The notes beneath the pieces were generated by a model. The model ran no database searches, had not been told where the DNA came from, and saw nothing but the letters and a program-made list of their open reading frames with translations. A program made the translations under genes and the position numbers. A stretch of DNA of 64,000 nt from Candidatus Omnitrophota bacterium (lineage in GTDB: Bacteria; Omnitrophota; Gorgyraeia; Duberdicusellales; 4484-171). Where the stretch lies: NCBI GenBank assembly GCA_028703535.1, contig JAQVMQ010000001.1, positions 8,818 through 72,817 on the forward strand. The letters run 5' to 3'. Of this stretch, positions 1 to 64,000 are shown piece by piece; positions within the stretch are counted from its first letter, which is position 1; each line of letters opens with the position of its first letter.

Positions 1-10149: not shown

Positions 10150-12705
10150 ATGCAGAACGTAACACCCATGCAGAAACAATATCTGCAAATAAAAGACAAA
10201 TATAAAGATTGCATCCTCTTCTTCCGCCTTGGGGATTTTTATGAAATGTTCTATGACGATGCCGTAACTGCAAGCAAAATACTGGACCTGGTATTAACTT
10301 CACGAGGCACAACAGAAAAAAATAAATACCCTATGTGCGGTATACCTTTTCATGCTGCCGACAATTATATACCCAAACTTATTAAGGCGGGTAAAAAAGT
10401 AGCGATATGTGAACAAGTAGAAAACCCCCAAGATGCCGTCGGAATTGTCAAACGTGACGTTATCAGAATAATTTCATCCGGCACCTATATTGAAGAAAAC
10501 GCGCCCAACACAAAATATATACTATCTTTATCACCGTTCAAAAAATCTATTGGCGTAGCTTTTATCTCTACAGTTGGCGGAAAATTATATGTAAACCGTT
10601 ATTCGTCTAAAACGGATATATCCCAACTAATGTCATGCTTACATATAACTGAATGCATCTTCCCCGAAAGTTTCAATGACGAAGTAAAAAATATTATCAA
10701 AGCGTCATCTATCAGTTCTGATGATATCCTAATGTCACCCCGCCAAGACTGGCATTTCGATTACGAAATGTCAAAAAAATCCTTATTAAACCAATTTGAT
10801 GTACTGAACCTTTCGGGTTTCGGCATTGAAGATAACCCCGAAGCCGTATGTGCTTCCGGTGGACTACTTGAATACCTTAAGTTGATGAACAAACAACCGT
10901 TAAAACATATCTCAGCATTATCCGTATATAATCATTCCGAGTATACTTTTATATCATCAAGCGCCATTAAAGGTCTTGACATATCCGGCCTCTTCAACGT
11001 TATAGATTATACAGTAACCGCAATGGGAAAAAGAACACTGTCTTTTTGGGTACACCATCCGTTAAAAGATACCTCCTCTATAGAAAAACGTCAAAATGCC
11101 GTCAAACTGCTGCATGTCAATAAGAACATATCTGAAAGCATATTAAAAATCCTTAAATCTTTCCCCGACATTGAAAAGAACATATCCCGTCTAAGTTGCG
11201 GATACACACAAGCAAAAGATTTCCTGGCATTACGGAACGCTCTTTTAAAAGTACCTTTACTGCTGCAAAACCTGGCTCACTTAAAAACACAAAATGACCT
11301 TTTATCATTAAACGATATAACGCAACTTCGTTTACTGCTGGCAAGAAGTATCAATCCCGACATGCCATTATCCAATTATGAAGGTAAAGTGATCCAGAAA
11401 GGTTATAATATAGAATTGGATAATATACGAGATATACAAGAGAACGCCTCAAAGCGTTTAAAAGACCTCCAGGCTCGTGAAATAAAAAAAACCGGCATTA
11501 ATTCCCTAAAAATCGGATTTAATAAAATCTTCGGATACTATATTGAAATAACAAAATCGAACCTCTCATCTATAGGCCCTGACTATATACGTAAACAGAC
11601 GCTGGTAAACGCTGAACGATTCATTACTCCCGAACTCAAAGAATTTGAAGAAACAATGCTGACTGCACAGGAAAAAGTCCTTTCGTTAGAAGAAAAACTT
11701 ATAAAGGAAATAAAAAACACGATACTTTCATACTCAAGTCAGCTATCTGAATTGGCTTCATCAATAGCAAATATAGACAGTCTCAATGCTCTAGCCTATC
11801 TATCACATAAAAAAGACTATATATTGCCGAAAATAAATAATTTAACCAGCATAAATATAATCGACGGCCGTCATCCGCTTGTAGAAGATACAGTTGCCGA
11901 CTTTATACCTAACGATACTGTTCTTGACTGTGACGATAACCATCTTTTGTTGATAACAGGTCCTAACATGGCAGGTAAATCTACTTACATACGTCAAACA
12001 GCCTTATTAGTAATACTGGCACAAATAGGAAGCTATATACCCGCAAAAACAGCCGAAATCGGCATTGTAGATAAGATATTCACACGTATAGGCGCACAAG
12101 ACAATATTGACAAAGGACAAAGCACTTTCATGGTCGAAATGAGCGAAACAGCCGAAATAATTAATAATCTGTCATCAAACAGCTTGGTAATCTTAGACGA
12201 AATCGGACGGGGCACAAGCACATTCGACGGATTGAGCCTTGCATGGTCAATAGCTGACTACCTCGGGAAAAAACACGTACGTACACTTTTTGCAACTCAT
12301 TTTCACGAGTTGACCGCTTTGAAAAATGACTTTAAAGGAATGAAGAACTACAATGTATCGGTAAAAGAATGGCAAGACAAGATCATTTTCTTACATAAAA
12401 TTATATCCGGCGCAGCCGACGATAGTTACGGCATATACGTAGCTAAACTTGCCGGCATACCCAAAGAGATAATCAATCACGCTAAACATATTCTTCTGAA
12501 CCTTGAGACATCAGGCAATCTGGAAGATCATATACGAATGAAAAAACATAAAGAAATACAGCCTACGTTATTTGATAAGCACGTACCATCTGCGACAACA
12601 CCTATAATAGATGAGCTTTCTGAACTTGATATAAATACATTGACGCCTCTCGATGCCCTGAATAAAATAACTCAATGGCAAAAAAGGATAAATAATAATG
12701 GCTAA
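10150..12705 (+). CDS. mutS: DNA mismatch repair protein MutS
   Basis: TPMQKQYLQIKDKYKDCILFFRLGDFYEMF N-terminus, Walker A GPNMAGKSTYIRQ, C-terminal HTH region. Confidence 0.95.
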   Translation: MQNVTPMQKQYLQIKDKYKDCILFFRLGDFYEMFYDDAVTASKILDLVLTSRGTTEKNKYPMCGIPFHAADNYIPKLIKAGKKVAICEQVENPQDAVGIVKRDVIRIISSGTYIEENAPNTKYILSLSPFKKSIGVAFISTVGGKLYVNRYSSKTDISQLMSCLHITECIFPESFNDEVKNIIKASSISSDDILMSPRQDWHFDYEMSKKSLLNQFDVLNLSGFGIEDNPEAVCASGGLLEYLKLMNKQPLKHISALSVYNHSEYTFISSSAIKGLDISGLFNVIDYTVTAMGKRTLSFWVHHPLKDTSSIEKRQNAVKLLHVNKNISESILKILKSFPDIEKNISRLSCGYTQAKDFLALRNALLKVPLLLQNLAHLKTQNDLLSLNDITQLRLLLARSINPDMPLSNYEGKVIQKGYNIELDNIRDIQENASKRLKDLQAREIKKTGINSLKIGFNKIFGYYIEITKSNLSSIGPDYIRKQTLVNAERFITPELKEFEETMLTAQEKVLSLEEKLIKEIKNTILSYSSQLSELASSIANIDSLNALAYLSHKKDYILPKINNLTSINIIDGRHPLVEDTVADFIPNDTVLDCDDNHLLLITGPNMAGKSTYIRQTALLVILAQIGSYIPAKTAEIGIVDKIFTRIGAQDNIDKGQSTFMVEMSETAEIINNLSSNSLVILDEIGRGTSTFDGLSLAWSIADYLGKKHVRTLFATHFHELTALKNDFKGMKNYNVSVKEWQDKIIFLHKIISGAADDSYGIYVAKLAGIPKEIINHAKHILLNLETSGNLEDHIRMKKHKEIQPTLFDKHVPSATTPIIDELSELDINTLTPLDALNKITQWQKRINNNG

Positions 12706-14467
12706 AGTAAATCTTTTATCCCCTGATATCATAAGTAAAATAGCTGCAGGCGAAGTGATTGACCGCCCATCGTCAATAATAAAAGAATTGCTCGAAAACT
12801 CTATAGATGCAGAAGCCGGTAATATCGAAATACACCTAAAACAATCGGGAAAAAAAGAAATAATCATACGTGATAACGGCACAGGGATAGAACCGGATGA
12901 TATAGAAACAATATTCAAACGCCACTCAACAAGTAAAATAAAACAAACAGCTGACCTTTACAATATCGCCACACTTGGTTTCCGCGGCGAGGCTCTTTAC
13001 AGTATCTCTTCCGTATCAGATATAACAATAAAAAGCAAAACCCTGGAATCAGAAACTGGTTGGCAAATAAACATGCGCGCTAACGAAAAAATATCACTCA
13101 CACCCATTGCCATGTCAAACGGGACAGAAATAACCGTTAAAGAAATATTCTTTAACACACCGGCCAGAAAAAAATTCCTTAAAACCGATTCTACGGAATT
13201 ACATAATATTATAGGTGTTTTAACTCCATATATGCTTCTGTTTCCCGGAAAAACTTTCAAGCTTACAAACAATAAAAAAACTATATTGGACGCGCCGGAA
13301 CCGTCACAAAAAACAGCACGTATATCCGAAATACTAAAACTAAACAAAAACGACATAATACACCGTTCACTCAAGCTTGCCGAGTACAGTATGTCAATTG
13401 ATTTTTTTCTCGGTAGTATAAACATCCAGCAGCCTAGAAAGACCATGCAGTTTGTTTTTGTCAATAACCGGCCCGTATACAACTACCGCATACCATTCCA
13501 AATAAACCAGGCATACAGGACATTGTTGCCTCAAAATATATTTCCTTTTTTTGCGATATTCATATCTATGCCGCCAGAAGATATAGATTCCAACATTCAC
13601 CCCAGTAAAAAAGAAATACAAATAAAAGACGAACAAAGAATAGCGCAAATATTGCGATACAAATGTCAAGACATAATCCTTACTGATTCTGATCCAAAAC
13701 AAGCAGTACTACTGCCGGTTAATCAAGAAAATAAACTGGACTTCCCCCGTCTCATAGATACAATTTTTGAACCTTCGGATCCTTACAAAAAACCAACCCC
13801 CTACACTGACACCGCGTCCGCCTTGCCGGCAATCCCTGAAAAAAATGCTAAAACCCCCGTTTTGGATATGTCACTCATAAAAATAAGACCGAACACATTA
13901 AAAGAAAAACTCCACACAGCTCAATATATAGGTAGTTATATAAAAAAATATTTATTTTTTGAATCCGGCACTTCATTATTAATTGCTGATCAACACGCTG
14001 CGCAGGAACGTATAACATATGAAGCACTGATCTCTCAAATAGAAAAAAGTAAAATAGAAATACAGCCTCTGCTTTCACCTATAACTATGAAAATATCAGC
14101 CCAGGAGATGGTCATATGGGAAATAATACATGATAAGTTGAAAGAGTTCGGTTTTGAAACTACGCTGTGGTCATCCGACACAATAGCTTTACATGCCTAT
14201 CCCATGTTAATAAAAAAACCCCAGACAGCTTTACTTAATTTTTTATCTCCTGACACAAAAAACGATCGGCAATTGGATACCGAGACCATAGCGAAAAGAG
14301 CATGCAAAGGCTCACTGACTGCCGGATATGATATGTCCCCGCAACAAGCAGATTATATAATAAAAAACCTCTTAAAATGTAAGGACCCATTCACCTGCCC
14401 GCACGGCCGTCCGACCTTGATAGAAATAAAAGAGCCTGTGTTTGAAAAACAATTCTTACGAATATAA
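12698..14467 (+). CDS. mutL: DNA mismatch repair protein MutL
   Basis: GHKL ATPase N-terminus (AAGEVIDRPSSIIKELLENSIDA, DNGTGI), C-terminal dimerisation domain; overlaps mutS by 8 nt. Confidence 0.9.
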   Translation: MAKVNLLSPDIISKIAAGEVIDRPSSIIKELLENSIDAEAGNIEIHLKQSGKKEIIIRDNGTGIEPDDIETIFKRHSTSKIKQTADLYNIATLGFRGEALYSISSVSDITIKSKTLESETGWQINMRANEKISLTPIAMSNGTEITVKEIFFNTPARKKFLKTDSTELHNIIGVLTPYMLLFPGKTFKLTNNKKTILDAPEPSQKTARISEILKLNKNDIIHRSLKLAEYSMSIDFFLGSINIQQPRKTMQFVFVNNRPVYNYRIPFQINQAYRTLLPQNIFPFFAIFISMPPEDIDSNIHPSKKEIQIKDEQRIAQILRYKCQDIILTDSDPKQAVLLPVNQENKLDFPRLIDTIFEPSDPYKKPTPYTDTASALPAIPEKNAKTPVLDMSLIKIRPNTLKEKLHTAQYIGSYIKKYLFFESGTSLLIADQHAAQERITYEALISQIEKSKIEIQPLLSPITMKISAQEMVIWEIIHDKLKEFGFETTLWSSDTIALHAYPMLIKKPQTALLNFLSPDTKNDRQLDTETIAKRACKGSLTAGYDMSPQQADYIIKNLLKCKDPFTCPHGRPTLIEIKEPVFEKQFLRI

Positions 14468-14536
14468 CACATATTTTTTCACATAACGCCCAACATGCTA
14501 CTTGTATAATTACACGCTTATAGTAAAATAAATTCC

Positions 14537-15331
14537 ATGACACTCTATATACTCATATTTCTTGGTATAATTTTTTTCTCCATCGGTATAATCCTGGTAC
14601 TAAAAAACGTATTCCTAGTTTCGCACTATAAGAATCAAGCTCTTTCACTTAAAAAAAAATATGATGAGACATTACATGAAATAAACGATCAACAAACACG
14701 AATAAAAAATGACTTCAAAGATTCTAATAAAAAAATAGCCGAGCTTTCAAAAAAACTCCAGGAAACAACTGCCGAAAAAGACGTTCAGATCTCAAAATTA
14801 GAGAATGAATTAGCAAAAAAACAAACAACAAGTACAGACAACGCTCCGGCCCACAATGACCATGAAATAAAGACCTTACGCGAGACATTATCAGAAAAGT
14901 ATGAAATAATAAAACAACTTAATCAAGAAATCTTATCATTTAAAAAAAATATGTCGGAAAGCCCGAAAAACTCAGATAATGCCAACACTTTAAAAAACGA
15001 ATTAACTTTTTCTCATGAAGAAGTTAAAAAACTAAAAATACAAATTATTGATCTGGAGACTAAATTAAGCGCAACCGAACAAGCATTATCCTTCGCCAAC
15101 AACCAGTTAAAATGTTTTTCTGAAAACGAGCCCGATAATACCGAAGATATCCTGAAAAGTAAACCGATAATAATGTCCGCGCCTGCCTCTACGGAAAAAA
15201 CCATACCCGCTGAAAATCTAAACGGTCCTACGCCTTCCGCAGGCCAAACGGATAAAGACAACGAGAAAAAATCTTTGCTATCGATATTAGATAACGAAAA
15301 AAAGAAAGAAAAAGAAGAAAATGAAAAATAA
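14537..15331 (+). CDS. Membrane-anchored coiled-coil protein (N-terminal TM, K/E-rich coiled coil, Lys/Glu C-terminal tail)
   Basis: Hydrophobic residues 1-25, heptad-rich remainder; no recognisable enzymatic motif. Confidence 0.5.
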   Translation: MTLYILIFLGIIFFSIGIILVLKNVFLVSHYKNQALSLKKKYDETLHEINDQQTRIKNDFKDSNKKIAELSKKLQETTAEKDVQISKLENELAKKQTTSTDNAPAHNDHEIKTLRETLSEKYEIIKQLNQEILSFKKNMSESPKNSDNANTLKNELTFSHEEVKKLKIQIIDLETKLSATEQALSFANNQLKCFSENEPDNTEDILKSKPIIMSAPASTEKTIPAENLNGPTPSAGQTDKDNEKKSLLSILDNEKKKEKEENEK

Positions 15332-15671
15332 GAAAGCATTATCCCATATTCTTGGAGTAATATTATTGTTTTTATCAGGCATATGCTTAATGACTGCCAT
15401 ATACATGCAAGACACAAAGTATAACACGAAAACGTTTGAGCCTTTAACATCCACTTTATGGAATCATGACGGTAAACTTATAATAAACTCAGGTTACAAA
15501 AATAACCTAAAAGAAAACCAAATATTCATTATAACTGAGGGCACAAAGATAATAGGTGTGATCAAAGCACTTAATGTAGAAGAAAATATATCAAATGCCG
15601 TTCTTCTGACTTCTGAAATATCGAAACTTGACAAAGAATACTATACTATATCAAAACTTAACATTATTTAA
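15321..15671 (+). CDS. Small membrane/secreted protein (N-terminal TM or signal)
   Basis: ALSHILGVILLFLSGICLMTAIYM hydrophobic segment; overlaps upstream gene by 11 nt (operon). Confidence 0.4.
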   Translation: MKNKKALSHILGVILLFLSGICLMTAIYMQDTKYNTKTFEPLTSTLWNHDGKLIINSGYKNNLKENQIFIITEGTKIIGVIKALNVEENISNAVLLTSEISKLDKEYYTISKLNII

Positions 15672-17871
15672 GTTCTTCGTTACATAAAGATCTGAGTTTA
15701 TCAATATCAGACTTAAGTAATTTTATCTTCAACAAATAATCTTCACTCTTAGAATCCTCATAAACCGGTGTAATCTCTTTTTCACGTCCATAAAGATAAT
15801 ATTCATCATAGGAGATCGGCTCATTACTTTTTTTAAACTCCTGTTGGTTCAACTCTATATCGCGCGTAAAATCGCTACTTATTTCACCCGAAATATCTGT
15901 TGCCTGTAGTTTCCCATTATCAGTATCGGCTGATATTTCTTTTTTGACATTTTCATAGTTTGCCTTTAATTGTTCTTTTTCCATGTCATGTTTTTCTGAA
16001 TTTCTGACAAACCTGTCGGTCAAGCCATCCAGTTCAGTCTTTAATTTTTCTATTATAATCTGCTTACCCGCATTCTCAGCCTCCAATTCCTCTACACGTT
16101 CCTTTAACCCCTTGCAATAGGCATCAGTTTTTGCGCTACCATCAGATATTTTTTTATTGAGACTATCTATTATTTTTTCTTTATCCGAATTATCTTTCTC
16201 TAATCCCATTATTTTTTTATGCAATTCGTTTTGAACATTTTCAATAAAATTATTAAAAGAAATATTTTCATTCTTCAGATTATCGTTTTCCCGCTTAAGA
16301 TCGCCTATCTCAGCTTCAAGGTTCTTAATAACCGTTATATCCGAATCTATATTCCTGTTCTTATGAGTAATCTCTCCTTTTAATTCTGATACTTGGTCGG
16401 TTAAAAACGTATTCTGTGCGATAAGTTCTTTATTTCTACCTTCAATTTTTAATTTTTCCTCAATAATAACGGCAGAAGATTCTTTGTCCAAAACAATTTT
16501 TGTAGTTAATTCCTCTAACTTGGACCTGAGTTCTTCATTTTCCAATTCTATTTTTTTATATGCACTGTCGGATTCATTTAAATTTAACCCGAATTCACGC
16601 AAATCATCTTCTAGTTTTTTATTTTTATTGCTCAGCGTTTCAACCTGCCCGGCCAAAACTTTATTAGCAGCCGCTAATCCCTTATAATTATCGAAATCCT
16701 TCTTAGATTGTTCACTATCTTTTTTTAATTTAGCCAACTGTTCGGACAACAATTTATTAGCATCCGTCAAACGCTCCACCACCTTAGTATTATCTTTAAA
16801 ACCTGCCGTAACATCGGCAAGTTCTTTGCGGGCAGTATCCAATTCTTTTTTGCTTTTATCGGTCAAATCCACCTGCTGATTAAGCTGTGTCAATAAATCA
16901 TTGTTCATTTCTTTGTATTTCTGTATGTCTTGCATTGTCGCCGCTGTCTGCTTATTCGACATCGCATTGTCCTTTAATAAGCTTATTTCTTTTTTCGCCT
17001 CAATAGTCTCCTTCTTTAGCCGCGCATTTTCATCTTTAAGACGCTCAATAACGGTCTCGTATCCGCTTGCGTCATGTTCCTTGTCAGCCTGTGATACCTC
17101 AGATTCGATTTGATCTTTTGCCTCAGCCATAGCAATGCGTGTCTGAAATGCTTCCACCTGTCTCTTTAAAACTTCATTTTCATTACGCAAAACTTCAGCC
17201 TCGCGCTTGAGCAACAAAACATTTTTTTCACTTTCGCTCATCTGTTCTTCAAAATCCGAAGCCATTTCAATCATATAATCATCTTTTTCCTTAACTTTAT
17301 TTGTTAAAAAAATTACCCTGTCCCTTAAGTCAGCAAGCTCAGAGCTCTGTCCAGCTTTAAAAGGTTTATTAATATCATTTAACTGTTTTTTTAATGCAAC
17401 TATCTGCCGCTCATTGTCGAGCTTACTGTCAACAAGCATACTTTTCTCAAGTTCATATTGTTTATTTAGAGCTTCAATCTGGGCAAGTTTATTCTGATAA
17501 TCTTTTTCACTATCACCGGCTTTAACAGCTGTTTCTTTATATTTCTGTGCTTCAGATACAGCTTTCTCCTTTGCCTGTATTAAAGTCTTAATATCCGCCC
17601 TGTACTTCTCAATTTCTTTACTTGCAGATTCTAGAGCCTGATTTAATTTATTCATTCTTTCTTCTTGCAATGAATATTCAGCTTTTAATTCTAAATTCTC
17701 TTTTGAAAGAATATCTTTAGTGTTATCCTTCTGTAATGTTTCCAATTTTGCGGTGAGCTGCTTATTATCTTCAATAAGCTGGTTAAGAAGATTCTTGTCC
17801 TGCGTATATCCGAAAAAAGTCTGACATAAAATAAACAACGAAAAGAGAAAAATTTTGAAATTATTATTCAA
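15664..17871 (-). CDS. Large secreted/membrane-anchored coiled-coil protein (735 aa), TTG start
   Basis: N-terminal hydrophobic signal/anchor followed by about 700 aa of K/E/L-rich heptad repeats; start codon is TTG at 17869-17871 preceded by AAGGAG. Confidence 0.55.
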   Translation of the reverse strand: MNNNFKIFLFSLFILCQTFFGYTQDKNLLNQLIEDNKQLTAKLETLQKDNTKDILSKENLELKAEYSLQEERMNKLNQALESASKEIEKYRADIKTLIQAKEKAVSEAQKYKETAVKAGDSEKDYQNKLAQIEALNKQYELEKSMLVDSKLDNERQIVALKKQLNDINKPFKAGQSSELADLRDRVIFLTNKVKEKDDYMIEMASDFEEQMSESEKNVLLLKREAEVLRNENEVLKRQVEAFQTRIAMAEAKDQIESEVSQADKEHDASGYETVIERLKDENARLKKETIEAKKEISLLKDNAMSNKQTAATMQDIQKYKEMNNDLLTQLNQQVDLTDKSKKELDTARKELADVTAGFKDNTKVVERLTDANKLLSEQLAKLKKDSEQSKKDFDNYKGLAAANKVLAGQVETLSNKNKKLEDDLREFGLNLNESDSAYKKIELENEELRSKLEELTTKIVLDKESSAVIIEEKLKIEGRNKELIAQNTFLTDQVSELKGEITHKNRNIDSDITVIKNLEAEIGDLKRENDNLKNENISFNNFIENVQNELHKKIMGLEKDNSDKEKIIDSLNKKISDGSAKTDAYCKGLKERVEELEAENAGKQIIIEKLKTELDGLTDRFVRNSEKHDMEKEQLKANYENVKKEISADTDNGKLQATDISGEISSDFTRDIELNQQEFKKSNEPISYDEYYLYGREKEITPVYEDSKSEDYLLKIKLLKSDIDKLRSLCNEELK

Positions 17872-17899
17872 TCCAGTCTCCTTTAATTAAATTATAAAT

Positions 17900-17928
17900 A
17901 TAATATTCCCTGCCGCAAGAAATGTCAA
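17900..17928 (-). promoter_or_regulatory. Sigma70-type promoter TTGACA-17-TATTAT for the coiled-coil gene
   Basis: Consensus -35 (complement of 17923-17928) and -10 (complement of 17900-17905) with 17-nt spacer, 30 nt upstream of SD/TTG start. Confidence 0.5.
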
Positions 17929-17966
17929 GCAATGCGTTACTTAGGCATTATCTAAAAGTTATTTTA

Positions 17967-18551
17967 TTAACGTTTTATATTAGGTAATTTTTCCCACCAT
18001 AACATGCTTTCATCGGATTTTATATGGGCCCATAGACTAAGAGCAGTTTTTGTGCGTAAAAGTTTAGCTGATTTTTTAAGAAATTTTTCAGCCTGAGGAT
18101 ATCCATAATTAATATACTCTTTTGCCTGTATAAGACATTCTATTATATCGGCATCCCGGGCGATCAGACTTTCTCCTGTTTTTTGTTCCAAATACTCTTT
18201 TCTAAGACCGGCCAGTTCCGAACGGATATTCTCAGGTAAAAATTCTATTTGTTCAAAAAACGCTTTATTTTCTATCTCTGGCAGATCAATATAACGTTGT
18301 GCCATCTTATGTAAATCCGTTATACGAGCCTCATGAATATCATTAAAAAGTGTCATTAATAACACTTTAAACTTGTCCGCTCTTTCCATCCCGGCCAAAA
18401 TGTAACCTATAACCGCACAACGGAAACAATGATCCGCAACAGATTCAGGGTTTTTTATACCCAGCACGTTCCACCCGGATCTTGGCATATTTTTCAACAT
18501 ACCCGCCTCAGCAATGAACTGTGCCAAAAAATCCATTTTATTTCTTTTCAT
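17967..18551 (-). CDS. HD-domain phosphohydrolase (YfbR-like 5'-deoxynucleotidase family)
   Basis: H...HD...D metal motifs (ADHCFRCAV, HDIHEARITD); start placed at internal Met to avoid 41-nt overlap with upstream gene (alternative 18536 or 18578). Confidence 0.65.
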   Translation of the reverse strand: MKRNKMDFLAQFIAEAGMLKNMPRSGWNVLGIKNPESVADHCFRCAVIGYILAGMERADKFKVLLMTLFNDIHEARITDLHKMAQRYIDLPEIENKAFFEQIEFLPENIRSELAGLRKEYLEQKTGESLIARDADIIECLIQAKEYINYGYPQAEKFLKKSAKLLRTKTALSLWAHIKSDESMLWWEKLPNIKR

Positions 18552-19317
18552 ACAAACATCTCTGTTTAACGGCTTCATAACATATAATCGCAGCCGCAGT
18601 ATTAATATTTAAAGATAACGGTGCACCCTCCATAGGTATAGATATTTTCAAATCTAATACTTTAGCTATCCCGTCACGTATCCCTTTACCTTCAGAGCCT
18701 AACACAATACCAAGCGGAAACGGCATTTTAGTCTCATATATACTATCCGCCAAATTGTCCGCCATAGTACCCGCAACCCAATAACCTGAATCTTTTGCCT
18801 GTCGTACCGCACTAACGATATTAGTGACCTTAGCCACAGGCACATAATTCTCACCGCCGGATGCAATATGTAAAACTGTCTCAGTAATATCACACGCATT
18901 ATATTTCGGAATAACTACTGCAAAGCCGCCAAGACACGCGCACAAACGTATTACAGCCCCCACATTCACCGGATCAAACACCGAATCAAGAAAGACTAAT
19001 ATACGTTTGTCATCAGCCGTAAGAATGTCCGAAAAATCAGTAAATGCGAACTGTTTTATCTTTGCGATAACACCCTGGTGATTTTCAACGTTTTTTATCC
19101 TTGCTAAATCCCTGGCAGACACTACCTCAACTTCTATACGTTGAGACTCGCTGAATTTTATTATATCTTTGTCCTTAAATCCTTCTTTAAAAAATATTTT
19201 TTTTATCGAAGCGGGATTATTTTTAAGACGTTCAAAAACTGAATTTTTCCCATACAGAAAAAAATTTCCTCTAGCAGTTTTATCTTCTATCTTTTTATAT
19301 TTATAATTCCTGCCCAT
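18538..19317 (-). CDS. SpoU/TrmH-family RNA 2'-O-methyltransferase (RlmB-like)
   Basis: SPOUT C-terminal motifs LGSEGKGIRDG...IPMEG...SLNINTAAAIICYE. Confidence 0.75.
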   Translation of the reverse strand: MGRNYKYKKIEDKTARGNFFLYGKNSVFERLKNNPASIKKIFFKEGFKDKDIIKFSESQRIEVEVVSARDLARIKNVENHQGVIAKIKQFAFTDFSDILTADDKRILVFLDSVFDPVNVGAVIRLCACLGGFAVVIPKYNACDITETVLHIASGGENYVPVAKVTNIVSAVRQAKDSGYWVAGTMADNLADSIYETKMPFPLGIVLGSEGKGIRDGIAKVLDLKISIPMEGAPLSLNINTAAAIICYEAVKQRCLYEKK

Positions 19318-19325
19318 AGATTTAA

Positions 19326-19673
19326 TTATTCCGACAAATAACTGTTAAGCTCTTTTATTTTTTGAACACAAATCTGCACGGCCTTAGCGCACTGTGTAAT
19401 ATCTTCCTGGGAAAAATAATTTGTACCCAGAGATGCCATGATTCCGGAAGAACTTTCATATAACTGACCCGCCTGCATAAACAGTTTCTGTGCTTCAAAC
19501 GCTTTTGTTTTGTCTAAAGTTGCATCAGTCAGATTAACCGCCGCAGTAAAAAGCATACTGGCAGCTTTAATATCAGAAAAAGCCTTCTGTCTTAACTCAT
19601 CAGGTGAGTTTTGTCCGAAACAAAGAAAAGAAAACACACAACACACAGCAAAAAAACAACTAATTACACGCAT
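19326..19673 (-). CDS. Small secreted hypothetical protein
   Basis: Signal-peptide-like N-terminus; tightly packed between flanking genes (8 nt and 1 nt gaps). Confidence 0.4.
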   Translation of the reverse strand: MRVISCFFAVCCVFSFLCFGQNSPDELRQKAFSDIKAASMLFTAAVNLTDATLDKTKAFEAQKLFMQAGQLYESSSGIMASLGTNYFSQEDITQCAKAVQICVQKIKELNSYLSE

Positions 19674-19674
19674 A

Positions 19675-20310
19675 TCATCCCCCTGTAATTTTTAAAAAGG
19701 TTAATATCATATTAAAAATAATCTTATATATTCCGTTAATAACCGGATCTAAAAAATTAAAATATAAAAGTACGAATATTATTATAATACCGTACCTCTC
19801 AAGTTTAATCAAAATTTTCTTTACATTTTTCGGAGCAAGTGCCAAAACAACCCGCGAACCATCTAACGGTGGTATCGGTATTAAATTAAACGTAGCCAAT
19901 AATACATTTACCTGTATTAGCATAGTAAAAAACATTTCAAAAAAATCGTTCATAAGAAAATTTAAACGTACTAAGAAAAACGCTCCGACAAAAGCAATAA
20001 TCAGATTAACGAAACACCCGGCAAGAGAAACTGCAATAAACGCAAACTTATTGGGCCACAGACATGAATAATCTACAGGCACCGGCTTTGCCCACCCGAA
20101 CCCTACAAAAAGCAAAAAGAATGTTCCCAGGAAATCAAAATGTACTTTCGGATTAAGTGAAAGACGACCTGCATTCTTGGCTGTATCGTCACCAAATTTA
20201 TACGCTGTCCAGCCATGGGCAACTTCATGAAGTATAACAGAAAACGACAAGGCGATAAATAACGCCAAAAACAGAAACGGTTCCTTAAATAAAAGTGAGA
20301 TAAAACCCAA
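19675..20310 (-). CDS. Site-2 protease family (M50B) intramembrane zinc metalloprotease
   Basis: HEVAHGW (HExxH) in TM helix plus NLIPIPPLDGSR LDG motif. Confidence 0.75.
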   Translation of the reverse strand: MGFISLLFKEPFLFLALFIALSFSVILHEVAHGWTAYKFGDDTAKNAGRLSLNPKVHFDFLGTFFLLFVGFGWAKPVPVDYSCLWPNKFAFIAVSLAGCFVNLIIAFVGAFFLVRLNFLMNDFFEMFFTMLIQVNVLLATFNLIPIPPLDGSRVVLALAPKNVKKILIKLERYGIIIIFVLLYFNFLDPVINGIYKIIFNMILTFLKITGG

Positions 20311-20345
20311 AATAGAACTTTATTTTTTTAGAATAATAGATATCT

Positions 20346-21770
20346 TTATCTATCTTCAATATTGACATAATTTTTATCAAGCGGCCCGGAATATATAGCA
20401 CGCGGTCTAAAAATACGATTATTCTTCAAATACTCGATAATCCTGGCTGTCCACCCCGCGACACGACTTACCGCAAATAACGGTGTAAAAATTTCAGGAC
20501 TTATACCCAAAACATGATAAACTATACCTGAATAAAAATCAACATTAGGGAAAATCTTTTTCTCTTTCCCTAAAGTCTCCAAAACTTCTTTTTCAAGGAC
20601 CTTCGCAGTCTTAAACAGATTTTTGACCTCATCAGAGTCACTTTTAGAAACCAAATAGTTTGCTAAAGGTCCTAATATGCGTGCCCGCGGATCATAAGCT
20701 TTGTATACACGATGCCCAAAGCCCATGACTTTTTGTTTTTTACTGCATGCCCGTTCATACCACTTCTTAACATTATCCGGCGAACCAATGCTCTTAAGCA
20801 TGTTAATAACCTGCTCGTTAGCCCCGCCATGTAACGGCCCATTTAAAGCCGCTATCCCGGACCCTACGGACAGATAAATATCAGATAAAGTTGACGCAAC
20901 AACCATAGACGCAAAAGTACTAGCATTCATGCCATGATCAGCGTGTAATATCAAAGAAACATCCATTATTCTTTCCTGCTCGGCAGTAGGCACTTTACCC
21001 GTCATCATATATAAGAAATTTGCCGCATGGCTCAAATCTTCCCTTGGCTCAAGAGGAAACTTATCCTGGCGCATTCTGGAAATAGACGCAGTCAAGGACG
21101 CGCATCCGGCAATAAGCCGGTGACAGGCAACTTCGCTATTAGCAGATTCCAACAAAGTTTTTTTATCAATTTTACCTTTCTTGAGTTCCTGATGAAACTC
21201 ATATATCGCATGTTGCTCACCGATCGGCAGTGTTTCCATCGGAATAGAATCGGCATCAGTATGTATTATCCCCGATATATCCACTTTTCCTGACGCCAGG
21301 TCGTCCGATGTAAACTCACAGCGCATAAGTGTAGTACCCAAACGTAATGCGGCCATAGGATTCATCTTTCCTATAGGAAAACCGAAAAGAAGACGTATAG
21401 TATCAGAAACTTTACGACATGATATCAATTTTTTAGAAAATTTATCAAGCTGATTGGCAGTCGGCAATTTGCCGTATAATAACAAATAAGAAACTTCCTC
21501 ATACGAGGAATATGCGCAAAGATCAAAAATATCGTATCCCCTGTAAATGAGTAAACCCTTAGCCCCATTGACATATCCTATCTTACTTTCACAAGCGATA
21601 GCACCCTCAAGACCAGGTCCTACAACACAATTAATAGGCCATTGAGGAAACTTGGCAATAGGCGCATCATTAATATTATCCGTCTCAGCATGCGCGAGTT
21701 GTTTAGCTTCAAGAATAAGCTTAGTTATAGTTTTGGTTTTGTCATTACGTTTTTTGATATTATCCCTCAT
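20346..21770 (-). CDS. gltA: Citrate synthase
   Basis: GFGHRVYKAYDPRARIL and HADHGMNASTF catalytic motifs. Confidence 0.9.
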   Translation of the reverse strand: MRDNIKKRNDKTKTITKLILEAKQLAHAETDNINDAPIAKFPQWPINCVVGPGLEGAIACESKIGYVNGAKGLLIYRGYDIFDLCAYSSYEEVSYLLLYGKLPTANQLDKFSKKLISCRKVSDTIRLLFGFPIGKMNPMAALRLGTTLMRCEFTSDDLASGKVDISGIIHTDADSIPMETLPIGEQHAIYEFHQELKKGKIDKKTLLESANSEVACHRLIAGCASLTASISRMRQDKFPLEPREDLSHAANFLYMMTGKVPTAEQERIMDVSLILHADHGMNASTFASMVVASTLSDIYLSVGSGIAALNGPLHGGANEQVINMLKSIGSPDNVKKWYERACSKKQKVMGFGHRVYKAYDPRARILGPLANYLVSKSDSDEVKNLFKTAKVLEKEVLETLGKEKKIFPNVDFYSGIVYHVLGISPEIFTPLFAVSRVAGWTARIIEYLKNNRIFRPRAIYSGPLDKNYVNIEDR

Positions 21771-21811
21771 AGCCCCGCCTATTTTAACCCTTGCAAAATA
21801 AAAACATCTAC

Positions 21812-21850
21812 TTAAAAAGAAAGCGCCTCAATACATAAGCACTGAGGCGC
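21812..21850 (-). terminator. Rho-independent terminator downstream of RRM gene (8-bp GC stem gcgcctca/tgaggcgc, 12-nt loop, U-tract on minus strand)
   Basis: Inverted repeat 21823-21850 followed on the transcribed strand by tttctttttaag. Confidence 0.6.
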
Positions 21851-21868
21851 CTTATTACCAAACAAAAA

Positions 21869-22165
21869 TTATTTGAATTCTCTGCGTGGTTTGTCTTCTT
21901 TAGGACGAGCCTCGTTTACACGAAGTTCACGGCCTAAGAATTCTTTTCCGTTCAATTCATCAACAGCTTTCTGAGCTTGATCATTTGTCGGCATATCGAC
22001 AAAACAAAAGCCCTTTGAACGACCGCTAAATTTATCGGAAATAATACGCACAGCTGATACCTCACCATACTGCGCGAATAATTCGCGTACTTCATCCTCT
22101 TTAGCGTTAAACGAAAGATTCCCTACATAAATGTTCACTCTACTACCCTCCAACAATACCGTCAT
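21869..22165 (-). CDS. RRM-type RNA-binding protein (glycine-poor, Rbp/cold-shock-like RRM)
   Basis: RNP-1 KGFCFVDM and RNP-2 IYVGNL motifs. Confidence 0.85.
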   Translation of the reverse strand: MTVLLEGSRVNIYVGNLSFNAKEDEVRELFAQYGEVSAVRIISDKFSGRSKGFCFVDMPTNDQAQKAVDELNGKEFLGRELRVNEARPKEDKPRREFK

Positions 22166-22643
22166 TTACTTCTTCTATTAGTTCCATACAAATGACCAAA
22201 AATCCGGAACTAATCACAGTTATATAACAATAACCTAGTTTCAATTTATAAAACGCATAAAAACACAACTATTTAAATCGAATATATTTTATTAATAGAC
22301 AAGAATTTCGGTAAGCACAAATCATCGCGGCAAACACGTCAGACATCTAATCAAACTTATTCATTACATTTAACAGTCACGTTCAAACACGTATAGCGTA
22401 ATCAAAGAACATTCAACTTATCTTAACACATATCATATACGTTAATTTATATATGTCAAGTTAAATAAATATAATATTTTAGGCAAAAAATGAAAATTTG
22501 ACATAAATGCAAAAAAAAACGCTAAATAAACATATCCGCATAAAAAAATGTATTCTAGTATATAGAGAAAATGAGCTAATGTTACCTAAGGCATTGATAG
22601 CCATGGCTTTATGCAATATGGCTTATCCTGAGCACGCAACATC

Positions 22644-24389
22644 CTAAAAAGTTATCTGAAATCCTACCTTAAAATCCATCCCGTCACCCTCAACATCATA
22701 TATTTCATAATAATTTCTATCAAATAAATTTTTTATATCCCAAAATATTTTCATATTTTCATTAAAAGTATAATCCCCCCCGCAATTCGCTAAAAATCTT
22801 CCACCAAAAACAGAATGATCCTCATATACCAACCCGATATTCATTGAATATCGGCCTTTTTGCATATAGAAATTCAATACGGCCTTATCCTTGGGATATA
22901 AAAACGCGTATTTAGAATAATCATATAATTGGCTCTTATCCATATTCATCCTTGTATACTCAAATGACACCTTTTCAATAAAAAATCTATTTATTTCATA
23001 TTCGGCATATATATCCAATCCCATAACGTCTAACTTACCGACATTCAACGCGGAATAATATATATCAGACTCATTACGCGTCCAGTCAATAGTATCTCTC
23101 TGCCTTCTATAAAACCCATCGACACGCGCATTGAATATAGTGTTCTCAAAATCAATCCCCAGCTCAAAATTATCTGTGCGTTGAGGCGACAACCTGTCAT
23201 TCCCTTTATTAGACGGCGAATCATAATAAAGCTCCGTAAAAGACGGCATCCGATATTTTCTGACAGCATCAAACGTCACATCCATAGCTTCATTCAAAGG
23301 CATTATACAATTAATTTTAGGGATAAACTTAAACGGCCCATTATCCAAAAAAGTAACTGCAGGCAAAACTTCCAATTGCATGTTCATAATTTTTATTTTT
23401 TTAAAAAATATCAATTCGGATATATCTCTATAATCATCGCCTAAAGTGTTAGATCTTATACTTTCTCTTTTAACATCCAATGTCACTCCGCTAAGTTCAT
23501 CAGCCGCCATTACATCAGCCTTGATACCCGCGACATAAGTCTTGTGGTCATTACGGTAACTGTCAGGCGCATCTCTATCGAGCCAAAAAGTATCTTTAGT
23601 CATTGTTATATACGGACTTAAAGAATACAGTAAACTGTCAGTCTCTGTAGCCATTTTCAAAATTAACAGATCCTGAACAATACGTTCTTCTTCACGCTCA
23701 TACCACGGCGCTGCATACGCTCCGCCTATTCCAAACCTTCTGTAAGAATGTCCCAATAAAAGATCAACATTTATTTCCTGGATTTTACCGGAAAAAGAAT
23801 ATGTAAATATATTACTATCACCGTCTGTATTATCCGATAATCCATCTGTTCTGTCGGCACTAAACGAAAACCTTTGATATTTCTTCTCCGAGGAAGAACT
23901 TACCGTCATCATAGAGCTAAGAAATCCTCTGTTTCCGCTCATTACTCTTAGCGTTTTTTCACTGTCACGATTTTGGGATATATTTAGATTAATACTCTGT
24001 CCATTCCTATCCACGTCCACACTTCCAATATCTGTCAACACAATCGGAAGCATAAGATTAAAATGTCCTGTCTGAGGATTATTAAGTTTGATACCGTTTA
24101 AACGTATATCACTATCTTCAAATATCGCACATCTGATAGAGAAATCCGCCAAACCCATTTGGCCTGCTCTATTTTGTAAATCAACTCCCGAATTATAATA
24201 TAATAAATCTGCAATATCTTTTGCGGAATAAACATTCGATTCATGTTTATTTATCAAAGAGTTTTCGTCACTCGTTCCGGTCACAGTTATTTGTCCGAGA
24301 TCAATAATATCATCAGAATAAGCACAGACTATCCCGCCAAATAAACAAATAAACATACTACTTAAATAAACAAATAAGTATTTTTTCAT
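22644..24389 (-). CDS. TonB-dependent outer-membrane receptor (plug + beta-barrel, 581 aa)
   Basis: Signal peptide, TonB-box/plug DDIIDLGQITVTGT, alternating beta-strand pattern, C-terminal Phe (FQITF). Confidence 0.7.
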   Translation of the reverse strand: MKKYLFVYLSSMFICLFGGIVCAYSDDIIDLGQITVTGTSDENSLINKHESNVYSAKDIADLLYYNSGVDLQNRAGQMGLADFSIRCAIFEDSDIRLNGIKLNNPQTGHFNLMLPIVLTDIGSVDVDRNGQSINLNISQNRDSEKTLRVMSGNRGFLSSMMTVSSSSEKKYQRFSFSADRTDGLSDNTDGDSNIFTYSFSGKIQEINVDLLLGHSYRRFGIGGAYAAPWYEREEERIVQDLLILKMATETDSLLYSLSPYITMTKDTFWLDRDAPDSYRNDHKTYVAGIKADVMAADELSGVTLDVKRESIRSNTLGDDYRDISELIFFKKIKIMNMQLEVLPAVTFLDNGPFKFIPKINCIMPLNEAMDVTFDAVRKYRMPSFTELYYDSPSNKGNDRLSPQRTDNFELGIDFENTIFNARVDGFYRRQRDTIDWTRNESDIYYSALNVGKLDVMGLDIYAEYEINRFFIEKVSFEYTRMNMDKSQLYDYSKYAFLYPKDKAVLNFYMQKGRYSMNIGLVYEDHSVFGGRFLANCGGDYTFNENMKIFWDIKNLFDRNYYEIYDVEGDGMDFKVGFQITF

Positions 24390-24406
24390 AATAACTAAAA
24401 CAAATT

Positions 24407-26341
24407 CTATTTTTTAATATAATTTAAAAGTCCACCAGCTTTAATAATGGATTTTTGACGTTGAGTTAAGTGATATGTCACCGGAATTTTTAACATTTTG
24501 GTTTTGTTTTCAATAATTAGGTCACTATCATTATCAAGTGATAAAATTATGTCGTTTATTACAAGTTCATCACCAAACTCAAGAGACTCATAATTTAGGT
24601 TATCAACAAAAACCAACGGTAAAATCCCAAAATTAACGAGGTTGGCGGCATGAATCCGCTCAAATGACCTTGAAATAATGGCTTTTACCCCTAAATACAT
24701 AGGACACAATGCCGCATGTTCACGACTTGAACCCTGTCCGTAACTTTCACCCGCAACAATAAACACAGCCTTCCCATTATCCCTTAGCGCCGCGGCACGG
24801 CTGCTAAAATCAGGGTCAACCCCTTCAAAAACAAATTCAGAGTATTTCTCTATATTAGATCTATACTTTAGGCGTACACCTGCCGGCATAATATGGTCAG
24901 TTGTTATTTTATCGCCTAGTTTAATTGCGATATTCCCGTTATAACGATCAGATAACGTGACATTTTTAGGCGGATTACCTATATTCGGCCCGCGAATAAT
25001 TTCAATATTTTTTGAAGAGGCCTCCGGTGCAATAATCATACCATCATCTATCAAAAAGTTTGGCTCATCCTTAATATCAGGAAAAACAGAAGATTCGACA
25101 CTCAACGGATCAATAAATTCACCATAAACCGCGGCTAAAGCTGCCGACTCCGGCGAAACAAGATAAATCCCTGCAGATTCAGTACCCGACCTGCCTTTAA
25201 AATTACGGTTATTGGTACGTACTGAGACAGCCCCTGTCTTAGGCGCTTGACCGTTTCCTATACAAAACCCGCAGGCACTCTCCATAATACGCGCACCTGA
25301 ATCAATCATAACTGCAAGATCACCCGTCCGCGCGATCATTGAAAAAACCTGTTTAGAACCCGGCGCGACAATAAGAGAAGTACCCGGATGGACTTTTTTA
25401 TCTTTTAACATCGCCGCGACAATCTTTAAATCCTTTAAAGATGAATTAGTACAACTACCGATAGCCACCTGATCAACTTTCTTACCGGCAATATCTTTTA
25501 TAGGCACAACATTACCCGGAGAATCAGGCAATGCTACCATCGGACATATACTAGAAAGCTCAATTTCTATAACACTGTCATACACAGCATCTTTATCAGG
25601 AGATAACGGAACGAATTTGTCAGCACGGCCCTGAGCTTTAAGAAATTTTTCAGTTTTGATATCAGAACAAAATACACTTGTCGTCACACCTGTTTCTGCC
25701 CCCATATTGGCTATAGTAGCACGTTCGGGCACAGACAGATTCATTACACCGTCACCTGTATATTCTAAAACCGTATTTACATTACCTTTAGTGCCGATAA
25801 TACTCAAAACAGTTAAAATAACATCTTTAGCCGATACGCCTTTACGCAAATCACCTTTTATAATAATATTGACTACTTTAGGCGCAACAAGATAAAACGC
25901 ACCGCCTGCCATAGCCGATGCGACATCAAGCCCCCCGGCACCTATAGCTATCATCCCCAACCCTCCGCACGTCGGCGTATGACTATCACTGCCAAGAAGT
26001 GTTTTGCCAGGCGCGGCAAACCTTTCTAAATGTACCTGATGACATATCCCATTGCCGGGCCGTGAAAAGTATATTCCGTATTTTTGGGCTATAGTCTGTA
26101 AATATAGGTGGTCGTCAGCATTCTCAAAACCCTGCTGTAGAGTATTATGGTCTACATAGCTTACAGAAAGTTCTGTTTTTACTTTATCCATACCCAACGA
26201 CTCAAACTGAAGATATGCCATCGTCCCAGTAGCATCCTGTGTAAGGGTTTGATCTATCTTTATAGCTATCTCATTACCCGGCTTTAATTCACCCTCGATA
26301 AGATGGGCTTTCAATATTTTATATGTAAGATTCTCAGGCAT
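24407..26341 (-). CDS. Aconitate hydratase, short (about 645 aa) aconitase-family type with fused swivel domain
   Basis: Aconitase family motifs incl. Cys ligand contexts (IGSCTNSS, SACGFCIGNGQAP), SVRTNNRNFKGR; 17 nt upstream of TBDR gene on same strand. Confidence 0.8.
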   Translation of the reverse strand: MPENLTYKILKAHLIEGELKPGNEIAIKIDQTLTQDATGTMAYLQFESLGMDKVKTELSVSYVDHNTLQQGFENADDHLYLQTIAQKYGIYFSRPGNGICHQVHLERFAAPGKTLLGSDSHTPTCGGLGMIAIGAGGLDVASAMAGGAFYLVAPKVVNIIIKGDLRKGVSAKDVILTVLSIIGTKGNVNTVLEYTGDGVMNLSVPERATIANMGAETGVTTSVFCSDIKTEKFLKAQGRADKFVPLSPDKDAVYDSVIEIELSSICPMVALPDSPGNVVPIKDIAGKKVDQVAIGSCTNSSLKDLKIVAAMLKDKKVHPGTSLIVAPGSKQVFSMIARTGDLAVMIDSGARIMESACGFCIGNGQAPKTGAVSVRTNNRNFKGRSGTESAGIYLVSPESAALAAVYGEFIDPLSVESSVFPDIKDEPNFLIDDGMIIAPEASSKNIEIIRGPNIGNPPKNVTLSDRYNGNIAIKLGDKITTDHIMPAGVRLKYRSNIEKYSEFVFEGVDPDFSSRAAALRDNGKAVFIVAGESYGQGSSREHAALCPMYLGVKAIISRSFERIHAANLVNFGILPLVFVDNLNYESLEFGDELVINDIILSLDNDSDLIIENKTKMLKIPVTYHLTQRQKSIIKAGGLLNYIKK

Positions 26342-26462
26342 TGGGTTATCTCCTATTCTGTTTCAAGGATTATACCAAAAAAAGAAGATATTTGAATAAT
26401 TTTATAAAAACATTTTTCACTATAACCGCAAAAAAATCCCGTCATCAGATGCATTATATGGA

Positions 26463-27830
26463 CTAGAAAGTATGAAAGATTTTAATGAAATCATCACGGA
26501 TTAGCCCATTCCACCTCTTTTGTTTTACATCCGCGTTATTAGACATTCTTACCAATCCTTTCATTGCATTAAAATCAGCATGAACCACCCAATTATACAG
26601 ATCCTTGTATTTGTCCACTCTGAAATTATATTGGCAATTTAAAAAAAAGATGAAGTCATTTGTAAAACAATCAGAAAAATCCATAACGGTCTTCTCCTTA
26701 ATATCATTCCAGGATTCATTATTATCTCTATACTTTTTTTTCCGTTTTTTTAAAAGTTTTGTCAATACAGGAAAAACCTTCCTATAATCGTATCCTGCCG
26801 CAGTTTTAAAAGCATTATGCTTAAGCTCAAAATTCTCCGGCTCATTAAGCAAACTCCCGGTAATCAAATCTATCAATTTAGATTTTGATATTTCAGGCCC
26901 ATTAGTGCCTTGTTGCAAAACTTGTAATAAATAGCCGTTATATTCATCTTTGATCAGCTCTTTGTTCCCGCCCCAGTCGGTAGTAATAACAGGAACTCCG
27001 CAAGCCAAAGCCTCAATATTTACAAAAGGAAAAGTTTCACCCGGCGTGATTGTAGGATTAACAAAAATATCCGACTGAAAAAGCAGTTCATATTTTTCGT
27101 CACCAAACTTCACACCTTCAAAAATAACATGCTTTGATATCTCTAGTCTCTTGACCTTTTCTTCCAATTCATGAACAAAATCGGATTTGCAGTTATCATC
27201 AATGCCTGTCCCGCTTAAAGGACCTATTATCTTTAAAGAAACGTTTTTTACTTTAGAGATAATCCCAGGCATAATGTCAATTAATAAACCGATTCCTTTA
27301 CTCGCAACCAATCGCCCCATGAAAGTTATGGTTTTATCAACCGGCCTGCGACAGATGTCAGATTCTACTACTTTCTGTATTTTTTTATTATCTACAAAAT
27401 TATACATAACATGAACTCTGTTTTTTTCAGAAATATGCAAAAAAGACTGTTTCGCATACTCACACGGCGCATAAATAATATCCTCTTCCCGTAATAACGG
27501 CACAATATATGTATATTTATAAAGCCATGCGAACATACTGTGAAGCTTGACTATAAAAGGAATATTTAACCCGAATTTCTCTCTTATTAAAAAAGCTTGT
27601 ATCAAAAAAGTGAAGCCGTCAACATACAGATAATCAAAGTCATCTTCATTTATTCTTCTAAAAAATTCTTCCAATCTATTCAACCCGCTAAACGATATTA
27701 TTTTGACATTAACATATTCAGAAAAATAATCCAGAAATGTTTTATTAATATTTATTGAACTAATAGATTCTTTTTCTAAAAAATCCAGATAACAAACATT
27801 AATAACATATTTTTCTTTTGTCTTTTCCAT
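26463..27830 (-). CDS. GT4-family glycosyltransferase with about 95-aa C-terminal extension
   Basis: GT-B motif FVNIEALACGVPVITTDWGGNKELI (E-x7-E region); extra C-terminal domain of unknown function. Confidence 0.7.
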   Translation of the reverse strand: MEKTKEKYVINVCYLDFLEKESISSININKTFLDYFSEYVNVKIISFSGLNRLEEFFRRINEDDFDYLYVDGFTFLIQAFLIREKFGLNIPFIVKLHSMFAWLYKYTYIVPLLREEDIIYAPCEYAKQSFLHISEKNRVHVMYNFVDNKKIQKVVESDICRRPVDKTITFMGRLVASKGIGLLIDIMPGIISKVKNVSLKIIGPLSGTGIDDNCKSDFVHELEEKVKRLEISKHVIFEGVKFGDEKYELLFQSDIFVNPTITPGETFPFVNIEALACGVPVITTDWGGNKELIKDEYNGYLLQVLQQGTNGPEISKSKLIDLITGSLLNEPENFELKHNAFKTAAGYDYRKVFPVLTKLLKKRKKKYRDNNESWNDIKEKTVMDFSDCFTNDFIFFLNCQYNFRVDKYKDLYNWVVHADFNAMKGLVRMSNNADVKQKRWNGLIRDDFIKIFHTF

Positions 27831-27885
27831 TTGTTTTAATTGATAAGACCATCACAAAAACTATAATAAGCCATATCAGATAAGG

Positions 27886-28119
27886 TCAGTCTTCAAGAAG
27901 GTATGTCCTGATTTGCTCCGGTTTGAGTCCCGCCTGTCCGGCGCTACGTCCGGCCGCGGCAGTACACAGGACGAAAGTTCTGGTACCAACTGCAGTAAAC
28001 CCATAGCAACGTGCATAAAATGTCGAAAACCAGGCACCGGGCGCAACCATGCATGCGGCTAATATAGCCTGGCTGGTATCAAGCTCTATTTCCGTAACTT
28101 TCGGTTTAGTATACTGCAT
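27886..28119 (-). CDS. Small 77-aa peptide, paralog A (conserved N-terminus, Gly/Ala/Cys-containing variable tail); candidate RiPP/bacteriocin-like precursor
   Basis: Tandem paralog of 28282..28515; 8 synonymous vs 1 nonsynonymous difference over first 32 codons shows purifying selection; locally GC-rich (Ala/Gly/Arg/Pro codons). Confidence 0.55.
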   Translation of the reverse strand: MQYTKPKVTEIELDTSQAILAACMVAPGAWFSTFYARCYGFTAVGTRTFVLCTAAAGRSAGQAGLKPEQIRTYLLED

Positions 28120-28281
28120 ATCTTTTATATTATAGGATTTAAAAAATATTTCAAGTGTGTTTTATAAAAAATATATATTCCAGAAGTATTATCTCCATAT
28201 CTTAAGGTTTTGTCCTAACCTAAAAGTCGATCAAATTATTTATCAAAAAAAATCAAATCGCAATCTTCTTTTGGCGAAAAA

Positions 28282-28515
28282 CTAGGACGGCTTATCCTGA
28301 TTAGCCCCGATTTGACTTGCCCCTGCACCACCGGTACGCCCAACAGGAGAAGTCCTGCAACCCCAAACCGTTCCAGTCCCAACTGCCGTAAAAGCATAGC
28401 ATACTGAAGGTAACAAATAAAACCATGCACCCGGCGCGACCATGCATGCGGCTAATATAGCTTGACTGATATCAAGTTCTATTTCTGTAACTTTGGGTTT
28501 TCTGTATTGTTTCAT
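28282..28515 (-). CDS. Small 77-aa peptide, paralog B (same family as 27886..28119)
   Basis: MKQYRKPKVTEIELDISQAILAACMVAPGAWF conserved N-terminal region, CYAFTAVGTGT conserved mid-segment, divergent tail. Confidence 0.55.
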   Translation of the reverse strand: MKQYRKPKVTEIELDISQAILAACMVAPGAWFYLLPSVCYAFTAVGTGTVWGCRTSPVGRTGGAGASQIGANQDKPS

Positions 28516-28692
28516 TCAACTCATATTACCATATTTTTTGTTTTATCAAATAAGATCTCATTCTAACTGTTTTTTGTGCTAAAAAATTATTTTGCGACAT
28601 TAGAATGCAGCCGGCCTCTTTTTTTTCAAAGAGCTATTAATGCGTAAACACATTGCCCTAATTATACCTTCTAACACTGACAGCTAAGGGCT

Positions 28693-28740
28693 ACCCGCCA
28701 CACCATTATTTTATTTAGGCGGGTCCGCCTCTGGCAGAAC
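28693..28740. repeat. GC-rich palindromic repeat, copy 1 (cccgcc ...AT-rich loop... ggcggg tccgcc tctg gcagaac)
   Basis: Shares about 40-nt core with copies at 37112..37165 and 41795..41848; ends 10 nt before cmoB stop codon. Confidence 0.6.
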
Positions 28741-28749
28741 AGCTAATAG

Positions 28750-29724
28750 CTATTGTGGTTTTTTCGCTAATACAACCGCCCGTCTAGGTGCCGGATAACC
28801 TTCAACTGTTATATCTTTATTTAACGGATCTAAAAAATCGTTTAAAGATTCAAAAGTCATCCAATCAGTAACGCGCTGCTCATCAGAGGTAGTTTTGCTT
28901 ATATCACTTACTTTTAGATCAACATATCTGCATTTTTTAAGCCAATTGAGCAAAGTCTCCACTGACGGTATAAACCATACATTAGACATCTTGGCATATC
29001 TGTCCCGCGGTGTTAAAGCATACCCTTGAGGGCCATCTACCACCAATGTCTCAAGAACAAGCTCACCTCCGGATTTAAGAAATGAATAGATCTGTATAAG
29101 GTGATCAAACGGCGAACGACGATGATACAAAAGTCCCATCGAAAAAACCGTATCAAAATATCCGCAATTATAAGGTATATCATCAACCCCAACAGGCAAA
29201 ACATTTACCTTGTCAGACTTCAAGTATCTGTTTAATAGCTGAAACTGCATAAAATACAAAAGCGTCGGATCTACACCCATAACAAACTCCGCGCCGGCAC
29301 CTAAAGCTCTTAAACAATGATAGCCGTTGGCTGCGCCTATATCCAATATTTTCCTGCCGGAAATATCAGATATTCCATCTTTAAACCTATCCCATTTAAT
29401 ATCAGAACGCCATTCTGTATCTATATTTATACCGAAAATACTGTACGGTCCCTTACGCCAAGGCATATATTGCCTAAGGATCTCATATAATTTTGCGTAT
29501 GAAACGTCGTCAATTTCATCACGCTGTCCTATTTTTATTACATTACCATCTAACTCGAAAAATGAAGGATTCACATCAGGCAGTTCATCATAAAGATTAC
29601 GCCATCTCGGCATATCTCCATGCTTGGAGCTCTTTATTATATCTAAACTTTTACGCTCTAAAATTGCAAGCTCCTGACTATATATATTTTTAAAAAACTT
29701 TCTAATATTTTTAGTCATATGCAA
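28750..29724 (-). CDS. cmoB: tRNA U34 carboxymethyltransferase CmoB
   Basis: Near full-length similarity to CmoB (MPWRKGP, IDTEWRSD, DTVFSMG.LYHRRSP, VLETLV.DG, TVEGYPAP.RAV). Confidence 0.9.
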   Translation of the reverse strand: MHMTKNIRKFFKNIYSQELAILERKSLDIIKSSKHGDMPRWRNLYDELPDVNPSFFELDGNVIKIGQRDEIDDVSYAKLYEILRQYMPWRKGPYSIFGINIDTEWRSDIKWDRFKDGISDISGRKILDIGAANGYHCLRALGAGAEFVMGVDPTLLYFMQFQLLNRYLKSDKVNVLPVGVDDIPYNCGYFDTVFSMGLLYHRRSPFDHLIQIYSFLKSGGELVLETLVVDGPQGYALTPRDRYAKMSNVWFIPSVETLLNWLKKCRYVDLKVSDISKTTSDEQRVTDWMTFESLNDFLDPLNKDITVEGYPAPRRAVVLAKKPQ

Positions 29725-29769
29725 TCAAAAAAACTACTCCTTTTATAGCTTACAATTTACGTCTTACAA

Positions 29770-30495
29770 CTATTTCATGGCTAATAATGATACGAAATTA
29801 AAACACTGAAACCATTTATATGTTTTTTTGAACCCAGATCTTTTCAAGCGTTTTATATGAGTATCTATGGTGTCAGATACAAGCACATTTTCAAGTGCCG
29901 TACGTTTACGGGATATCTCAAGCTTGGAATACCCGTTAAGCTCTTTAAAGACATGATAGAGTTCAGTCTGCAACATATCTTCATTTTTGTCTTTAAATTT
30001 TACTTTTTCAGATAATAAAAGTATGCCGCCCGGTTTCATACCTTTATATATTTTTTTTAATAACTTAAGCCGGCTGTCAGGTGATATAAATTGAAGAGTA
30101 AGATTTAATATGACCATAGAAGCATTACCTATATGTATATTGCATATATCGTCAGTCACGATGTTAATCACATTTTTATCCGAAAAAACCGAAAGTTTGG
30201 CCTTACATAATTCAGTCATAGCCTTGGAACTGTCAACTGCGATAAGCGAACTATTTTTAGCCTTCAAGTTCTCAAGTACCGCTTTTGAAGCTATTCCTGT
30301 AGATGCTCCCAAATCGTAACAATTAGTATTGTCCTGTATATATTTGCCGGCAAGAAGCCCGATCATCGCGACAATTGACGCATAACCCGGGACAGACCGG
30401 GATATCATATCATCAAAAACTGATGCAACAGTTTCATCAAAGACGAAATCACCCATATTAGGGTCTTTAGACAAAAATATATCGTCGCGTTTCAT
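29770..30495 (-). CDS. cmoA: Carboxy-S-adenosyl-L-methionine synthase CmoA
   Basis: Class I SAM-MTase fold, CmoA-like motifs; start set to internal Met (MKRDDIF) to remove overlap with ahcY. Confidence 0.8.
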   Translation of the reverse strand: MKRDDIFLSKDPNMGDFVFDETVASVFDDMISRSVPGYASIVAMIGLLAGKYIQDNTNCYDLGASTGIASKAVLENLKAKNSSLIAVDSSKAMTELCKAKLSVFSDKNVINIVTDDICNIHIGNASMVILNLTLQFISPDSRLKLLKKIYKGMKPGGILLLSEKVKFKDKNEDMLQTELYHVFKELNGYSKLEISRKRTALENVLVSDTIDTHIKRLKRSGFKKTYKWFQCFNFVSLLAMK

Positions 30496-30502
30496 CCGGT
30501 AA

Positions 30503-31903
30503 TCAATATCTATAATAATCAGGTTTATACGGCCCGCCTTTATCAACACCAATATATTTTGCCTGTTCATCAGTCAATCGTGTAAGCTTAACACCTATTT
30601 TGGCTAAATGCAGGCGCGCGACTTCTTCATCAAGTTTTTTTGAAAGACAATAAACCTTCGGTTCATACTTGTCCCTGTTCACCCAGAGATCAATCTGCGC
30701 CAAAACTTGATTAGTAAAAGAATTAGACATTACATATGACGGATGCCCCGTAGCACAGCCTAAATTCACAAGTCTTCCTTCAGCTAACAGAAATATTTCA
30801 TGGCCATCAGGAAAAGTATATTTATCTACCTGCGGTTTAATATTTAATTTTTTTATACCCTTGAAATTCTCAAGTGCCGCTACCTGTATCTCATTATCAA
30901 AATGCCCTATATTACAAACAATAGCCTGATCTTTCATCTTAAGCATATGTTCTATACGTATTATATCCTTATTCCCGGTAGTAGTAACATAAATATCAGC
31001 TATACCCAAAGTATCCTCTATCGGCTTAACCTCATAACCTGCCATAGCAGCCTGCAACGCGCATATCGGATCAATCTCTGTAACTATAACACGCGCGCCA
31101 AATCCACGCAACGATTGGGCTGAACCTTTACCTACATCACCATAGCCGCATACAACCGCTACTTTACCGGCAATCATAACATCGGTCGCTCTTTTTATTC
31201 CGTCCGACAATGATTCACGACAGCCGTATAAATTATCAAATTTTGATTTCGTTACCGAATCATTAACATTTATTGCCGGTACACGCAAGGTTTCATCTTT
31301 GGCCATTTGATATAACCGATGAACACCTGTTGTTGTTTCCTCAGATACTCCTTTCCATTCCTCAACCAAATTATGCCATTTAGAAGGTGTTTGCTTAAGT
31401 CCCTCCTCTATAAGCTTAATAAGCTCTTTCTCATCTTCACCGCAATTCGTCTTTTTTAGAATCGCCGGGCTATCTTCGGCGTCACAACCCATATGCAACA
31501 TCAATGTTGCGTCACCTCCGTCATCTACTATAAGATTCGGCCCTTTATTACCGGGGAATGTCAAAGCCCGCTCGGTACACCACCAATACTCAGCAAGCGT
31601 TTCACCTTTCCACGCGAACACCGGCACACCGGATCTCGCTATAGCTGCCGCCGCATGATCTTGGGTAGAAAAAATATTACAACTTGCCCAACGGACCTGA
31701 GCACCAAGCTCAACAAGCGTTTCTATCAATACTGCTGTTTGTATTGTCATATGCAATGACCCGGATATACGTACACCTTTAAGGGGTTTATTTTTTGAAT
31801 ATTTATCACGTACAGCCATAAGCCCCGGCATCTCACTTTGCGCTATATCAATCTCACGCCGTCCGAAATCAGCCAAAGCTATATCTTTTACCTTATAATC
31901 CAT
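30503..31903 (-). CDS. ahcY: Adenosylhomocysteinase
   Basis: [18 protein letters not shown]-terminus, NAD-binding GYGDVGKG, near full-length similarity to SAH hydrolase. Confidence 0.9.
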
Positions 31904-31904
31904 T

Positions 31905-32675
31905 TTATTCTCCTTTGTTAAATGCAAAACGTTTAATTATTAATACTATCACTGTAATAATACACCGTAAATAGCCGGCAATAAAACTATCGGGCTTGAT
32001 TTTCTTAGCCCAAAACGGTGAATGTTTATAATAACATTTTATAAATACTCTGCCAATAAATAATTTAGACAAATAACCGTCCCGAAAAGACGACAAAACC
32101 TTGACCTCTTCGGACATAGCGCTCCCGTATAATGCCGTGGCAATAAAACATCCTTCACGGCTTGTTTTCTTCACACTCGACGCCACAACTGATACGGCAG
32201 AACCATTTTTAAAATAATCAAAAACATCTTTTTGACATTTTTTAAAAAAAACACCATGCCCAGTGCATTTTCGTAATTTGAGCTCTAAAACATGTGCTGT
32301 CTCATGTATAAAAGTATTAAAAAAATCATTTTCGTCAAGACATTCAAATAAATTGCAGATCTTATCTTTAAATCGCAGAAACCGTTTTGCTTTTAATGGG
32401 AAAATAACTATCGACTTCGGACGCGCTTTACCGTACCATGTAGCCCCGCGCCAGGTAATCTTATATTTATCCGATAAATACACCGGTATCCCCGGAATAT
32501 CAAAATAACGTACGGCTTTATTGTAAAAACTTTGTATTTCAGACCTGGCGGCTGATTTATATTTCCTAAATTTTGCGTCTGATCTTATTCGTTTATAGAA
32601 CTGCCCCAAAGTCATACCTGACTCGTTTGCTATGCCTTCAGTATAATTTTTAAAATCTAAATATTTTTCAAGCAT
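31905..32675 (-). CDS. SprT-like zinc-metallopeptidase domain protein
   Basis: HETAHVLE HExxH motif in SprT-like context followed by Cys/His cluster. Confidence 0.5.
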
Positions 32676-32732
32676 TGATCAATAAATTTATAAGAATTTG
32701 AAATATATGTATAACTACTATATAATCTCTTT

Positions 32733-33665
32733 ATGCGTAAAACAACATTTTTTCTTGTTATATTACTCACATGGCTGTCAGTTATGGCCTTTTATACCAA
32801 CCAAATACTACTATCCGGCAGCAGGCCCATTAAAACTATCAGAGAAATAACCGACATCTCAGCTCTGCCGGTAACGCCGCAGCTTATCGCCCTGGCCTCC
32901 GTAACGTGGCTTTTCCTTATTTTAGGAATAATAAATCTCTTTTCGATAATTTTTTCTAAAAAAGAGATTTATCCCAATAATAAGACTTCTCCGGTAATAC
33001 CCCAAAAAACTGTTCTAAAAATACTTTTTATGCTCATATTTTATTTTCTTCTCGTAACGTTCGGCATATCAAAAATAATTAACACAAAACTAATAGTCGA
33101 GCCTAATACAGCCTCCGCGATAGCCAACGCTATCTTACTCATAGGCTCAGCAGGCATACTACTCCAATTCGCGCCACGTGAGATAACAAGGATCAACTTC
33201 ACCCTTAATAATTTTAAATTAGCATTTAAAACTTTCACCGCTATATTGCCGGCGTGCCTGCTCGCAAAAATTATCAATATCAACTTAATCCATTTCTTTA
33301 ACATACCGGAAACTGTAAATCCCGCTATAAAGATACTTAATACAACTACCGACATAAAAACCGTGATACTGCTTTTTCTTCTGGTAAGCGTACTTGCGCC
33401 TATAACTGAAGAAATATTTTTTAGAGGGACATTATTCTCGGCCCTGCGAATAAAACGCAACTTCATGATATCCGCGATTTCAACCGCACTGCTTTTTTCT
33501 CTAATGCATGAAATATCCGCCGATATATTACCGCTTTTTTTCATCGGGATGTTTCTTGCATGGTCTTATGAACATTCTAAAGAGATATCTGTACCGATAA
33601 TGGTACACGCTTTGTTCAACGGCTGGATATCAATAATGCTTTTACTTATCAAAGCTTCCTTATAA
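32733..33665 (+). CDS. CPBP-family (CAAX/Rce1-like) intramembrane metalloprotease
   Basis: Motifs EEIFFRG, FSLMHE, HALFN in polytopic membrane protein. Confidence 0.75.
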   Translation: MRKTTFFLVILLTWLSVMAFYTNQILLSGSRPIKTIREITDISALPVTPQLIALASVTWLFLILGIINLFSIIFSKKEIYPNNKTSPVIPQKTVLKILFMLIFYFLLVTFGISKIINTKLIVEPNTASAIANAILLIGSAGILLQFAPREITRINFTLNNFKLAFKTFTAILPACLLAKIININLIHFFNIPETVNPAIKILNTTTDIKTVILLFLLVSVLAPITEEIFFRGTLFSALRIKRNFMISAISTALLFSLMHEISADILPLFFIGMFLAWSYEHSKEISVPIMVHALFNGWISIMLLLIKASL

Positions 33666-33778
33666 CAGCCGTAAAGCTTAAGCACTAAATAATAGACAAA
33701 GTTTGGTAAAAAACCATATAACCACAAATCTTAGAATCAAATCCTGGTTAAAGTTTATCTTTTATAGTCTTGGACAGA

Positions 33779-34555
33779 CTATTGATTGGCATAATCTTCC
33801 GCGGAGAGCGGCAAATGAAGAAGTTTTTTTATATTAGCTATCCGCTGTGAAGAAAACGGATGCGTCCTGAAATATTCTTTAGGCCGTATTTTGCCGCGCT
33901 CAAGATCCTCTATTTTTTGTAATAACGTTATCCCTGCATTAGGGTCATATCCAAGTTCAGAACTATACCGCACCGCAATCTCATCAGCATTAAACTCCGC
34001 ATCTTGAGAATATTCAGACATAAGTTGATTTAAAGCAAGCGCGACCCCCATCGTAAAGTCCGGGTCAGCCGATGGAGCAGTTGTCGATGCTGCTAATATA
34101 AGGTTATAGCCAAGTGCCGCCTGAAGCCGTTTTATGCCATGCCGGCTGACAATATGACCGACCTCATGCGCCAGCACAAAAGCCAGCTCATCATCAGTCA
34201 GTTTATCCAATAACCCTTTAAATACATAAACATACCCGCCGGGCAGCGAAAAAGCGTTAAGGTCATCTTTATCGATAATATAGAAATAATAAGAAACCGC
34301 TTGCCTGTCTGATACTGCCGCTATACGTTCACCGATATCATTGACGCGTTTTATATCAAACGGATTACGGGATATTTTATATTGTTCAGCTACCTGATGC
34401 GAAACATTAAGCCCGAGATTTATTTCTCGCTCATAAGAATACATCATTATATCCTGAGTATGAGAACCGGCATTATATTCGGTAGTAAAACAACCGTTAA
34501 AAGAAAAAATAAGAAGTATTAAAAAAAATAAAGATGAAATATGCTTTACACACAT
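33779..34555 (-). CDS. M48 family zinc metallopeptidase, probable lipoprotein
   Basis: Signal/lipobox-like FSFNGC, HEVGHIVSRH motif. Confidence 0.7.
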   Translation of the reverse strand: MCVKHISSLFFLILLIFSFNGCFTTEYNAGSHTQDIMMYSYEREINLGLNVSHQVAEQYKISRNPFDIKRVNDIGERIAAVSDRQAVSYYFYIIDKDDLNAFSLPGGYVYVFKGLLDKLTDDELAFVLAHEVGHIVSRHGIKRLQAALGYNLILAASTTAPSADPDFTMGVALALNQLMSEYSQDAEFNADEIAVRYSSELGYDPNAGITLLQKIEDLERGKIRPKEYFRTHPFSSQRIANIKKLLHLPLSAEDYANQ

Positions 34556-35094
34556 TACTTTAAATTAAAGTCGCTTTTGGTATACAGCGATACCAACGGA
34601 CAATCAATAGTGTCAAAAGCCTCTTTGGCACCTTCTTCCCTGTCAACAACAGAGACAGCCTTTACAACTTTATAACCGGCCTCACGTAATATCAAAACAG
34701 CTTTGATCAAAGATCCCCCGCTCGTTACTACATCGTCTACAACCGCAATTCTGTCACGTTTTAGCAGTACCGGGCCCTCTATGCTATTGCAACGCCCGTG
34801 TTGTTTCTGTTCTTTACGGACAAGAAAACCTTTTATAGGAGTTTTATTTAACGATGATAAATAGCATATACCGCCCACAATCGGATCGGCACCCATCGTA
34901 GGCCCGCCAAATGCGGTGATCTTATCTTTTTCCAATATAGGCCATATAAGTTTAGCTATAAGTTCAAGGCCTCGTGCATTTAAAGTTACTTTCCGCAAAT
35001 CTACATAAAAATCACTTATCTTACCGGATGCTAATTTTATCTGTTCGTTAAAAACAGCGTCCTTTTTTATGATCTTTTTTAATTCATCCCTCAT
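34555..35094 (-). CDS. pyrE: Orotate phosphoribosyltransferase (short type)
   Basis: PRPP-binding motif IAVVDDVVTSGGS. Confidence 0.75.
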   Translation of the reverse strand: MRDELKKIIKKDAVFNEQIKLASGKISDFYVDLRKVTLNARGLELIAKLIWPILEKDKITAFGGPTMGADPIVGGICYLSSLNKTPIKGFLVRKEQKQHGRCNSIEGPVLLKRDRIAVVDDVVTSGGSLIKAVLILREAGYKVVKAVSVVDREEGAKEAFDTIDCPLVSLYTKSDFNLK

Positions 35095-35118
35095 TGTAAT
35101 GCCTTTCTTTGTTGTGTA

Positions 35119-35793
35119 TCAGATATTCTCTCTATCTTCGTCAAAATAATCCAGCTCGCTTACAGGCAAAATAACCGAAGTCGAAATATTAGTTAAATGA
35201 GCAACTATACGTTTATAATAACGCGCCATAAGTGTAAAATAGACCGCTTCATTTACCGGCCAGTCAGAATGAGCAATAGTCGTAATAATCTTGTCACAAA
35301 GTTTAGCTATTTTCCGTTCATAATGCCATGAACTTACAGCCTGACTTTCGTCAGACTCCAAAAAAGCTTTTTTAGCTAACTCATATATCTCGTTTATCTC
35401 AACATCGGCTTCATTAAATATCTCACGATATCTCTTTGCGTTAAATTTTCCTTCAACCATAGTTGTTATCGTATAAAGATTTTTACAATAGTCACCTAAC
35501 CGTTCGGCATCTTTAACAACACTCATAAGTATAAGACATGTTGAAATATCAATAGACGGCTGTAATGCCAAGTGTTCAATGACACGTTTGCGTATCTCTT
35601 TTTCTTTTTCATTTATGTTTTTATCAATAGCGTATATTTTTTCTTTTAGTGAATCGTGCTGTTCATCACGCAGTAACACACCACACACTATATTAAACAT
35701 GCTTTGTGAACTATTCAGCATATTCTGGAAATCTTCGAAAACTTGGGTAAGAAAATCCTTACCTTTAAAAAAATTTTTTAAACTCTTAAACAT
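35119..35793 (-). CDS. PhoU-domain protein (phosphate uptake regulator-like)
   Basis: Two PhoU-like helical repeats; adjacent to Na/Pi cotransporter. Confidence 0.55.
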   Translation of the reverse strand: MFKSLKNFFKGKDFLTQVFEDFQNMLNSSQSMFNIVCGVLLRDEQHDSLKEKIYAIDKNINEKEKEIRKRVIEHLALQPSIDISTCLILMSVVKDAERLGDYCKNLYTITTMVEGKFNAKRYREIFNEADVEINEIYELAKKAFLESDESQAVSSWHYERKIAKLCDKIITTIAHSDWPVNEAVYFTLMARYYKRIVAHLTNISTSVILPVSELDYFDEDRENI

Positions 35794-35803
35794 CTAGTCC
35801 TCC

Positions 35804-36931
35804 TTACTTCATTAACTCAGATATCGCAATCAATATACCCGGCACAATAAAAAATAATGTTAGTACATATATGAAAATATAACGTTTTTTCCTGGCAGCC
35901 GCTTCGCCTAATTTACGCGCGCAGATAACCAAAAATGACCTAAGCGGCTTTATGGGATAAATAACACATACCCCTATCATATTAAATAAAAAATGTACAA
36001 ATGCAACTGTTATTGCCGCCGGGTTAGCCGTAGCAAAAGACGCAAGCATAGCGGTTACCGTAGTACCTATATTTGCACCCATAACAATAGGGAAAACCGT
36101 TTCTATATTCAATATTCCTGACGCTATAAGCGGTATCATTAAAGACGTTGTGATAGAAGAACTCTGTATTACCGCGGTGAATAATGTAGCTGCCAGAATA
36201 GCTACAACACCGTTTTTACCTAAAGTTTTATTCAGGACTATCTCAGCTTTCTCCAGAACAAGCATGCGCATGATCTTAACGATAAATGCTAAAGAAAAGA
36301 ATAAAAGAACAAGTGACGCAGTAAGCATTAATATATATAAGAGTTGCAAGTTAGTGCCGATAAAATATTTTAAAATCTCAAAAATTATATGTATAACCGG
36401 CTGAGTAAGTACTTTAAGAGGGCTGGTAAAAGTCATGCCCCCGAAATGAGAAAACAAATTGCTCATATAGGAAGCCAGAATACCCAAAAAATTAGTCGTT
36501 AACTGTAAGGGGAACATTACTATTACACAAAATATATTAAAAAAATCATGTATAGTACCGCCCGAAACAGCACGTTTGAACTCCTCTTTACGGCCAATAT
36601 GAGCTATAGATACCAAAGTATTGGTTACAGTAGTGCCGATATTAGCACCCATGATAATCGGTATAGCATTAACAATCGTTAGTACACCTGAACTTACCAT
36701 CCCCACAACTATACATGTAGTAGTTGAAGAACTCTGCATGATACTTGTTGCCATTACTCCTATAAACAACCCTATAAACGGATTAGATGTAGTTTGAATA
36801 AGTTTTTCTGCAAACCCCTTTCCAAACCCTTTGAATGCCGCACCCATCAATCCTATGCTTATTAAAAATAAATAAACACAGAAAAGTACCCCGATGATTT
36901 TTAATATTGTTAGTATTGTTGATTTTTTCAT
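35804..36931 (-). CDS. Na+/phosphate cotransporter (NptA family)
   Basis: Duplicated QSSS motifs (MQSSSTTT, IQSSSITT) in polytopic membrane protein. Confidence 0.7.
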   Translation of the reverse strand: MKKSTILTILKIIGVLFCVYLFLISIGLMGAAFKGFGKGFAEKLIQTTSNPFIGLFIGVMATSIMQSSSTTTCIVVGMVSSGVLTIVNAIPIIMGANIGTTVTNTLVSIAHIGRKEEFKRAVSGGTIHDFFNIFCVIVMFPLQLTTNFLGILASYMSNLFSHFGGMTFTSPLKVLTQPVIHIIFEILKYFIGTNLQLLYILMLTASLVLLFFSLAFIVKIMRMLVLEKAEIVLNKTLGKNGVVAILAATLFTAVIQSSSITTSLMIPLIASGILNIETVFPIVMGANIGTTVTAMLASFATANPAAITVAFVHFLFNMIGVCVIYPIKPLRSFLVICARKLGEAAARKKRYIFIYVLTLFFIVPGILIAISELMK

Positions 36932-37111
36932 TAGATAAGTATTATCCCTAACGGATTATGATTATATAAGACAAAAAACATATACGCAAGAAAAAGTTTT
37001 ATTCGGCCAACGGCTAATAATCTAGCTATTGCTATTAGAGTGTGTCCACACACGTATCATATACTGATAAACTCATCTAGTTTTACTTTACTGCAGACAT
37101 ATGTCTTATGT

Positions 37112-37165
37112 CTTCCCGCCGCCCTATTACTATATATTGAGGCGGGTCCGCCTTTGGCGAAATGC
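37112..37165. repeat. GC-rich palindromic repeat, copy 2
   Basis: cttcccgccgccctattactatatattgaggcgggtccgcctttggcgaaatgcc; ends 1 nt before stop codon of 37167..38057. Confidence 0.6.
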
Positions 37166-37166
37166 C

Positions 37167-38057
37167 TTAATATGGGTTACGTCTAATATATTCAAGTATT
37201 TTAATATCTGCCGGGGCAAGCTCCAATTTCGCCGCATCAACAAAATCAAAAAAACCTAAAGAATCACAATCTTTAGCATACGGCACCCCTGATATTATAA
37301 CGCATTTAATAAACTCGATATATATCTTTAACGTTTCATTTTCGTCCGTAAAATCAGACAGTTTTTCCTTAGCATGAACAACCAGGCCTGTTTCTTCGAA
37401 TATTTCACGTTCAATAGCCTCAAATGCAGTTTCACCAGATTCTATACATCCGCCGGGGAATTCCCATAGCCCTCCAAAAGTATCGTTTTCTTTACGCTTA
37501 CAAAGTAAAAATTTTCCGTCTTCGACTATATACGCGCCGGCTACATCAAGAGTCTTTTTTGCTTTCTTATTATCCAATATTTTTTCTAAACAATAATCAT
37601 CCATAACAAAACCTTCTCCAATATCTGTAAGTACAGACCCCGAGATTCTAAATCCCATATGCTTATATGTATCAATCGAGTCTTTATTGTTTTTATGTAC
37701 ACGCAGAAAGATCCTCTTGATATTTCTTGATAACGCTATTTTTTCCAATAATCTGAAGACACTTTTCGCATGTCCCCTGCCCCTATATTCTACGGCTACA
37801 TATAATTTACTTAGGAATAGTCCGTCATCTTCTATATCAAAAGAAAAATAACCTGCCGGAGACTTATCATCTATTATGTAATACTCTGATTTACCTGAAA
37901 ACACCCGGCAAGCGATAGCATCCGCTGTTTGAAATTTAGAAAGCATATACACTGTTTGCTCACGACCGATTATAGGAATGTAATGTTCAAGCCATATCGT
38001 ACGCGCAAGATTCTCTATAAGTTTGAAATCATCTTTATTTGACGCTTTATACAGCAT
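37167..38057 (-). CDS. GNAT N-acetyltransferase fused to NUDIX hydrolase
   Basis: N-terminal GNAT fold (RGRGHAKSVF), C-terminal NUDIX box GGLWEFPGGCIESGETAFEAIEREIFEETG. Confidence 0.7.
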   Translation of the reverse strand: MLYKASNKDDFKLIENLARTIWLEHYIPIIGREQTVYMLSKFQTADAIACRVFSGKSEYYIIDDKSPAGYFSFDIEDDGLFLSKLYVAVEYRGRGHAKSVFRLLEKIALSRNIKRIFLRVHKNNKDSIDTYKHMGFRISGSVLTDIGEGFVMDDYCLEKILDNKKAKKTLDVAGAYIVEDGKFLLCKRKENDTFGGLWEFPGGCIESGETAFEAIEREIFEETGLVVHAKEKLSDFTDENETLKIYIEFIKCVIISGVPYAKDCDSLGFFDFVDAAKLELAPADIKILEYIRRNPY

Positions 38058-38068
38058 AGCAACTATTG

Positions 38069-39514
38069 TTAAAAAATATTACCTTTATTAAACATCCCGT
38101 ACGGATCAAAAACCTTCTTCACTTGCCGCATTTTATTGATCGTTTCCTTACCATACATCATAGCCAAATATTCACGTTTAAGTTTTCCCACCCCATGTTC
38201 GGCCGATATACTGCCTCCCAGTGATATGGCTTTAGCCGCGAACTCTTTCATATATTTTTTAGCTGAAAATGACTCTTCATCGGTACACGGCAAAAAATTA
38301 AAATGTAAATGTGCTTCACCTATATGCCCAAAATTAACGTATCGTATGCCTGATTGTTCGGCATTTATCTTATAAAACTCATATAACTTTAAAAACTTAT
38401 CATGCGGAACCGCAAGGTCTGCAGATAGTTTCACTTGGCTATATTTGCGTAAAAACTCATTTATGTTTTGCGGTATCTTATGCCGAAAATCAAACAATTT
38501 GGCACGTTCAGCCTCAGTCTCGGCTATTATCACTGTATCCAATATCGCATTATTCCTCTCAAGAATACGCATCCATACATCAAGTGAAGCGTCCCTTTCT
38601 TCTTTTCTGTCGGATTCCTGTTCAAAGTATACCGCGCACATACAATCTGACGGGATGAAACTAAAATCCTCTTTAACAAAATCCAATGAATTCTTATCAA
38701 GAAACTCTAACGATGTAGGGTTAAACCCCTCTCTTAAACGTGCCGTACGGACAGAAGACACAAAATTAAAAGCATCATGTTCAGACACGAAAAAGGCCAG
38801 TCCGTCAAACACAGACCACGGTTTCTTTTGTAATTGCAAAGTAACAGACAATATTATACCAAGTGTACCTTCAGAGCCTATAAACAGATCTATAATATCC
38901 ATGTCCGCCTTGGTATAATAACCCGCCTGCGATTTACAATCAGGCATATTATAATCAGGCATATCAAATTCAAACTTTTTACCGTTTGATTCAAAACAGA
39001 ACTTATACCCATCGGCAAAGATACTTCCCCGCTTAAGATTTAATATTGTACCGTCATAAAGCATTACATCCATACCCAAAACATAACTTCGTATTGAACC
39101 GTACCGAAACCCGCGCATACCCGAAGCTGCGGTTGAAACAGCACCGCCGATACATGCCAACGATTCTGTCGGTACAGCACGCAGACAAAATCCATAACGT
39201 GCAGAAAAAGATTCTATTACAGATAAAGTGACACCTGCAGAGACCTTTAACACCCCGGCAGATTCATCTATCATGTTTATGGCATTAAAGCGCTCAAAAC
39301 TTATCACAGCGCCATTCTGCGGGACACAGCCGCCTGTAGTACCTGTTCGTCCGGCAGAGAATGTCACGACACGTTTTGACATTAGACAATCGGCCAATGC
39401 TTTCTTGAGATCATCGATATTTTCCGGTATATAAAGGATATCCGCACTGCCTGCGAGATTTGAGGTATCTTCAAGATAACTTTGAATTTCCGCTCTGTTG
39501 GTTTTATATATCAT
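38069..39514 (-). CDS. FAD-linked oxidase (GlcD/D-lactate dehydrogenase-like, PCMH FAD-binding domain)
   Basis: FAD-binding N-terminal domain motifs (VVTFSAGRTGTTGG) and C-terminal oxidase domain. Confidence 0.65.
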   Translation of the reverse strand: MIYKTNRAEIQSYLEDTSNLAGSADILYIPENIDDLKKALADCLMSKRVVTFSAGRTGTTGGCVPQNGAVISFERFNAINMIDESAGVLKVSAGVTLSVIESFSARYGFCLRAVPTESLACIGGAVSTAASGMRGFRYGSIRSYVLGMDVMLYDGTILNLKRGSIFADGYKFCFESNGKKFEFDMPDYNMPDCKSQAGYYTKADMDIIDLFIGSEGTLGIILSVTLQLQKKPWSVFDGLAFFVSEHDAFNFVSSVRTARLREGFNPTSLEFLDKNSLDFVKEDFSFIPSDCMCAVYFEQESDRKEERDASLDVWMRILERNNAILDTVIIAETEAERAKLFDFRHKIPQNINEFLRKYSQVKLSADLAVPHDKFLKLYEFYKINAEQSGIRYVNFGHIGEAHLHFNFLPCTDEESFSAKKYMKEFAAKAISLGGSISAEHGVGKLKREYLAMMYGKETINKMRQVKKVFDPYGMFNKGNIF

Positions 39515-39522
39515 TGAGAGAA

Positions 39523-40758
39523 TTAATCTGTAATGTCTGTCAGTCCCTCAGATAAAGTCGGATGCACAAAAAAATTGTTTTTAAATTTTTCTACTGTCAG
39601 ACCGGCTCGTACAGCAACCGATAATATGCTGATAAGCTCTGCTGCTTCGTTAGATAATATCCCTCCGCCGAGTAATTTACCGTCAATACCTTCAATTATA
39701 TATGCGAATCCGTCTAGATCATTATAAATATGCGCTGAAGCAAACCTGGCAAATGGTATCCGATATGTTTTCTTATGTACACCCCTATTTTTAGCCTCTT
39801 CTTCCGACATCCCTACACTGGCAGCCTGTGGTATCGAGAAAACACATTCAGGTATACCGTTAAGGTTTTCCTCAATATCCTTACCCAAGATATCAGCAAC
39901 ACATATCTTTGCATGATAGTCAGCTACATATGCAAGCATACAATGAGCATTAACATCACCGCACGCGTAAATATTCGATATATTTGTCCTTAACCGGGAA
40001 TCTGTGACTATCCATCCCTTATTCATCTTTATACCAAGCGTATCCAGACCCAGTCTATCTGTATTAGGTTTACGCCCTATCGCCGTTATAACATTATCAA
40101 ATTCAGAAAAATCAGATTCGCTGACTTCTCTGCCTGTAACTATCTTTATACCCGATCGAACCAATAAAGATTTAAGTCTATTTGTCAAGATCACAGGAAA
40201 ATTTACCAAAATTGACGGCTCTTTTTCATAAACTGTCACGTCGTAAAAGGCTTTATTAAGCATACAAGCAAACTCTATACCGATATAACCTCCGCCTACT
40301 ATAAGTATTCTTTTACCAAGACTCTCCGTGTTCAGGAAATTCTCTGATACTATCACTTTTTCATCATTAAATATCTTTACAGGTGACGAACCTACGGCAA
40401 TAACAATATTATTACCGTTGAACTTCTGATCAGCAATCGTTACCTCATTAGGACCTGATACAACACCTTTACCAACAACTATATCAACCCCGATTTTACG
40501 TAAAAACAGTATAACCGGTTCCCTTAATTTAGTTATGAATTCATTTTTTTCGGAAATTAAAGAAGGCCAGCTCATGCGTCCTGCATTCTTTAACATAAAT
40601 TTTGTTGGTATACAGCCGCTATTAAGACATATACCGCCTACGGCACTTACATCATCGACTGTCATAAGGACTTTAAGATTATGCCTGACAGCTTCTTTAG
40701 CGCAAGTCACTCCCGCAGGACCGCATCCGATAATCATTATATCGTATTTATTATCCAT
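39523..40758 (-). CDS. Class I pyridine nucleotide-disulfide oxidoreductase (short dihydrolipoamide dehydrogenase-like, 411 aa)
   Basis: FAD GxGxxG (IGCGPAG), redox CLNSGCIPTK, second Rossmann GGGYIG. Confidence 0.65.
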   Translation of the reverse strand: MDNKYDIMIIGCGPAGVTCAKEAVRHNLKVLMTVDDVSAVGGICLNSGCIPTKFMLKNAGRMSWPSLISEKNEFITKLREPVILFLRKIGVDIVVGKGVVSGPNEVTIADQKFNGNNIVIAVGSSPVKIFNDEKVIVSENFLNTESLGKRILIVGGGYIGIEFACMLNKAFYDVTVYEKEPSILVNFPVILTNRLKSLLVRSGIKIVTGREVSESDFSEFDNVITAIGRKPNTDRLGLDTLGIKMNKGWIVTDSRLRTNISNIYACGDVNAHCMLAYVADYHAKICVADILGKDIEENLNGIPECVFSIPQAASVGMSEEEAKNRGVHKKTYRIPFARFASAHIYNDLDGFAYIIEGIDGKLLGGGILSNEAAELISILSVAVRAGLTVEKFKNNFFVHPTLSEGLTDITD

Positions 40759-40766
40759 AAATATGT

Positions 40767-41681
40767 CTATAAACTATCTATCATCTCTTTAGTCTTTTCG
40801 GCTGATTTTAATAAATCCGTTTTTTCCTGTTCAGTTATAGTCAGCTCGACTATTTTTTCTATACCGTTTGAACCTATAACGGCCGGTACACCAAAGCATA
40901 TCCCCGATATGCCGTATTCACCCGTAAGAAACGCCGAAACCGCAAGTGTACGCTTATCGTTGTTCTTTATTGATACCAATATATCTAAAACACCCGCACT
41001 CGGTGAATAATAGGCACTTCCCGTTTTAAGATATTGTACAACCTCACCACCGCGAAATTTAGTTTTATCAACACACTCGTTTATCTCTTGTTCAGAAAGC
41101 ACATCTGTAATCTTTTTATCAGCAATGGTAGTCTTTGACAATAACGGCACCATACTGTCACCATGACAGGCAAGAACATATGTCTTGATCTTTGAACGCG
41201 GCACGCCTGTCTTTTCAGACAAAATATTAATAAATCGCGCACCGTCGAGTGTGCCTGCCATTCCGATAACTCTTGATTTATCAAACCCTGTTGTCTTAAG
41301 CATCTCATAAACCATAACATCAAGCGGATTGGTTACAACTATCACAAGCGCATCAGGACAGTTTACCTTTATTTTCTCAGCCACCGACCGTATAATATCT
41401 GCATTTTTCTTTATAAGATCATCTCTTGTCATACCAGGTTTACGGGCAAGACCTGCCGTCATAACCACAATATCTGAGCCGGCTATATCATCAAAATTTG
41501 TTGTTCCCAAAATTTTACGTTCATGTTTGACAATGGCTGCGGCATCAGACATATCTATCGCCTTACCTTTAGCCAATCCGTCAACAATGTCTACCAACAA
41601 AACGTCAGCTATATCTGATTCAGCTATACGCATAGCCAGCGTCGCACCGACATTACCTGCCCCTATAACACTTATCTTCAT
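40767..41681 (-). CDS. mdh: Malate dehydrogenase (LDH-like type)
   Basis: MKISVIGAGNVGATLA NAD-binding N-terminus, catalytic His context LACHGDSMVPL. Confidence 0.85.
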   Translation of the reverse strand: MKISVIGAGNVGATLAMRIAESDIADVLLVDIVDGLAKGKAIDMSDAAAIVKHERKILGTTNFDDIAGSDIVVMTAGLARKPGMTRDDLIKKNADIIRSVAEKIKVNCPDALVIVVTNPLDVMVYEMLKTTGFDKSRVIGMAGTLDGARFINILSEKTGVPRSKIKTYVLACHGDSMVPLLSKTTIADKKITDVLSEQEINECVDKTKFRGGEVVQYLKTGSAYYSPSAGVLDILVSIKNNDKRTLAVSAFLTGEYGISGICFGVPAVIGSNGIEKIVELTITEQEKTDLLKSAEKTKEMIDSL

Positions 41682-41794
41682 AAAAAAAGGCTCCTATATA
41701 ATTTTTCTTTGTTTTCCCCAATTCGCTTCGCTTTCGGGGCCAGCTAATACTCTATTTAGTTTCACATTTAACTCTTAATTCTTACGACGCATGC

Positions 41795-41848
41795 CTTCCC
41801 GCCACCCTATTACTATATATTTAGGCGGGTCCGTCTTCGGCGGAACGT
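41795..41848. repeat. GC-rich palindromic repeat, copy 3
   Basis: cttcccgccaccctattactatatatttaggcgggtccgtcttcggcggaac; ends 3 nt before icd stop codon. Confidence 0.6.
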
Positions 41849-41851
41849 CTT

Positions 41852-42943
41852 CTATCCTTGTATTTCCTTTACTATAGCATCAGCCATTTCTTGAGTACCG
41901 ACAGCACTGGGATCGTTCCTGTCCTCTTTAAGGTCATACGTTACGTATTTGCCGTCCTGTATAATCTTTATAACAGCGTTCTCAAGAATGTCCGCCGCTT
42001 TAGTTTCACCTAAATGACGCAGCATCAATACCGCCGACAAGATCGTAGCAGTAGCGTTAACCTTATTTTGCCCTGCGTATTTCGGAGCACTGCCATGCGT
42101 TGGTTCGAAGACCGCAATATCGGCGCCTATATTGGCACCTGCAGCAAGGCCCAACCCGCCGACAAGACCTGCACAAAGATCAGATAATATATCGCCGTAT
42201 AAGTTCTCCATAACCAAAACATCATAATTTTGCGGTACTTTAACCAACTGCATACACATATTATCAACTATAGTATCCCAATACTCAACACGCCCCTCAT
42301 ACTCTTTTGCTATATCATAGAATATCTTCAAGAACAATCCATCAGTAAATTTCATTATATTAGCTTTGTGCACACAATTCACACTTTTACGGCCGTTTTT
42401 AACTGCATATTCAAATGCCGCACGAACGATACGCTGAGTACCGAAAACAGAAATAGGTTTTATTGATACCGCGCTTTCTGCCGATATTTTTTTGTCAGAC
42501 ATCGCGTTTATCTCCGCAATAATCTTCTCTGTTTTTCTATCACCCAGCTCAAATTCTATACCCGCGTATAGATCTTCCGTGTTTTCTCTAAAAATAACCA
42601 AATCAATATTCTTATATTTGGCAAGTTTATCGGGTAAATACGTTTTTATAGGCCTAACACAGGCAAAAAGATCGAACATCTGTCTTATAGTAACGTTAAT
42701 CGAACGGAAACCTTTACCTACAGGTGTAGTTATCGGCCCTTTAATGGCTATTTTATTTTTACGGATCGACTCTATAGTCACCTCTGGCAAAAGTGAATTA
42801 TATTCGCCAAGCGCATTTTCACCCGCAGGCATACTCTCCCACTTGATATCGAGGTTTAATGCATCGACACATTTAACCATAGCTTGAGTAACCTCCGGGC
42901 CTATACCATCACCCGGCAATAATGTTACAGTATATTTACTCAT
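41852..42943 (-). CDS. Isocitrate/isopropylmalate dehydrogenase family enzyme (most likely NAD-dependent isocitrate dehydrogenase)
   Basis: LPGDGIGPEV N-terminus, NLYGDILSDL and GSAPKYAG motifs; assignment IDH vs LeuB not decidable by eye. Confidence 0.75.
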   Translation of the reverse strand: MSKYTVTLLPGDGIGPEVTQAMVKCVDALNLDIKWESMPAGENALGEYNSLLPEVTIESIRKNKIAIKGPITTPVGKGFRSINVTIRQMFDLFACVRPIKTYLPDKLAKYKNIDLVIFRENTEDLYAGIEFELGDRKTEKIIAEINAMSDKKISAESAVSIKPISVFGTQRIVRAAFEYAVKNGRKSVNCVHKANIMKFTDGLFLKIFYDIAKEYEGRVEYWDTIVDNMCMQLVKVPQNYDVLVMENLYGDILSDLCAGLVGGLGLAAGANIGADIAVFEPTHGSAPKYAGQNKVNATATILSAVLMLRHLGETKAADILENAVIKIIQDGKYVTYDLKEDRNDPSAVGTQEMADAIVKEIQG

Positions 42944-43204
42944 AGCTGCTCCTTGTTTAGTTTTTCGCCATCAGCTCTTAGCCTTTAGCTCTATTTGATT
43001 TTTCCCGATTCGCTTTTTTCTACTTCTCGAGACCGGTTTACATATTAAAATATATGTTTCCGAAAAATAAAAATCCATCAAAAATTTATTCACCTTTTCT
43101 GACACCAATATTATATGTCTTTAAATCAATGAGGTACTAACGACTAAAGACTATCCATCAACACCTATTCAGCTAACGGCTAATAGCCAAAAGCTAAAGG
43201 CTTA

Positions 43205-44254
43205 TTATAGACTATCAAATTCGGCTTCGTTACGAACCTTACTAACAGCCGCTTCTTTTGTTATCAAGCCTTTCTTATAAAATTCTTTTAAACATTTATC
43301 CATCGTATGCATGCCGTACTGTGCCCCCATCTGTATCAATGACGGTAACTGTGCTATTTCACCTTCACGAATAAGATTACGTACACCAGAGCTTGATATC
43401 ATTACCTCAGTGGCAAGTATACGCCCGTCACCTTCGGCACGCGGCAATAATATTTGTGAGATAACACCCTGTAAACAGTCAGCAAGCTGTACTCGCACCT
43501 GTTTCTGTTGGTAAGGCGGAAATACATCAATTATACGCTGTATAGTCTGCGGCGCATCAGGTGTATGCAAAGTAGCCAATACTAAATGACCCGTTTCAGC
43601 GGCAGTAAGCGTCGTCGAAATAGTTTCGAGATCCCGCATTTCACCCACAACAATCACGTCCGGGTCTTGCCGTAAAACACGGCGCAACGCCTCAGGAAAC
43701 GAATGAGTATCATAATGAACCTCACGCTGTTTTACTATACTCTTTTTATTTGTATGGTAAAACTCTATCGGATCTTCAATACAGATTATCATCTCCTGAC
43801 GTTCTCGATTTACTACGTCAAGCATAGCAGCCATAGTCGTACTTTTACCTGTACCCGTAGGCCCTGTAACAAGCACCAACCCATTAGGCCTACGCAATAG
43901 ATCATATACGACATTGGGCAGTCCAAGAGTCTCTATAGACGGGATAACTTTGGGTATACGTCTAAATGCCGCCTCAACACTGCCTCGCTGATAATGAACA
44001 TTAACACGGAACCGGTCCATATCAGGCAAAGCAAAAGAAAAATCCAACTCTTTATCACGTTCAAGCATAGATTTATGGTCATCAGTTAAAATACCATAGA
44101 TCATCTGTTTTATTTCATCATCATCAATCGTAGGTAAATTAGTAAAATGGAGTTTACCGTCAATACGTAATACCGGAGAGCGCTGTACTGTTAAATGCAA
44201 GTCACTTGCATTCTGCTGCATAGTCATCTTTAGTAGCATATTGATATTCAACAT
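43205..44254 (-). CDS. pilT: Type IV pilus retraction ATPase PilT
   Basis: Walker A GPTGTGKSTT, Asp box, His box, ASDLHL N-terminal motif. Confidence 0.85.
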   Translation of the reverse strand: MLNINMLLKMTMQQNASDLHLTVQRSPVLRIDGKLHFTNLPTIDDDEIKQMIYGILTDDHKSMLERDKELDFSFALPDMDRFRVNVHYQRGSVEAAFRRIPKVIPSIETLGLPNVVYDLLRRPNGLVLVTGPTGTGKSTTMAAMLDVVNRERQEMIICIEDPIEFYHTNKKSIVKQREVHYDTHSFPEALRRVLRQDPDVIVVGEMRDLETISTTLTAAETGHLVLATLHTPDAPQTIQRIIDVFPPYQQKQVRVQLADCLQGVISQILLPRAEGDGRILATEVMISSSGVRNLIREGEIAQLPSLIQMGAQYGMHTMDKCLKEFYKKGLITKEAAVSKVRNEAEFDSL

Positions 44255-44266
44255 ATAACTCCTTTA

Positions 44267-45532
44267 TTACTTAATTGCCGGACATCCTATCTTACCATGT
44301 ATCGCCGAAAACGCTACATTAGCAGATGACGCAATATAAATTTCTGATTTCTCGTTCCCCATAACGCCACGGGAATTATCGTCGCCCGAGGATATACATA
44401 CATCACCGTCACAAAGTACTCCCTGATGAATACCGTTTGACGGGCCATAACCAACAGGTAATATTATCGCGCCGGAAGCCGATAGCGTACGTATATACCC
44501 TTTATCTAAAGAACTTTTAAAAATCTCCGATGTAGCCGGCGCAATATAAAATTTAACATTACTTTTAACTTTATGCCCTTTTAATATTTTAGCCGCATTT
44601 TTTATATCTTCAAGACTTGAATTAGCGCATCCTGCTATAACAGCCTGAGTTATTTTTCTATCAACAGATTTCTTTATATCAGTAACATTATATATACTAT
44701 GCGGATTAGCTATCTGCGGGCCAATCTGGGAAACATCAAATTCCAATATCTCACTATATTTACAATCAATATCCGAATAAACAGGCTTAGTTTGTTTCAC
44801 TAATATCTCGGCAAGATATGAATACACCACTTTATTTGGCGCTAAAACCGCACTTACAGCGTTTAATGAACTTGACATCGCCGTAATAGTAAATCTATCA
44901 GCTAAAGACAAACTGTCGATAAAACTTCCCGAAAACTCTATTACACGTCCCTTAGCATAATCCGGACCCAAATTCCCTATAATAGATAGCATTACGTCTT
45001 TAGGGTATACAGTTTTTTTTAATTTACCTGATAGAATAATTTTCATTGTCTCGGGAACCACACATTTTAACGTGCCGGTGCCAAAGAAATTTGAGATATC
45101 CTCCGCTGTCACGTTTAAACCTAAGGCGCCTAACGCACCCGCAGTCGAAACAAACTTAGCTGTCCCTGTCAAAAGAGTGCCCGGAATAGCCAGCCCGGTC
45201 TCAGCTATTACATGGTGGGATATCCCGCGTCCGACATCAAAAATATTGCTGTTATTTTCTTTAGCAAACAAGCGGATAGACCCGTGGACAGAAGCCGACT
45301 CGACATTCGAGCAAGGGCTCATATGGTCAAAAAAGAAAGCAAATTTTTTGAAATTCTTTTTATTAACTTTATTCTTATGAAAATTAGAGATAATGTTTTT
45401 ACCGGTCAAATCATCAGCAAACGCAAAATCAATTTTAGCATTAACATTTGTGCCTGCATTACATTTTATACCAGACTTATTTGAAAAAATTTTTTCGGCT
45501 ATTGTCTTTGCCATTATTCCCCCTTTTGGCAA
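44267..45532 (-). CDS. Aconitase-family large subunit (LeuC/homoaconitase-like), no adjacent small subunit
   Basis: LeuC-like N-terminus MAKTIAEKIF, Cys context AGCANSS, atypical CDGDVC spacing. Confidence 0.6.
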   Translation of the reverse strand: MPKGGIMAKTIAEKIFSNKSGIKCNAGTNVNAKIDFAFADDLTGKNIISNFHKNKVNKKNFKKFAFFFDHMSPCSNVESASVHGSIRLFAKENNSNIFDVGRGISHHVIAETGLAIPGTLLTGTAKFVSTAGALGALGLNVTAEDISNFFGTGTLKCVVPETMKIILSGKLKKTVYPKDVMLSIIGNLGPDYAKGRVIEFSGSFIDSLSLADRFTITAMSSSLNAVSAVLAPNKVVYSYLAEILVKQTKPVYSDIDCKYSEILEFDVSQIGPQIANPHSIYNVTDIKKSVDRKITQAVIAGCANSSLEDIKNAAKILKGHKVKSNVKFYIAPATSEIFKSSLDKGYIRTLSASGAIILPVGYGPSNGIHQGVLCDGDVCISSGDDNSRGVMGNEKSEIYIASSANVAFSAIHGKIGCPAIK

Positions 45533-45543
45533 GAAACGGTAAC

Positions 45544-46707
45544 TTACAAAGATTCAACAAATTCTTTTATCCTGATGATGCCTTTGTTTATCTGATCACT
45601 ACTTGTTGCGAAGCTCAACCTTACAAACCCATCCGCCCCAAAAGAATCTGCGGGTATGCACGATACAAGTTTTTCTTCAAGCAGCCTAGAAGCAAAATCA
45701 AAGGAACTTAATCCTGTGCCGCTTACGTCACAAAACATATAGAACGTACCATTTGATTTCATTGGCTTAAAATTCTTTATACCTGATAACCCCTTGTAAA
45801 GCAAATCACGTCTGTTCTGGAATTCTTTCTGTATTTGTGCCTGCCATGTTATATCAGCCAATGCCGCAATCGCAGCATGCTGTGATATTGTGCACGAACA
45901 TGAAGTTGTATGGTCAATTATCTTAGACGCATGTCCTATAAATTCATCATTGGCGACAAGATAACCCAAACGCCAACCGGTCATAGAAAAAGCCTTTGAA
46001 AAACCGTTAACCGTAATAGTTAAATCTTGAGCGCCCGGCAAAGAAGCAAAACTTACATGATCAGACCCGTCATATATTAATTTCTCGTATATTTCGTCAC
46101 TTAAAACGTAAAAATTATTTTTTTTAGCAATCTTAAGTATCTCTTCTAACTCTTCTTTAGTATAAGTAACACCTGTAGGATTCGACGGATAATTTAATAT
46201 CAAGACACGCGTTTTACTAGTTACGGCCTTGGCCAATTCAGACGGTTTGAGTTTAAACCCGTCTTCCTGTCTAGTAGCCACATTCACCATCCTAGCACCT
46301 AACAAAGCCGCCATCTCAGGATAACTCACCCAATAAGGAACAGGAACAATTATCTCATCGCCCGGCTCGACAACCGTTAATAATCCCACGTAAATAGCAT
46401 ATTTCGCACCGGCAGTAACAATAATGTTAGCCGCAGATACGTTCATACCATTTTCGTCATTTAATTTTTTAGCGATAGCTTCACGTAAAGCCGGCAATCC
46501 GGCAGACGGTGTGTATTTAGTGAACCCCTTATCAATAGCAATCTTTGCAGCCTGCTTTATAAAATCAGGCGTGTCAAAATCAGGTTCACCAGCCGCAAAA
46601 TTAACGACATCTTTTCCCTGGCTTACCATCTTTTTAGTCAATGCCGTAATTTTCAGCGTAGCGGATTTATTTAATTTCTCTACGTTAGAGTTAATTTTGT
46701 TTAGCAT
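45544..46707 (-). CDS. Class I PLP-dependent aminotransferase (aspartate aminotransferase-like)
   Basis: PLP lysine context NGFSKAFSMTGWRLGY, N-terminal arm. Confidence 0.8.
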   Translation of the reverse strand: MLNKINSNVEKLNKSATLKITALTKKMVSQGKDVVNFAAGEPDFDTPDFIKQAAKIAIDKGFTKYTPSAGLPALREAIAKKLNDENGMNVSAANIIVTAGAKYAIYVGLLTVVEPGDEIIVPVPYWVSYPEMAALLGARMVNVATRQEDGFKLKPSELAKAVTSKTRVLILNYPSNPTGVTYTKEELEEILKIAKKNNFYVLSDEIYEKLIYDGSDHVSFASLPGAQDLTITVNGFSKAFSMTGWRLGYLVANDEFIGHASKIIDHTTSCSCTISQHAAIAALADITWQAQIQKEFQNRRDLLYKGLSGIKNFKPMKSNGTFYMFCDVSGTGLSSFDFASRLLEEKLVSCIPADSFGADGFVRLSFATSSDQINKGIIRIKEFVESL

Positions 46708-46716
46708 AAACCTGAA

Positions 46717-47277
46717 TTATTTTTTCTTAGGTTCTTTTTCAGCCTTTATTTTCCCTTTAATGTTTTTTTCTTCCTTAGGTTTACGTTTGAAAACTTTTTT
46801 CACATTCTCAGATATCTTTTTAGCCTTACGCTCAACAGCAACCTTTTTAGACTCTGTCTCCTGCTCTTTTATACGATCCTCGCTTATGTTTTCTTTTTGC
46901 TCACGAACTTTTTTAGTAACATCTGTTTTGGTTAACTCTAAAATCGACATTTTAGCGGCGTCACCTTTTCTGAACCCCATAGCCAATACTCTTGTGTAAC
47001 CGCCTGTTATATCTTTAAAACGCGGAGCAATATCATCAAAAAGTTTCTTAACAAGATTGTGGTCCTGCAAATAACTAAAAGCCAAACGTCTGTAATGTAA
47101 CGTATCTTTCTTCCCCCAAGTTATTAATTTATCCGCCGCAGAGCGTAAAGCTTTAGCTTTGGACTCAGTTGTTTTTATCCGCTCAGATATAACCAACGCC
47201 TGCAAAAGAGATTTAACAAGCGCGCGACGCTGACTATATGAACGTGAAAACTTCTCACTTTTCGTACGATGCCTCAT
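46717..47277 (-). CDS. rplQ: 50S ribosomal protein L17 with about 60-aa Lys/Glu-rich C-terminal extension
   Basis: L17 core MRHRTKSEKFSRSYSQRRALVKSL... then K/E-rich tail. Confidence 0.9.
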   Translation of the reverse strand: MRHRTKSEKFSRSYSQRRALVKSLLQALVISERIKTTESKAKALRSAADKLITWGKKDTLHYRRLAFSYLQDHNLVKKLFDDIAPRFKDITGGYTRVLAMGFRKGDAAKMSILELTKTDVTKKVREQKENISEDRIKEQETESKKVAVERKAKKISENVKKVFKRKPKEEKNIKGKIKAEKEPKKK

Positions 47278-48260
47278 AACGACTCCATCTTTTTCCGGTC
47301 AAATTCCGTACCTAACGTCAAACCCATTGTTTTTATCAATTCACCAACTTCGGTTAAAGATTTCTTTCCGAAATTTCTAAAAGCCAGCATTTCAGCTTCA
47401 GATTTTTCCACCAGATCAGCCAATATTTTAATATTTGCTTCACGCAAACAGTTAGCGCTGCGCACCGAAAGTTCAAGCTCTGTTATCGGTATGCGTAATT
47501 TTTCATAAAGAGATATTTCTTCCGGTGTAAGATCATCGATCTCTTCTTCCGCTATATCACCTAAAGTGAAAAATAACTCAAGATGCTTACTTAAAACTTT
47601 CGCGCTGTATATCAATGCTTCTTTAGGTTCAATACTTGCGTTAGTAAATATCTCGATATTGAGTTTATCATAATCGGTCCGCTTACCTACACGTGTGTTA
47701 TCAACACTGAACGCGACACGCTTAACAGGCGTAAAAATAGAATCAATCGCAATAACTCCAATCGGCATATCTTCACGTTTATTCATATCCGCAGGCACAA
47801 ACCCACGGCCCCGGCCTACTTCCATCTCAATTTCAAGTTTAGCTTTTGGGTCGGTCAAGGTTGCAATATGCAAATCAGGATTTATAATCTCGATACTTTC
47901 GTCTGTTTCTATGTCACGCGCTTTAACTTCGCATTCGCCTTTAGCTTTTATATATATCTTGCGAGGCGCTTTAGAATACGAACGTAAAACAACGTTCTTA
48001 ATATTCAAAATAAGCTCTGTAACATCCTCCATTACACCGTCAATAGCATCAAACTCGTGCGGAACACCTTCGATCTTTATTGAAGTAACCGCGGCTCCTT
48101 CAATTGAAGATAACAAAACACGTCTAAACGCGTTCCCTAAAGTTACGCCGTATCCTCTTTCAAGCGGCTCGGCAACAAATTTACCATAGTTCGGTGCATA
48201 TGTTTCCTGTTCAACCGCTATCCGTTTTGGGAATTGAAAATCACGCCATGTTATACCCAT
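47274..48260 (-). CDS. rpoA: DNA-directed RNA polymerase alpha subunit
   Basis: N-terminal dimerisation domain and C-terminal CTD (LELSVRSANCL). Confidence 0.95.
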   Translation of the reverse strand: MGITWRDFQFPKRIAVEQETYAPNYGKFVAEPLERGYGVTLGNAFRRVLLSSIEGAAVTSIKIEGVPHEFDAIDGVMEDVTELILNIKNVVLRSYSKAPRKIYIKAKGECEVKARDIETDESIEIINPDLHIATLTDPKAKLEIEMEVGRGRGFVPADMNKREDMPIGVIAIDSIFTPVKRVAFSVDNTRVGKRTDYDKLNIEIFTNASIEPKEALIYSAKVLSKHLELFFTLGDIAEEEIDDLTPEEISLYEKLRIPITELELSVRSANCLREANIKILADLVEKSEAEMLAFRNFGKKSLTEVGELIKTMGLTLGTEFDRKKMESL

Positions 48261-48278
48261 CTTATTACCTCCAAATTA

Positions 48279-48908
48279 TTACTTCGAGTAAAGTTCTACA
48301 ATCAACTGTTCATCAATTGAAACACCGATATCATCTTTCTCCGGAAATCTTACTATTTTTATCTTTAGATTATCATGATCAACCTGCATCCATGTAGGAA
48401 CACTTCTTTCTTTTTGCGCATTCTCAACATTAGCTCTTATTAATTTAGCCATTTTTTCTGTTGGCCGTATTTCTATCTCCTGAGATTCCGATACAAAATA
48501 AGAAGGGATATCTACTCTTTTACCCTTGGTAAATACAAAACCATGACGTATTATCTGACGCGCTTGAGTACGTGAATTAGCTAATAACGAACGGTACACT
48601 ACATTATCAAGCCTGCGCTCTAACAACTGTAAAAGTACTTTACCCGTAACGCCTTTATTTCTTACGGCAAGCGCAAAAAATCTTCTGAACTGTTTTTCAA
48701 GCATACCGTAAAATCTTTTCACTTTCTGTTTTTCCCGCAGCTGCATAGCGTAATATGACGGCTTAGACATCATACCCTTACGCATACCCGGCGGGTTAGG
48801 CCGCTTGGTAAACGCGCATTTCTCAGTATTACACCTGGCTCCCTTTATGAAAAGCTTGGTGCCTTCACGTCTGCATAATCTACATTTTGCCTTTAAATAT
48901 CTTCCCAT
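48279..48908 (-). CDS. rpsD: 30S ribosomal protein S4
   Basis: MGRYLKAKCRLCRREG zinc-type N-terminus, S4 domain. Confidence 0.95.
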   Translation of the reverse strand: MGRYLKAKCRLCRREGTKLFIKGARCNTEKCAFTKRPNPPGMRKGMMSKPSYYAMQLREKQKVKRFYGMLEKQFRRFFALAVRNKGVTGKVLLQLLERRLDNVVYRSLLANSRTQARQIIRHGFVFTKGKRVDIPSYFVSESQEIEIRPTEKMAKLIRANVENAQKERSVPTWMQVDHDNLKIKIVRFPEKDDIGVSIDEQLIVELYSK

Positions 48909-48929
48909 TTCTTATCCTCTCTTAATTTT

Positions 48930-49319
48930 TTATACACGCCGTTTCTTTTTCGGTCTGCATCCGTTATGCGGAATAGGAGTAATATCCTTAACACGCTTAA
49001 CACTAAGCCCGCCGGACTGTAAGGACCTTACCGCAGACTCACGTCCCGGTCCGGGACCCTTGACAAAAACCTCAACATCAACCAAACCCATATCTTTAGC
49101 ACGCTTTGCGACATTAAACGATGCCATCTGAGCAGCATACGGTGTAGATTTTTTAGCACCTTTAAAACCTACCATACCTGCTGAAGCCCATGCTATGGCG
49201 TTACCCGCTTTATCAGTTACGGTAACAATGGTATTATTAAATGACGCGTGTATATGCACTTCGCCAGACGTTGAAGTCAAACTTATCTTCTTTTTCTTCT
49301 CTCTTTTACGTTTTGCCAT
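48930..49319 (-). CDS. rpsK: 30S ribosomal protein S11
   Basis: [16 protein letters not shown]-terminal [10 protein letters not shown]. Confidence 0.95.
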
Positions 49320-49332
49320 ACAGTCTCCCTAT

Positions 49333-49704
49333 TTACTTCTTTTTTAATCCGCCAACACGCGGCTTAGTGCCTTTACGTGTACGCGCGTTACATTTAGTTC
49401 TCTGTCCGCGAACAGGAAGTTTACGTCTATGACGCAAGCCTCTGTAAGCCCCAATCTCCATAAGACGTCTTATATTTTGAGATACCTCGCGTCTTAGCTC
49501 ACCTTCGACTTTATAATTATCTTGTAAATACGCCGTTAAACGCGCGAGTTCTTCATCAGTAAGATCTTTTGCTTTTTTATCAAGATCTATTTTTACCATA
49601 TTAAGTATCTCAATAGCATTGACCGGACCTACACCATATAGATAACGTAACGCAATCGAAATTTTCTTATTTTTTGGTATATCAACACCTAAGATTCTTG
49701 GCAT
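49333..49704 (-). CDS. rpsM: 30S ribosomal protein S13
   Basis: MPRILGVDIP...GLRHRRKLPVRGQRT. Confidence 0.95.
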   Translation of the reverse strand: MPRILGVDIPKNKKISIALRYLYGVGPVNAIEILNMVKIDLDKKAKDLTDEELARLTAYLQDNYKVEGELRREVSQNIRRLMEIGAYRGLRHRRKLPVRGQRTKCNARTRKGTKPRVGGLKKK

Positions 49705-49715
49705 ATCGTTCCTCC

Positions 49716-49829
49716 TTAACCCTGTCTTTGTTTATGTTTCGGATTCTCACATATAACACGAACTACACGTTTGCGTTTTATCACTTTACACTTATTACAC
49801 ATTTTTTTTACTGACGCTCTAACTTTCAT
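49716..49829 (-). CDS. rpmJ: 50S ribosomal protein L36 (37 aa, zinc type)
   Basis: Hand translation of minus strand: [37 protein letters not shown]; not in supplied ORF track (below length cutoff). Confidence 0.9.
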
Positions 49830-49861
49830 TTTCTTAGTCCCTGTTTTAAATTATATTACTC

Positions 49862-50080
49862 TTATTTGTATCTAAAAGTTATTCTGCCTCTGCCTAAATC
49901 ATAAGGCGATAATTCAAGTTTAACCCTATCACCCGGTAAAATACGTATAAAATGCATACGCATCTTTCCGGAAACATGCCCTGTCACTACATGACCGTTC
50001 TCAAGTTTAACCTTAAAAACAGCATTCGGCAATGCCTCTAATATTTCTCCATCAACAGAAATTAAATCTTCTTTTGCCAT
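49862..50080 (-). CDS. infA: Translation initiation factor IF-1
   Basis: [24 protein letters not shown]...S1-like fold, 72 aa. Confidence 0.95.
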
Positions 50081-50081
50081 A

Positions 50082-50831
50082 TTATCCTGTTATAACTATA
50101 CTGCCGTCTTCCGTGACTCCTATAGTATGTTCATAATGAGCCGATAATTTATTATCCGCTGTTATCACAGTCCAGTCATTTTCCAATAAACTGACTTCAT
50201 GTGTCCCTTCACAAACCATAGGTTCAATCGCGACAGCATCACCGGCTTTCAATCTATATCCATCATTTTTTATACCGAAATTAGGTACTTCGGGCGGAAG
50301 ATGCAAATCTTCGCCTATCCCGTGCCCCACAAATCGTCTAACAACCGAAAAGCCGTTTTGTTCGACAAAATCCTGTATTAAAGAGCCTATATCACCTACC
50401 GTAACCCCCGGCCTGACTATAGCAATCGCTTTATCTAAAGCTTCTTTGGTTACACGCGCGATACGTAAAACTTTTTCGTCACAATCACCGACACAATAGC
50501 TTGATGTCGTATCAACATAAAGCCCTTTGTATTTTATCCCTAAATCAACACTAACCAGATCGCCGTTTTTAAGGATCTTTTCGACACTCGGTATGCCGTG
50601 TATAACTTCTTCATTTACCGAGACACATAAAGATGCGGGGTAACCCATATACCCTTTAAACGCCGCGCTCATCTCTTTATAGTTTTGCAAAAAAGTATCA
50701 AACGCGGTATCTATATCTTTTGTGGTTATACCCGGAACCACCATATCTTTCAATTTATCAAGAAACGCGGCCGCGACTTGACCGGCTTTACGCATTATCT
50801 GAAAATCATCCTGCGTAAGCTTGCGCCTCAT
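50082..50831 (-). CDS. map: Methionine aminopeptidase type I
   Basis: Metal ligands D..D..H..E..E in pita-bread fold (VGHGIG, HYEHT). Confidence 0.9.
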
Positions 50832-51457
50832 GCGATCCTCTGCAAAACTTCATTATAGACATCATCGATATTACCGTTGGCATTAACCTCAATAAAATTT
50901 CCGTTATTGCGGTAATAATCCAACAACGCTTTGCTGCTGTCAGAAAAAACTTTCCAACGCTGTTTGATCGTCTCAGGATTATCATCAGCACGCTGTATAA
51001 GAGCAGTTGCACATTCATCGCATATCCCGTCTTTAGCCGGTTTGAGATTTTCTAAATGATATCCCGCCCCGCAATTCGGGCATACCCTGCGCTTAGATAA
51101 CCTATCAACAATAACATCTTCAGAAACTGCCATATAAATAAAATAATCTATCTTAAGCCCTTTCTCAGCAAGAATATTATCAAGCACCTGAGCTTGTTTA
51201 TCATTACGAGGGTAACCATCTAAAATAAAATCGTTACCTGTTATCGTCTCTTTTATTACCTTCCCGACAACTTCATCAGGGACAAGAAGGCCTTGCTTCA
51301 TATATGACTCGACTTCTTTACCTAACGTACTTTGTTTCTTTACTTCGTCACGCAGAATATCTCCTAAAGATATTTTACGTAATGACATCTTTTTACACAT
51401 CTCAACAGCCTGTGTACCTTTGCCCGATCCCGGAGCGCCAAAAAGTATTATATTCAT
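50828..51457 (-). CDS. adk: Adenylate kinase with 4-Cys zinc lid
   Basis: P-loop GAPGSGKGTQ, lid CPNCG...CDEC. Confidence 0.95.
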   Translation of the reverse strand: MNIILFGAPGSGKGTQAVEMCKKMSLRKISLGDILRDEVKKQSTLGKEVESYMKQGLLVPDEVVGKVIKETITGNDFILDGYPRNDKQAQVLDNILAEKGLKIDYFIYMAVSEDVIVDRLSKRRVCPNCGAGYHLENLKPAKDGICDECATALIQRADDNPETIKQRWKVFSDSSKALLDYYRNNGNFIEVNANGNIDDVYNEVLQRIA

Positions 51458-52803
51458 CTTCTACCCCTTAAAGTTCCCTTCTTCATAAAACCGTCATAAT
51501 GCCGTACTAATAATTGTCCTTCTATCTGCCGCATAGTATCTAAAACTACACCTACCATAATTAATAATGTCGTACCTCCAAATAAAGAAGCCAACGAATA
51601 AGATGGCGCGTTAAATACCGTCATAACAATATTCGGAAAAACCGCTATAAAACATATATATACAGCCCCGACAAAAACTATACGTGTCGCAACATAATCA
51701 AGGTACTTAGCTGTTTCCTTTCCGGGCCGTATGCCCGGAACAAACCCGCTATGACGCTTAAGGTTATTGGCAATCTCAACCGGCTGAAATACCATAGCAG
51801 TATGAAAATACATGAAAAACATTATCATACCGGCATAGATAAGATTATACCAAACACCCCGCTGATGTATTATACTCTGTAAAAATGAAAACTTATCGCC
51901 AAAGAACATAGCTAAAGTAGCAGGCACTGTTAAAACACTGCTTGCAAATATTATCGCTATAACACCCGACATATCAACTTTAACGGGCAAATAAGAACTT
52001 TGTCCGCCGAATACTTTACGTCCGACTACGCGTCTGCCATATTGTATAGGTATACGCCTTTGGGCCTGTGTAAATAAAACAACTGCCGCGACTAATGCCA
52101 GCCATAAAATTAATAAAACAACTACTTTAGGTGTCGAGAACGTTCTGTTAGCCGGATCCATAGGTGACCATAATATCCAAAGCTGGTTAATAGCCGAGGG
52201 TATACGCGACATAATACTTGTCGTAATTATCAGTGATATCCCATTACCGATGCCCCGTTCCTGTATCTGCTCACCAAGCCACATAACAAATACCGTGCCC
52301 GCAGTAAGCGTCAATATCGTTGTAATAATAAAAACGAAATTAGGGTCAGGCACAATTACTATACGCTGTCCGCCTTGTGAAAAATTAGCCGGATTAGCAA
52401 GCCAAAGCGCAATGAACAAACCCTGTATAACACATAATATAAAAGTAAGCATACGCGTATACTGGTTAATCTTTTCATAGCCGGCCTTGCCTTCCTTTGC
52501 CAATTTTTCTAATACAGGGACAACCGCAGTCAATAACTGCATTATGATAGAAGCCGAAATATACGGCATTATGCCTAACGCAAAAATACTTAAACGTGTC
52601 AATGCGCCTCCGGTAAACAAGTTCATCATACCGAAAATCGTCTGACCCTGCATTTTAGCAAAAAACTGAGAAAGAGCGAACGTATCAACACCCGGTGTCG
52701 GGACAAAACAGCCTATACGATAAACAACAAGCAAGGCTAAAGTTACATATACTTTTCGACGTAAATCCCGTATCTTAAAAATATTTTTTATACTATCAAA
52801 CAT
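51454..52803 (-). CDS. secY: Preprotein translocase subunit SecY
   Basis: 10-TM architecture, conserved SecY motifs. Confidence 0.95.
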   Translation of the reverse strand: MFDSIKNIFKIRDLRRKVYVTLALLVVYRIGCFVPTPGVDTFALSQFFAKMQGQTIFGMMNLFTGGALTRLSIFALGIMPYISASIIMQLLTAVVPVLEKLAKEGKAGYEKINQYTRMLTFILCVIQGLFIALWLANPANFSQGGQRIVIVPDPNFVFIITTILTLTAGTVFVMWLGEQIQERGIGNGISLIITTSIMSRIPSAINQLWILWSPMDPANRTFSTPKVVVLLILWLALVAAVVLFTQAQRRIPIQYGRRVVGRKVFGGQSSYLPVKVDMSGVIAIIFASSVLTVPATLAMFFGDKFSFLQSIIHQRGVWYNLIYAGMIMFFMYFHTAMVFQPVEIANNLKRHSGFVPGIRPGKETAKYLDYVATRIVFVGAVYICFIAVFPNIVMTVFNAPSYSLASLFGGTTLLIMVGVVLDTMRQIEGQLLVRHYDGFMKKGTLRGRR

Positions 52804-52805
52804 TT

Positions 52806-53291
52806 CTAGTTAACAGCTGTGTTATTTTCTTCTGCACCATTCTGCGCAATCTGAATCGTACCGCCGGCAGCTTCGATTATTTCTTTTGCTTTAGCGCTAT
52901 ACGCATCAACAGTAAAATTTATCTTAAGTTTAAATTCCTGTTTACAATATGCCAAAATCTTTACAGGTTTTCTTACCGATCTGATTAATCCTTTATTCTT
53001 AAGGACTTCTTTATTTATATCTTTAACATCAGCTAATACTTTTTCAATAGCCGTTAAATTAACTATTTGAAAAACCGTCCTGCGCGGTAGATTAAACCCG
53101 CGTTTAGGGATCTTGCGGAAATAAGGTATATTACCGCCCTCAAATCCTGCATAAGGCGTTTTCTTACCTTTACGCTGTCCGGCACCTTTATGGCCTCTGC
53201 CGCTTGTCTTGCCTAAAGTAGAACCAACACCTCGCCCTAATCTTTTAACTTTGCGTTTTTTTGTTTTAGGTTTTAATTTCGATAGATCCAT
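52806..53291 (-). CDS. rplO: 50S ribosomal protein L15
   Basis: KRLGRGVGSTLGKTSGRGHKG motif. Confidence 0.9.
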   Translation of the reverse strand: MDLSKLKPKTKKRKVKRLGRGVGSTLGKTSGRGHKGAGQRKGKKTPYAGFEGGNIPYFRKIPKRGFNLPRRTVFQIVNLTAIEKVLADVKDINKEVLKNKGLIRSVRKPVKILAYCKQEFKLKINFTVDAYSAKAKEIIEAAGGTIQIAQNGAEENNTAVN

Positions 53292-53293
53292 TT

Positions 53294-53893
53294 TTAACCT
53301 TTCAGCCCCTTTAACCCTTCAAATGTCGCTTTAACAACATTAATCGGGTTGGATGATTTCTTTAAATTCTTTGTTAATATATCCTTTATACCGGCACATT
53401 CACAAACCGCACGCACCGGAGCAGAAGCGATAACACCGGTTCCTTCCGACGCAGGTTTAAGCAAAATATCAACCGCACTGAATTCACCGATGATTTCATG
53501 GCTTATTGTCGTATTTTTTTTCTTAACAGTAATAAGATTCTGACGTGCTTTTTTTAAACCTTTACGGATAGCATCAGCAACCTCGTTCGCTTTACCTAAC
53601 GCAAATCCTACTTTATTTTCTTCCGGTTTACCTACTACAACTAAAGCAGAAAAACCTAGGTTCTTACCGCCTTTTGTTACCTTAGTAACACGATTTATAA
53701 ACAAAACTTTTTCGATAAAAACATTATCACCTTCTTCTGCCGGCTGGCGCCTAAACGATTGCCTGCCACCTTGCTGTTTTCCGCCTTGTTTTTTTTCAAC
53801 TTCAGCCTTTTCATTAACCGGTTTTTCAACCTGTGTTTTTTCAGCCTGCGGATTTTCAGCCGTATCATTAAGTTGTTTTTCGCTATTTTCCAT
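53294..53893 (-). CDS. rpsE: 30S ribosomal protein S5 with about 48-aa low-complexity N-terminal extension
   Basis: S5 core begins near [18 protein letters not shown]; preceded by Q/E/K-rich segment. Confidence 0.9.
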
Positions 53894-54246
53894 TAAAATT
53901 CTAAACCTCCTTCACGTGCGCCATCGGCCAAAGCTTTGATACGTCCGTGATACTTATAACCCGCCCGGTCAAAACATACCTTTGTGAAACCCGCAGCTTT
54001 AGCTTTTTTCGCTATCTCAAGCCCAATCTGTTCAGCCGCAGCTTTATCTGTGGTTTTAATTTTCTTATCTTTAAACATAGGAGATAAAGTAGATACGCCT
54101 GTTATCACTTTATCAGCGGAATCATCCACTATTTGAGCATAAATATGCTTATTACTTCTAAATACCGTTAAACGTGGTTTACCCGATATCCCAATAACCG
54201 TGCGTCTAACTCTATTATGTCTTCTTTTACGACCTGTGACTTTCAT
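53893..54246 (-). CDS. rplR: 50S ribosomal protein L18
   Basis: L18 family motifs ([18 protein letters not shown]). Confidence 0.9.
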
Positions 54247-54263
54247 CCTTATTTCTCCGTTTA

Positions 54264-54803
54264 TTATTTAGCCAGAGCTTTACCCAGCTTCTTACGTACT
54301 TGTTCGCCAGTATAACGAATACCTTTACCTTTATATGGCTCAGGGGGATTAACATCCCGGACTTTCGCAGCGAATTGTCCTACCGCCTGTTTATCTATCC
54401 CTTCAATTACAATATGCGTTAAATTCGGTACTGTTATTTTTATACCGTCAGGCGCGGGCATCTCAACAGGATGAGAAAACCCAACATTTAATACCAGCGT
54501 AGAACCTTTAGTCTGTGCCTTGTAACCTACACCAATAATATCTAACTCTTTCTTATAACCGTCTGTCACGCCTTTTACCATATTATTTATAAGAACACGT
54601 ATCGTACCATGTAAACTGCGTGACAGTTTATCATCCCCACGCCGGCTGACCTCAACAGTTTCCTGTTCAATTTTGAGTTCAACATGACCCGGAACAGTCA
54701 ATCGCAACTCACCCTTAGGTCCTTTAACATTCAATACATCACCGGTATACGCTACAGTTACACCTTGTTTAATCTTTATCGGCAGTTTTCCTATTCGTGA
54801 CAT
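54264..54803 (-). CDS. rplF: 50S ribosomal protein L6
   Basis: MSRIGKLPIKI... two L6 domains. Confidence 0.95.
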   Translation of the reverse strand: MSRIGKLPIKIKQGVTVAYTGDVLNVKGPKGELRLTVPGHVELKIEQETVEVSRRGDDKLSRSLHGTIRVLINNMVKGVTDGYKKELDIIGVGYKAQTKGSTLVLNVGFSHPVEMPAPDGIKITVPNLTHIVIEGIDKQAVGQFAAKVRDVNPPEPYKGKGIRYTGEQVRKKLGKALAK

Positions 54804-54830
54804 TTTAATCTATCCTCTCGTATAATAATT

Positions 54831-55226
54831 TTACCAAACCATTCCAATATACTCACCGCCTACCCCGTTTTCACGCGCTTGACGATCAGTAAAAATACCC
54901 TTAGACGTTGAATACAAACCGATACCATGACCTCTCAAAACAGATTTAACATCCTTTGAACTTAAATATATCCTTAATCCCGGTTTTGAAACACGCTTTA
55001 TACATTCAATTGCACTTTTTCTATCATTATATTTAAGATAGACCTTTACCTTCTTGATGCCGGAAACTTCCAACTGCTTATAGTCCTCAATATATCCCTC
55101 ACTCTTGAGAATATCGCATATAGTCATGACTAATTTAGAATAAGGCACCTCAACATCATCCTTAGAAACCATTATCCCGTTACGTATAATAGTAAATGTA
55201 TCCCCTATTAGATCTGATCTGCTCAT
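54831..55226 (-). CDS. rpsH: 30S ribosomal protein S8
   Basis: DTFTIIRNG...GGEYIGMVW. Confidence 0.95.
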   Translation of the reverse strand: MSRSDLIGDTFTIIRNGIMVSKDDVEVPYSKLVMTICDILKSEGYIEDYKQLEVSGIKKVKVYLKYNDRKSAIECIKRVSKPGLRIYLSSKDVKSVLRGHGIGLYSTSKGIFTDRQARENGVGGEYIGMVW

Positions 55227-55242
55227 TAATTACCTTCCTTCT

Positions 55243-55437
55243 TTACCAGCTGGCTTTTTTTACACCCGGTATAAGCCCTTGCCATGCGAGTTCACGAAAA
55301 CATATACGGCATAACTCAAAGTCACGCATATAAGCTCTCGGTCTGCCGCATAAACGGCAACGATTATGATACCGTGTAGAGAATTTAACTTTCAGTTTTT
55401 CTCTTTTCCATTTTTCGATTTTGCTTGTTATAGCCAT
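55243..55437 (-). CDS. rpsN: 30S ribosomal protein S14 type Z (zinc-binding)
   Basis: [10 protein letters not shown]...CRICFRE, 64 aa. Confidence 0.9.
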
Positions 55438-55449
55438 ATTTTTTCTACC

Positions 55450-56022
55450 TTAACTTTTTTTGAACGGAAACCCGAACATCTTCAGCAATTCCCGCGCTTC
55501 GTTATCTGTTTTAGCAGTCGTCACTATAGTAACATTCATGCCAAATGTTTTTGTAACTTTATCCAAATTCAACTCAGGGAAAATAGTCTGTTCCAATATC
55601 CCGAAATTATAATTACCGCTTTTATCAAAACCGGTAGTCGAATAACCTCTAAAGTCTCTTATACGCGGCATAGCAATTGATATCATTCTGTCAAGGAATT
55701 CATACATACGGTAACGCCTTAAAACAACACAACATGCTATTGGCAGCCCTTTACGCAATTTAAAATTAGATATAGGTTTCTTCGCACGGCAGATTTTGGC
55801 TTTCTGACCTGTGATCTGTGCCAATTCTTTCGCCGCCTGGTCAACTATCTTAGAATCATTTATACCTTCACTTATTCCCATGTTAATTACGATCTTTGAA
55901 ACAGCAGGCACAGCCATAATATTCTTGTACCCGAAAAGTTTCGTCAGTTCAGGCACGAACTCTTTACGGTATTTCTCTAATAACCGCGGAACTTTTTTTT
56001 CTTTTAAATTGTTTGTTGACAT
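55450..56022 (-). CDS. rplE: 50S ribosomal protein L5
   Basis: L5 family; likely start at internal Met (MSTNN...); overlaps rplX 3' end. Confidence 0.9.
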   Translation of the reverse strand: MSTNNLKEKKVPRLLEKYRKEFVPELTKLFGYKNIMAVPAVSKIVINMGISEGINDSKIVDQAAKELAQITGQKAKICRAKKPISNFKLRKGLPIACCVVLRRYRMYEFLDRMISIAMPRIRDFRGYSTTGFDKSGNYNFGILEQTIFPELNLDKVTKTFGMNVTIVTTAKTDNEARELLKMFGFPFKKS

Positions 56023-56318
56023 TTTTTGCAAACCCTTATTTTTGTCTTATCTTTTAATAATTTAACTCCGAACTTAACACCTTTACCGCACTTTGAACAG
56101 TATAAAGCCACATTAGAGACATCAACCGGTGCAGGAATCTCTTTTATACCGCCCGGCGCATTCTCGCCACGCTGACGCATATGCTTTTTAACCAAATTTA
56201 TACCATCAACTATTACATTACGTTTAGTATAGTTAACAACTAATATCTTACCTGACTTACCCTTGTCTTTGCCAGCTACGATCTCTACTTTATCACCTTT
56301 TTTAACTCCTAACCCCAT
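56004..56318 (-). CDS. rplX: 50S ribosomal protein L24 carrying CxxC...CxxC in C-terminal region
   Basis: KOW motif GDKVEIVAGKDKGK; C-terminal YCSKCGKG...RVCKKCQ four cysteines. Confidence 0.9.
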   Translation of the reverse strand: MGLGVKKGDKVEIVAGKDKGKSGKILVVNYTKRNVIVDGINLVKKHMRQRGENAPGGIKEIPAPVDVSNVALYCSKCGKGVKFGVKLLKDKTKIRVCKKCQQTI

Positions 56319-56331
56319 AGTATCACCTTTT

Positions 56332-56697
56332 TTAAATTACTTCCGGCGCAAGCGAAAGAATCTTAGTAAATTTACCTCTTAACTCACGCGCGATAGGTCC
56401 GAAAACACGAGTCGCACGAGGGTTGAACTGCTTATCTATAATGACACACGCATTCCTGTCAAACTTTATACACATACCATCCTTACGCTTAATAGGAAAA
56501 CAAGTACGCACGACAACCGCGCGAACAACCTCACCTTTTTTTATCGCACCGTTAGCCGTAGCTTCTTTAACACTTGCTGTAATAACATCGCCTACATCAG
56601 CATGATCTTTATTCTTTTTACCTATAACACCTATGAAAGCCACCTGTTTGGCGCCGCTGTTATCGGCAACATCCAATTTTGTACGCATGTAAATCAT
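56332..56697 (-). CDS. rplN: 50S ribosomal protein L14
   Basis: [10 protein letters not shown] motif. Confidence 0.95.
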
Positions 56698-56933
56698 TTT
56701 ACCACTTCCATTAGTTTAAATTTTTTCTCTTTAGAATAAGGTCTTGACTCAATTACCCTTACTTTATCGCCAATAACCGCTGTATTCTCCGGATCGTGCA
56801 CTTTATATTTTTTCTTGGTAGTTATCATTTTCTTATATAACTTGTGCGGTGCACGCCTAGCAACTTCTATTACAATAGTTTTATCCATCTTATCCGAAAC
56901 AACAAGACCTTCTAATATCCTTCGGCTGCTCAT
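56694..56933 (-). CDS. rpsQ: 30S ribosomal protein S17
   Basis: [20 protein letters not shown] fold. Confidence 0.95.
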
Positions 56934-57109
56934 TTATTTACCTCACTTTTATCATTTAAAACCGTCATAATGCGGGCAATATCTTTTTTTATTACCCTCA
57001 TCATATGCGGTTTTTCAATACCTGTTTTACGTTTAAAAGTAAACTCCATTAGCTCTTTTTTAAGCTCATCAAGTTTAACGTTTAACTCATCTTTATGCAT
57101 TTGTCGCAT
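56930..57109 (-). CDS. rpmC: 50S ribosomal protein L29 (start uncertain; longest ORF runs to 57187 overlapping rplP)
   Basis: MRQMHKDELNVKLDELKKEL... L29-like helix; internal Met chosen. Confidence 0.8.
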   Translation of the reverse strand: MRQMHKDELNVKLDELKKELMEFTFKRKTGIEKPHMMRVIKKDIARIMTVLNDKSEVNK

Positions 57110-57140
57110 TTCTTTTATCTTCACTTCCGAACTCCTATTA

Positions 57141-57548
57141 TTAATGTCTCTTGACAAAGACCGTTTTAAACGGGAACTTATATGCAATCAATTTAAATGA
57201 TTCGCGAGCGTAACTTTCCGGCACACCGCCAATCTCAAAAAGTACACGGCCTCTGCGTATAACAGCAACCCATTTATCAATATCGCCCTTACCTTTACCC
57301 ATACGCGATTCTACAGGATGCTTAGTTACCGGTTTATCCGGGAATATTCTTATCCATAATTTACCGTTACGTCTTAAACGGCGTGTCAAAATAACACGAA
57401 CAGTCTCAATTAGATTGTTTTTAAGCCATCCGGGCTCTACAGCTTTAATACCGTAATCGCCAAACGACACCGTCGATCCTGCCACGGCGACTCCTTTACG
57501 ATTGCCGCGATGCGCTTTTCTATATTTTACTCTCTTTGGTAAAAGCAT
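57141..57548 (-). CDS. rplP: 50S ribosomal protein L16
   Basis: MLLPKRVKYRKAHRG... Confidence 0.95.
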   Translation of the reverse strand: MLLPKRVKYRKAHRGNRKGVAVAGSTVSFGDYGIKAVEPGWLKNNLIETVRVILTRRLRRNGKLWIRIFPDKPVTKHPVESRMGKGKGDIDKWVAVIRRGRVLFEIGGVPESYARESFKLIAYKFPFKTVFVKRH

Positions 57549-57560
57549 CTCTTTATTCTC

Positions 57561-58235
57561 CTATGACTGATTCTCTACTTCTTCATTTATTAAATATGCA
57601 CCAAGCTGCTTGATTCCTTTATATATCCATACCTTAATACCAATAATACCGTAAGTAGTACTGGCAACGGCATATCCATAATCGATATCGGCACAAAAAG
57701 TCTGTAACGGCACTTTACCATACATATATTTCTCGGCACGCGCAATTTCGGCTCCGCCTAAACGCCCTTTACATTTTATTTTCATACCCTCACAACCCGC
57801 AGCCGTCGCCTGCTGTATAGCACGTTTCATAGCACGTCTAAAATTAACGCGCCTCTTTAACTGAAAAGCTACCTGCTCAGCAACAAGTTGCGCGTCTGTC
57901 GAAGGATCATGTATCTCTTCAACGTCAATGCGCACTTCACGTTTTGTCAACTTAGTAATCTCGGCTTTTACCCTTTCTATGTCCTGCCCGCGGCGACCGA
58001 TAATAACACCCGGCCGTGACGTAGACACACGTATCTTAATAAAAGTCGAGCTAACACGCTCAATGACTATCTTCGAAATCGACCCCAACGGATAACTCTT
58101 TTTTATAATTTTACGGATACGTACATCCTCTTCAAGAAAATCAGCAAATTCACGACGGCTTGAGGTAAACCACTTCGATTGCCAATCTTTACCAAAACCC
58201 AGCCTTACTATATACGGATGTATTTTATGTCCCAT
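57561..58235 (-). CDS. rpsC: 30S ribosomal protein S3
   Basis: MGHKIHPYIVRLG, KH domain. Confidence 0.95.
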   Translation of the reverse strand: MGHKIHPYIVRLGFGKDWQSKWFTSSRREFADFLEEDVRIRKIIKKSYPLGSISKIVIERVSSTFIKIRVSTSRPGVIIGRRGQDIERVKAEITKLTKREVRIDVEEIHDPSTDAQLVAEQVAFQLKRRVNFRRAMKRAIQQATAAGCEGMKIKCKGRLGGAEIARAEKYMYGKVPLQTFCADIDYGYAVASTTYGIIGIKVWIYKGIKQLGAYLINEEVENQS

Positions 58236-58238
58236 AAC

Positions 58239-58610
58239 TTATCTCTTTTTCTCCTTGTTAGGCTGTTGTACTATAACAGCATCTTTTGAATCTAATTCAA
58301 CAACAATATGCGACATACGCTTACGAATTGAAGTCGCACGTCCGAAAGTGGCAGCACGCCATCTTTTAAGCATCGGCCCTGAATTTATTAAAAGTTTAGA
58401 AATGAACAACGATTCTTCCCTATAGCCTTTAACTTTAGCATTAGCTACAGCAGACTTGAGTACTTGTCGTATCATCGCCGCACCTTTCTTTGTCATCATA
58501 CTCAAATTAACGTCCGCGGACATTACATTAGCACCTTTGATCAACGCCACAACCGGCCTTACTTTGGTCGGTGATATTCTCATATATTTTGATTCTGCTC
58601 TTGCTACCAT
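58239..58610 (-). CDS. rplV: 50S ribosomal protein L22
   Basis: L22 family. Confidence 0.9.
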   Translation of the reverse strand: MVARAESKYMRISPTKVRPVVALIKGANVMSADVNLSMMTKKGAAMIRQVLKSAVANAKVKGYREESLFISKLLINSGPMLKRWRAATFGRATSIRKRMSHIVVELDSKDAVIVQQPNKEKKR

Positions 58611-58622
58611 AATTTTTTCCCG

Positions 58623-58910
58623 TTATTTCTTCTGTAATGCTTTCTTCGCTTTAATACCGCCATGCGTTTTGAACGTTCTTGTCGGAGCAAATTCACCCAA
58701 CCTATGTCCAACCATAGATTCTGTGACAAAAACCAAAATATGTTTTTTCCCGTTATGCACGTTAAAATGCATACCGACAAAATCCGGCATGATCATAGAA
58801 GCGCGTGACCACGTTTGGATAGGTTTTCTATCGCTGGCAAGCTTTGCGCGTTCTACTTTCTTAAGCAATTTCTCACTTACAAAAGGTCCTTTTTTTAATG
58901 AACGTCCCAT
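58623..58910 (-). CDS. rpsS: 30S ribosomal protein S19
   Basis: [11 protein letters not shown]...HNGKKH. Confidence 0.95.
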
Positions 58911-58922
58911 ATTAAATTACCT

Positions 58923-59768
58923 TTACTTTCGTTTCGTTACTCGTCTTTGAACAATATATTTATTACTGCGCTTACCAGGCTTTCTGGTCTTAGCTCCCTT
59001 AGTCGGTTTACCCCACGGAGTAACCGGATGAGGATTACCCTGTCCTGCACGTCCTTCACCTCCGCCATGCGGGTGATCGACCGGATTCATGGCAACACCA
59101 CGGACTTTCGGTTTAAAGCCCAGCCATCTTGTACGTCCGGCTTTACCTTTAACAAATGATTTATGCTCAATAAGCCCAACCTGTCCAATAGTAGCACGGC
59201 ATTCTAGTTTAACTAACCGTATTTCACCACTCGGCATTTTCAGCTGCGCCATACTGCCTTCTTTTGCCATAAGCTGAACACTACTGCCGGCCGTACGCGC
59301 CATAACAGCACCCTTGCCGGGAACAAGTTCAACGTTATGCACAACAGTACCCAACGGGACATATTTCAATTTCATACTATTGCCCGGACGAATATCTACC
59401 TGTTCATCAGCCGCACTTACAACTATATCACCTACTTTAAGGTTATCCGGCCATATTATATAACGTTTTTCATTGTCTTCATACTGCACAAGACTGATAC
59501 GCGCCGACCTGTTCGGGTCATATTCGACAGTCAAGACATTAGCAGGCATATCATACTTATCACGTTTAAAATCGATTATACGATACCTGCGTTTATGCCC
59601 GCCTCCACGATGACGCATAGTAATACGTCCTGTATTATTACGTCCACCTTTCTTGCGAAGCGCTACTGTCAACGATTTTTCAGGCTTATCCACAGTCAAC
59701 TCGGCAAAATCCGAGATTGCCTTGAATCTGCTTGTCGGTGTTATTGGTTTATACTTTTTTATACCCAT
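58923..59768 (-). CDS. rplB: 50S ribosomal protein L2
   Basis: [21 protein letters not shown]. Confidence 0.95.
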
Positions 59769-59780
59769 AATTTGTCCTTA

Positions 59781-60062
59781 TTAAGCCAGCTTAATATCAA
59801 AGCCTTCTTTTAACGTTACTACTGCTTTCTTACGATCAACGGTTTTACCCAAACGAGTTCTTACTCTCTTCATCTTACCTTTAACGATCTCAGTAGCGAC
59901 CTTATCTACCTTAACCTTATATATCTTTTCAACCGCACGCTTAATCTCTACTTTATTAGCGGTAATATCAACCAAAAAAGTATACTGTCTATACGGCAAA
60001 ACTCTGCTTGATTTCTCAGTTATAAGCGCACTTTTTAAAACTGAATAAATACTCTTGTTCAT
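59781..60062 (-). CDS. rplW: 50S ribosomal protein L23
   Basis: L23 family. Confidence 0.9.
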   Translation of the reverse strand: MNKSIYSVLKSALITEKSSRVLPYRQYTFLVDITANKVEIKRAVEKIYKVKVDKVATEIVKGKMKRVRTRLGKTVDRKKAVVTLKEGFDIKLA

Positions 60063-60697
60063 GAAAGACCCTTAGTTATTCGCGCTTGAATATTTTCCAA
60101 CGCGTCTTTGGTTACTATAAGTTTTTTACAATCCAGCACCGTATAAGTTGTTAAGCTCTGCGCTATCTCCATATCAACTTTTTTAATATTACGCGAAGAC
60201 AGTTTAACATTATCTTCACACTGCAAAACAACAAACCGTACACGCTGACCGTCAAGTTTTAAAGTTTTTAATATCGCCGCAAAATCTTTTGTCTTAGGGG
60301 AATCGAATTCTATTTTATCAAGCACGATTATCTCATCGTCGTTAAGCTTTGCGTTAAGCGCGCTTTTGAAAGCTTTTAGTTTCATTTTTTTCGGAAGATC
60401 TTTATGAAAAGAATGCGGCACCGGACCAAAAAGTGTTGCGCCATGACGCCATAACGGAGATCTGCTGGATCCGACACGCGCACGGCCTGTACCTTTTTGA
60501 CGCCAAGGCTTTTTACCGCCGCCACTGACTAACCCGCGCGTTTTCGTCATCGCAAGTCCTTTACGCTGATTAGCTCTATAGGCAACAACCGCCTGATGCA
60601 TTATTGACCCGTTAACTTCACCGTCAAAAACTTTAGGATCCAATCCTATTTTTTCAACTTCCTTGCCTTTAGTATTAATTACAGATATTTCTTTCAT
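60059..60697 (-). CDS. rplD: 50S ribosomal protein L4
   Basis: L4 family; start set at internal Met (MKEISVINTKG) giving ATGA overlap with rplC stop. Confidence 0.9.
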   Translation of the reverse strand: MKEISVINTKGKEVEKIGLDPKVFDGEVNGSIMHQAVVAYRANQRKGLAMTKTRGLVSGGGKKPWRQKGTGRARVGSSRSPLWRHGATLFGPVPHSFHKDLPKKMKLKAFKSALNAKLNDDEIIVLDKIEFDSPKTKDFAAILKTLKLDGQRVRFVVLQCEDNVKLSSRNIKKVDMEIAQSLTTYTVLDCKKLIVTKDALENIQARITKGLS

Positions 60698-61443
60698 GAC
60701 ATTTTCTTGATTTTTACAACACATCCGTTGTGTCCGGGTATACTGCCCTTAATTATTATCACATTATTTTCCGTATCAACAGTTAAAACCTGTAGTTTCT
60801 TTGCAATACGGTATACATTACCCATATGACCGGGCATATGTAACCCTTTCATAATCTTTGACGGATCAGCACACTGACCTGCGGCACCTATACGTCTATG
60901 CGTAGTAGATCCATGTCCACCCGGCTGACCGGCCCATCCGTGACGTTTCATACCACCGGCAAAGCCGCGGCCTTTAGTCTTAGCCCGAACATCAACAATA
61001 TCACCTTCTTTGAACAGTTCAACACCGATATATCTCAAATCATCTTTAACTGCGGTCTGTTCCTGTGCATTTACTTCTACTGCTTCCTGTCCTTCTGCAG
61101 ATACTTTATCTGCCTGTTCGGAAACCTTGTCATTTTTAATATCAGCCGTAGTTTTATTTAAGAACGAAAAATCTGTAGCATCATCAATTTCAACTTCTCT
61201 TATAACTTTATACGGGCTAACACCTAATTTATCAAAATATCCTTTTTGTGGTTTTGCCACCTTCGACACACGCGCGTCCATAACCTTAAAACAACCGATA
61301 CGCGCACGGATCTTGCTCGGATATTCTACTTTCTCTAATATACATGCAGGCTCGATTTCAATAACAGTAACACCGTGAATATCTCCGTTATCATCGAATA
61401 CCTGTGTCATACCAATTTTTTTGCCCAATATTTCTCTTATCAT
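60694..61443 (-). CDS. rplC: 50S ribosomal protein L3 with about 40-aa internal insertion
   Basis: KIGMTQVF N-terminus, GKGFAG-like RGFAGGMKRHGW; acidic insertion VSEQADKVSAEGQEAVEVNAQEQ. Confidence 0.9.
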   Translation of the reverse strand: MIREILGKKIGMTQVFDDNGDIHGVTVIEIEPACILEKVEYPSKIRARIGCFKVMDARVSKVAKPQKGYFDKLGVSPYKVIREVEIDDATDFSFLNKTTADIKNDKVSEQADKVSAEGQEAVEVNAQEQTAVKDDLRYIGVELFKEGDIVDVRAKTKGRGFAGGMKRHGWAGQPGGHGSTTHRRIGAAGQCADPSKIMKGLHMPGHMGNVYRIAKKLQVLTVDTENNVIIIKGSIPGHNGCVVKIKKMS

Positions 61444-61471
61444 TTTTCGTATACCTTAAATTTTATCTATT

Positions 61472-61780
61472 TTATACTTCTTGAGTTATAACAACATTAA
61501 CACCGGCCGGTAAATTCAATTTCTTTAGAGCATCTATCGTTTTCGAAGTAGGATTAGCAAGATCTAAAATACGCTTATGGACAGCCGACATGAACTGCTC
61601 ACGTGCTTTTTTATTAACATGCGTCGCCCGGTTAACCGTATATATCCGTTTCTTGGTAGGTAACGGAATGGGTCCATTAACCGTCGCGCCTGTTCTGACC
61701 GCAACTTCCACAATCTCCTGAGTAGACTGATCCAAAACTCTGTGATCAAACGCTTTCAATTTTATTCTTATCTTTAACAT
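61472..61780 (-). CDS. rpsJ: 30S ribosomal protein S10
   Basis: [16 protein letters not shown]... Confidence 0.95.
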
Positions 61781-61798
61781 AATTCTCTCATAAAAGCA

Positions 61799-61840
61799 TC
61801 ACACCCGCCCGAAGGCAGGTGTGACAATTTTTTATTTTTT
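61799..61840. terminator. Bidirectional intrinsic terminator/attenuator between tuf and rpsJ
   Basis: 11-bp stem tcacacccgcc/ggcaggtgtga with cgaa loop (61799-61824), T-run on plus strand to 61840 and A/U run on minus-strand transcript. Confidence 0.55.
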
Positions 61841-63047
61841 ATTCAACGATCTCAGTTACAACACCAGCCCCAACTGTCCTGCCGCCTTCGCGTATCGCAA
61901 AACGTAATTCTTTTTCAATCGCAACCGGCTGGATAAGCTCAACATCCATTTTAACATTATCACCCGGCATAACCATCTCAACCCCTTCAGGAAGCTTACA
62001 AGTTCCAGTAACATCCGTTGTTCTGAAATAGAACTGAGGACGATATCCGCCAAAAAACGGAGTATGCCTTCCGCCTTCTTCTTTCTTTAACGCATAAACC
62101 TGCACTTTAAATTTCTTATGAGGTTTAATTGACCCCATCTTAGCACATACCATACCTCTTTCAACATCTTTCTTTTCTATACCACGCAAAAGCAATCCGA
62201 CATTATCACCGGCCTGCCCTTCATCTAATAATTTACGGAACATTTCAACACCGGTAACAACACTTTTCTGAGTTGCCTCGTGTATACCAATAATCTCAAT
62301 TTCCTCACCTGTCTTAACAACACCTCGCTCAATTCTTCCTGTCACAACTGTACCGCGACCGGAAATTGAGAATACATCTTCAACCGCCATTAAAAACGGT
62401 TTATCAATATCACGTTTCGGTGCAGTAATATAATCGTCTACAGCTTGCATAAGCTTGAATATTGAATCACAATCCGGATTACCGTCAACAGTTCCTGCAT
62501 TAGCAGCTTCCAACGCCTTCAAAGCGGAACCTCTTACTATCGGTATATCTTTACCAGGAAATTCATATTTTGTTAATAGATCACGAACTTCTTCTTCTAC
62601 CAAATCAACAAGTTCAGGATCATCCATCTGATCAACTTTATTAATAAACACAACAATAGCAGGAACGTTGACCTGGTGAGCTAAAAGAATGTGTTCGCGT
62701 GTCTGAGGCATAGGCCCGTCAGTTGCCGCTACAACCAATATCGCACCGTCCATTTGCGCAGCACCTGTAATCATATTCTTGACATAATCCGCGTGACCTG
62801 GACAATCAATATGCGCATAGTGCCTTGTCTCAGTTTGATACTCAACGTGCGATATATTTATAGTAACACCTCTCTCTCTTTCTTCAGGTGCTTTATCAAT
62901 ATCTTCAAATTTTAACGGATCAGCAAAACCTTTAGAAGCTAATACCTGCGTAATAGCCGCTGTCAAAGTGGTCTTACCATGATCTACGTGTCCTATAGTT
63001 CCAATGTTGAGATGGGGCTTATTTCTGACAAACTTTTCTTTTCCCAT
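61839..63047 (-). CDS. tuf: Elongation factor Tu
   Basis: [26 protein letters not shown]. Confidence 0.97.
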
Positions 63048-63095
63048 AAAATACCTCCTGTTTAAAACCCTTTTTTAATTAATTTGTTATATTTA

Positions 63096-64000
63096 TCAAT
63101 ACAACCCTAATACTTTAGATACTAAATTATCAGGTACTTTCTCATAATACGAAGGCTCTATTGTATACGAAGCACGTCCTTGTGTCAAGTTTCTTAATAC
63201 ATCCGCATAACTAAAGACCTCAGCCAACGGCACTTCCGCCTTGATAATCCTAAGGTTTTTCTGTTCCGTGACAGATAAAATTTTTGTTCTTTTTGAGTTT
63301 AAATCTCCTATCACCTGACTTAAATACTCTGTAGGAACAATTACTTCAAGTAACATTATCGGTTCAAGCAATGTCGGATTGCCTCTCCTGAGTCCATCTT
63401 TAACAGCCATCTCGGCCGCGACTTTAAAACTTAACTCAGAAGAATCCGTATCCTGATATGAACCATCTATCAAAGTAGCTTTTATATCCACAACGGGATA
63501 TCCGCCAAGCACACCGCTTTCCAAAGCTTCCAATACACCTTCTTTCACCGAAGGTATAAACTCTTTAGGTATAACTCCGCCTTTGATCTTATTATCAAAG
63601 ACTATGCCTGTACCTTTATCCTGCGGTTCCATTATAAGTACAACATGACCATATTGCCCGTTACCGCCAGTCTGCTGAATAAACTTCCCGCTGGATTCCA
63701 ACTGTCTGGTTATAGTTTCTTTGTACGCCACCTGCGGTTTGCCTATTTTAGCCGCAACATTAAAATCACGTAATAACCTATCCACCATAACTTCAAGATG
63801 CAGTTGTCCCATCCCCGAGATCACATTCTGTCCGGTCTCTTTGTTATACATAACTTTAAACGATGGATCCTCATCACCGAGCTTATTCAAACCGTCAAAG
63901 AGCTTTTCCTGATCAGCTGTCGTTCTCGGCTCAATAGCGACCGAGACTACCGGCTCAGGAAATTTTATTTCTTCTAATACCATCTGCGCACTCATATCGC
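63096..64000 (-). CDS. fusA: Canonical elongation factor G, C-terminal part (gene continues beyond window end)
   Basis: EF-G domains III-V (GMGQLHLEV, HVVLIMEP, DGSYQDTDSSELSFK); position in str operon upstream of tuf. Confidence 0.9.
   Translation of the reverse strand, partial: DMSAQMVLEEIKFPEPVVSVAIEPRTTADQEKLFDGLNKLGDEDPSFKVMYNKETGQNVISGMGQLHLEVMVDRLLRDFNVAAKIGKPQVAYKETITRQLESSGKFIQQTGGNGQYGHVVLIMEPQDKGTGIVFDNKIKGGVIPKEFIPSVKEGVLEALESGVLGGYPVVDIKATLIDGSYQDTDSSELSFKVAAEMAVKDGLRRGNPTLLEPIMLLEVIVPTEYLSQVIGDLNSKRTKILSVTEQKNLRIIKAEVPLAEVFSYADVLRNLTQGRASYTIEPSYYEKVPDNLVSKVLGLY

What the first reader, a model, noticed from the sequence alone, without database searches (positions are those of the whole stretch)
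14537..17871. Cluster of membrane-anchored long coiled-coil proteins
Three ORFs lie here, two on plus (264 aa and 116 aa, overlapping by 11 nt) and one convergent on minus (735 aa, TTG start with consensus TTGACA-17-TATTAT promoter). Each begins with a hydrophobic anchor/signal, and the two large ones are almost pure K/E-rich heptad coiled coil with no enzymatic domain. The same anchor + coiled-coil design forms the N-terminal module of the EF-G fusion. This points to a lineage-specific family of anchored coiled-coil scaffolds, one of which has captured a translation factor.
Basis: partly seen in the sequence, partly recalled or inferred. Interest (0 to 1): 0.5.

Follow-up and report, generated by a model that had tools for sequence, protein, structure and literature searches.

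The report
Orphan anchored and exported coiled-coil genes
Three neighbouring genes of an uncultured Omnitrophota bacterium encode a membrane-anchored coiled-coil protein, a small membrane protein and a long exported helical rod; they are real genes but have no detectable relatives anywhere, and nothing shows that they are related to each other or to the unusual EF-G fusion nearby.

Summary

The three proteins and the N-terminal module of the EF-G fusion share composition and design, not demonstrable ancestry. Composition-corrected BLASTP gives E >= 0.014. Smith-Waterman z-scores of about 3 equal those against unrelated coiled coils.

Predicted topologies differ:
- The 264-aa protein and the EF-G module are N-out/C-in anchors with a cytoplasmic coiled coil and a disordered tail.
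- The 116-aa protein is N-in/C-out and is not a coiled coil.
- The 735-aa protein has a Sec-type signal peptide, so its roughly 630-residue, five-segment helical rod is exported.

The two large proteins are orphans. The 735-aa protein matches only itself in 1.84 billion representatives. The 264-aa protein matches only itself and one strain variant with a swapped C-terminal half. The 116-aa protein got no large-database search. The cluster is absent next to mutL in other Omnitrophota.

Most likely these are species-restricted, possibly strain-variable, structural envelope proteins. This is ordinary for bacterial coiled-coil-rich proteins. The EF-G fusion is real, is a second EF-G paralog, and is truncated in the NCBI annotation; it is the more interesting object.

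The parts
14537..15331 (+). cc264: a single-pass (bitopic) membrane protein. TM helix at about residues 3-22, predicted N-out/C-in. Cytoplasmic coiled coil at about residues 27-198 (about 25 nm). Polar, low-complexity tail at residues 199-264.
   Evidence: ORF. Heptad coverage 56% against 7% in shuffles. Flank charges 0 on the N side and +2 on the C side, followed by KKK. Identical protein on contigs of at least four assemblies. Matches only itself and one variant among 5.8 billion clusters.
15321..15671 (+). p116: a small single-pass (bitopic) protein. Basic N-terminus (MKNKK), TM helix at about residues 6-30, predicted N-in/C-out. About 85 residues outside the cytoplasm, predicted as beta strands at low confidence. 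Its start overlaps the cc264 stop by 11 nt, which implies translational coupling.
   Evidence: AlphaFold2: the TM helix is confident and the rest is below pLDDT 60. No family hit above noise.
15664..17871 (-). cc735: an exported alpha-helical rod. Signal peptide at about residues 1-24. Helical segments 26-118, 122-265, 268-429, 436-576 and 583-651. Disordered, aromatic and acidic stretch at 652-709. Terminal helix at 710-734.
   Evidence: Matches only itself in the exhaustive phmmer search of 1.84 billion representatives and among 5.8 billion clusters. No internal repeats.
17872..17928 (-). Promoter TTGACA-17-TATTAT (17928-17900) and the AGGAG ribosome-binding site of cc735.
5762..6781 (-). 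N-terminal module of the EF-G fusion, compared with the cluster but not shown to be related. TM helix 3-20 (N-out/C-in), KKRKQK cluster, coiled coil 31-240, acidic linker 241-340.
   Evidence: Same architecture as cc264, but no significant sequence similarity.

Best explanation
These are three genuine genes of one Omnitrophota population. The two large ones are orphans that appear restricted to this species. They encode non-enzymatic envelope proteins that resemble each other by convergence on a generic anchor-plus-coiled-coil design, not by demonstrable descent.

cc264 and p116 are translationally coupled. I infer that they form an inner-membrane pair. cc264 would project a coiled-coil stalk of about 25 nm and a flexible tail into the cytoplasm. 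p116 would present a small domain to the periplasm, and the two TM helices would provide the contact.

cc735 has its own strong promoter. I infer that it is exported by Sec and acts as a segmented helical rod. Extended, it would be up to about 90 nm long; five segments of 10-24 nm allow it to fold back. It would serve as a periplasmic or cell-surface structural element, such as a spacer, filament or fibril.

Shown: gene reality, heptad periodicity, lack of homologs for the two large proteins, and lack of mutual similarity. Predicted from sequence: charge-based topology. Inferred: the cc264-p116 pairing, export of cc735, and any structural role.
For: - Gene reality: ORFs of 264 and 735 codons in 34% GC DNA. 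A unique consensus promoter and an RBS for cc735. Identical calls in NCBI, JGI, ENA and Logan assemblies. GC3 of 0.30-0.33, like neighbouring housekeeping genes.
- Coiled coil: heptad coverage 56% and 72% against 7-15% in shuffles. AlphaFold2 predicts helix for residues 2-651 of cc735.
- Topology: flank charges. The cc735 N-terminus matches the shape of the TonB-dependent receptor signal peptide from the same window.
- No shared ancestry detectable.
- Orphan status of cc735 and cc264. No viral relatives of either.
- All three proteins: only sub-threshold hits in Pfam, NCBIfam, PADLOC, PHROGs and PDB. The fold search of the cc735 model found nothing.
- The cluster is absent downstream of mutL in 12 other Omnitrophota loci.
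Against: - No direct evidence of expression, localisation or interaction.
- Topology rests on the positive-inside rule and on resemblance to other signal peptides, not on a trained predictor.
- One MAG carries a 1-nt deletion that splits cc735 after codon 66. One metagenome contig replaces everything after cc264 residue 129. Function may therefore be dispensable or variable.
- Coiled coils diverge quickly, so true paralogy between cc264 and the EF-G module cannot be excluded by sequence tests.
Confidence: 0.6

Rival explanations
1. cc264, cc735 and the EF-G N-module are diverged paralogs of one lineage-specific family of anchored coiled-coil scaffolds, and one copy fused to EF-G.
For: cc264 and the EF-G module share the same order of parts and similar sizes. 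Three such modules lie within 14 kb, among about 60 genes. Uncorrected BLASTP aligns cc264 residues 19-198 collinearly with EF-G module residues 7-192.
Against: The similarity vanishes with composition correction. The z-scores equal those against unrelated coiled coils. cc735 has a different targeting signal and compartment. No intermediates or homologs exist in public data. The same design occurs in unrelated families such as RmuC, seen in locus L004.
Confidence: 0.15
2. The cluster is cargo of a strain-variable (hypervariable) region. It could be a remnant of a mobile element or a conflict or defence module, for example a spanin-like TM plus coiled-coil pair, rather than core envelope structure.
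For: Contig L015 is 99.6% identical up to window position 14923. It then carries a different coiled-coil C-terminal half and an 87-aa winged-helix-like ORF in place of p116. The two large proteins are orphans and synteny is lacking. Hits to Rz-like spanin phrog_13 (E = 1.3e-4) and to phrog_4876 (E = 3e-7) are weak in the sense of low bit scores (23 and 31 bits) in composition-biased sequence. A 2026 preprint reports abundant hypervariable regions in Omnitrophota (10.64898/2026.06.07.730766).
Against: No integrase, tRNA, holin, endolysin or defence gene lies nearby. Codon-position composition is native. There are no relatives in IMG/VR. The predicted N-out/C-in topology of cc264 is the opposite of an i-spanin's, and p116 has no lipobox. 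L015 is a 1.5-kb contig and could be chimeric.
Confidence: 0.15
3. These are young or weakly constrained ORFs. A-rich coding DNA yields K/E/N-rich helical polypeptides with little or no specific function.
For: No homologs of the two large proteins were found. The coding strands are very A-rich. One MAG carries a frameshifted cc735.
Against: Heptad phasing maintained over hundreds of residues is far above composition-matched shuffles. A targeting signal, a consensus promoter and an RBS are present. The 735-codon ORF is intact in four of the five assemblies examined.
Confidence: 0.1

Closest known systems
EzrA / ZipA-type N-terminally anchored cytoplasmic proteins (from general knowledge)
   Same: cc264 and the EF-G N-module have a very short extracytoplasmic N-terminus, one TM helix, a basic cluster, and then a long cytoplasmic helical or flexible region that holds something near the membrane.
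   Different: No sequence match to the EzrA or ZipA models in Pfam or NCBIfam. There is no FtsZ-binding domain and no cell-division gene context.
Bacterial coiled-coil-rich proteins: crescentin, Ccrp, FilP/Scy
   Same: Long heptad-repeat rods without enzymatic domains. A sub-threshold hit to the crescentin rod model PF19220.
   Different: The hit scores 19 bits against a cutoff of 100. Those proteins are cytoplasmic, whereas cc735 carries a signal peptide.
Periplasmic or envelope coiled-coil spacers: Braun lipoprotein Lpp, Thermotoga Omp-alpha (from general knowledge)
   Same: Exported alpha-helical coiled coils with a structural or spacing role in didermic (two-membrane) envelopes. This is the role proposed for cc735.
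   Different: cc735 has no lipobox, SLH domain or C-terminal membrane anchor. It is much longer and segmented. It has no sequence similarity to them.
SMC / archaeal SMC-related coiled-coil arms
   Same: Best NCBIfam hits, to the coiled-coil arm regions only.
   Different: The hits score 20-31 bits against cutoffs of 300-729. There are no ATPase head or hinge domains.
Phage Rz-like i-spanins
   Same: TM helix plus coiled coil, with a small overlapping downstream gene. Hit to phrog_13 with low bit score.
   Different: Predicted opposite topology, no lipoprotein partner, no lysis cassette, and a chromosomal housekeeping context.
RmuC (N-terminal TM plus coiled coil plus nuclease)
   Same: The same anchor and coiled-coil front end, seen in a related Omnitrophota locus (L004 3203-4420). 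It shows that the design is generic.
   Different: cc264 has no nuclease domain. The similarity (z = 4.4) is compositional and architectural only.

Membership tests
SMC (TIGR02168/TIGR02169) and ASRP (NF045487) | Whole-protein score above the curated cutoff; ATPase head and hinge domains | tested here: not met
   cc735 scores 30.7 bits against 567 and cc264 scores 19.7 against 729. The matches are confined to coiled-coil arms.
Crescentin rod (PF19220) | Score at or above the 100-bit gathering threshold | tested here: not met
   19.3 bits.
EzrA | Match to the EzrA Pfam or NCBIfam model | tested here: not met
   No EzrA hit at E <= 1 (Pfam) or E <= 0.1 (NCBIfam). The N-out/C-in anchor topology is predicted for cc264, but that alone does not define the family.
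Methyl-accepting chemoreceptor | MCP signalling domain or HAMP domain | tested here: not met
   No such hit for any of the proteins.
Rz/Rz1 spanin pair | N-in/C-out i-spanin; an o-spanin lipoprotein with a lipobox; an adjacent holin and endolysin | tested here: not met
   cc264 flank charges indicate N-out/C-in. p116 has no lipobox. The neighbours are mutS, mutL, an HD hydrolase and SpoU. phrog_13 scores only 23 bits.
MreC | MreC beta-barrel core (PF04085) above 28 bits | tested here: not met
   p116 scores 15.4 bits at E = 0.016. The AlphaFold2 model is too poor for fold comparison.
Proposed lineage-specific 'anchored coiled-coil scaffold' family (cc264, cc735, EF-G N-module) | Significant pairwise or profile similarity beyond composition | tested here: not met
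   Composition-corrected BLASTP gives E >= 0.014. z-scores are about 3, the same as for unrelated controls.
Proposed lineage-specific 'anchored coiled-coil scaffold' family (cc264, cc735, EF-G N-module) | Common membrane topology and compartment | tested here: not met
   cc264 and the EF-G module are N-out/C-in. cc735 has a signal peptide and is exported. p116 is N-in/C-out. This is rule-based; no trained predictor was available.
Proposed lineage-specific 'anchored coiled-coil scaffold' family (cc264, cc735, EF-G N-module) | Presence of members in related genomes | tested here: not met
   No homologs of cc735 or cc264 beyond the same population. The search with the EF-G N-module failed to return even its own protein, so it is uninformative.

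The most novel reading that the evidence does not exclude
The anchor, coiled-coil stalk and flexible linker could be a deliberate device of this lineage for holding cytoplasmic machinery at a fixed distance, about 25-30 nm, beneath the inner membrane. The EF-G paralog would be one tethered cargo, giving membrane-localised translocation. That could support co-translational insertion of the very long membrane proteins typical of Omnitrophota. cc264 would be a cargo-less or peptide-motif-bearing version, coupled through p116 to the periplasm, where the exported cc735 rod builds a matching scaffold. This amounts to a trans-envelope coiled-coil framework.
Probability: 0.07. Interest if true: 0.75.

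Novelty: new member of a known kind. Interest (0 to 1): 0.25.

Why it matters
Taken alone, the cluster adds three more uncharacterised proteins, two of them coiled-coil, from a candidate phylum. Such proteins are common and say little without experiments. The analysis has three uses:
1. It separates architecture from ancestry, so the nearby membrane-tethered EF-G paralog should be judged on its own evidence and not as part of a 'family'.
2. It flags that public annotation (NCBI PGAP) hides the 340-residue N-terminal module of that EF-G by starting the gene at an ATT codon.
3. It points to a possible strain-variable breakpoint inside cc264.

If Omnitrophota envelope architecture or host attachment is ever studied by cryo-ET, a rod of up to about 90 nm exported from its own consensus promoter is a reasonable candidate component.

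Tried and rejected
- Family libraries: Pfam, NCBIfam, PADLOC and PHROGs gave only sub-threshold coiled-coil noise.
- PDB sequence searches for all three proteins found nothing relevant.
- Foldseek of the cc735 model against PDB found nothing below E = 0.88. The top hits were generic axonemal filament proteins.
- AlphaFold2 of p116 without an alignment was confident only for the TM helix, so no fold search was attempted.
- Word-indexed homolog searches: cc735 returned only itself. cc264 returned itself plus the L015 variant.
- The search with the EF-G N-module returned nothing, not even its own protein. That negative result is therefore uninformative.
- Exhaustive phmmer of cc735 returned only itself.
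- mutL-anchored synteny searches in GTDB genomes and JGI metagenomes returned only relatives at 35-49% identity, none with the cluster.
- IMG/VR scans for cc735 and cc264 found nothing.
- No internal repeats in cc735. No tandem repeats except the A-rich tract at the cc264/p116 junction.
- No tRNA or Rfam feature anywhere in the window.
- Literature searches for a membrane-anchored EF-G or for Omnitrophota coiled-coil proteins found nothing specific.
- The magnetosome coiled-coil (Mad) idea was considered and dropped, because the window holds no mam or mad genes.
Full report
**1. Observation**

The three ORFs exist exactly as described:
- 14537-15331 (+), 264 aa, ATG start. I call it cc264.
- 15321-15671 (+), 116 aa, ATG start, overlapping cc264 by 11 nt. 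I call it p116.
- 15664-17871 (-), 735 aa, TTG start. I call it cc735.

The 3' ends of p116 and cc735 overlap by 8 nt. The TTG of cc735 follows AAAGGAG at 6-nt spacing. It lies downstream of TTGACA-17-TATTAT at 17928-17900. That promoter is the only exact TTGACA-N17-TATWAT site in the 64-kb window, against 0.08 expected; 7 of 100 shuffles had at least one match.

The same gene calls occur on contigs from independent NCBI, JGI, ENA and Logan assemblies. The organism is an uncultured 'Candidatus Omnitrophica/Omnitrophota bacterium'.

**2. Coiled coil**

K+E is 25% in cc264 and 27% in cc735.

A simple a/d heptad score covers 56% of cc264 (residues 27-198) and 72% of cc735 (residues 20-623). The corresponding figures in residue shuffles are 7% and 15%. 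The same score marks residues 31-240 of the EF-G fusion ORF.

AlphaFold2 on the single sequence predicts five cc735 helices: 2-118, 122-265, 268-429, 436-576 and 583-651. These are followed by a disordered stretch at 652-709 and a terminal helix at 710-734. Mean pLDDT is 58.9, so only the secondary structure should be trusted.

At 0.148 nm per residue (a general-knowledge figure), the rods would measure about 25 nm for cc264, about 31 nm for the EF-G module, and up to about 90 nm for cc735 if fully extended.

p116 is not a coiled coil. Only its TM helix is predicted with confidence.

**3. Topology**

No trained predictor was available. I used flank charges around the hydrophobic core and compared them with other proteins of the window.

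| Protein | N-flank charge | C-flank charge | Predicted topology |
|---|---|---|---|
| cc264 | 0 | +2, then KKK | N-out/C-in |
| EF-G fusion | -1 | +5 (KKRKQK) | N-out/C-in, as needed for a cytoplasmic EF-G |
| p116 | +3 (MKNKK) | 0 | N-in/C-out |
| cc735 | +1 | -1 | exported (Sec-type signal peptide) |

cc735 has a short uncharged run of 18 residues, of which about the first 15 are hydrophobic, followed by a polar region. This is the shape seen in the TonB-dependent receptor and other secreted proteins of the window. It therefore reads as a Sec signal peptide, which places the rod outside the cytoplasm.

The 'same design' statement thus holds for cc264 and the EF-G module only.

**4. Are they related to each other?**

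- With composition-based statistics, no pair among cc264, p116, cc735 and the EF-G N-module is significant. The best is cc264 against cc735 at E = 0.014 in a two-sequence search.
- Without the correction, E-values of 1e-9 to 1e-13 appear, and they also appear for non-collinear alignments. That is the signature of shared composition.
- Smith-Waterman scores exceed heptad-block shuffles by z of about 3.
- Unrelated coiled coils give the same or more. The cc264 score against an RmuC N-terminus from locus L004 has z = 4.4. The scores against an exported coiled-coil ORF from L005 have z = 2.4-3.2.
- cc735 has no internal repeats.

There is therefore no evidence of common descent. Fast divergence of coiled coils means paralogy cannot be excluded.

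**5. Relatives elsewhere**

- cc735 matches only itself among 5.8 billion clusters. It also matches only itself in an exhaustive phmmer search of 1.84 billion representatives.
- cc264 matches only itself and a 272-aa variant.
- p116 was not searched against the large protein collections.
- Pfam, NCBIfam, PADLOC, PHROGs and PDB give only sub-threshold coiled-coil matches, to SMC arms, the crescentin rod and Rz-like spanins.
- Foldseek of the cc735 model finds nothing below E = 0.88.
- No relatives exist in IMG/VR.
- Loci anchored on mutL from other Omnitrophota (35-49% MutL identity, L002-L014) carry different genes downstream of mutL. None encodes a relative of any of the three proteins.

**6. 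Population variation**

Four contigs from other assemblies are 99.94-100% identical to the window across the region. They carry no substitutions inside the cluster. There are two exceptions:
- The NCBI MAG GCA_028715525.1 has a 1-nt deletion at 17672. It is not in a homopolymer. It splits cc735 into 72-aa and 663-aa ORFs.
- JGI contig Ga0172381_10225028 (L015, 1.5 kb) is 99.6% identical to 14213-14923 and then diverges completely. It gives cc264 a different C-terminal half that is still heptad-patterned. An 87-aa winged-helix-like ORF follows in place of p116.

These may be real variants, which would suggest that the locus is flexible or dispensable. They may also be assembly artefacts.

GC3 of the three genes (0.30-0.33) matches their neighbours, so there is no compositional sign of recent import.

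**7. The EF-G link**

- The 1036-codon ORF 3671-6781 is continuous and has a GGAG ribosome-binding site.
- The exact protein, and a one-residue variant, occur in separate assemblies. NCBI PGAP annotates only 697 aa, starting from an ATT codon, which hides the N-terminal module.
- Its EF-G part scores 1037 bits on TIGR00484.
- The window also holds the 3' part of a canonical fusA directly upstream of tuf (63096 to the window end). It is 49% identical over 292 residues. The fusion is therefore a second EF-G paralog.
- A 2026 preprint reports extra EF-G and EF-Tu copies in hypervariable regions, and a predominance of membrane-anchored architectures among long Omnitrophota proteins (10.64898/2026.06.07.730766).
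- Nothing shows that the N-module derives from cc264 or cc735.

**8. Interpretation**

The best-supported reading is that these are real genes, two of them orphans restricted to this species, encoding non-enzymatic envelope proteins.
- cc264 and p116 form a translationally coupled inner-membrane pair with domains on opposite faces.
- cc735 is an independently transcribed, exported, segmented helical rod with a structural role in the periplasm or on the surface.

These functions are inferred, not shown.

Three rivals have lower support: a true paralogous family that includes the EF-G module, cargo of a strain-variable region, and weakly constrained young ORFs. No known family passes a membership test.

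The finding is ordinary for bacterial coiled-coil-rich proteins. The EF-G fusion deserves separate attention.

Noticed in passing
window 3671-6781 (-): The EF-G fusion (TM helix, coiled coil, acidic linker, then a complete EF-G with intact G1-G5 motifs) is annotated at NCBI as a 697-aa EF-G starting from an ATT codon. That annotation hides the 340-residue N-terminal module. Prodigal-type gene calls in JGI, ENA and Logan give the full 1036 aa.
   Followed up: partly
window 63096-64000 (-) and 61839-63047 (-): The 3' part of a canonical fusA runs off the window edge directly upstream of tuf. The genome therefore has two EF-G genes. The two are 49% identical over the last 292 residues.
   Followed up: yes
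L015 712-1507 (breakpoint = window 14923): A JGI metagenome contig is 99.6% identical to the window up to residue 129 of cc264. It then carries an unrelated but still coiled-coil C-terminal half and an 87-aa winged-helix-like ORF. This is either a strain-variable junction or a chimeric contig.
   Followed up: partly
window 17672 (L018, GCA_028715525.1): A 1-nt deletion outside any homopolymer frameshifts cc735 after codon 66 in one MAG. It separates the signal peptide region from the rod.
   Followed up: partly
window 15297-15304: An A7 run forms the classic A_AAA_AAG slippery heptamer in the cc264 reading frame, just before the p116 start. The p116 frame is cc264 +1. The predicted topologies of the two proteins would also be self-consistent as a single two-TM polypeptide. 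The motif may simply be chance in a lysine-rich tail.
   Followed up: no
window 1-64000: GC skew on the + strand is strongly and uniformly negative (-0.12 to -0.30 in 2-kb windows), whatever the gene orientation. Most genes, including the ribosomal protein cluster, lie on the - strand.
   Followed up: no
window 19326-19673 (-): A 115-aa ORF with a signal peptide and a helical body, with no family hit. It is another small exported orphan, lying between the SpoU methylase and the M50 peptidase.
   Followed up: partly
window 3194-3628 (-): A PIN-domain gene lies 43 nt downstream of the EF-G fusion on the same strand.
   Followed up: no
L005 9909-19061 (-) and 2756-3973 (-): A related Omnitrophica WOR_2 contig carries a 3050-aa ORF with an N-masked gap. 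It also carries a 405-aa ORF with a signal peptide and a coiled coil. Exported coiled-coil proteins therefore recur in the phylum without detectable homology to cc735.
   Followed up: partly
(tool behaviour): The word-indexed homolog search with EF-G residues 1-362 returned no hit, although the full-length protein is in the collection as a cluster representative. Negative results of that tool for low-complexity queries should be treated with caution.
   Followed up: partly

What the first reader, a model, noticed from the sequence alone, without database searches (positions are those of the whole stretch)
26463..28515. Tandem paralogous 77-aa peptides with conserved N-terminus and divergent Gly/Ala/Cys-rich tails, directly upstream of a GT4 glycosyltransferase: candidate modified-peptide (RiPP-like) locus
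Two 234-nt genes (28282..28515 and 27886..28119) are tandem duplicates. Over the first 32 codons they differ at 9 codons, 8 synonymously, giving identical MxxxKPKVTEIELD.SQAILAACMVAPGAWF. That is clear purifying selection, so they are real coding genes. A second block (CY.FTAVGT.T) is also conserved. The last about 20 residues diverge completely and are Gly/Ala/Arg/Thr/Pro-rich, which makes this stretch about 60 percent GC in a roughly 33 percent GC genome. A conserved leader-like region with a hypervariable Cys-containing C-terminus is the hallmark of ribosomally synthesised modified peptides, bacteriocins or polymorphic toxins. The only adjacent candidate tailoring enzyme is a GT4 glycosyltransferase with an extra about 95-aa C-terminal domain, 55 nt downstream. 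I do not recognise the peptide family.
Basis: partly seen in the sequence, partly recalled or inferred. Interest (0 to 1): 0.75.

Follow-up and report, generated by a model that had tools for sequence, protein, structure and literature searches.

The report
Orphan RiPP-type precursor peptide pair
Two small tandem genes in an Omnitrophota genome belong to an undescribed family of leader-bearing, three-cysteine, serine-terminated peptides. Distant relatives sit beside peptide-modifying enzymes, one relative genome holds at least 65 copies, and the neighbouring glycosyltransferase is probably not their partner.

Summary
The two 77-codon genes are real and coding. Leader dN/dS is about 0.04, and there is no Rfam or tRNA hit.

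The "completely divergent tail" is mostly an artefact. pepB in this window has a 1-nt deletion (GGG to GG, about 27937-27939). Intact 75-aa alleles in two other assemblies end ...GANQDIPS, like pepA's ...GANQDKPS.

The peptides belong to an unannotated family with no Pfam, NCBIfam or PDB match. Its named members are all from Omnitrophota. Among 79-83 unique members:
- Y, P (Y+3) and C (Y+20) are invariant.
- 69/83 have exactly three Cys.
- 82/83 end in Ser (60 PS, 15 GS).
- Conservation collapses after about residue 28.

One MAG (STF1_189) carries at least 65 copies, in arrays of 1-7 set among housekeeping genes. None lies next to a homolog of the window's GT4.

Distant short members with the same leader (hhalign 98.7%) lie inside cassettes encoding PqqD/RRE, a radical-SAM enzyme, an HprK-like kinase, an archaeal-type signal peptidase and a C25 peptidase, one also with an NTP transferase. 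This resembles the phosphorylated lasso and LPP systems, whose leaders share [Y/W]xxP.

Best reading: these are orphan RRE-dependent RiPP precursors matured in trans. No maturase was found in this window, so that step is inferred.

The parts
28282..28515 (-). pepA: 77-aa family member with leader, three Cys and C-terminal ...KPS. It is NCBI PHP69_00160 (hypothetical protein, Candidatus Omnitrophica MAG).
   Evidence: ORF. The identical protein occurs in 3 further loci, and a one-residue variant in a fourth. Best family HMM score in the window.
28432..28515 (-). pepA leader-like region (codons 1-28): MKQYRKPKVTEIELDISQAILAACMVAP. It has the YxxPxV motif and the invariant Cys at Y+20.
   Evidence: Positional conservation over 79 members: Y, P and C invariant, and information content collapses after Y+27. 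hhalign to cassette-linked precursors gives 98.7%. dN/dS is about 0.04.
27886..28119 (-). pepB as it reads in this window: 77 aa with the same leader and Cys framework, but a frameshifted tail (...AGQAGLKPEQIRTYLLED) that lacks the family's terminal Ser.
   Evidence: The same allele is in L001.
27937..27939 (-). Site of the 1-nt deletion in pepB: CCGGAC here against CCGGGAC in the intact alleles. An A/C substitution lies 3 nt further on.
   Evidence: Alignment of the window with L002 and L001. First post-leader difference located at pepB nt 183. A second intact allele is in L034.
27893..27928 (-). Ancestral pepB tail, out of frame in this window: TQTGANQDIPS plus stop TGA at 27893-27895.
   Evidence: Three-frame translation. 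Read in the pepA frame, 6 of 13 tail codons differ only synonymously.
28523..28531 (-). Extended -10-like element TGGTAATAT, 7 nt before the pepA ATG. No Shine-Dalgarno sequence is visible, so the transcript may be leaderless. This is inference.
   Evidence: Read from the sequence. The same arrangement occurs in 14 of 64 family genes against 1.4% at random positions.
26463..27830 (-). GT4 glycosyltransferase, 455 aa with a C-terminal extension of about 115 aa of unknown fold. It is an adjacent gene and is not shown to belong to the peptide system.
   Evidence: Pfam Glycos_transf_1 9.6e-26. All NCBIfam matches are far below their cut-offs. The nearest PDB sequences are BshA-type GT4s at E about 1e-7. 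No homolog lies near other family members.

Best explanation
pepA and pepB are precursor peptides of an undescribed RRE-dependent RiPP family.

Proposed mechanism:
1. The first ~28 residues (M-K-x-Y-x-K-P-K-[IV]-x-x-[IV]-x-L-D-x-x-Q-A-[IV]-L-x-x-C) form a leader. Its YxxPx[I/V] strand is bound by a PqqD-type RiPP recognition element.
2. That element presents the peptide to a radical-SAM enzyme with a SPASM-like C-terminal Cys cluster. The three framework cysteines are its likely substrates (thioether-type crosslinks; inferred).
3. An HprK-like kinase probably phosphorylates the near-invariant C-terminal Ser, as in paeninodin and pseudomycoidin (inferred).
4. An archaeal-type signal-peptidase-like protease removes the leader, as LppS does in LPPs (inferred).

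In this genome the precursors are orphans. Their maturase, if the genome has one, is encoded outside the 64-kb window and acts in trans. This parallels the scattered prochlorosin precursors that one enzyme serves.

Shown: coding status, family membership, leader homology to cassette-linked precursors, the frameshift, and the lack of a conserved GT partner.
Inferred: every chemical step, and the existence of a maturase in this organism.

The window's pepB allele lacks the terminal Ser and is probably impaired.
For: - Coding status and purifying selection: leader dN 0.035 / dS 0.97.
- The family was defined by an exhaustive phmmer search and a profile search. It has no Pfam, NCBIfam or PDB match.
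- Over 79-83 unique members: Y, P (+3) and C (+20) are invariant, 69/83 have exactly 3 Cys, and 82/83 end in Ser.
- The leader is the most conserved part across at least 65 paralogs in one MAG. That implies a common trans-acting binding partner.
- The cassette-linked member P0025 lies between PqqD + radical SAM and an HprK-like kinase + signal-peptidase-I-like protein. NTP_transf_5 and a C25 propeptide protein lie nearby.
- An independent Anaerolineales cassette has the same gene order. It holds an uncalled ORF with the same leader, C at Y+20, 3 Cys and a terminal Ser.
- A profile built without the short forms finds them at E 3.7e-5 to 5e-3 in 5.8e9 sequences. hhalign of long against short forms gives 98.7%, E 2.6e-16.
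- Literature: [Y/W]xxP leaders bind discrete RREs, and the LPP system uses an SpI-like peptidase with an HprK kinase (PMC13381572). HprK-like kinases phosphorylate the C-terminal Ser of paeninodin and pseudomycoidin (PMC6993621).
Against: - No PqqD, radical-SAM, HprK-like or signal-peptidase-like gene is in the 64-kb window or in the ~200 kb of Omnitrophota loci held.
- All flanks examined are housekeeping genes.
- None of the few taxonomically named hits among the 120 closest homologs of the cassette radical-SAM enzyme is from Omnitrophota.
- Homology between the long Omnitrophota forms and the cassette-linked short forms is demonstrated only over the leader. The long forms have about 20 extra residues and a [ST][VP][KR]G motif that the short forms lack.
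- The AF2 model of pepA is uninformative, pLDDT 50.7.
- No modification chemistry was observed.
Confidence: 0.55

Rival explanations
1. The family encodes unmodified small secreted or surface peptides. The conserved N-terminus is an export or assembly signal rather than an RRE-bound leader. The multigene arrays give a variable, possibly phase-variable, repertoire used in host, prey or phage interactions.
For: - At least 65 diversified copies sit among housekeeping genes, with no enzyme nearby.
- The pattern is a Cys framework with variable loops.
- Simple-sequence repeats lie in 11/64 upstream regions against 3.6% background. They include C10, (TG)9 and (TTTC)5-6 tracts just upstream of -10-like boxes.
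- Members flank a type IV pilin-like gene in L038.
Against: - There is no hydrophobic signal peptide or lipobox context.
- The leader matches the RRE-binding YxxPx[I/V] motif and is homologous to leaders of precursors embedded in PqqD/radical-SAM cassettes.
- The invariant terminal Ser matches a known kinase target.
Confidence: 0.22
2. One reading: the adjacent GT4, through its extra C-terminal domain, glycosylates pepA and pepB, so this is a compact glycopeptide RiPP locus.
For: - The gap is 55 nt, the strand is the same, and no terminator-like site was found between the genes.
- The arrangement is kept in the two other assemblies of this species that span the peptide-GT junction, L001 and L002.
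- Related phosphorylated RiPPs lie in glycosyltransferase-rich loci and can carry hexose on the phosphoserine.
- Other kinds of GT lie next to members in L033 (a GT-C-like protein, weak match) and L035 (a GT2).
Against: - No homolog of this GT4 lies in about 20 other loci with about 70 members.
- Twenty more flanking proteins are all housekeeping.
- The three GTs seen belong to three unrelated families.
- The C-terminal extension has no detectable RRE similarity: hhalign probability 0.07%, no Pfam domain above threshold.
- Known hexosylation in this RiPP group is done by an NTP-transferase-like enzyme, not a GT4.
Confidence: 0.1
3. In this organism the pair is a decaying remnant. These would be orphan precursors left after loss of the maturase and no longer functional.
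For: - pepB is frameshifted in 2 of the 4 assemblies that cover the site.
- Only two copies were seen for this species, and there is no cassette within 64 kb.
Against: - pepA is identical in four of the five loci that carry it. The fifth (L034) has one conservative R-to-K change.
- Strong purifying selection acts on both copies, including the tail in its ancestral frame.
- pepA has an intact promoter-like element.
Confidence: 0.1
4. The GC-rich blocks are structured non-coding RNAs or chance ORFs rather than genes.
For: GC of 0.6 in an AT-rich genome is typical of structured RNA.
Against: - There are no Rfam or tRNA hits.
- The synonymous-to-replacement pattern is 10:2 in the leader.
- About 80 protein-level homologs keep conserved residues and end at a conserved terminal Ser.
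Confidence: 0.01

Closest known systems
Linear polyphosphorylated peptides (LPP; Popov et al. 2026, PMC13381572)
   Same: - Precursors of 35-200 aa with a conserved N-terminal YxxPx[V] leader and variable remainder.
[quoted passage not shown] All four have counterparts in the L028 cassette that holds a family member.
   Different: - LPPs are reported only from Bacillota. Their leader continues VLxHQxIxFETxxS, and they are phosphorylated at core Ser3.
- They have no radical-SAM enzyme and no conserved Cys framework.
- Here the leader continues xx[IV]xLDxxQA[IV]LxxC, the conserved Ser is C-terminal, a radical-SAM enzyme and a C25 peptidase are present, and no MsbA-like exporter was seen.
- In the window itself none of the enzymes is present.
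Paeninodin / pseudomycoidin-type phosphorylated lasso peptides
   Same: - [Y/W]xxP leader bound by a discrete PqqD-like RRE.
- A C-terminal Ser that an HprK-like kinase phosphorylates.
- An NTP-transferase-like enzyme that can add hexose to the phosphate.
- The L028 PqqD matches NCBIfam lasso PqqD models weakly.
   Different: - No lasso cyclase or B2 protease was found in any locus.
- The cores are 30-60 aa and lack the ring-forming residue 1 / Asp-Glu 7-9 arrangement.
SynChlorMet (Scm) cassette, NCBIfam TIGR04248-04251
   Same: It combines a PqqD-like protein (ScmD), an HprK-like protein (ScmC) and radical SAM/SPASM enzymes (ScmE/F). The L028 and L040 proteins hit these models, and precomputed Pfam calls PF27840 ScmC for the kinase-like protein.
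   Different: All scores are far below the curated cut-offs: ScmD 32 against 100, ScmF 73 against 400, ScmC 17 against 125. There is one radical-SAM gene rather than two. The cassette's product is uncharacterised as far as I know, and no paper was found in the library.
Prochlorosins (many scattered lanthipeptide precursors served by one ProcM). This comparison rests on my own knowledge.
   Same: Dozens of precursor genes with a conserved leader and diversified cores are scattered through one genome, away from any enzyme gene.
   Different: The leader family (Nif11-type) and the chemistry (lanthionine by LanM) are different. Here the Cys positions are conserved and no enzyme has yet been found in the same genome.
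Sactipeptides / ranthipeptides
   Same: Cys-bearing precursors lie next to an RRE and a peptide-modifying radical SAM enzyme. The L028 enzyme's NCBIfam matches include MftC, StsB, AlbA and PapB.
   Different: All those matches are below cut-off. Thioether formation is untested, and the leader and core patterns differ from known members.

Membership tests
Unnamed Omnitrophota YxxP-leader / 3-Cys / C-terminal-Ser peptide family (defined here) | Leader with Y, P at Y+3 and Cys at exactly Y+20 | tested here: met
   Invariant in 79/79 unique members, including pepA and pepB.
Unnamed Omnitrophota YxxP-leader / 3-Cys / C-terminal-Ser peptide family (defined here) | C-terminal residue is Ser (usually PS or GS) | tested here: met
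   82/83 members. pepA ends KPS. The window's pepB allele fails this because of the frameshift, but the intact alleles in L002 and L034 end IPS.
RRE-dependent RiPP precursor | Leader carrying the [Y/W]xxPx[L/V/I/F/A] RRE-binding motif | tested here: met
   pepA has YRKPKV and pepB has YTKPKV. The motif is defined in PMC13381572.
RRE-dependent RiPP precursor | RRE protein and modifying enzyme encoded with the precursor, or at least in the same genome | tested here: inconclusive
   Absent from the 64-kb window and from all held Omnitrophota loci. Present next to the distant members P0025 and the L040 ORF. The whole genomes could not be searched.
RRE-dependent RiPP precursor | Post-translationally modified, leader-cleaved product | not testable with these tools
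   Needs mass spectrometry.
LPP (linear polyphosphorylated peptides) | Full leader consensus YxxPxVLxHQxIxFETxxS | tested here: not met
   Only YxxPx[V/I] is shared. The remainder is xx[IV]xLDxxQA[IV]LxxC.
LPP (linear polyphosphorylated peptides) | Core gene set next to the precursor: SpI-like peptidase, RRE, HprK-like kinase, NTP transferase, MsbA-like exporter | tested here: not met
   None is in the window. The L028 cassette has four of the five, plus a radical SAM enzyme.
Lasso peptide | Asn-synthetase-like macrolactam cyclase and B2 cysteine protease; core with ring-forming residue 1 and Asp/Glu at 7-9 | tested here: not met
   No such genes are in any locus examined. The cores are 30-60 aa without that arrangement.
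SynChlorMet cassette | Proteins scoring above the NCBIfam equivalog cut-offs for ScmC/D/E/F | tested here: not met
   All scores are far below the cut-offs for the L028 proteins. Nothing comparable is in the window.
   No GT4 homolog is in about 20 other loci, and the flanks are housekeeping genes.
GT4 glycosyltransferase (the adjacent gene) | Glycos_transf_1 / GT4 catalytic domains above the Pfam gathering score | tested here: met
   PF00534 90.8 bits, PF13692 85.4 bits, PF13439 29.0 bits. No NCBIfam equivalog cut-off is reached, so its specificity is unknown.

The most novel reading that the evidence does not exclude
Some Omnitrophota maintain a prochlorosin-like combinatorial library. Dozens of separately promoted orphan genes, often apparently leaderless and sometimes preceded by repeat tracts, would encode YxxP-leader peptides. 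One trans-encoded RRE / radical-SAM / HprK-kinase / signal-peptidase cassette would mature all of them into crosslinked, C-terminally phosphorylated peptides. This would be a new RiPP class bridging phosphorylated lasso/LPP systems and radical-SAM thioether peptides, used by ultra-small, possibly host-dependent bacteria.
Probability: 0.3. Interest if true: 0.8.

Novelty: new variant of a known kind. Interest (0 to 1): 0.6.

Why it matters
- It would extend the YxxP/RRE recognition logic of lasso and LPP peptides outside Bacillota, to a radical-SAM-containing cassette that appears widespread. There are 4,119 homolog clusters of the enzyme at E<=1e-25, and the 120 closest all share at least 50% identity.
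- It would give Omnitrophota, a phylum with almost no characterised natural products, a very large and easily recognised precursor family.
- The invariant spacing (Y, P+3, C+20, terminal Ser) gives a simple search rule for mining.
- For this window specifically, the result corrects a tempting but unsupported peptide-plus-glycosyltransferase annotation.

Tried and rejected
- Structured-RNA reading of the GC-rich blocks: no Rfam or tRNA hit. Rejected on the codon-substitution pattern.
- Known protein families: Pfam, NCBIfam and PDB-sequence searches of pepA, pepB and 27 members gave nothing meaningful.
- RCC1-repeat proteins P0003 and P0004 in the phmmer list are spurious 'TVWGC' matches.
- AF2 of pepA with a 20-sequence alignment gave pLDDT 50.7. 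AF2 of the GT4 without an alignment gave pLDDT 38. Neither was usable, so no fold search was run.
- GT4 C-terminal extension as a fused RRE: hhalign against two PqqD proteins gave probability 0.07%. This is not supported, but the test is weak.
- Double-glycine leader, lipobox, type IV pilin signal and lasso core were all considered from the sequence. They were rejected because spacing, hydrophobicity or the required residues do not fit (my reading).
- Maturase proteins in the window or held Omnitrophota loci: none by tblastn, phmmer or an HMM of 119 radical-SAM homologs.
- Using the last homolog search on the L028 radical SAM enzyme to find an Omnitrophota ortholog: the top 120 hits carried few names and none was from Omnitrophota. 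The cluster look-up added no names.
- The viral contig scan found no relatives.
- Alignments A5 and A8 were too diverse for the search for related loci.
- Literature searches for SynChlorMet, ScmC, and HprK + radical SAM + RiPP found nothing relevant. The Haft 2011 paper is not held.
Full report
**1. What is in the window**

Two 234-nt ORFs lie in tandem on the minus strand: pepA at 28282..28515 and pepB at 27886..28119. They are 162 nt apart. A 455-aa GT4 glycosyltransferase gene (26463..27830) follows 55 nt after pepB.

Upstream are cmoB, cmoA and S-adenosylhomocysteinase. Downstream are aconitase, a TonB-dependent receptor, citrate synthase and other housekeeping genes.

The window has 37.8% GC, and the two genes reach 0.63-0.67 locally. 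No Rfam family reaches threshold anywhere in the window, and there is no tRNA or tmRNA.

The genes are coding:
- Over the 31 aligned leader codons, 12 differ: 10 synonymously and 2 by replacement. NG86 gives dN 0.035 and dS 0.97.
- The middle third has dN 0.43 and dS about 1.9.

pepA is NCBI PHP69_00160, a hypothetical protein of a Candidatus Omnitrophica MAG, GCA_028711735.1.

**2. The 'divergent tail' is a frameshift**

The DNA alignment stays good to the 3' end. Read one frame over, pepB ends ...GGTQTGANQDIPS*. This matches pepA's ...GASQIGANQDKPS*, and the stop codons coincide.

Assemblies of the same species differ at this site:
- L002 and L034 have CCGGGAC where the window has CCGGAC. 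They encode an intact 75-aa pepB ending GANQDIPS.
- L001 shares the window's deletion.

So two of the four assemblies that cover the site carry the frameshift. This looks like a population variant, or a repeated assembly error in a short G run. It is not sequence hypervariability.

In the ancestral frame, 6 of 13 tail codons differ only synonymously. The tail was therefore under protein-level constraint in both copies.

**3. The family**

An exhaustive phmmer search of 1.84 billion representatives found ten more small proteins of 73-90 aa, plus two spurious RCC1-repeat hits. A profile search of 5.8 billion sequences found 20. Every hit that carries a name is from Candidatus Omnitrophica.

No member matches Pfam or NCBIfam meaningfully, and the family profile finds nothing among PDB sequences.

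A scan of species-representative genomes returned 18 loci, all from one MAG: Ca. Omnitrophota STF1_189, GCA_028702395.1. Six-frame HMM searching of those loci shows at least 65 distinct copies in same-strand arrays of one to seven.

Across 79-83 unique full-length members:
- Tyr, Pro at Y+3 and Cys at exactly Y+20 are invariant.
- The consensus is MKKY-x-KPKIK-x-[VI]-x-LD-x-x-QA[IV]L-x-VC-x-[VI]-GG-x-[YW].
- Information content falls to background after Y+27.
- 69/83 have exactly three Cys.
- The third Cys is usually followed by xx[ST][VPA][KR]G.
- 82/83 end in Ser (60 PS, 15 GS).
- The variable part is rich in Gly, Ser, Ala and Thr.

AF2 with a 20-sequence alignment gives no confident fold, pLDDT 50.7.

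**4. Is the glycosyltransferase a partner?**

- No homolog of the window's GT4 occurs among ORFs of at least 100 aa in 20 other loci.
- Flanking genes there include recJ, EF-Tu, recG-type and other helicases, hflX, NAD synthase, yebC, a PRTase, a HAD hydrolase, permeases, ribosomal proteins, PilZ proteins, cation efflux and Fic. That is, they are unrelated housekeeping genes.
- Three loci do have some glycosyltransferase next to a member, but from three unrelated families: GT4 here, a weak GT-C-like match in L033, and a GT2 in L035.
- The GT4 reaches no NCBIfam equivalog cut-off. Its nearest solved relatives are BshA-type enzymes at E about 1e-7.
- Its C-terminal extension of about 115 aa has no Pfam domain above threshold. 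It has no detectable similarity to PqqD/RRE. The single-sequence AF2 model is unusable.
- No terminator-like site separates pepB from the GT gene. Co-transcription cannot be excluded.

**5. Where the family meets enzymes**

The short distant member P0025 is 56 aa...KKTYIKPEIKEVELVAEQAVLAVCKDNAFSTACLPDPCTNAGSFGS. It has the same leader, Cys at Y+20, three Cys and a terminal Ser. A profile built without any short forms found it.

In L028 and L029 it lies directly after a PqqD protein and a radical SAM enzyme. It lies directly before a P-loop HprK-like protein and a signal-peptidase-I-like S24/S26 protein. An NTP_transf_5 gene is upstream and a C25-propeptide protein downstream.

NCBIfam matches for these proteins are all below cut-off:
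- The PqqD protein matches ScmD and lasso PqqD chaperones.
- The radical SAM enzyme matches MftC over its full length, and StsB, AlbA and PapB. It has a C-terminal Cys cluster of the SPASM/twitch kind, read from the sequence.
- The kinase-like protein matches HprK-related kinase B and ScmC.

An independent Anaerolineales contig (L040) has the same order: PqqD, radical SAM, a gap, ScmC, a small protein, then a C25 peptidase. The gap holds an uncalled ORF...KPYQKPRLEQVRLVPGQAVLEICKNPIQAGPGFLSNCGPVGAECESALS, with the same features.

Profile-profile comparison of the long Omnitrophota forms with these short forms gives 98.7% probability, E 2.6e-16, over the 29-column leader.

The cassette's radical SAM enzyme has 4,119 homolog clusters at E<=1e-25. 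The best 120 all share at least 50% identity. Named ones come from Chloroflexota, Anaerolineales and KSB1.

**6. Link to published systems**

Popov et al. 2026 (PMC13381572) describe LPPs:
- The precursors have a YxxPxV... leader bound by a discrete RRE.
- An archaeal-type signal-peptidase-like LppS removes the leader.
- An HprK-like kinase polyphosphorylates a Ser.
- An uncharacterised NTP transferase is also encoded.
- The clusters are often embedded in capsule or glycosyltransferase-rich loci.

In paeninodin and pseudomycoidin the HprK-like kinase phosphorylates the C-terminal Ser. The NTP-transferase-like PsmN adds hexose to the phosphate (PMC6993621).

The cassette found here has those four functions plus a radical SAM enzyme and a C25 peptidase. 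The family's two most striking invariants are the YxxP leader and the terminal Ser. They correspond to the RRE and kinase recognition features in those systems. I found no paper describing HprK + radical SAM RiPP clusters.

**7. Interpretation**

The most economical account is that pepA and pepB are precursors of this RRE-dependent class.
- Extreme conservation of the leader across dozens of paralogs scattered among unrelated genes calls for one common trans-acting partner.
- The only partner seen anywhere for this leader is a PqqD/radical-SAM/kinase/peptidase cassette.

Not shown:
- that this organism has such a cassette (none in the window or in the ~200 kb of Omnitrophota loci held);
- what the radical SAM enzyme does to the three Cys;
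- that the terminal Ser is phosphorylated;
- where the leader is cut.

The main rival is an unmodified, variably expressed secreted or surface peptide family. It draws some support from repeat tracts in promoter regions and from the absence of local enzymes.

It rests on adjacency in one species only.

**8. Verdict**

- The family and its cassette context appear undescribed, but they are a variation on known RRE-dependent, phosphorylated RiPP systems.
- Interest is moderate to high for the family as a whole. It is lower for this two-gene locus taken alone.

Noticed in passing
L010-L027 (GCA_028702395.1, Ca. Omnitrophota STF1_189): One MAG holds at least 65 distinct family genes on 18 contigs, in same-strand arrays of 1-7 inserted between unrelated housekeeping genes. 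The window's species shows only two copies.
   Followed up: yes
L023 ~1191, L006 ~3672, L013 ~2089, L015 ~8835 (upstream regions): Repeat tracts lie just upstream of -10-like boxes of some family genes: C10, (TG)9 and (TTTC)5-6. In L023 the C10 tract sits between a TTGACA and the -10-like box. SSRs occur in 11/64 upstream regions against 3.6% of background windows. Phase-variable expression is possible.
   Followed up: partly
window 28523-28531 and 14 of 64 family genes in related loci: An extended -10-like TGnTAnnnT lies 4-10 nt before the ATG, with no Shine-Dalgarno sequence (background 1.4%). This suggests leaderless transcripts. Other subgroups share conserved upstream blocks, for example ...TGTGTTAATCCTTGTACTTAAAAT... 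and ...CCTTGGAGCGAAGCGA-ATG.
   Followed up: partly
L030 3912-4190 and L031 2251-2529: This family member has an in-frame TAG two codons after the second Cys. The reading frame continues to a normal ...DPDSAGS end. The same TAG occurs in two independent assemblies (ENA and JGI). It may be a pseudogene, readthrough or recoding.
   Followed up: no
L033 153-2594: A family gene is followed 4 nt later by a 521-aa membrane protein with a weak, sub-threshold GT-C (Glyco_transf_22) match and a 128-aa ORF. Next comes a divergent member whose leader has WxxP instead of YxxP. This mirrors the published [Y/W]xxP alternation.
   Followed up: partly
L038 360-1625 (GCA_964414885.1): Two family members flank a type IV pilin-like gene (N_methyl + DUF1559).
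   Followed up: no
L028 8142-8864 and L040 7094-10120: Both cassettes end with a gingipain-type C25 peptidase or propeptide protein. The long Omnitrophota peptides have a conserved [KR]-G five or six residues after the third Cys (K/R in 61/79, G in 58/79). That could be a cleavage site for an Arg/Lys-specific protease. This is speculative.
   Followed up: no
L003 ~10460-10629 (NCBI JAQTRQ010000005.1): The NCBI contig of this organism breaks off inside pepB and continues with unrelated sequence. Only pepA is therefore annotated there. The tandem paralogs probably caused an assembly break.
   Followed up: no
window ~28245-28255 and ~28548: Homopolymer lengths in the pepA-pepB spacer (T8 against T7) and upstream of pepA differ between this window and L002.
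   Followed up: no
L020 7260-9425 and L022 12729-13712: Small PilZ-domain proteins are the only neighbour type that recurs near arrays in STF1_189 (four paralogs at two loci).
   Followed up: no

What the first reader, a model, noticed from the sequence alone, without database searches (positions are those of the whole stretch)
28693..28740. Three-copy GC-rich palindromic repeat family placed exactly at the 3' ends of genes (also 37112..37165 and 41795..41848)
Consensus: cttcccgccRccctattactatatatt-aggcgggtccgYctYYggcgRaa. There is a 6-bp GC stem (cccgcc/ggcggg) around a roughly 20-nt AT loop, then a second short GC hairpin (ccgcc-ttYg-ggcgg). Every copy ends 1-10 nt before the stop codon of a minus-strand gene (cmoB, the GNAT-NUDIX gene, icd), so it occupies the immediate 3' UTR. 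Flanks share a looser motif (cggctaata / agctaatagc, seen at 28741, 37008, 43170). This resembles REP/RPE-type miniature elements acting as transcript stabilisers or terminators. Copy 1 lies about 180 nt upstream of the peptide pair.
Basis: seen in the sequence. Interest (0 to 1): 0.5.

Follow-up and report, generated by a model that had tools for sequence, protein, structure and literature searches.

The report
Widespread GC-rich double-hairpin insertion element
The three repeats are real, and they are copies of a tiny GC-rich two-hairpin DNA insertion element found in many uncultivated bacterial phyla: between genes, inside tRNA genes, in frame inside essential proteins, and often beside a small GIY-YIG nuclease gene. 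I found no published description of it.

Summary
There are exactly three copies (28694-28738, 37115-37161, 41798-41844, + strand). Each lies 5-11 nt from the stop codon of a minus-strand gene (cmoB-like, GNAT-NUDIX, icd).

They are not a private repeat of this Omnitrophota genome. They are a long-loop variant of a 30-nt core, CCCGCC-NNA-GGCGGG-T-CCGCC-TNN-GGCGG-A. I recovered this core more than 150 times from Patescibacteria (CPR) classes, Omnitrophota, Planctomycetia-labelled MAGs and Chloroflexota-like high-GC contigs. A covariance model built only from metagenomic copies finds the three window copies and nothing else.

Across the family:
- Orientation relative to flanking genes is neutral.
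- About 30-40% of copies sit inside long ORFs, nearly always in the frame encoding PAxGGSAxGG or SAxGGPAxGG.
- Some copies lie in tRNA D- or anticodon loops.
- A gyrB copy is absent from orthologues that are 92-93% identical, giving a filled site and an empty site.
- Small GIY-YIG nuclease genes lie next to the element far more often than chance would give.

No Rfam family, paper, plasmid record or phage record matches it.

Best reading: this is a mobile, mostly selfish double-hairpin mini-element, analogous to Rickettsia RPEs and mitochondrial GC clusters/double-hairpin elements. A terminator or stabiliser role in this window is possible but unsupported, because there is no U-tract.

The parts
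28694..28738 (+). Copy 1 of the double-hairpin element. P1 arms 28694-28699 / 28718-28723 with an 18-nt AT loop. P2 arms 28724-28729 / 28733-28738 (GGCAGA, one C.A mismatch on the + strand, G.U on the - strand).
   Evidence: 24.1 bits, E=8.5e-6
28680..28693 (+). Left copy of the direct repeat flanking copy 1 (ACAGCTAAGGGCTA).
   Evidence: 12/14 match to 28739-28752; null frequency of this score about 0.0005
28739..28752 (+). Right copy of the direct repeat flanking copy 1 (ACAGCTAATAGCTA). It contains the cmoB-like stop codon (CTA = TAG on the - strand, 28750-28752).
37115..37161 (+). Copy 2. P1 arms 37115-37120 / 37141-37146 with a 20-nt AT loop. P2 arms 37147-37152 / 37156-37161 (GGCGAA, one C.A mismatch on the + strand). 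Flanking heptamers are ATGTCTT (37108-37114) and ATGCCTT (37162-37168); the latter overlaps the TAA stop of the GNAT-NUDIX gene.
   Evidence: (23.0 bits)
41798..41844 (+). Copy 3. P1 arms 41798-41803 / 41824-41829 with a 20-nt AT loop. P2 arms 41830-41835 (TCCGTC, U.G) / 41839-41844. Flanking heptamers are ATGCCTT (41791-41797) and ACGTCTT (41845-41851); the latter abuts the icd stop codon at 41852-41854.
   Evidence: 23.0 bits; identical in strain variants L001 and L267
28750..29724 (-). Upstream gene of copy 1: CmoB-family methyltransferase (Methyltransf_9).
37167..38057 (-). Upstream gene of copy 2: GNAT acetyltransferase-NUDIX fusion.
41852..42943 (-). Upstream gene of copy 3: isocitrate/isopropylmalate dehydrogenase family (icd). 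The C-terminus is complete compared with homologues.

Best explanation
The three repeats are solitary copies of a family of miniature GC-rich double-hairpin DNA insertion elements, called E here.

**Core and variants.** The core is 30 nt: two abutting 6-bp hairpins, CCCGCC-NNA-GGCGGG and TCCGCC-TNN-GGCGGA, usually followed by AAA. Either tip can carry extra sequence. In this Omnitrophota lineage the extra sequence is an 18-20 nt AT-rich loop in P1.

**How it behaves.** E is inserted into DNA, not evolved in place. It lands in intergenic DNA, in tRNA loops and, as a 10-codon in-frame module that is evidently translated, in housekeeping proteins. It has spread within genomes (copies 2 and 3 here are recent duplicates at unrelated loci) and is found across phyla.

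**How it probably moves (inferred, not shown).** Movement is by break-and-repair or gene conversion using other copies as template. The small GIY-YIG nuclease genes that recurrently sit next to E may supply the breaks, or may use E as their homing site.

**In this window.** The copies were inserted, or were only tolerated, just past the stop codons of three minus-strand genes. When transcribed they add two stable stem-loops to the 3' end of the mRNA. This may incidentally slow 3' exonucleases or RNA polymerase, but no dedicated function is needed to explain them.
For: **Family membership**
- A model built from 46 independent metagenomic copies hits only the three window copies.

**Breadth**
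- Members occur in Saccharibacteria, Shapirobacteria, Berkelbacteria, Spechtbacteria, Parcubacteria, Omnitrophota and Planctomycetia-labelled MAGs.
- They also occur in a Doudnabacteria-like contig and in Chloroflexota-like contigs of GC 0.68.

**Hairpins are real**
- Of 122 hits, 97 carry the perfect P1 5' arm, which was not part of the search pattern.
- The extended arms covary: N:N' pairs show GC/AU/UA/CG, 99.4% of cells pair, and 0 of 500 shuffles reach the observed score.

**Insertion**
- gyrB in L148 carries E. All 120 closest homologues, including those at 92-93% identity, lack it.
- The DNA alignment shows a clean 27-30 nt gap.

**Translated, not a signal**
- 43 of 110 copies lie in ORFs.
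- 18 of 21 strictly scored cases are in frame 0, in either orientation, and are 30 nt long.
- Hosts include GyrB, ValRS, ArgRS, RecG, a ClpB-like protein and CopA.

**tRNA insertions**.

**GIY-YIG link**
- It is the most recurrent protein family in E loci, present in 17 of 137. E usually lies 5-40 nt from the start codon. Pfam confirms the family.

**Intragenomic spread**
- Copies 2 and 3 are 87% identical, including loop and flanks.

**Orthologous sites**
- Three relatives have ordinary hairpin-plus-U terminators after icd instead of E.
Against: - No transposase, recombinase or reverse transcriptase is consistently linked to E. GIY-YIG is only a nuclease, and none is present in the window or its flanks.
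- About two thirds of copies have no flanking direct repeat. Those that do have repeats of variable length, 7-16 nt, often within pre-existing tandem repeats. The insertion chemistry is therefore unknown.
- Near-identity of the 30-nt core across phyla is hard to explain for a purely selfish element. It hints at a constraint from a conserved host or partner protein.
- All three window copies sit just after stop codons in the same orientation. My rough estimate is about 2e-4 for random placement within those spacers, which suggests target preference or selection that I have not explained.
- Family members were retrieved with exact-core patterns, so the conservation of the core is partly imposed by the search.
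Confidence: 0.62

Rival explanations
1. In this genome E is primarily a functional 3'-UTR RNA element. Two stem-loops placed right after the stop codon would act as a U-tract-independent terminator or pause site, or as a barrier to 3' exonucleases (the REP-like function), and would be maintained by selection.
For: - All three copies lie 5-11 nt after stop codons, in the same orientation.
- Other Omnitrophota copies are mostly in tail-to-head spacers, 7:2 in the same relative orientation.
- Relatives have canonical terminators at the icd position where this genome has E.
- P1 is perfect in all three copies, and predicted RNA folds are -16 to -21 kcal/mol.
- No other terminator-like site occurs in those spacers.
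Against: - There is no U-tract on either strand.
- P2 carries a mismatch in each copy, and the strand that would rescue it by G.U differs between copies (alignments).
- Fold z-scores are modest, -0.3 to -3.0.
- Family-wide, the element is orientation-neutral and lies near starts as often as stops.
- It sits inside ORFs and tRNAs, where a terminator would be harmful.
Confidence: 0.2
2. E is a recombination site. A portable att/attC-like site, or simply a short block of homology, would allow small cassettes (GIY-YIG gene plus tRNA) to integrate and excise. Solitary copies would be empty or leftover sites.
For: - L101 (Saccharibacteria) and L018 (Spechtbacteria) share one architecture. A tRNA-Gly gene is split at positions 35/36 by E, a GIY-YIG gene, an intact tRNA-Gly(CCC), a 6-8 nt duplicate and a second E in direct orientation.
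- L225 has a tandem tRNA-Val array with E at each junction.
- There is a 9-nt microhomology at the gyrB site.
Against: - No tyrosine or serine recombinase is linked to E.
- Most copies are solitary 30-nt inserts in unrelated contexts, including coding sequence.
- The window holds no cassette.
Confidence: 0.1
3. E is a REP/REPIN sequence mobilised by a RAYT (Y1 HUH transposase), or a minimal IS200/IS605-derived element (PATE).
For: - The architecture is two similar hairpins on the same strand.
- Y1_Tnp ORFs occur in 4 of 137 loci.
- In Chloroflexota-like contigs, E caps a longer hairpin preceded by GTAG.
Against: - The Y1 genes lie 2.8-5.8 kb from E.
- The one inspected (L181) is flanked by its own, different REP, GTAGGGGACGTTTAAACGTCCCCTAC.
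- Most E copies have no GTAG head.
- The same sequence across phyla is unlike the lineage-specific REPs.
- No Y1 gene is present in the window.
Confidence: 0.06
4. E is a double-stranded DNA protein-binding site or a DNA-uptake-type motif (GGCGG repeats), rather than a folded element.
For: - There are four GGCGG motifs in alternating orientation.
- The central AGGCGG-GT-CCGCCT is nearly palindromic.
- Occurrence in coding regions in tolerated frames resembles uptake sequences.
Against: - Density is low, 3 copies in about 82 kb. GGCGGGTCC is absent outside E.
- Loop lengths range from 3 to more than 40 nt, with compensatory changes in the extensions. This preserves hairpins but would destroy fixed spacing on duplex DNA.
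Confidence: 0.02

Closest known systems
Rickettsia palindromic elements (RPE)
   Same: Both are short palindromic repeats. Both are found between genes and in frame inside protein-coding genes, where they are translated, and both have no coding capacity of their own (own knowledge: Ogata et al. 2000).
   Different: RPEs are about 100-150 bp and confined to Rickettsia. E is 30 nt at its core, consists of two tandem hairpins, occurs in several phyla, also sits in tRNA loops, and is linked to GIY-YIG genes. There is no sequence similarity.
Mitochondrial GC clusters (yeasts) and double-hairpin elements (DHE; Allomyces and other fungi), and repetitive hairpin elements of sponge mtDNA
   Same: Both are GC-rich mini-palindromes in AT-rich genomes and fold into one or two hairpins. 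They are scattered through intergenic regions and variable parts of genes, are mobile by an unknown mechanism, and are sometimes associated with endonuclease-driven insertions (papers listed: PMC4478555, PMC2800124; DHE details from own knowledge: Paquin, Laforest & Lang 2000).
   Different: Those elements are organellar and eukaryotic and have different sequences. E is bacterial, far more conserved in sequence across hosts, and shows a strict 30-nt in-frame form.
REP/BIME and REPIN-RAYT systems
   Same: Both are extragenic palindromes often found after genes. REP hairpins stabilise upstream mRNA. The high-GC copies of E have a GTAG-headed outer stem.
   Different: REPs are lineage-specific and bracket their RAYT gene. 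E is not adjacent to Y1 transposases, and the RAYT in L181 has a different REP.
Free-standing GIY-YIG homing endonuclease cassettes (e.g. phage T4 seg genes, segB in the tRNA cluster)
   Same: Both involve small GIY-YIG ORFs wedged between or next to tRNA genes, together with duplicated pieces of the target gene (own knowledge for T4).
   Different: The ORFs here are about 90-100 aa with only the catalytic domain. They are bacterial and chromosomal, and they are accompanied by a conserved double hairpin that also exists alone in hundreds of places.
Rho-independent terminators
   Same: Both are GC-rich stem-loops immediately downstream of stop codons.
   Different: E has no U-tract, conserved primary sequence, two hairpins, and occurrences inside ORFs and tRNAs.

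Membership tests
Double-hairpin element family E (defined here) | P1 CCCGCC...GGCGGG abuts P2 TCCGCC...GGCGGA on the same strand, and the sequence is scored by a covariance model built from independent copies. | tested here: met
   three hits of 23-24 bits (E about 1e-5). The reverse strand scores 5-10 bits. No other hit in 64 kb.
Intrinsic (Rho-independent) terminator | A GC-rich hairpin followed within 0-2 nt by a run of U on the transcribed strand. | tested here: not met
   the tails are AAGACAU / AAGGCAU / UAGCCCU on the gene strand and AAC / AAU on the other strand; no terminator-like site at any copy.
REP/REPIN-RAYT | The repeats bracket a cognate Y1 (RAYT) transposase gene and have a conserved GTAG-type head 5' of the palindrome. 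| tested here: not met
   No Y1_Tnp in the window. In 4 of 137 loci a Y1 gene lies 2.8-5.8 kb away. The L181 RAYT is flanked by a different REP. The GTAG head is seen only in one high-GC subgroup.
Classical MITE | Terminal inverted repeats plus a fixed-length target-site duplication, derived from an IS with a transposase. | tested here: not met
   about two thirds of copies have no flanking repeat, and those present vary from 7 to 16 nt. No parent IS was found.
RPE-like selfish DNA in coding sequence | In-frame insertion without stops in conserved proteins, absent from close orthologues. | tested here: met
   Met for the family. The three window copies themselves are non-coding.
Any Rfam RNA family (riboswitches, ribozymes, sRNAs, group I/II introns) | A match to a curated covariance model. 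| tested here: not met
   only tRNAs were found. Nothing at E even at E<=1-5.
Integron attC site | R''/L''-L'/R' boxes (RYYYAAC...GTTRRRY) at the 3' ends of arrayed cassettes next to intI. | tested here: not met
   By inspection, the sequence lacks the R boxes. The flanking genes are housekeeping genes in conserved synteny. No integrase was seen; a full search for intI was not run.
GIY-YIG-associated mobile unit (hypothesised) | A GIY-YIG ORF lies adjacent to the element. | tested here: not met
   Not met in the window: there is no GIY-YIG ORF in 64 kb. It is met in 17 of 137 family loci elsewhere.
Transcript stabiliser (REP-like function) | An increased half-life or 3'-end accumulation of the upstream mRNA at the hairpin. 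| not testable with these tools
   This needs RNA-seq or Term-seq of the organism or its community.

The most novel reading that the evidence does not exclude
E together with the about 90-aa GIY-YIG protein would be a minimal two-part mobile system of a new type. A structure-specific nuclease would recognise or cut the 30-nt double hairpin, and repair would copy the hairpin (and sometimes the nuclease-tRNA cassette) into new sites. Such a system could colonise intergenic DNA, split tRNA genes and add 10-residue loops to essential proteins across several bacterial phyla, including the ultra-small CPR.
Probability: 0.3. Interest if true: 0.85.

Novelty: new variant of a known kind. Interest (0 to 1): 0.68.

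Why it matters
If confirmed, this is one of the smallest and most widely distributed mobile (or at least insertional) elements in bacteria. Its consequences and uses would include:
- It adds peptide loops to essential enzymes such as gyrase, tRNA synthetases and RecG, and it disrupts and duplicates tRNA genes. It does this in genome-reduced CPR bacteria, where junk DNA is thought to be scarce.
- The 30-nt core gives a ready marker for tracing horizontal exchange among uncultivated phyla.
- It provides a candidate substrate for the many orphan small GIY-YIG proteins.
- It is a bacterial counterpart to the unexplained mitochondrial GC clusters and double-hairpin elements, which makes the question of how such mini-palindromes move experimentally approachable.
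- For annotation, it flags spurious-looking 10-residue G/S/A/P inserts and undetected tRNA genes.

Tried and rejected
- **Rfam.** I scanned the window at gathering threshold, eight family loci at E<=1, and small regions at E<=1-5. Only tRNAs were found. This rejects a known ribozyme, riboswitch or sRNA, and it rejects a group I intron for the tRNA-Gly cassette.
- **Canonical terminator.** There is no U-tract, and the scan finds nothing at the sites.
- **RAYT/REP.** The Y1 genes are distant and have their own REP.
- **DNA-uptake-type motif.** Density is too low and spacing is variable.
- **C-terminal truncation of icd by the insertion.** The C-terminus is complete.
- **More copies in the same organism.** I extended about 9 kb beyond each end of the window and found none.
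- **Strain variants lacking copy 3.** All six contigs with the same or a nearly identical Icd carry it unchanged. The nearest other relatives are only 68-69% identical, so no empty site could be shown for the window copies themselves.
- **Literature.** A search for the core sequence and for bacterial double-hairpin or palindromic elements in CPR or Omnitrophota returned nothing relevant.
- **Plasmid and phage databases.** No match. In the IMG/VR scan only about 2 of 20 hits look genuine.
- **PDB alignment to display the ArgRS insert.** The best alignment did not cover that region.
- **Strand assignment from G.U versus A.C pairs.** Inconclusive.

Full report
**1. The observation**

A gapped core pattern gives 3 matches against 0 in 100 shuffles. 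The 9-mer GGCGGGTCC occurs nowhere else in the window.

Each copy has two parts:
- P1 is CCCGCC/GGCGGG, perfect in all three, closing an 18-20 nt AT-rich loop.
- P2 is TCCGCC-NNN-GGCGGA, directly abutting P1. Each copy has one imperfection in it: C.A in copies 1 and 2, U.G in copy 3.

Copies 2 and 3 are 87% identical over 61 nt, including the loop.

The neighbouring ORFs on the minus strand end 11, 5 and 7 nt beyond the last P2 base. Pfam confirms a CmoB-family methyltransferase and a GNAT-NUDIX fusion and an Iso_dh protein.

Predicted RNA folds give the two hairpins on both strands, at -16 to -21 kcal/mol and z-scores of -0.3 to -3.0. There is no U-run after the hairpins on either strand. A simple terminator scan finds nothing at the three sites.

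**2. The organism**

The window matches MAG GCA_028715525.1. Icd homologues with names are all Omnitrophota, and the nearest non-identical relatives are only 68-69% identical.

In three such relatives the gene order up to icd is conserved. There, icd is followed by a short spacer with an ordinary hairpin-plus-T-run terminator and no copy of the repeat.

**3. The repeat is not private to this genome**

Many were chance hits in high-GC genomes. About 30 low-GC hits were clearly homologous. They come from:
- Saccharibacteria, Shapirobacteria, Berkelbacteria, Spechtbacteria and Parcubacteria
- five Omnitrophota MAGs
- a Planctomycetia-labelled MAG

It revealed the minimal form: a 30-nt unit, CCCGCC-NNA-GGCGGG-T-CCGCC-TNN-GGCGG-A, usually followed by AAA.
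- Of 122 distinct hits, 97 carry the perfect complementary CCCGCC arm at the exact distance, although it was not in the search pattern. Ten more have one mismatch.
- Contig GC ranges from 0.31 to 0.69.
- One host contig is Doudnabacteria-like.
- The high-GC group is nearest to Chloroflexota/Dehalococcoidia.

A covariance model built only from 46 of these metagenomic copies finds the three window copies on the + strand at 23-24 bits (E about 1e-5) and nothing else in 64 kb. It finds nothing in about 18 kb of extra flank from the same organism. Other Omnitrophota loci hold up to three copies in 8 kb.

The window copies are therefore a long-P1-loop variant of this family, which I call E.

**4. 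The hairpins are selected as hairpins**

In CPR both arms are extended. P1 reads CCCGCC-N-AA-A-[variable hairpin]-A-UU-N'-A-GGCGGG, and P2 has a similar design.

Across 15 such copies:
- The N:N' positions show all four Watson-Crick combinations with no breaks.
- 99.4% of cells pair.
- 0 of 500 shuffles reach the observed covariation.
- Slid controls collapse.

G.U against A.C counts do not identify a single folding strand.

**5. Context across the family**

Of 110 distinct copies in contigs below 55% GC, 43 lie inside ORFs of a greedy gene set. With a stricter test, 21 of 70 minimal copies lie in long ORFs. Of these, 18 are in the frame that reads PAxGGSAxGG (sense) or SAxGGPAxGG (antisense).

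Hosts include GyrB, ValRS, ArgRS, RecG (three organisms, same site), a ClpB-like ATPase and CopA. Lengths are 30 nt or, for extended forms, other multiples of three without stops. The element is therefore evidently translated, not removed.

The intergenic copies are split 16:15 in orientation relative to co-directional genes and lie near starts as often as near stops. Within the small Omnitrophota long-loop subgroup, most copies are in tail-to-head spacers, 7:2 in the window's orientation.

**6. It is an insertion**

GyrB of L148 contains SAKGGPASGG. None of the 120 closest homologues has it, including proteins 92-93% identical.

The DNA alignment with two of these orthologues shows a clean 27-30 nt gap. 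The boundary is ambiguous by 3 nt (TCC/TCT). The element's first 9 nt (TCCGCCAAA) also occur 12 nt upstream in the target.

Flanking direct repeats are enriched over a permutation null: 5.5% against 0.2% at score >=7. They are still present in only a minority, vary from 7 to 16 nt, and often reflect pre-existing tandem repeats.

In the window:
- Copy 1 is flanked by a 12/14 direct repeat that includes the cmoB stop codon.
- Copies 2 and 3 share heptamer flanks, ATGYCTT / AYGYCTT.

**7. Partners**

All-against-all clustering of ORFs from 137 E-bearing loci puts one family on top. It is a small (about 90-120 aa) GIY-YIG protein, present in 17 loci (Pfam PF01541). In about 14 cases E lies 5-40 nt from its start codon, in either orientation.

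These genes usually abut tRNA genes.

Two CPR classes share a striking architecture, seen in L101 and L018. In order, it reads:
- the 5' half of a tRNA-Gly, ending at anticodon-loop position 35
- E
- a GIY-YIG gene
- an intact tRNA-Gly(CCC)
- a 6-8 nt duplicate of the break-point sequence
- E
- the matching tRNA 3' half

In other loci E sits in the tRNA D-loop (L059, L089, L070; a tandem tRNA-Val array in L225). Rfam sees no group I intron there.

Y1 (IS200/RAYT-like) transposases occur in four loci, but kilobases away. The one examined carries its own, different GTAG-REP.

**8. Known or not**

- No Rfam family matches.
- The core sequence occurs in no paper of the library in a relevant context.
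- Searches on CPR or Omnitrophota repeats and hairpins returned nothing pertinent.
- There is no hit in the plasmid or phage collections.
- Only about 2 of 20 IMG/VR hits look genuine.

The closest described phenomena are Rickettsia palindromic elements (own knowledge) and mitochondrial GC clusters, double-hairpin elements and repetitive hairpin elements.

**9. Interpretation**

*Shown:*
- The repeats are members of a widespread family.
- The hairpins are under structural selection.
- The element is inserted DNA.
- It is tolerated and translated in essential genes.
- It is statistically linked to GIY-YIG genes and to tRNA genes.

*Inferred:*
- It is a largely selfish mobile mini-element.
- It spreads by break repair or gene conversion, with the GIY-YIG nuclease as driver or as a hitch-hiker that uses E as its homing site.

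*Not explained:*
- The chemistry of insertion.
- The cross-phylum identity of the core.
- Why all three copies in this window sit immediately after stop codons in one orientation.

A secondary role as a 3' stem-loop that protects or ends transcripts remains possible for this genome (I give it about 0.2). It lacks the defining terminator feature and could not be tested.

**10. Verdict**

The REP, terminator and 3'-UTR generalisations are not supported.

The finding opens onto an apparently undescribed, multi-phylum double-hairpin insertion element. I classify it as a new variant of a known kind (miniature palindromic insertion elements).

Noticed in passing
L101:798-1361 and L018:5948-6540 (CPR genomes): A tRNA-Gly gene is split at anticodon-loop position 35/36 by a cassette. 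In order, the cassette is E, a GIY-YIG ORF, an intact tRNA-Gly(CCC), a short duplicate of the break-point and a second E. The matching tRNA 3' half follows. The same architecture occurs in Saccharibacteria and Spechtbacteria. Rfam sees no group I intron there.
   Followed up: partly
L225:5800-6240: There is a tandem array of tRNA-Val(CAC)-derived units. One intact gene is followed by two copies that carry E in the D-loop and have a truncated 5' acceptor strand. ARAGORN calls only the intact gene.
   Followed up: partly
L148 (gyrB), L214 (valS), L243 (argS), L223/L144/L005 (recG), L187 (clpB-like), L191 (copA): These housekeeping proteins carry 10-residue inserts, PAxGGSAxGG or SAxGGPAxGG, encoded by the 30-nt element. 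The recG site is shared by three different organisms, once with the extended 60-nt form.
   Followed up: partly
L145, L147, L155, L164, L175, L177, L209, L222, L249, L252 (GC 0.67-0.69, Chloroflexota-like): Here E caps a longer conserved hairpin, cGTAGGGGCsGAGCTTyC[E]AGCTCsGCCC. This is a REP-like composite with a GTAG head and forms a three-way junction.
   Followed up: no
L181:5925-5955 and 6450-6480: A RAYT-like Y1 transposase gene is bracketed by its own palindromic REP, GTAGGGGACGTTTAAACGTCCCCTAC, which is unrelated to E.
   Followed up: partly
window 27886-28119 and 28282-28515 (- strand): Two paralogous 77-aa ORFs lie downstream of copy 1 on the gene strand. They share an N-terminus, M(K)QY.KPKVTEIELD.SQAILAACMVAPGAWF, and a 91-nt stretch that is 86% identical at the DNA level. 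They have no Pfam hit.
   Followed up: no
window 37012, 41742, 43178 (+ strand): An RGCTAATA motif lies 55-100 nt from copies 2 and 3 and upstream of icd. Overall enrichment is weak (13 found against 6.9 expected), and 10 of the 13 are on the + strand. The instance at 28741 is explained as part of copy 1's direct repeat. The others are unexplained.
   Followed up: partly
Minimal elements from L139-L258: The two triloops are correlated in a non-Watson-Crick way. Position 8 A goes with position 23 C in 37 of 41 cases, position 8 G with position 23 T in 25 of 42, and position 7 C with position 24 G in 12 of 18. This could reflect subfamilies or an interaction between the loops.
   Followed up: no
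L117:5763-5812 (Omnitrophota relative, rpsD-rpoA spacer): There is a weak match to the element model (15.6 bits, E=0.012), TTCCGCC-AAAATGCTT-GGCGGA followed by a second hairpin. It may be a decayed copy in a relative of the window organism.
   Followed up: no
L121 and L131 (IMG/VR contigs): Two viral-labelled contigs carry apparently genuine copies with an intact P1. The other 18 viral hits look like chance matches in high-GC DNA.
   Followed up: no
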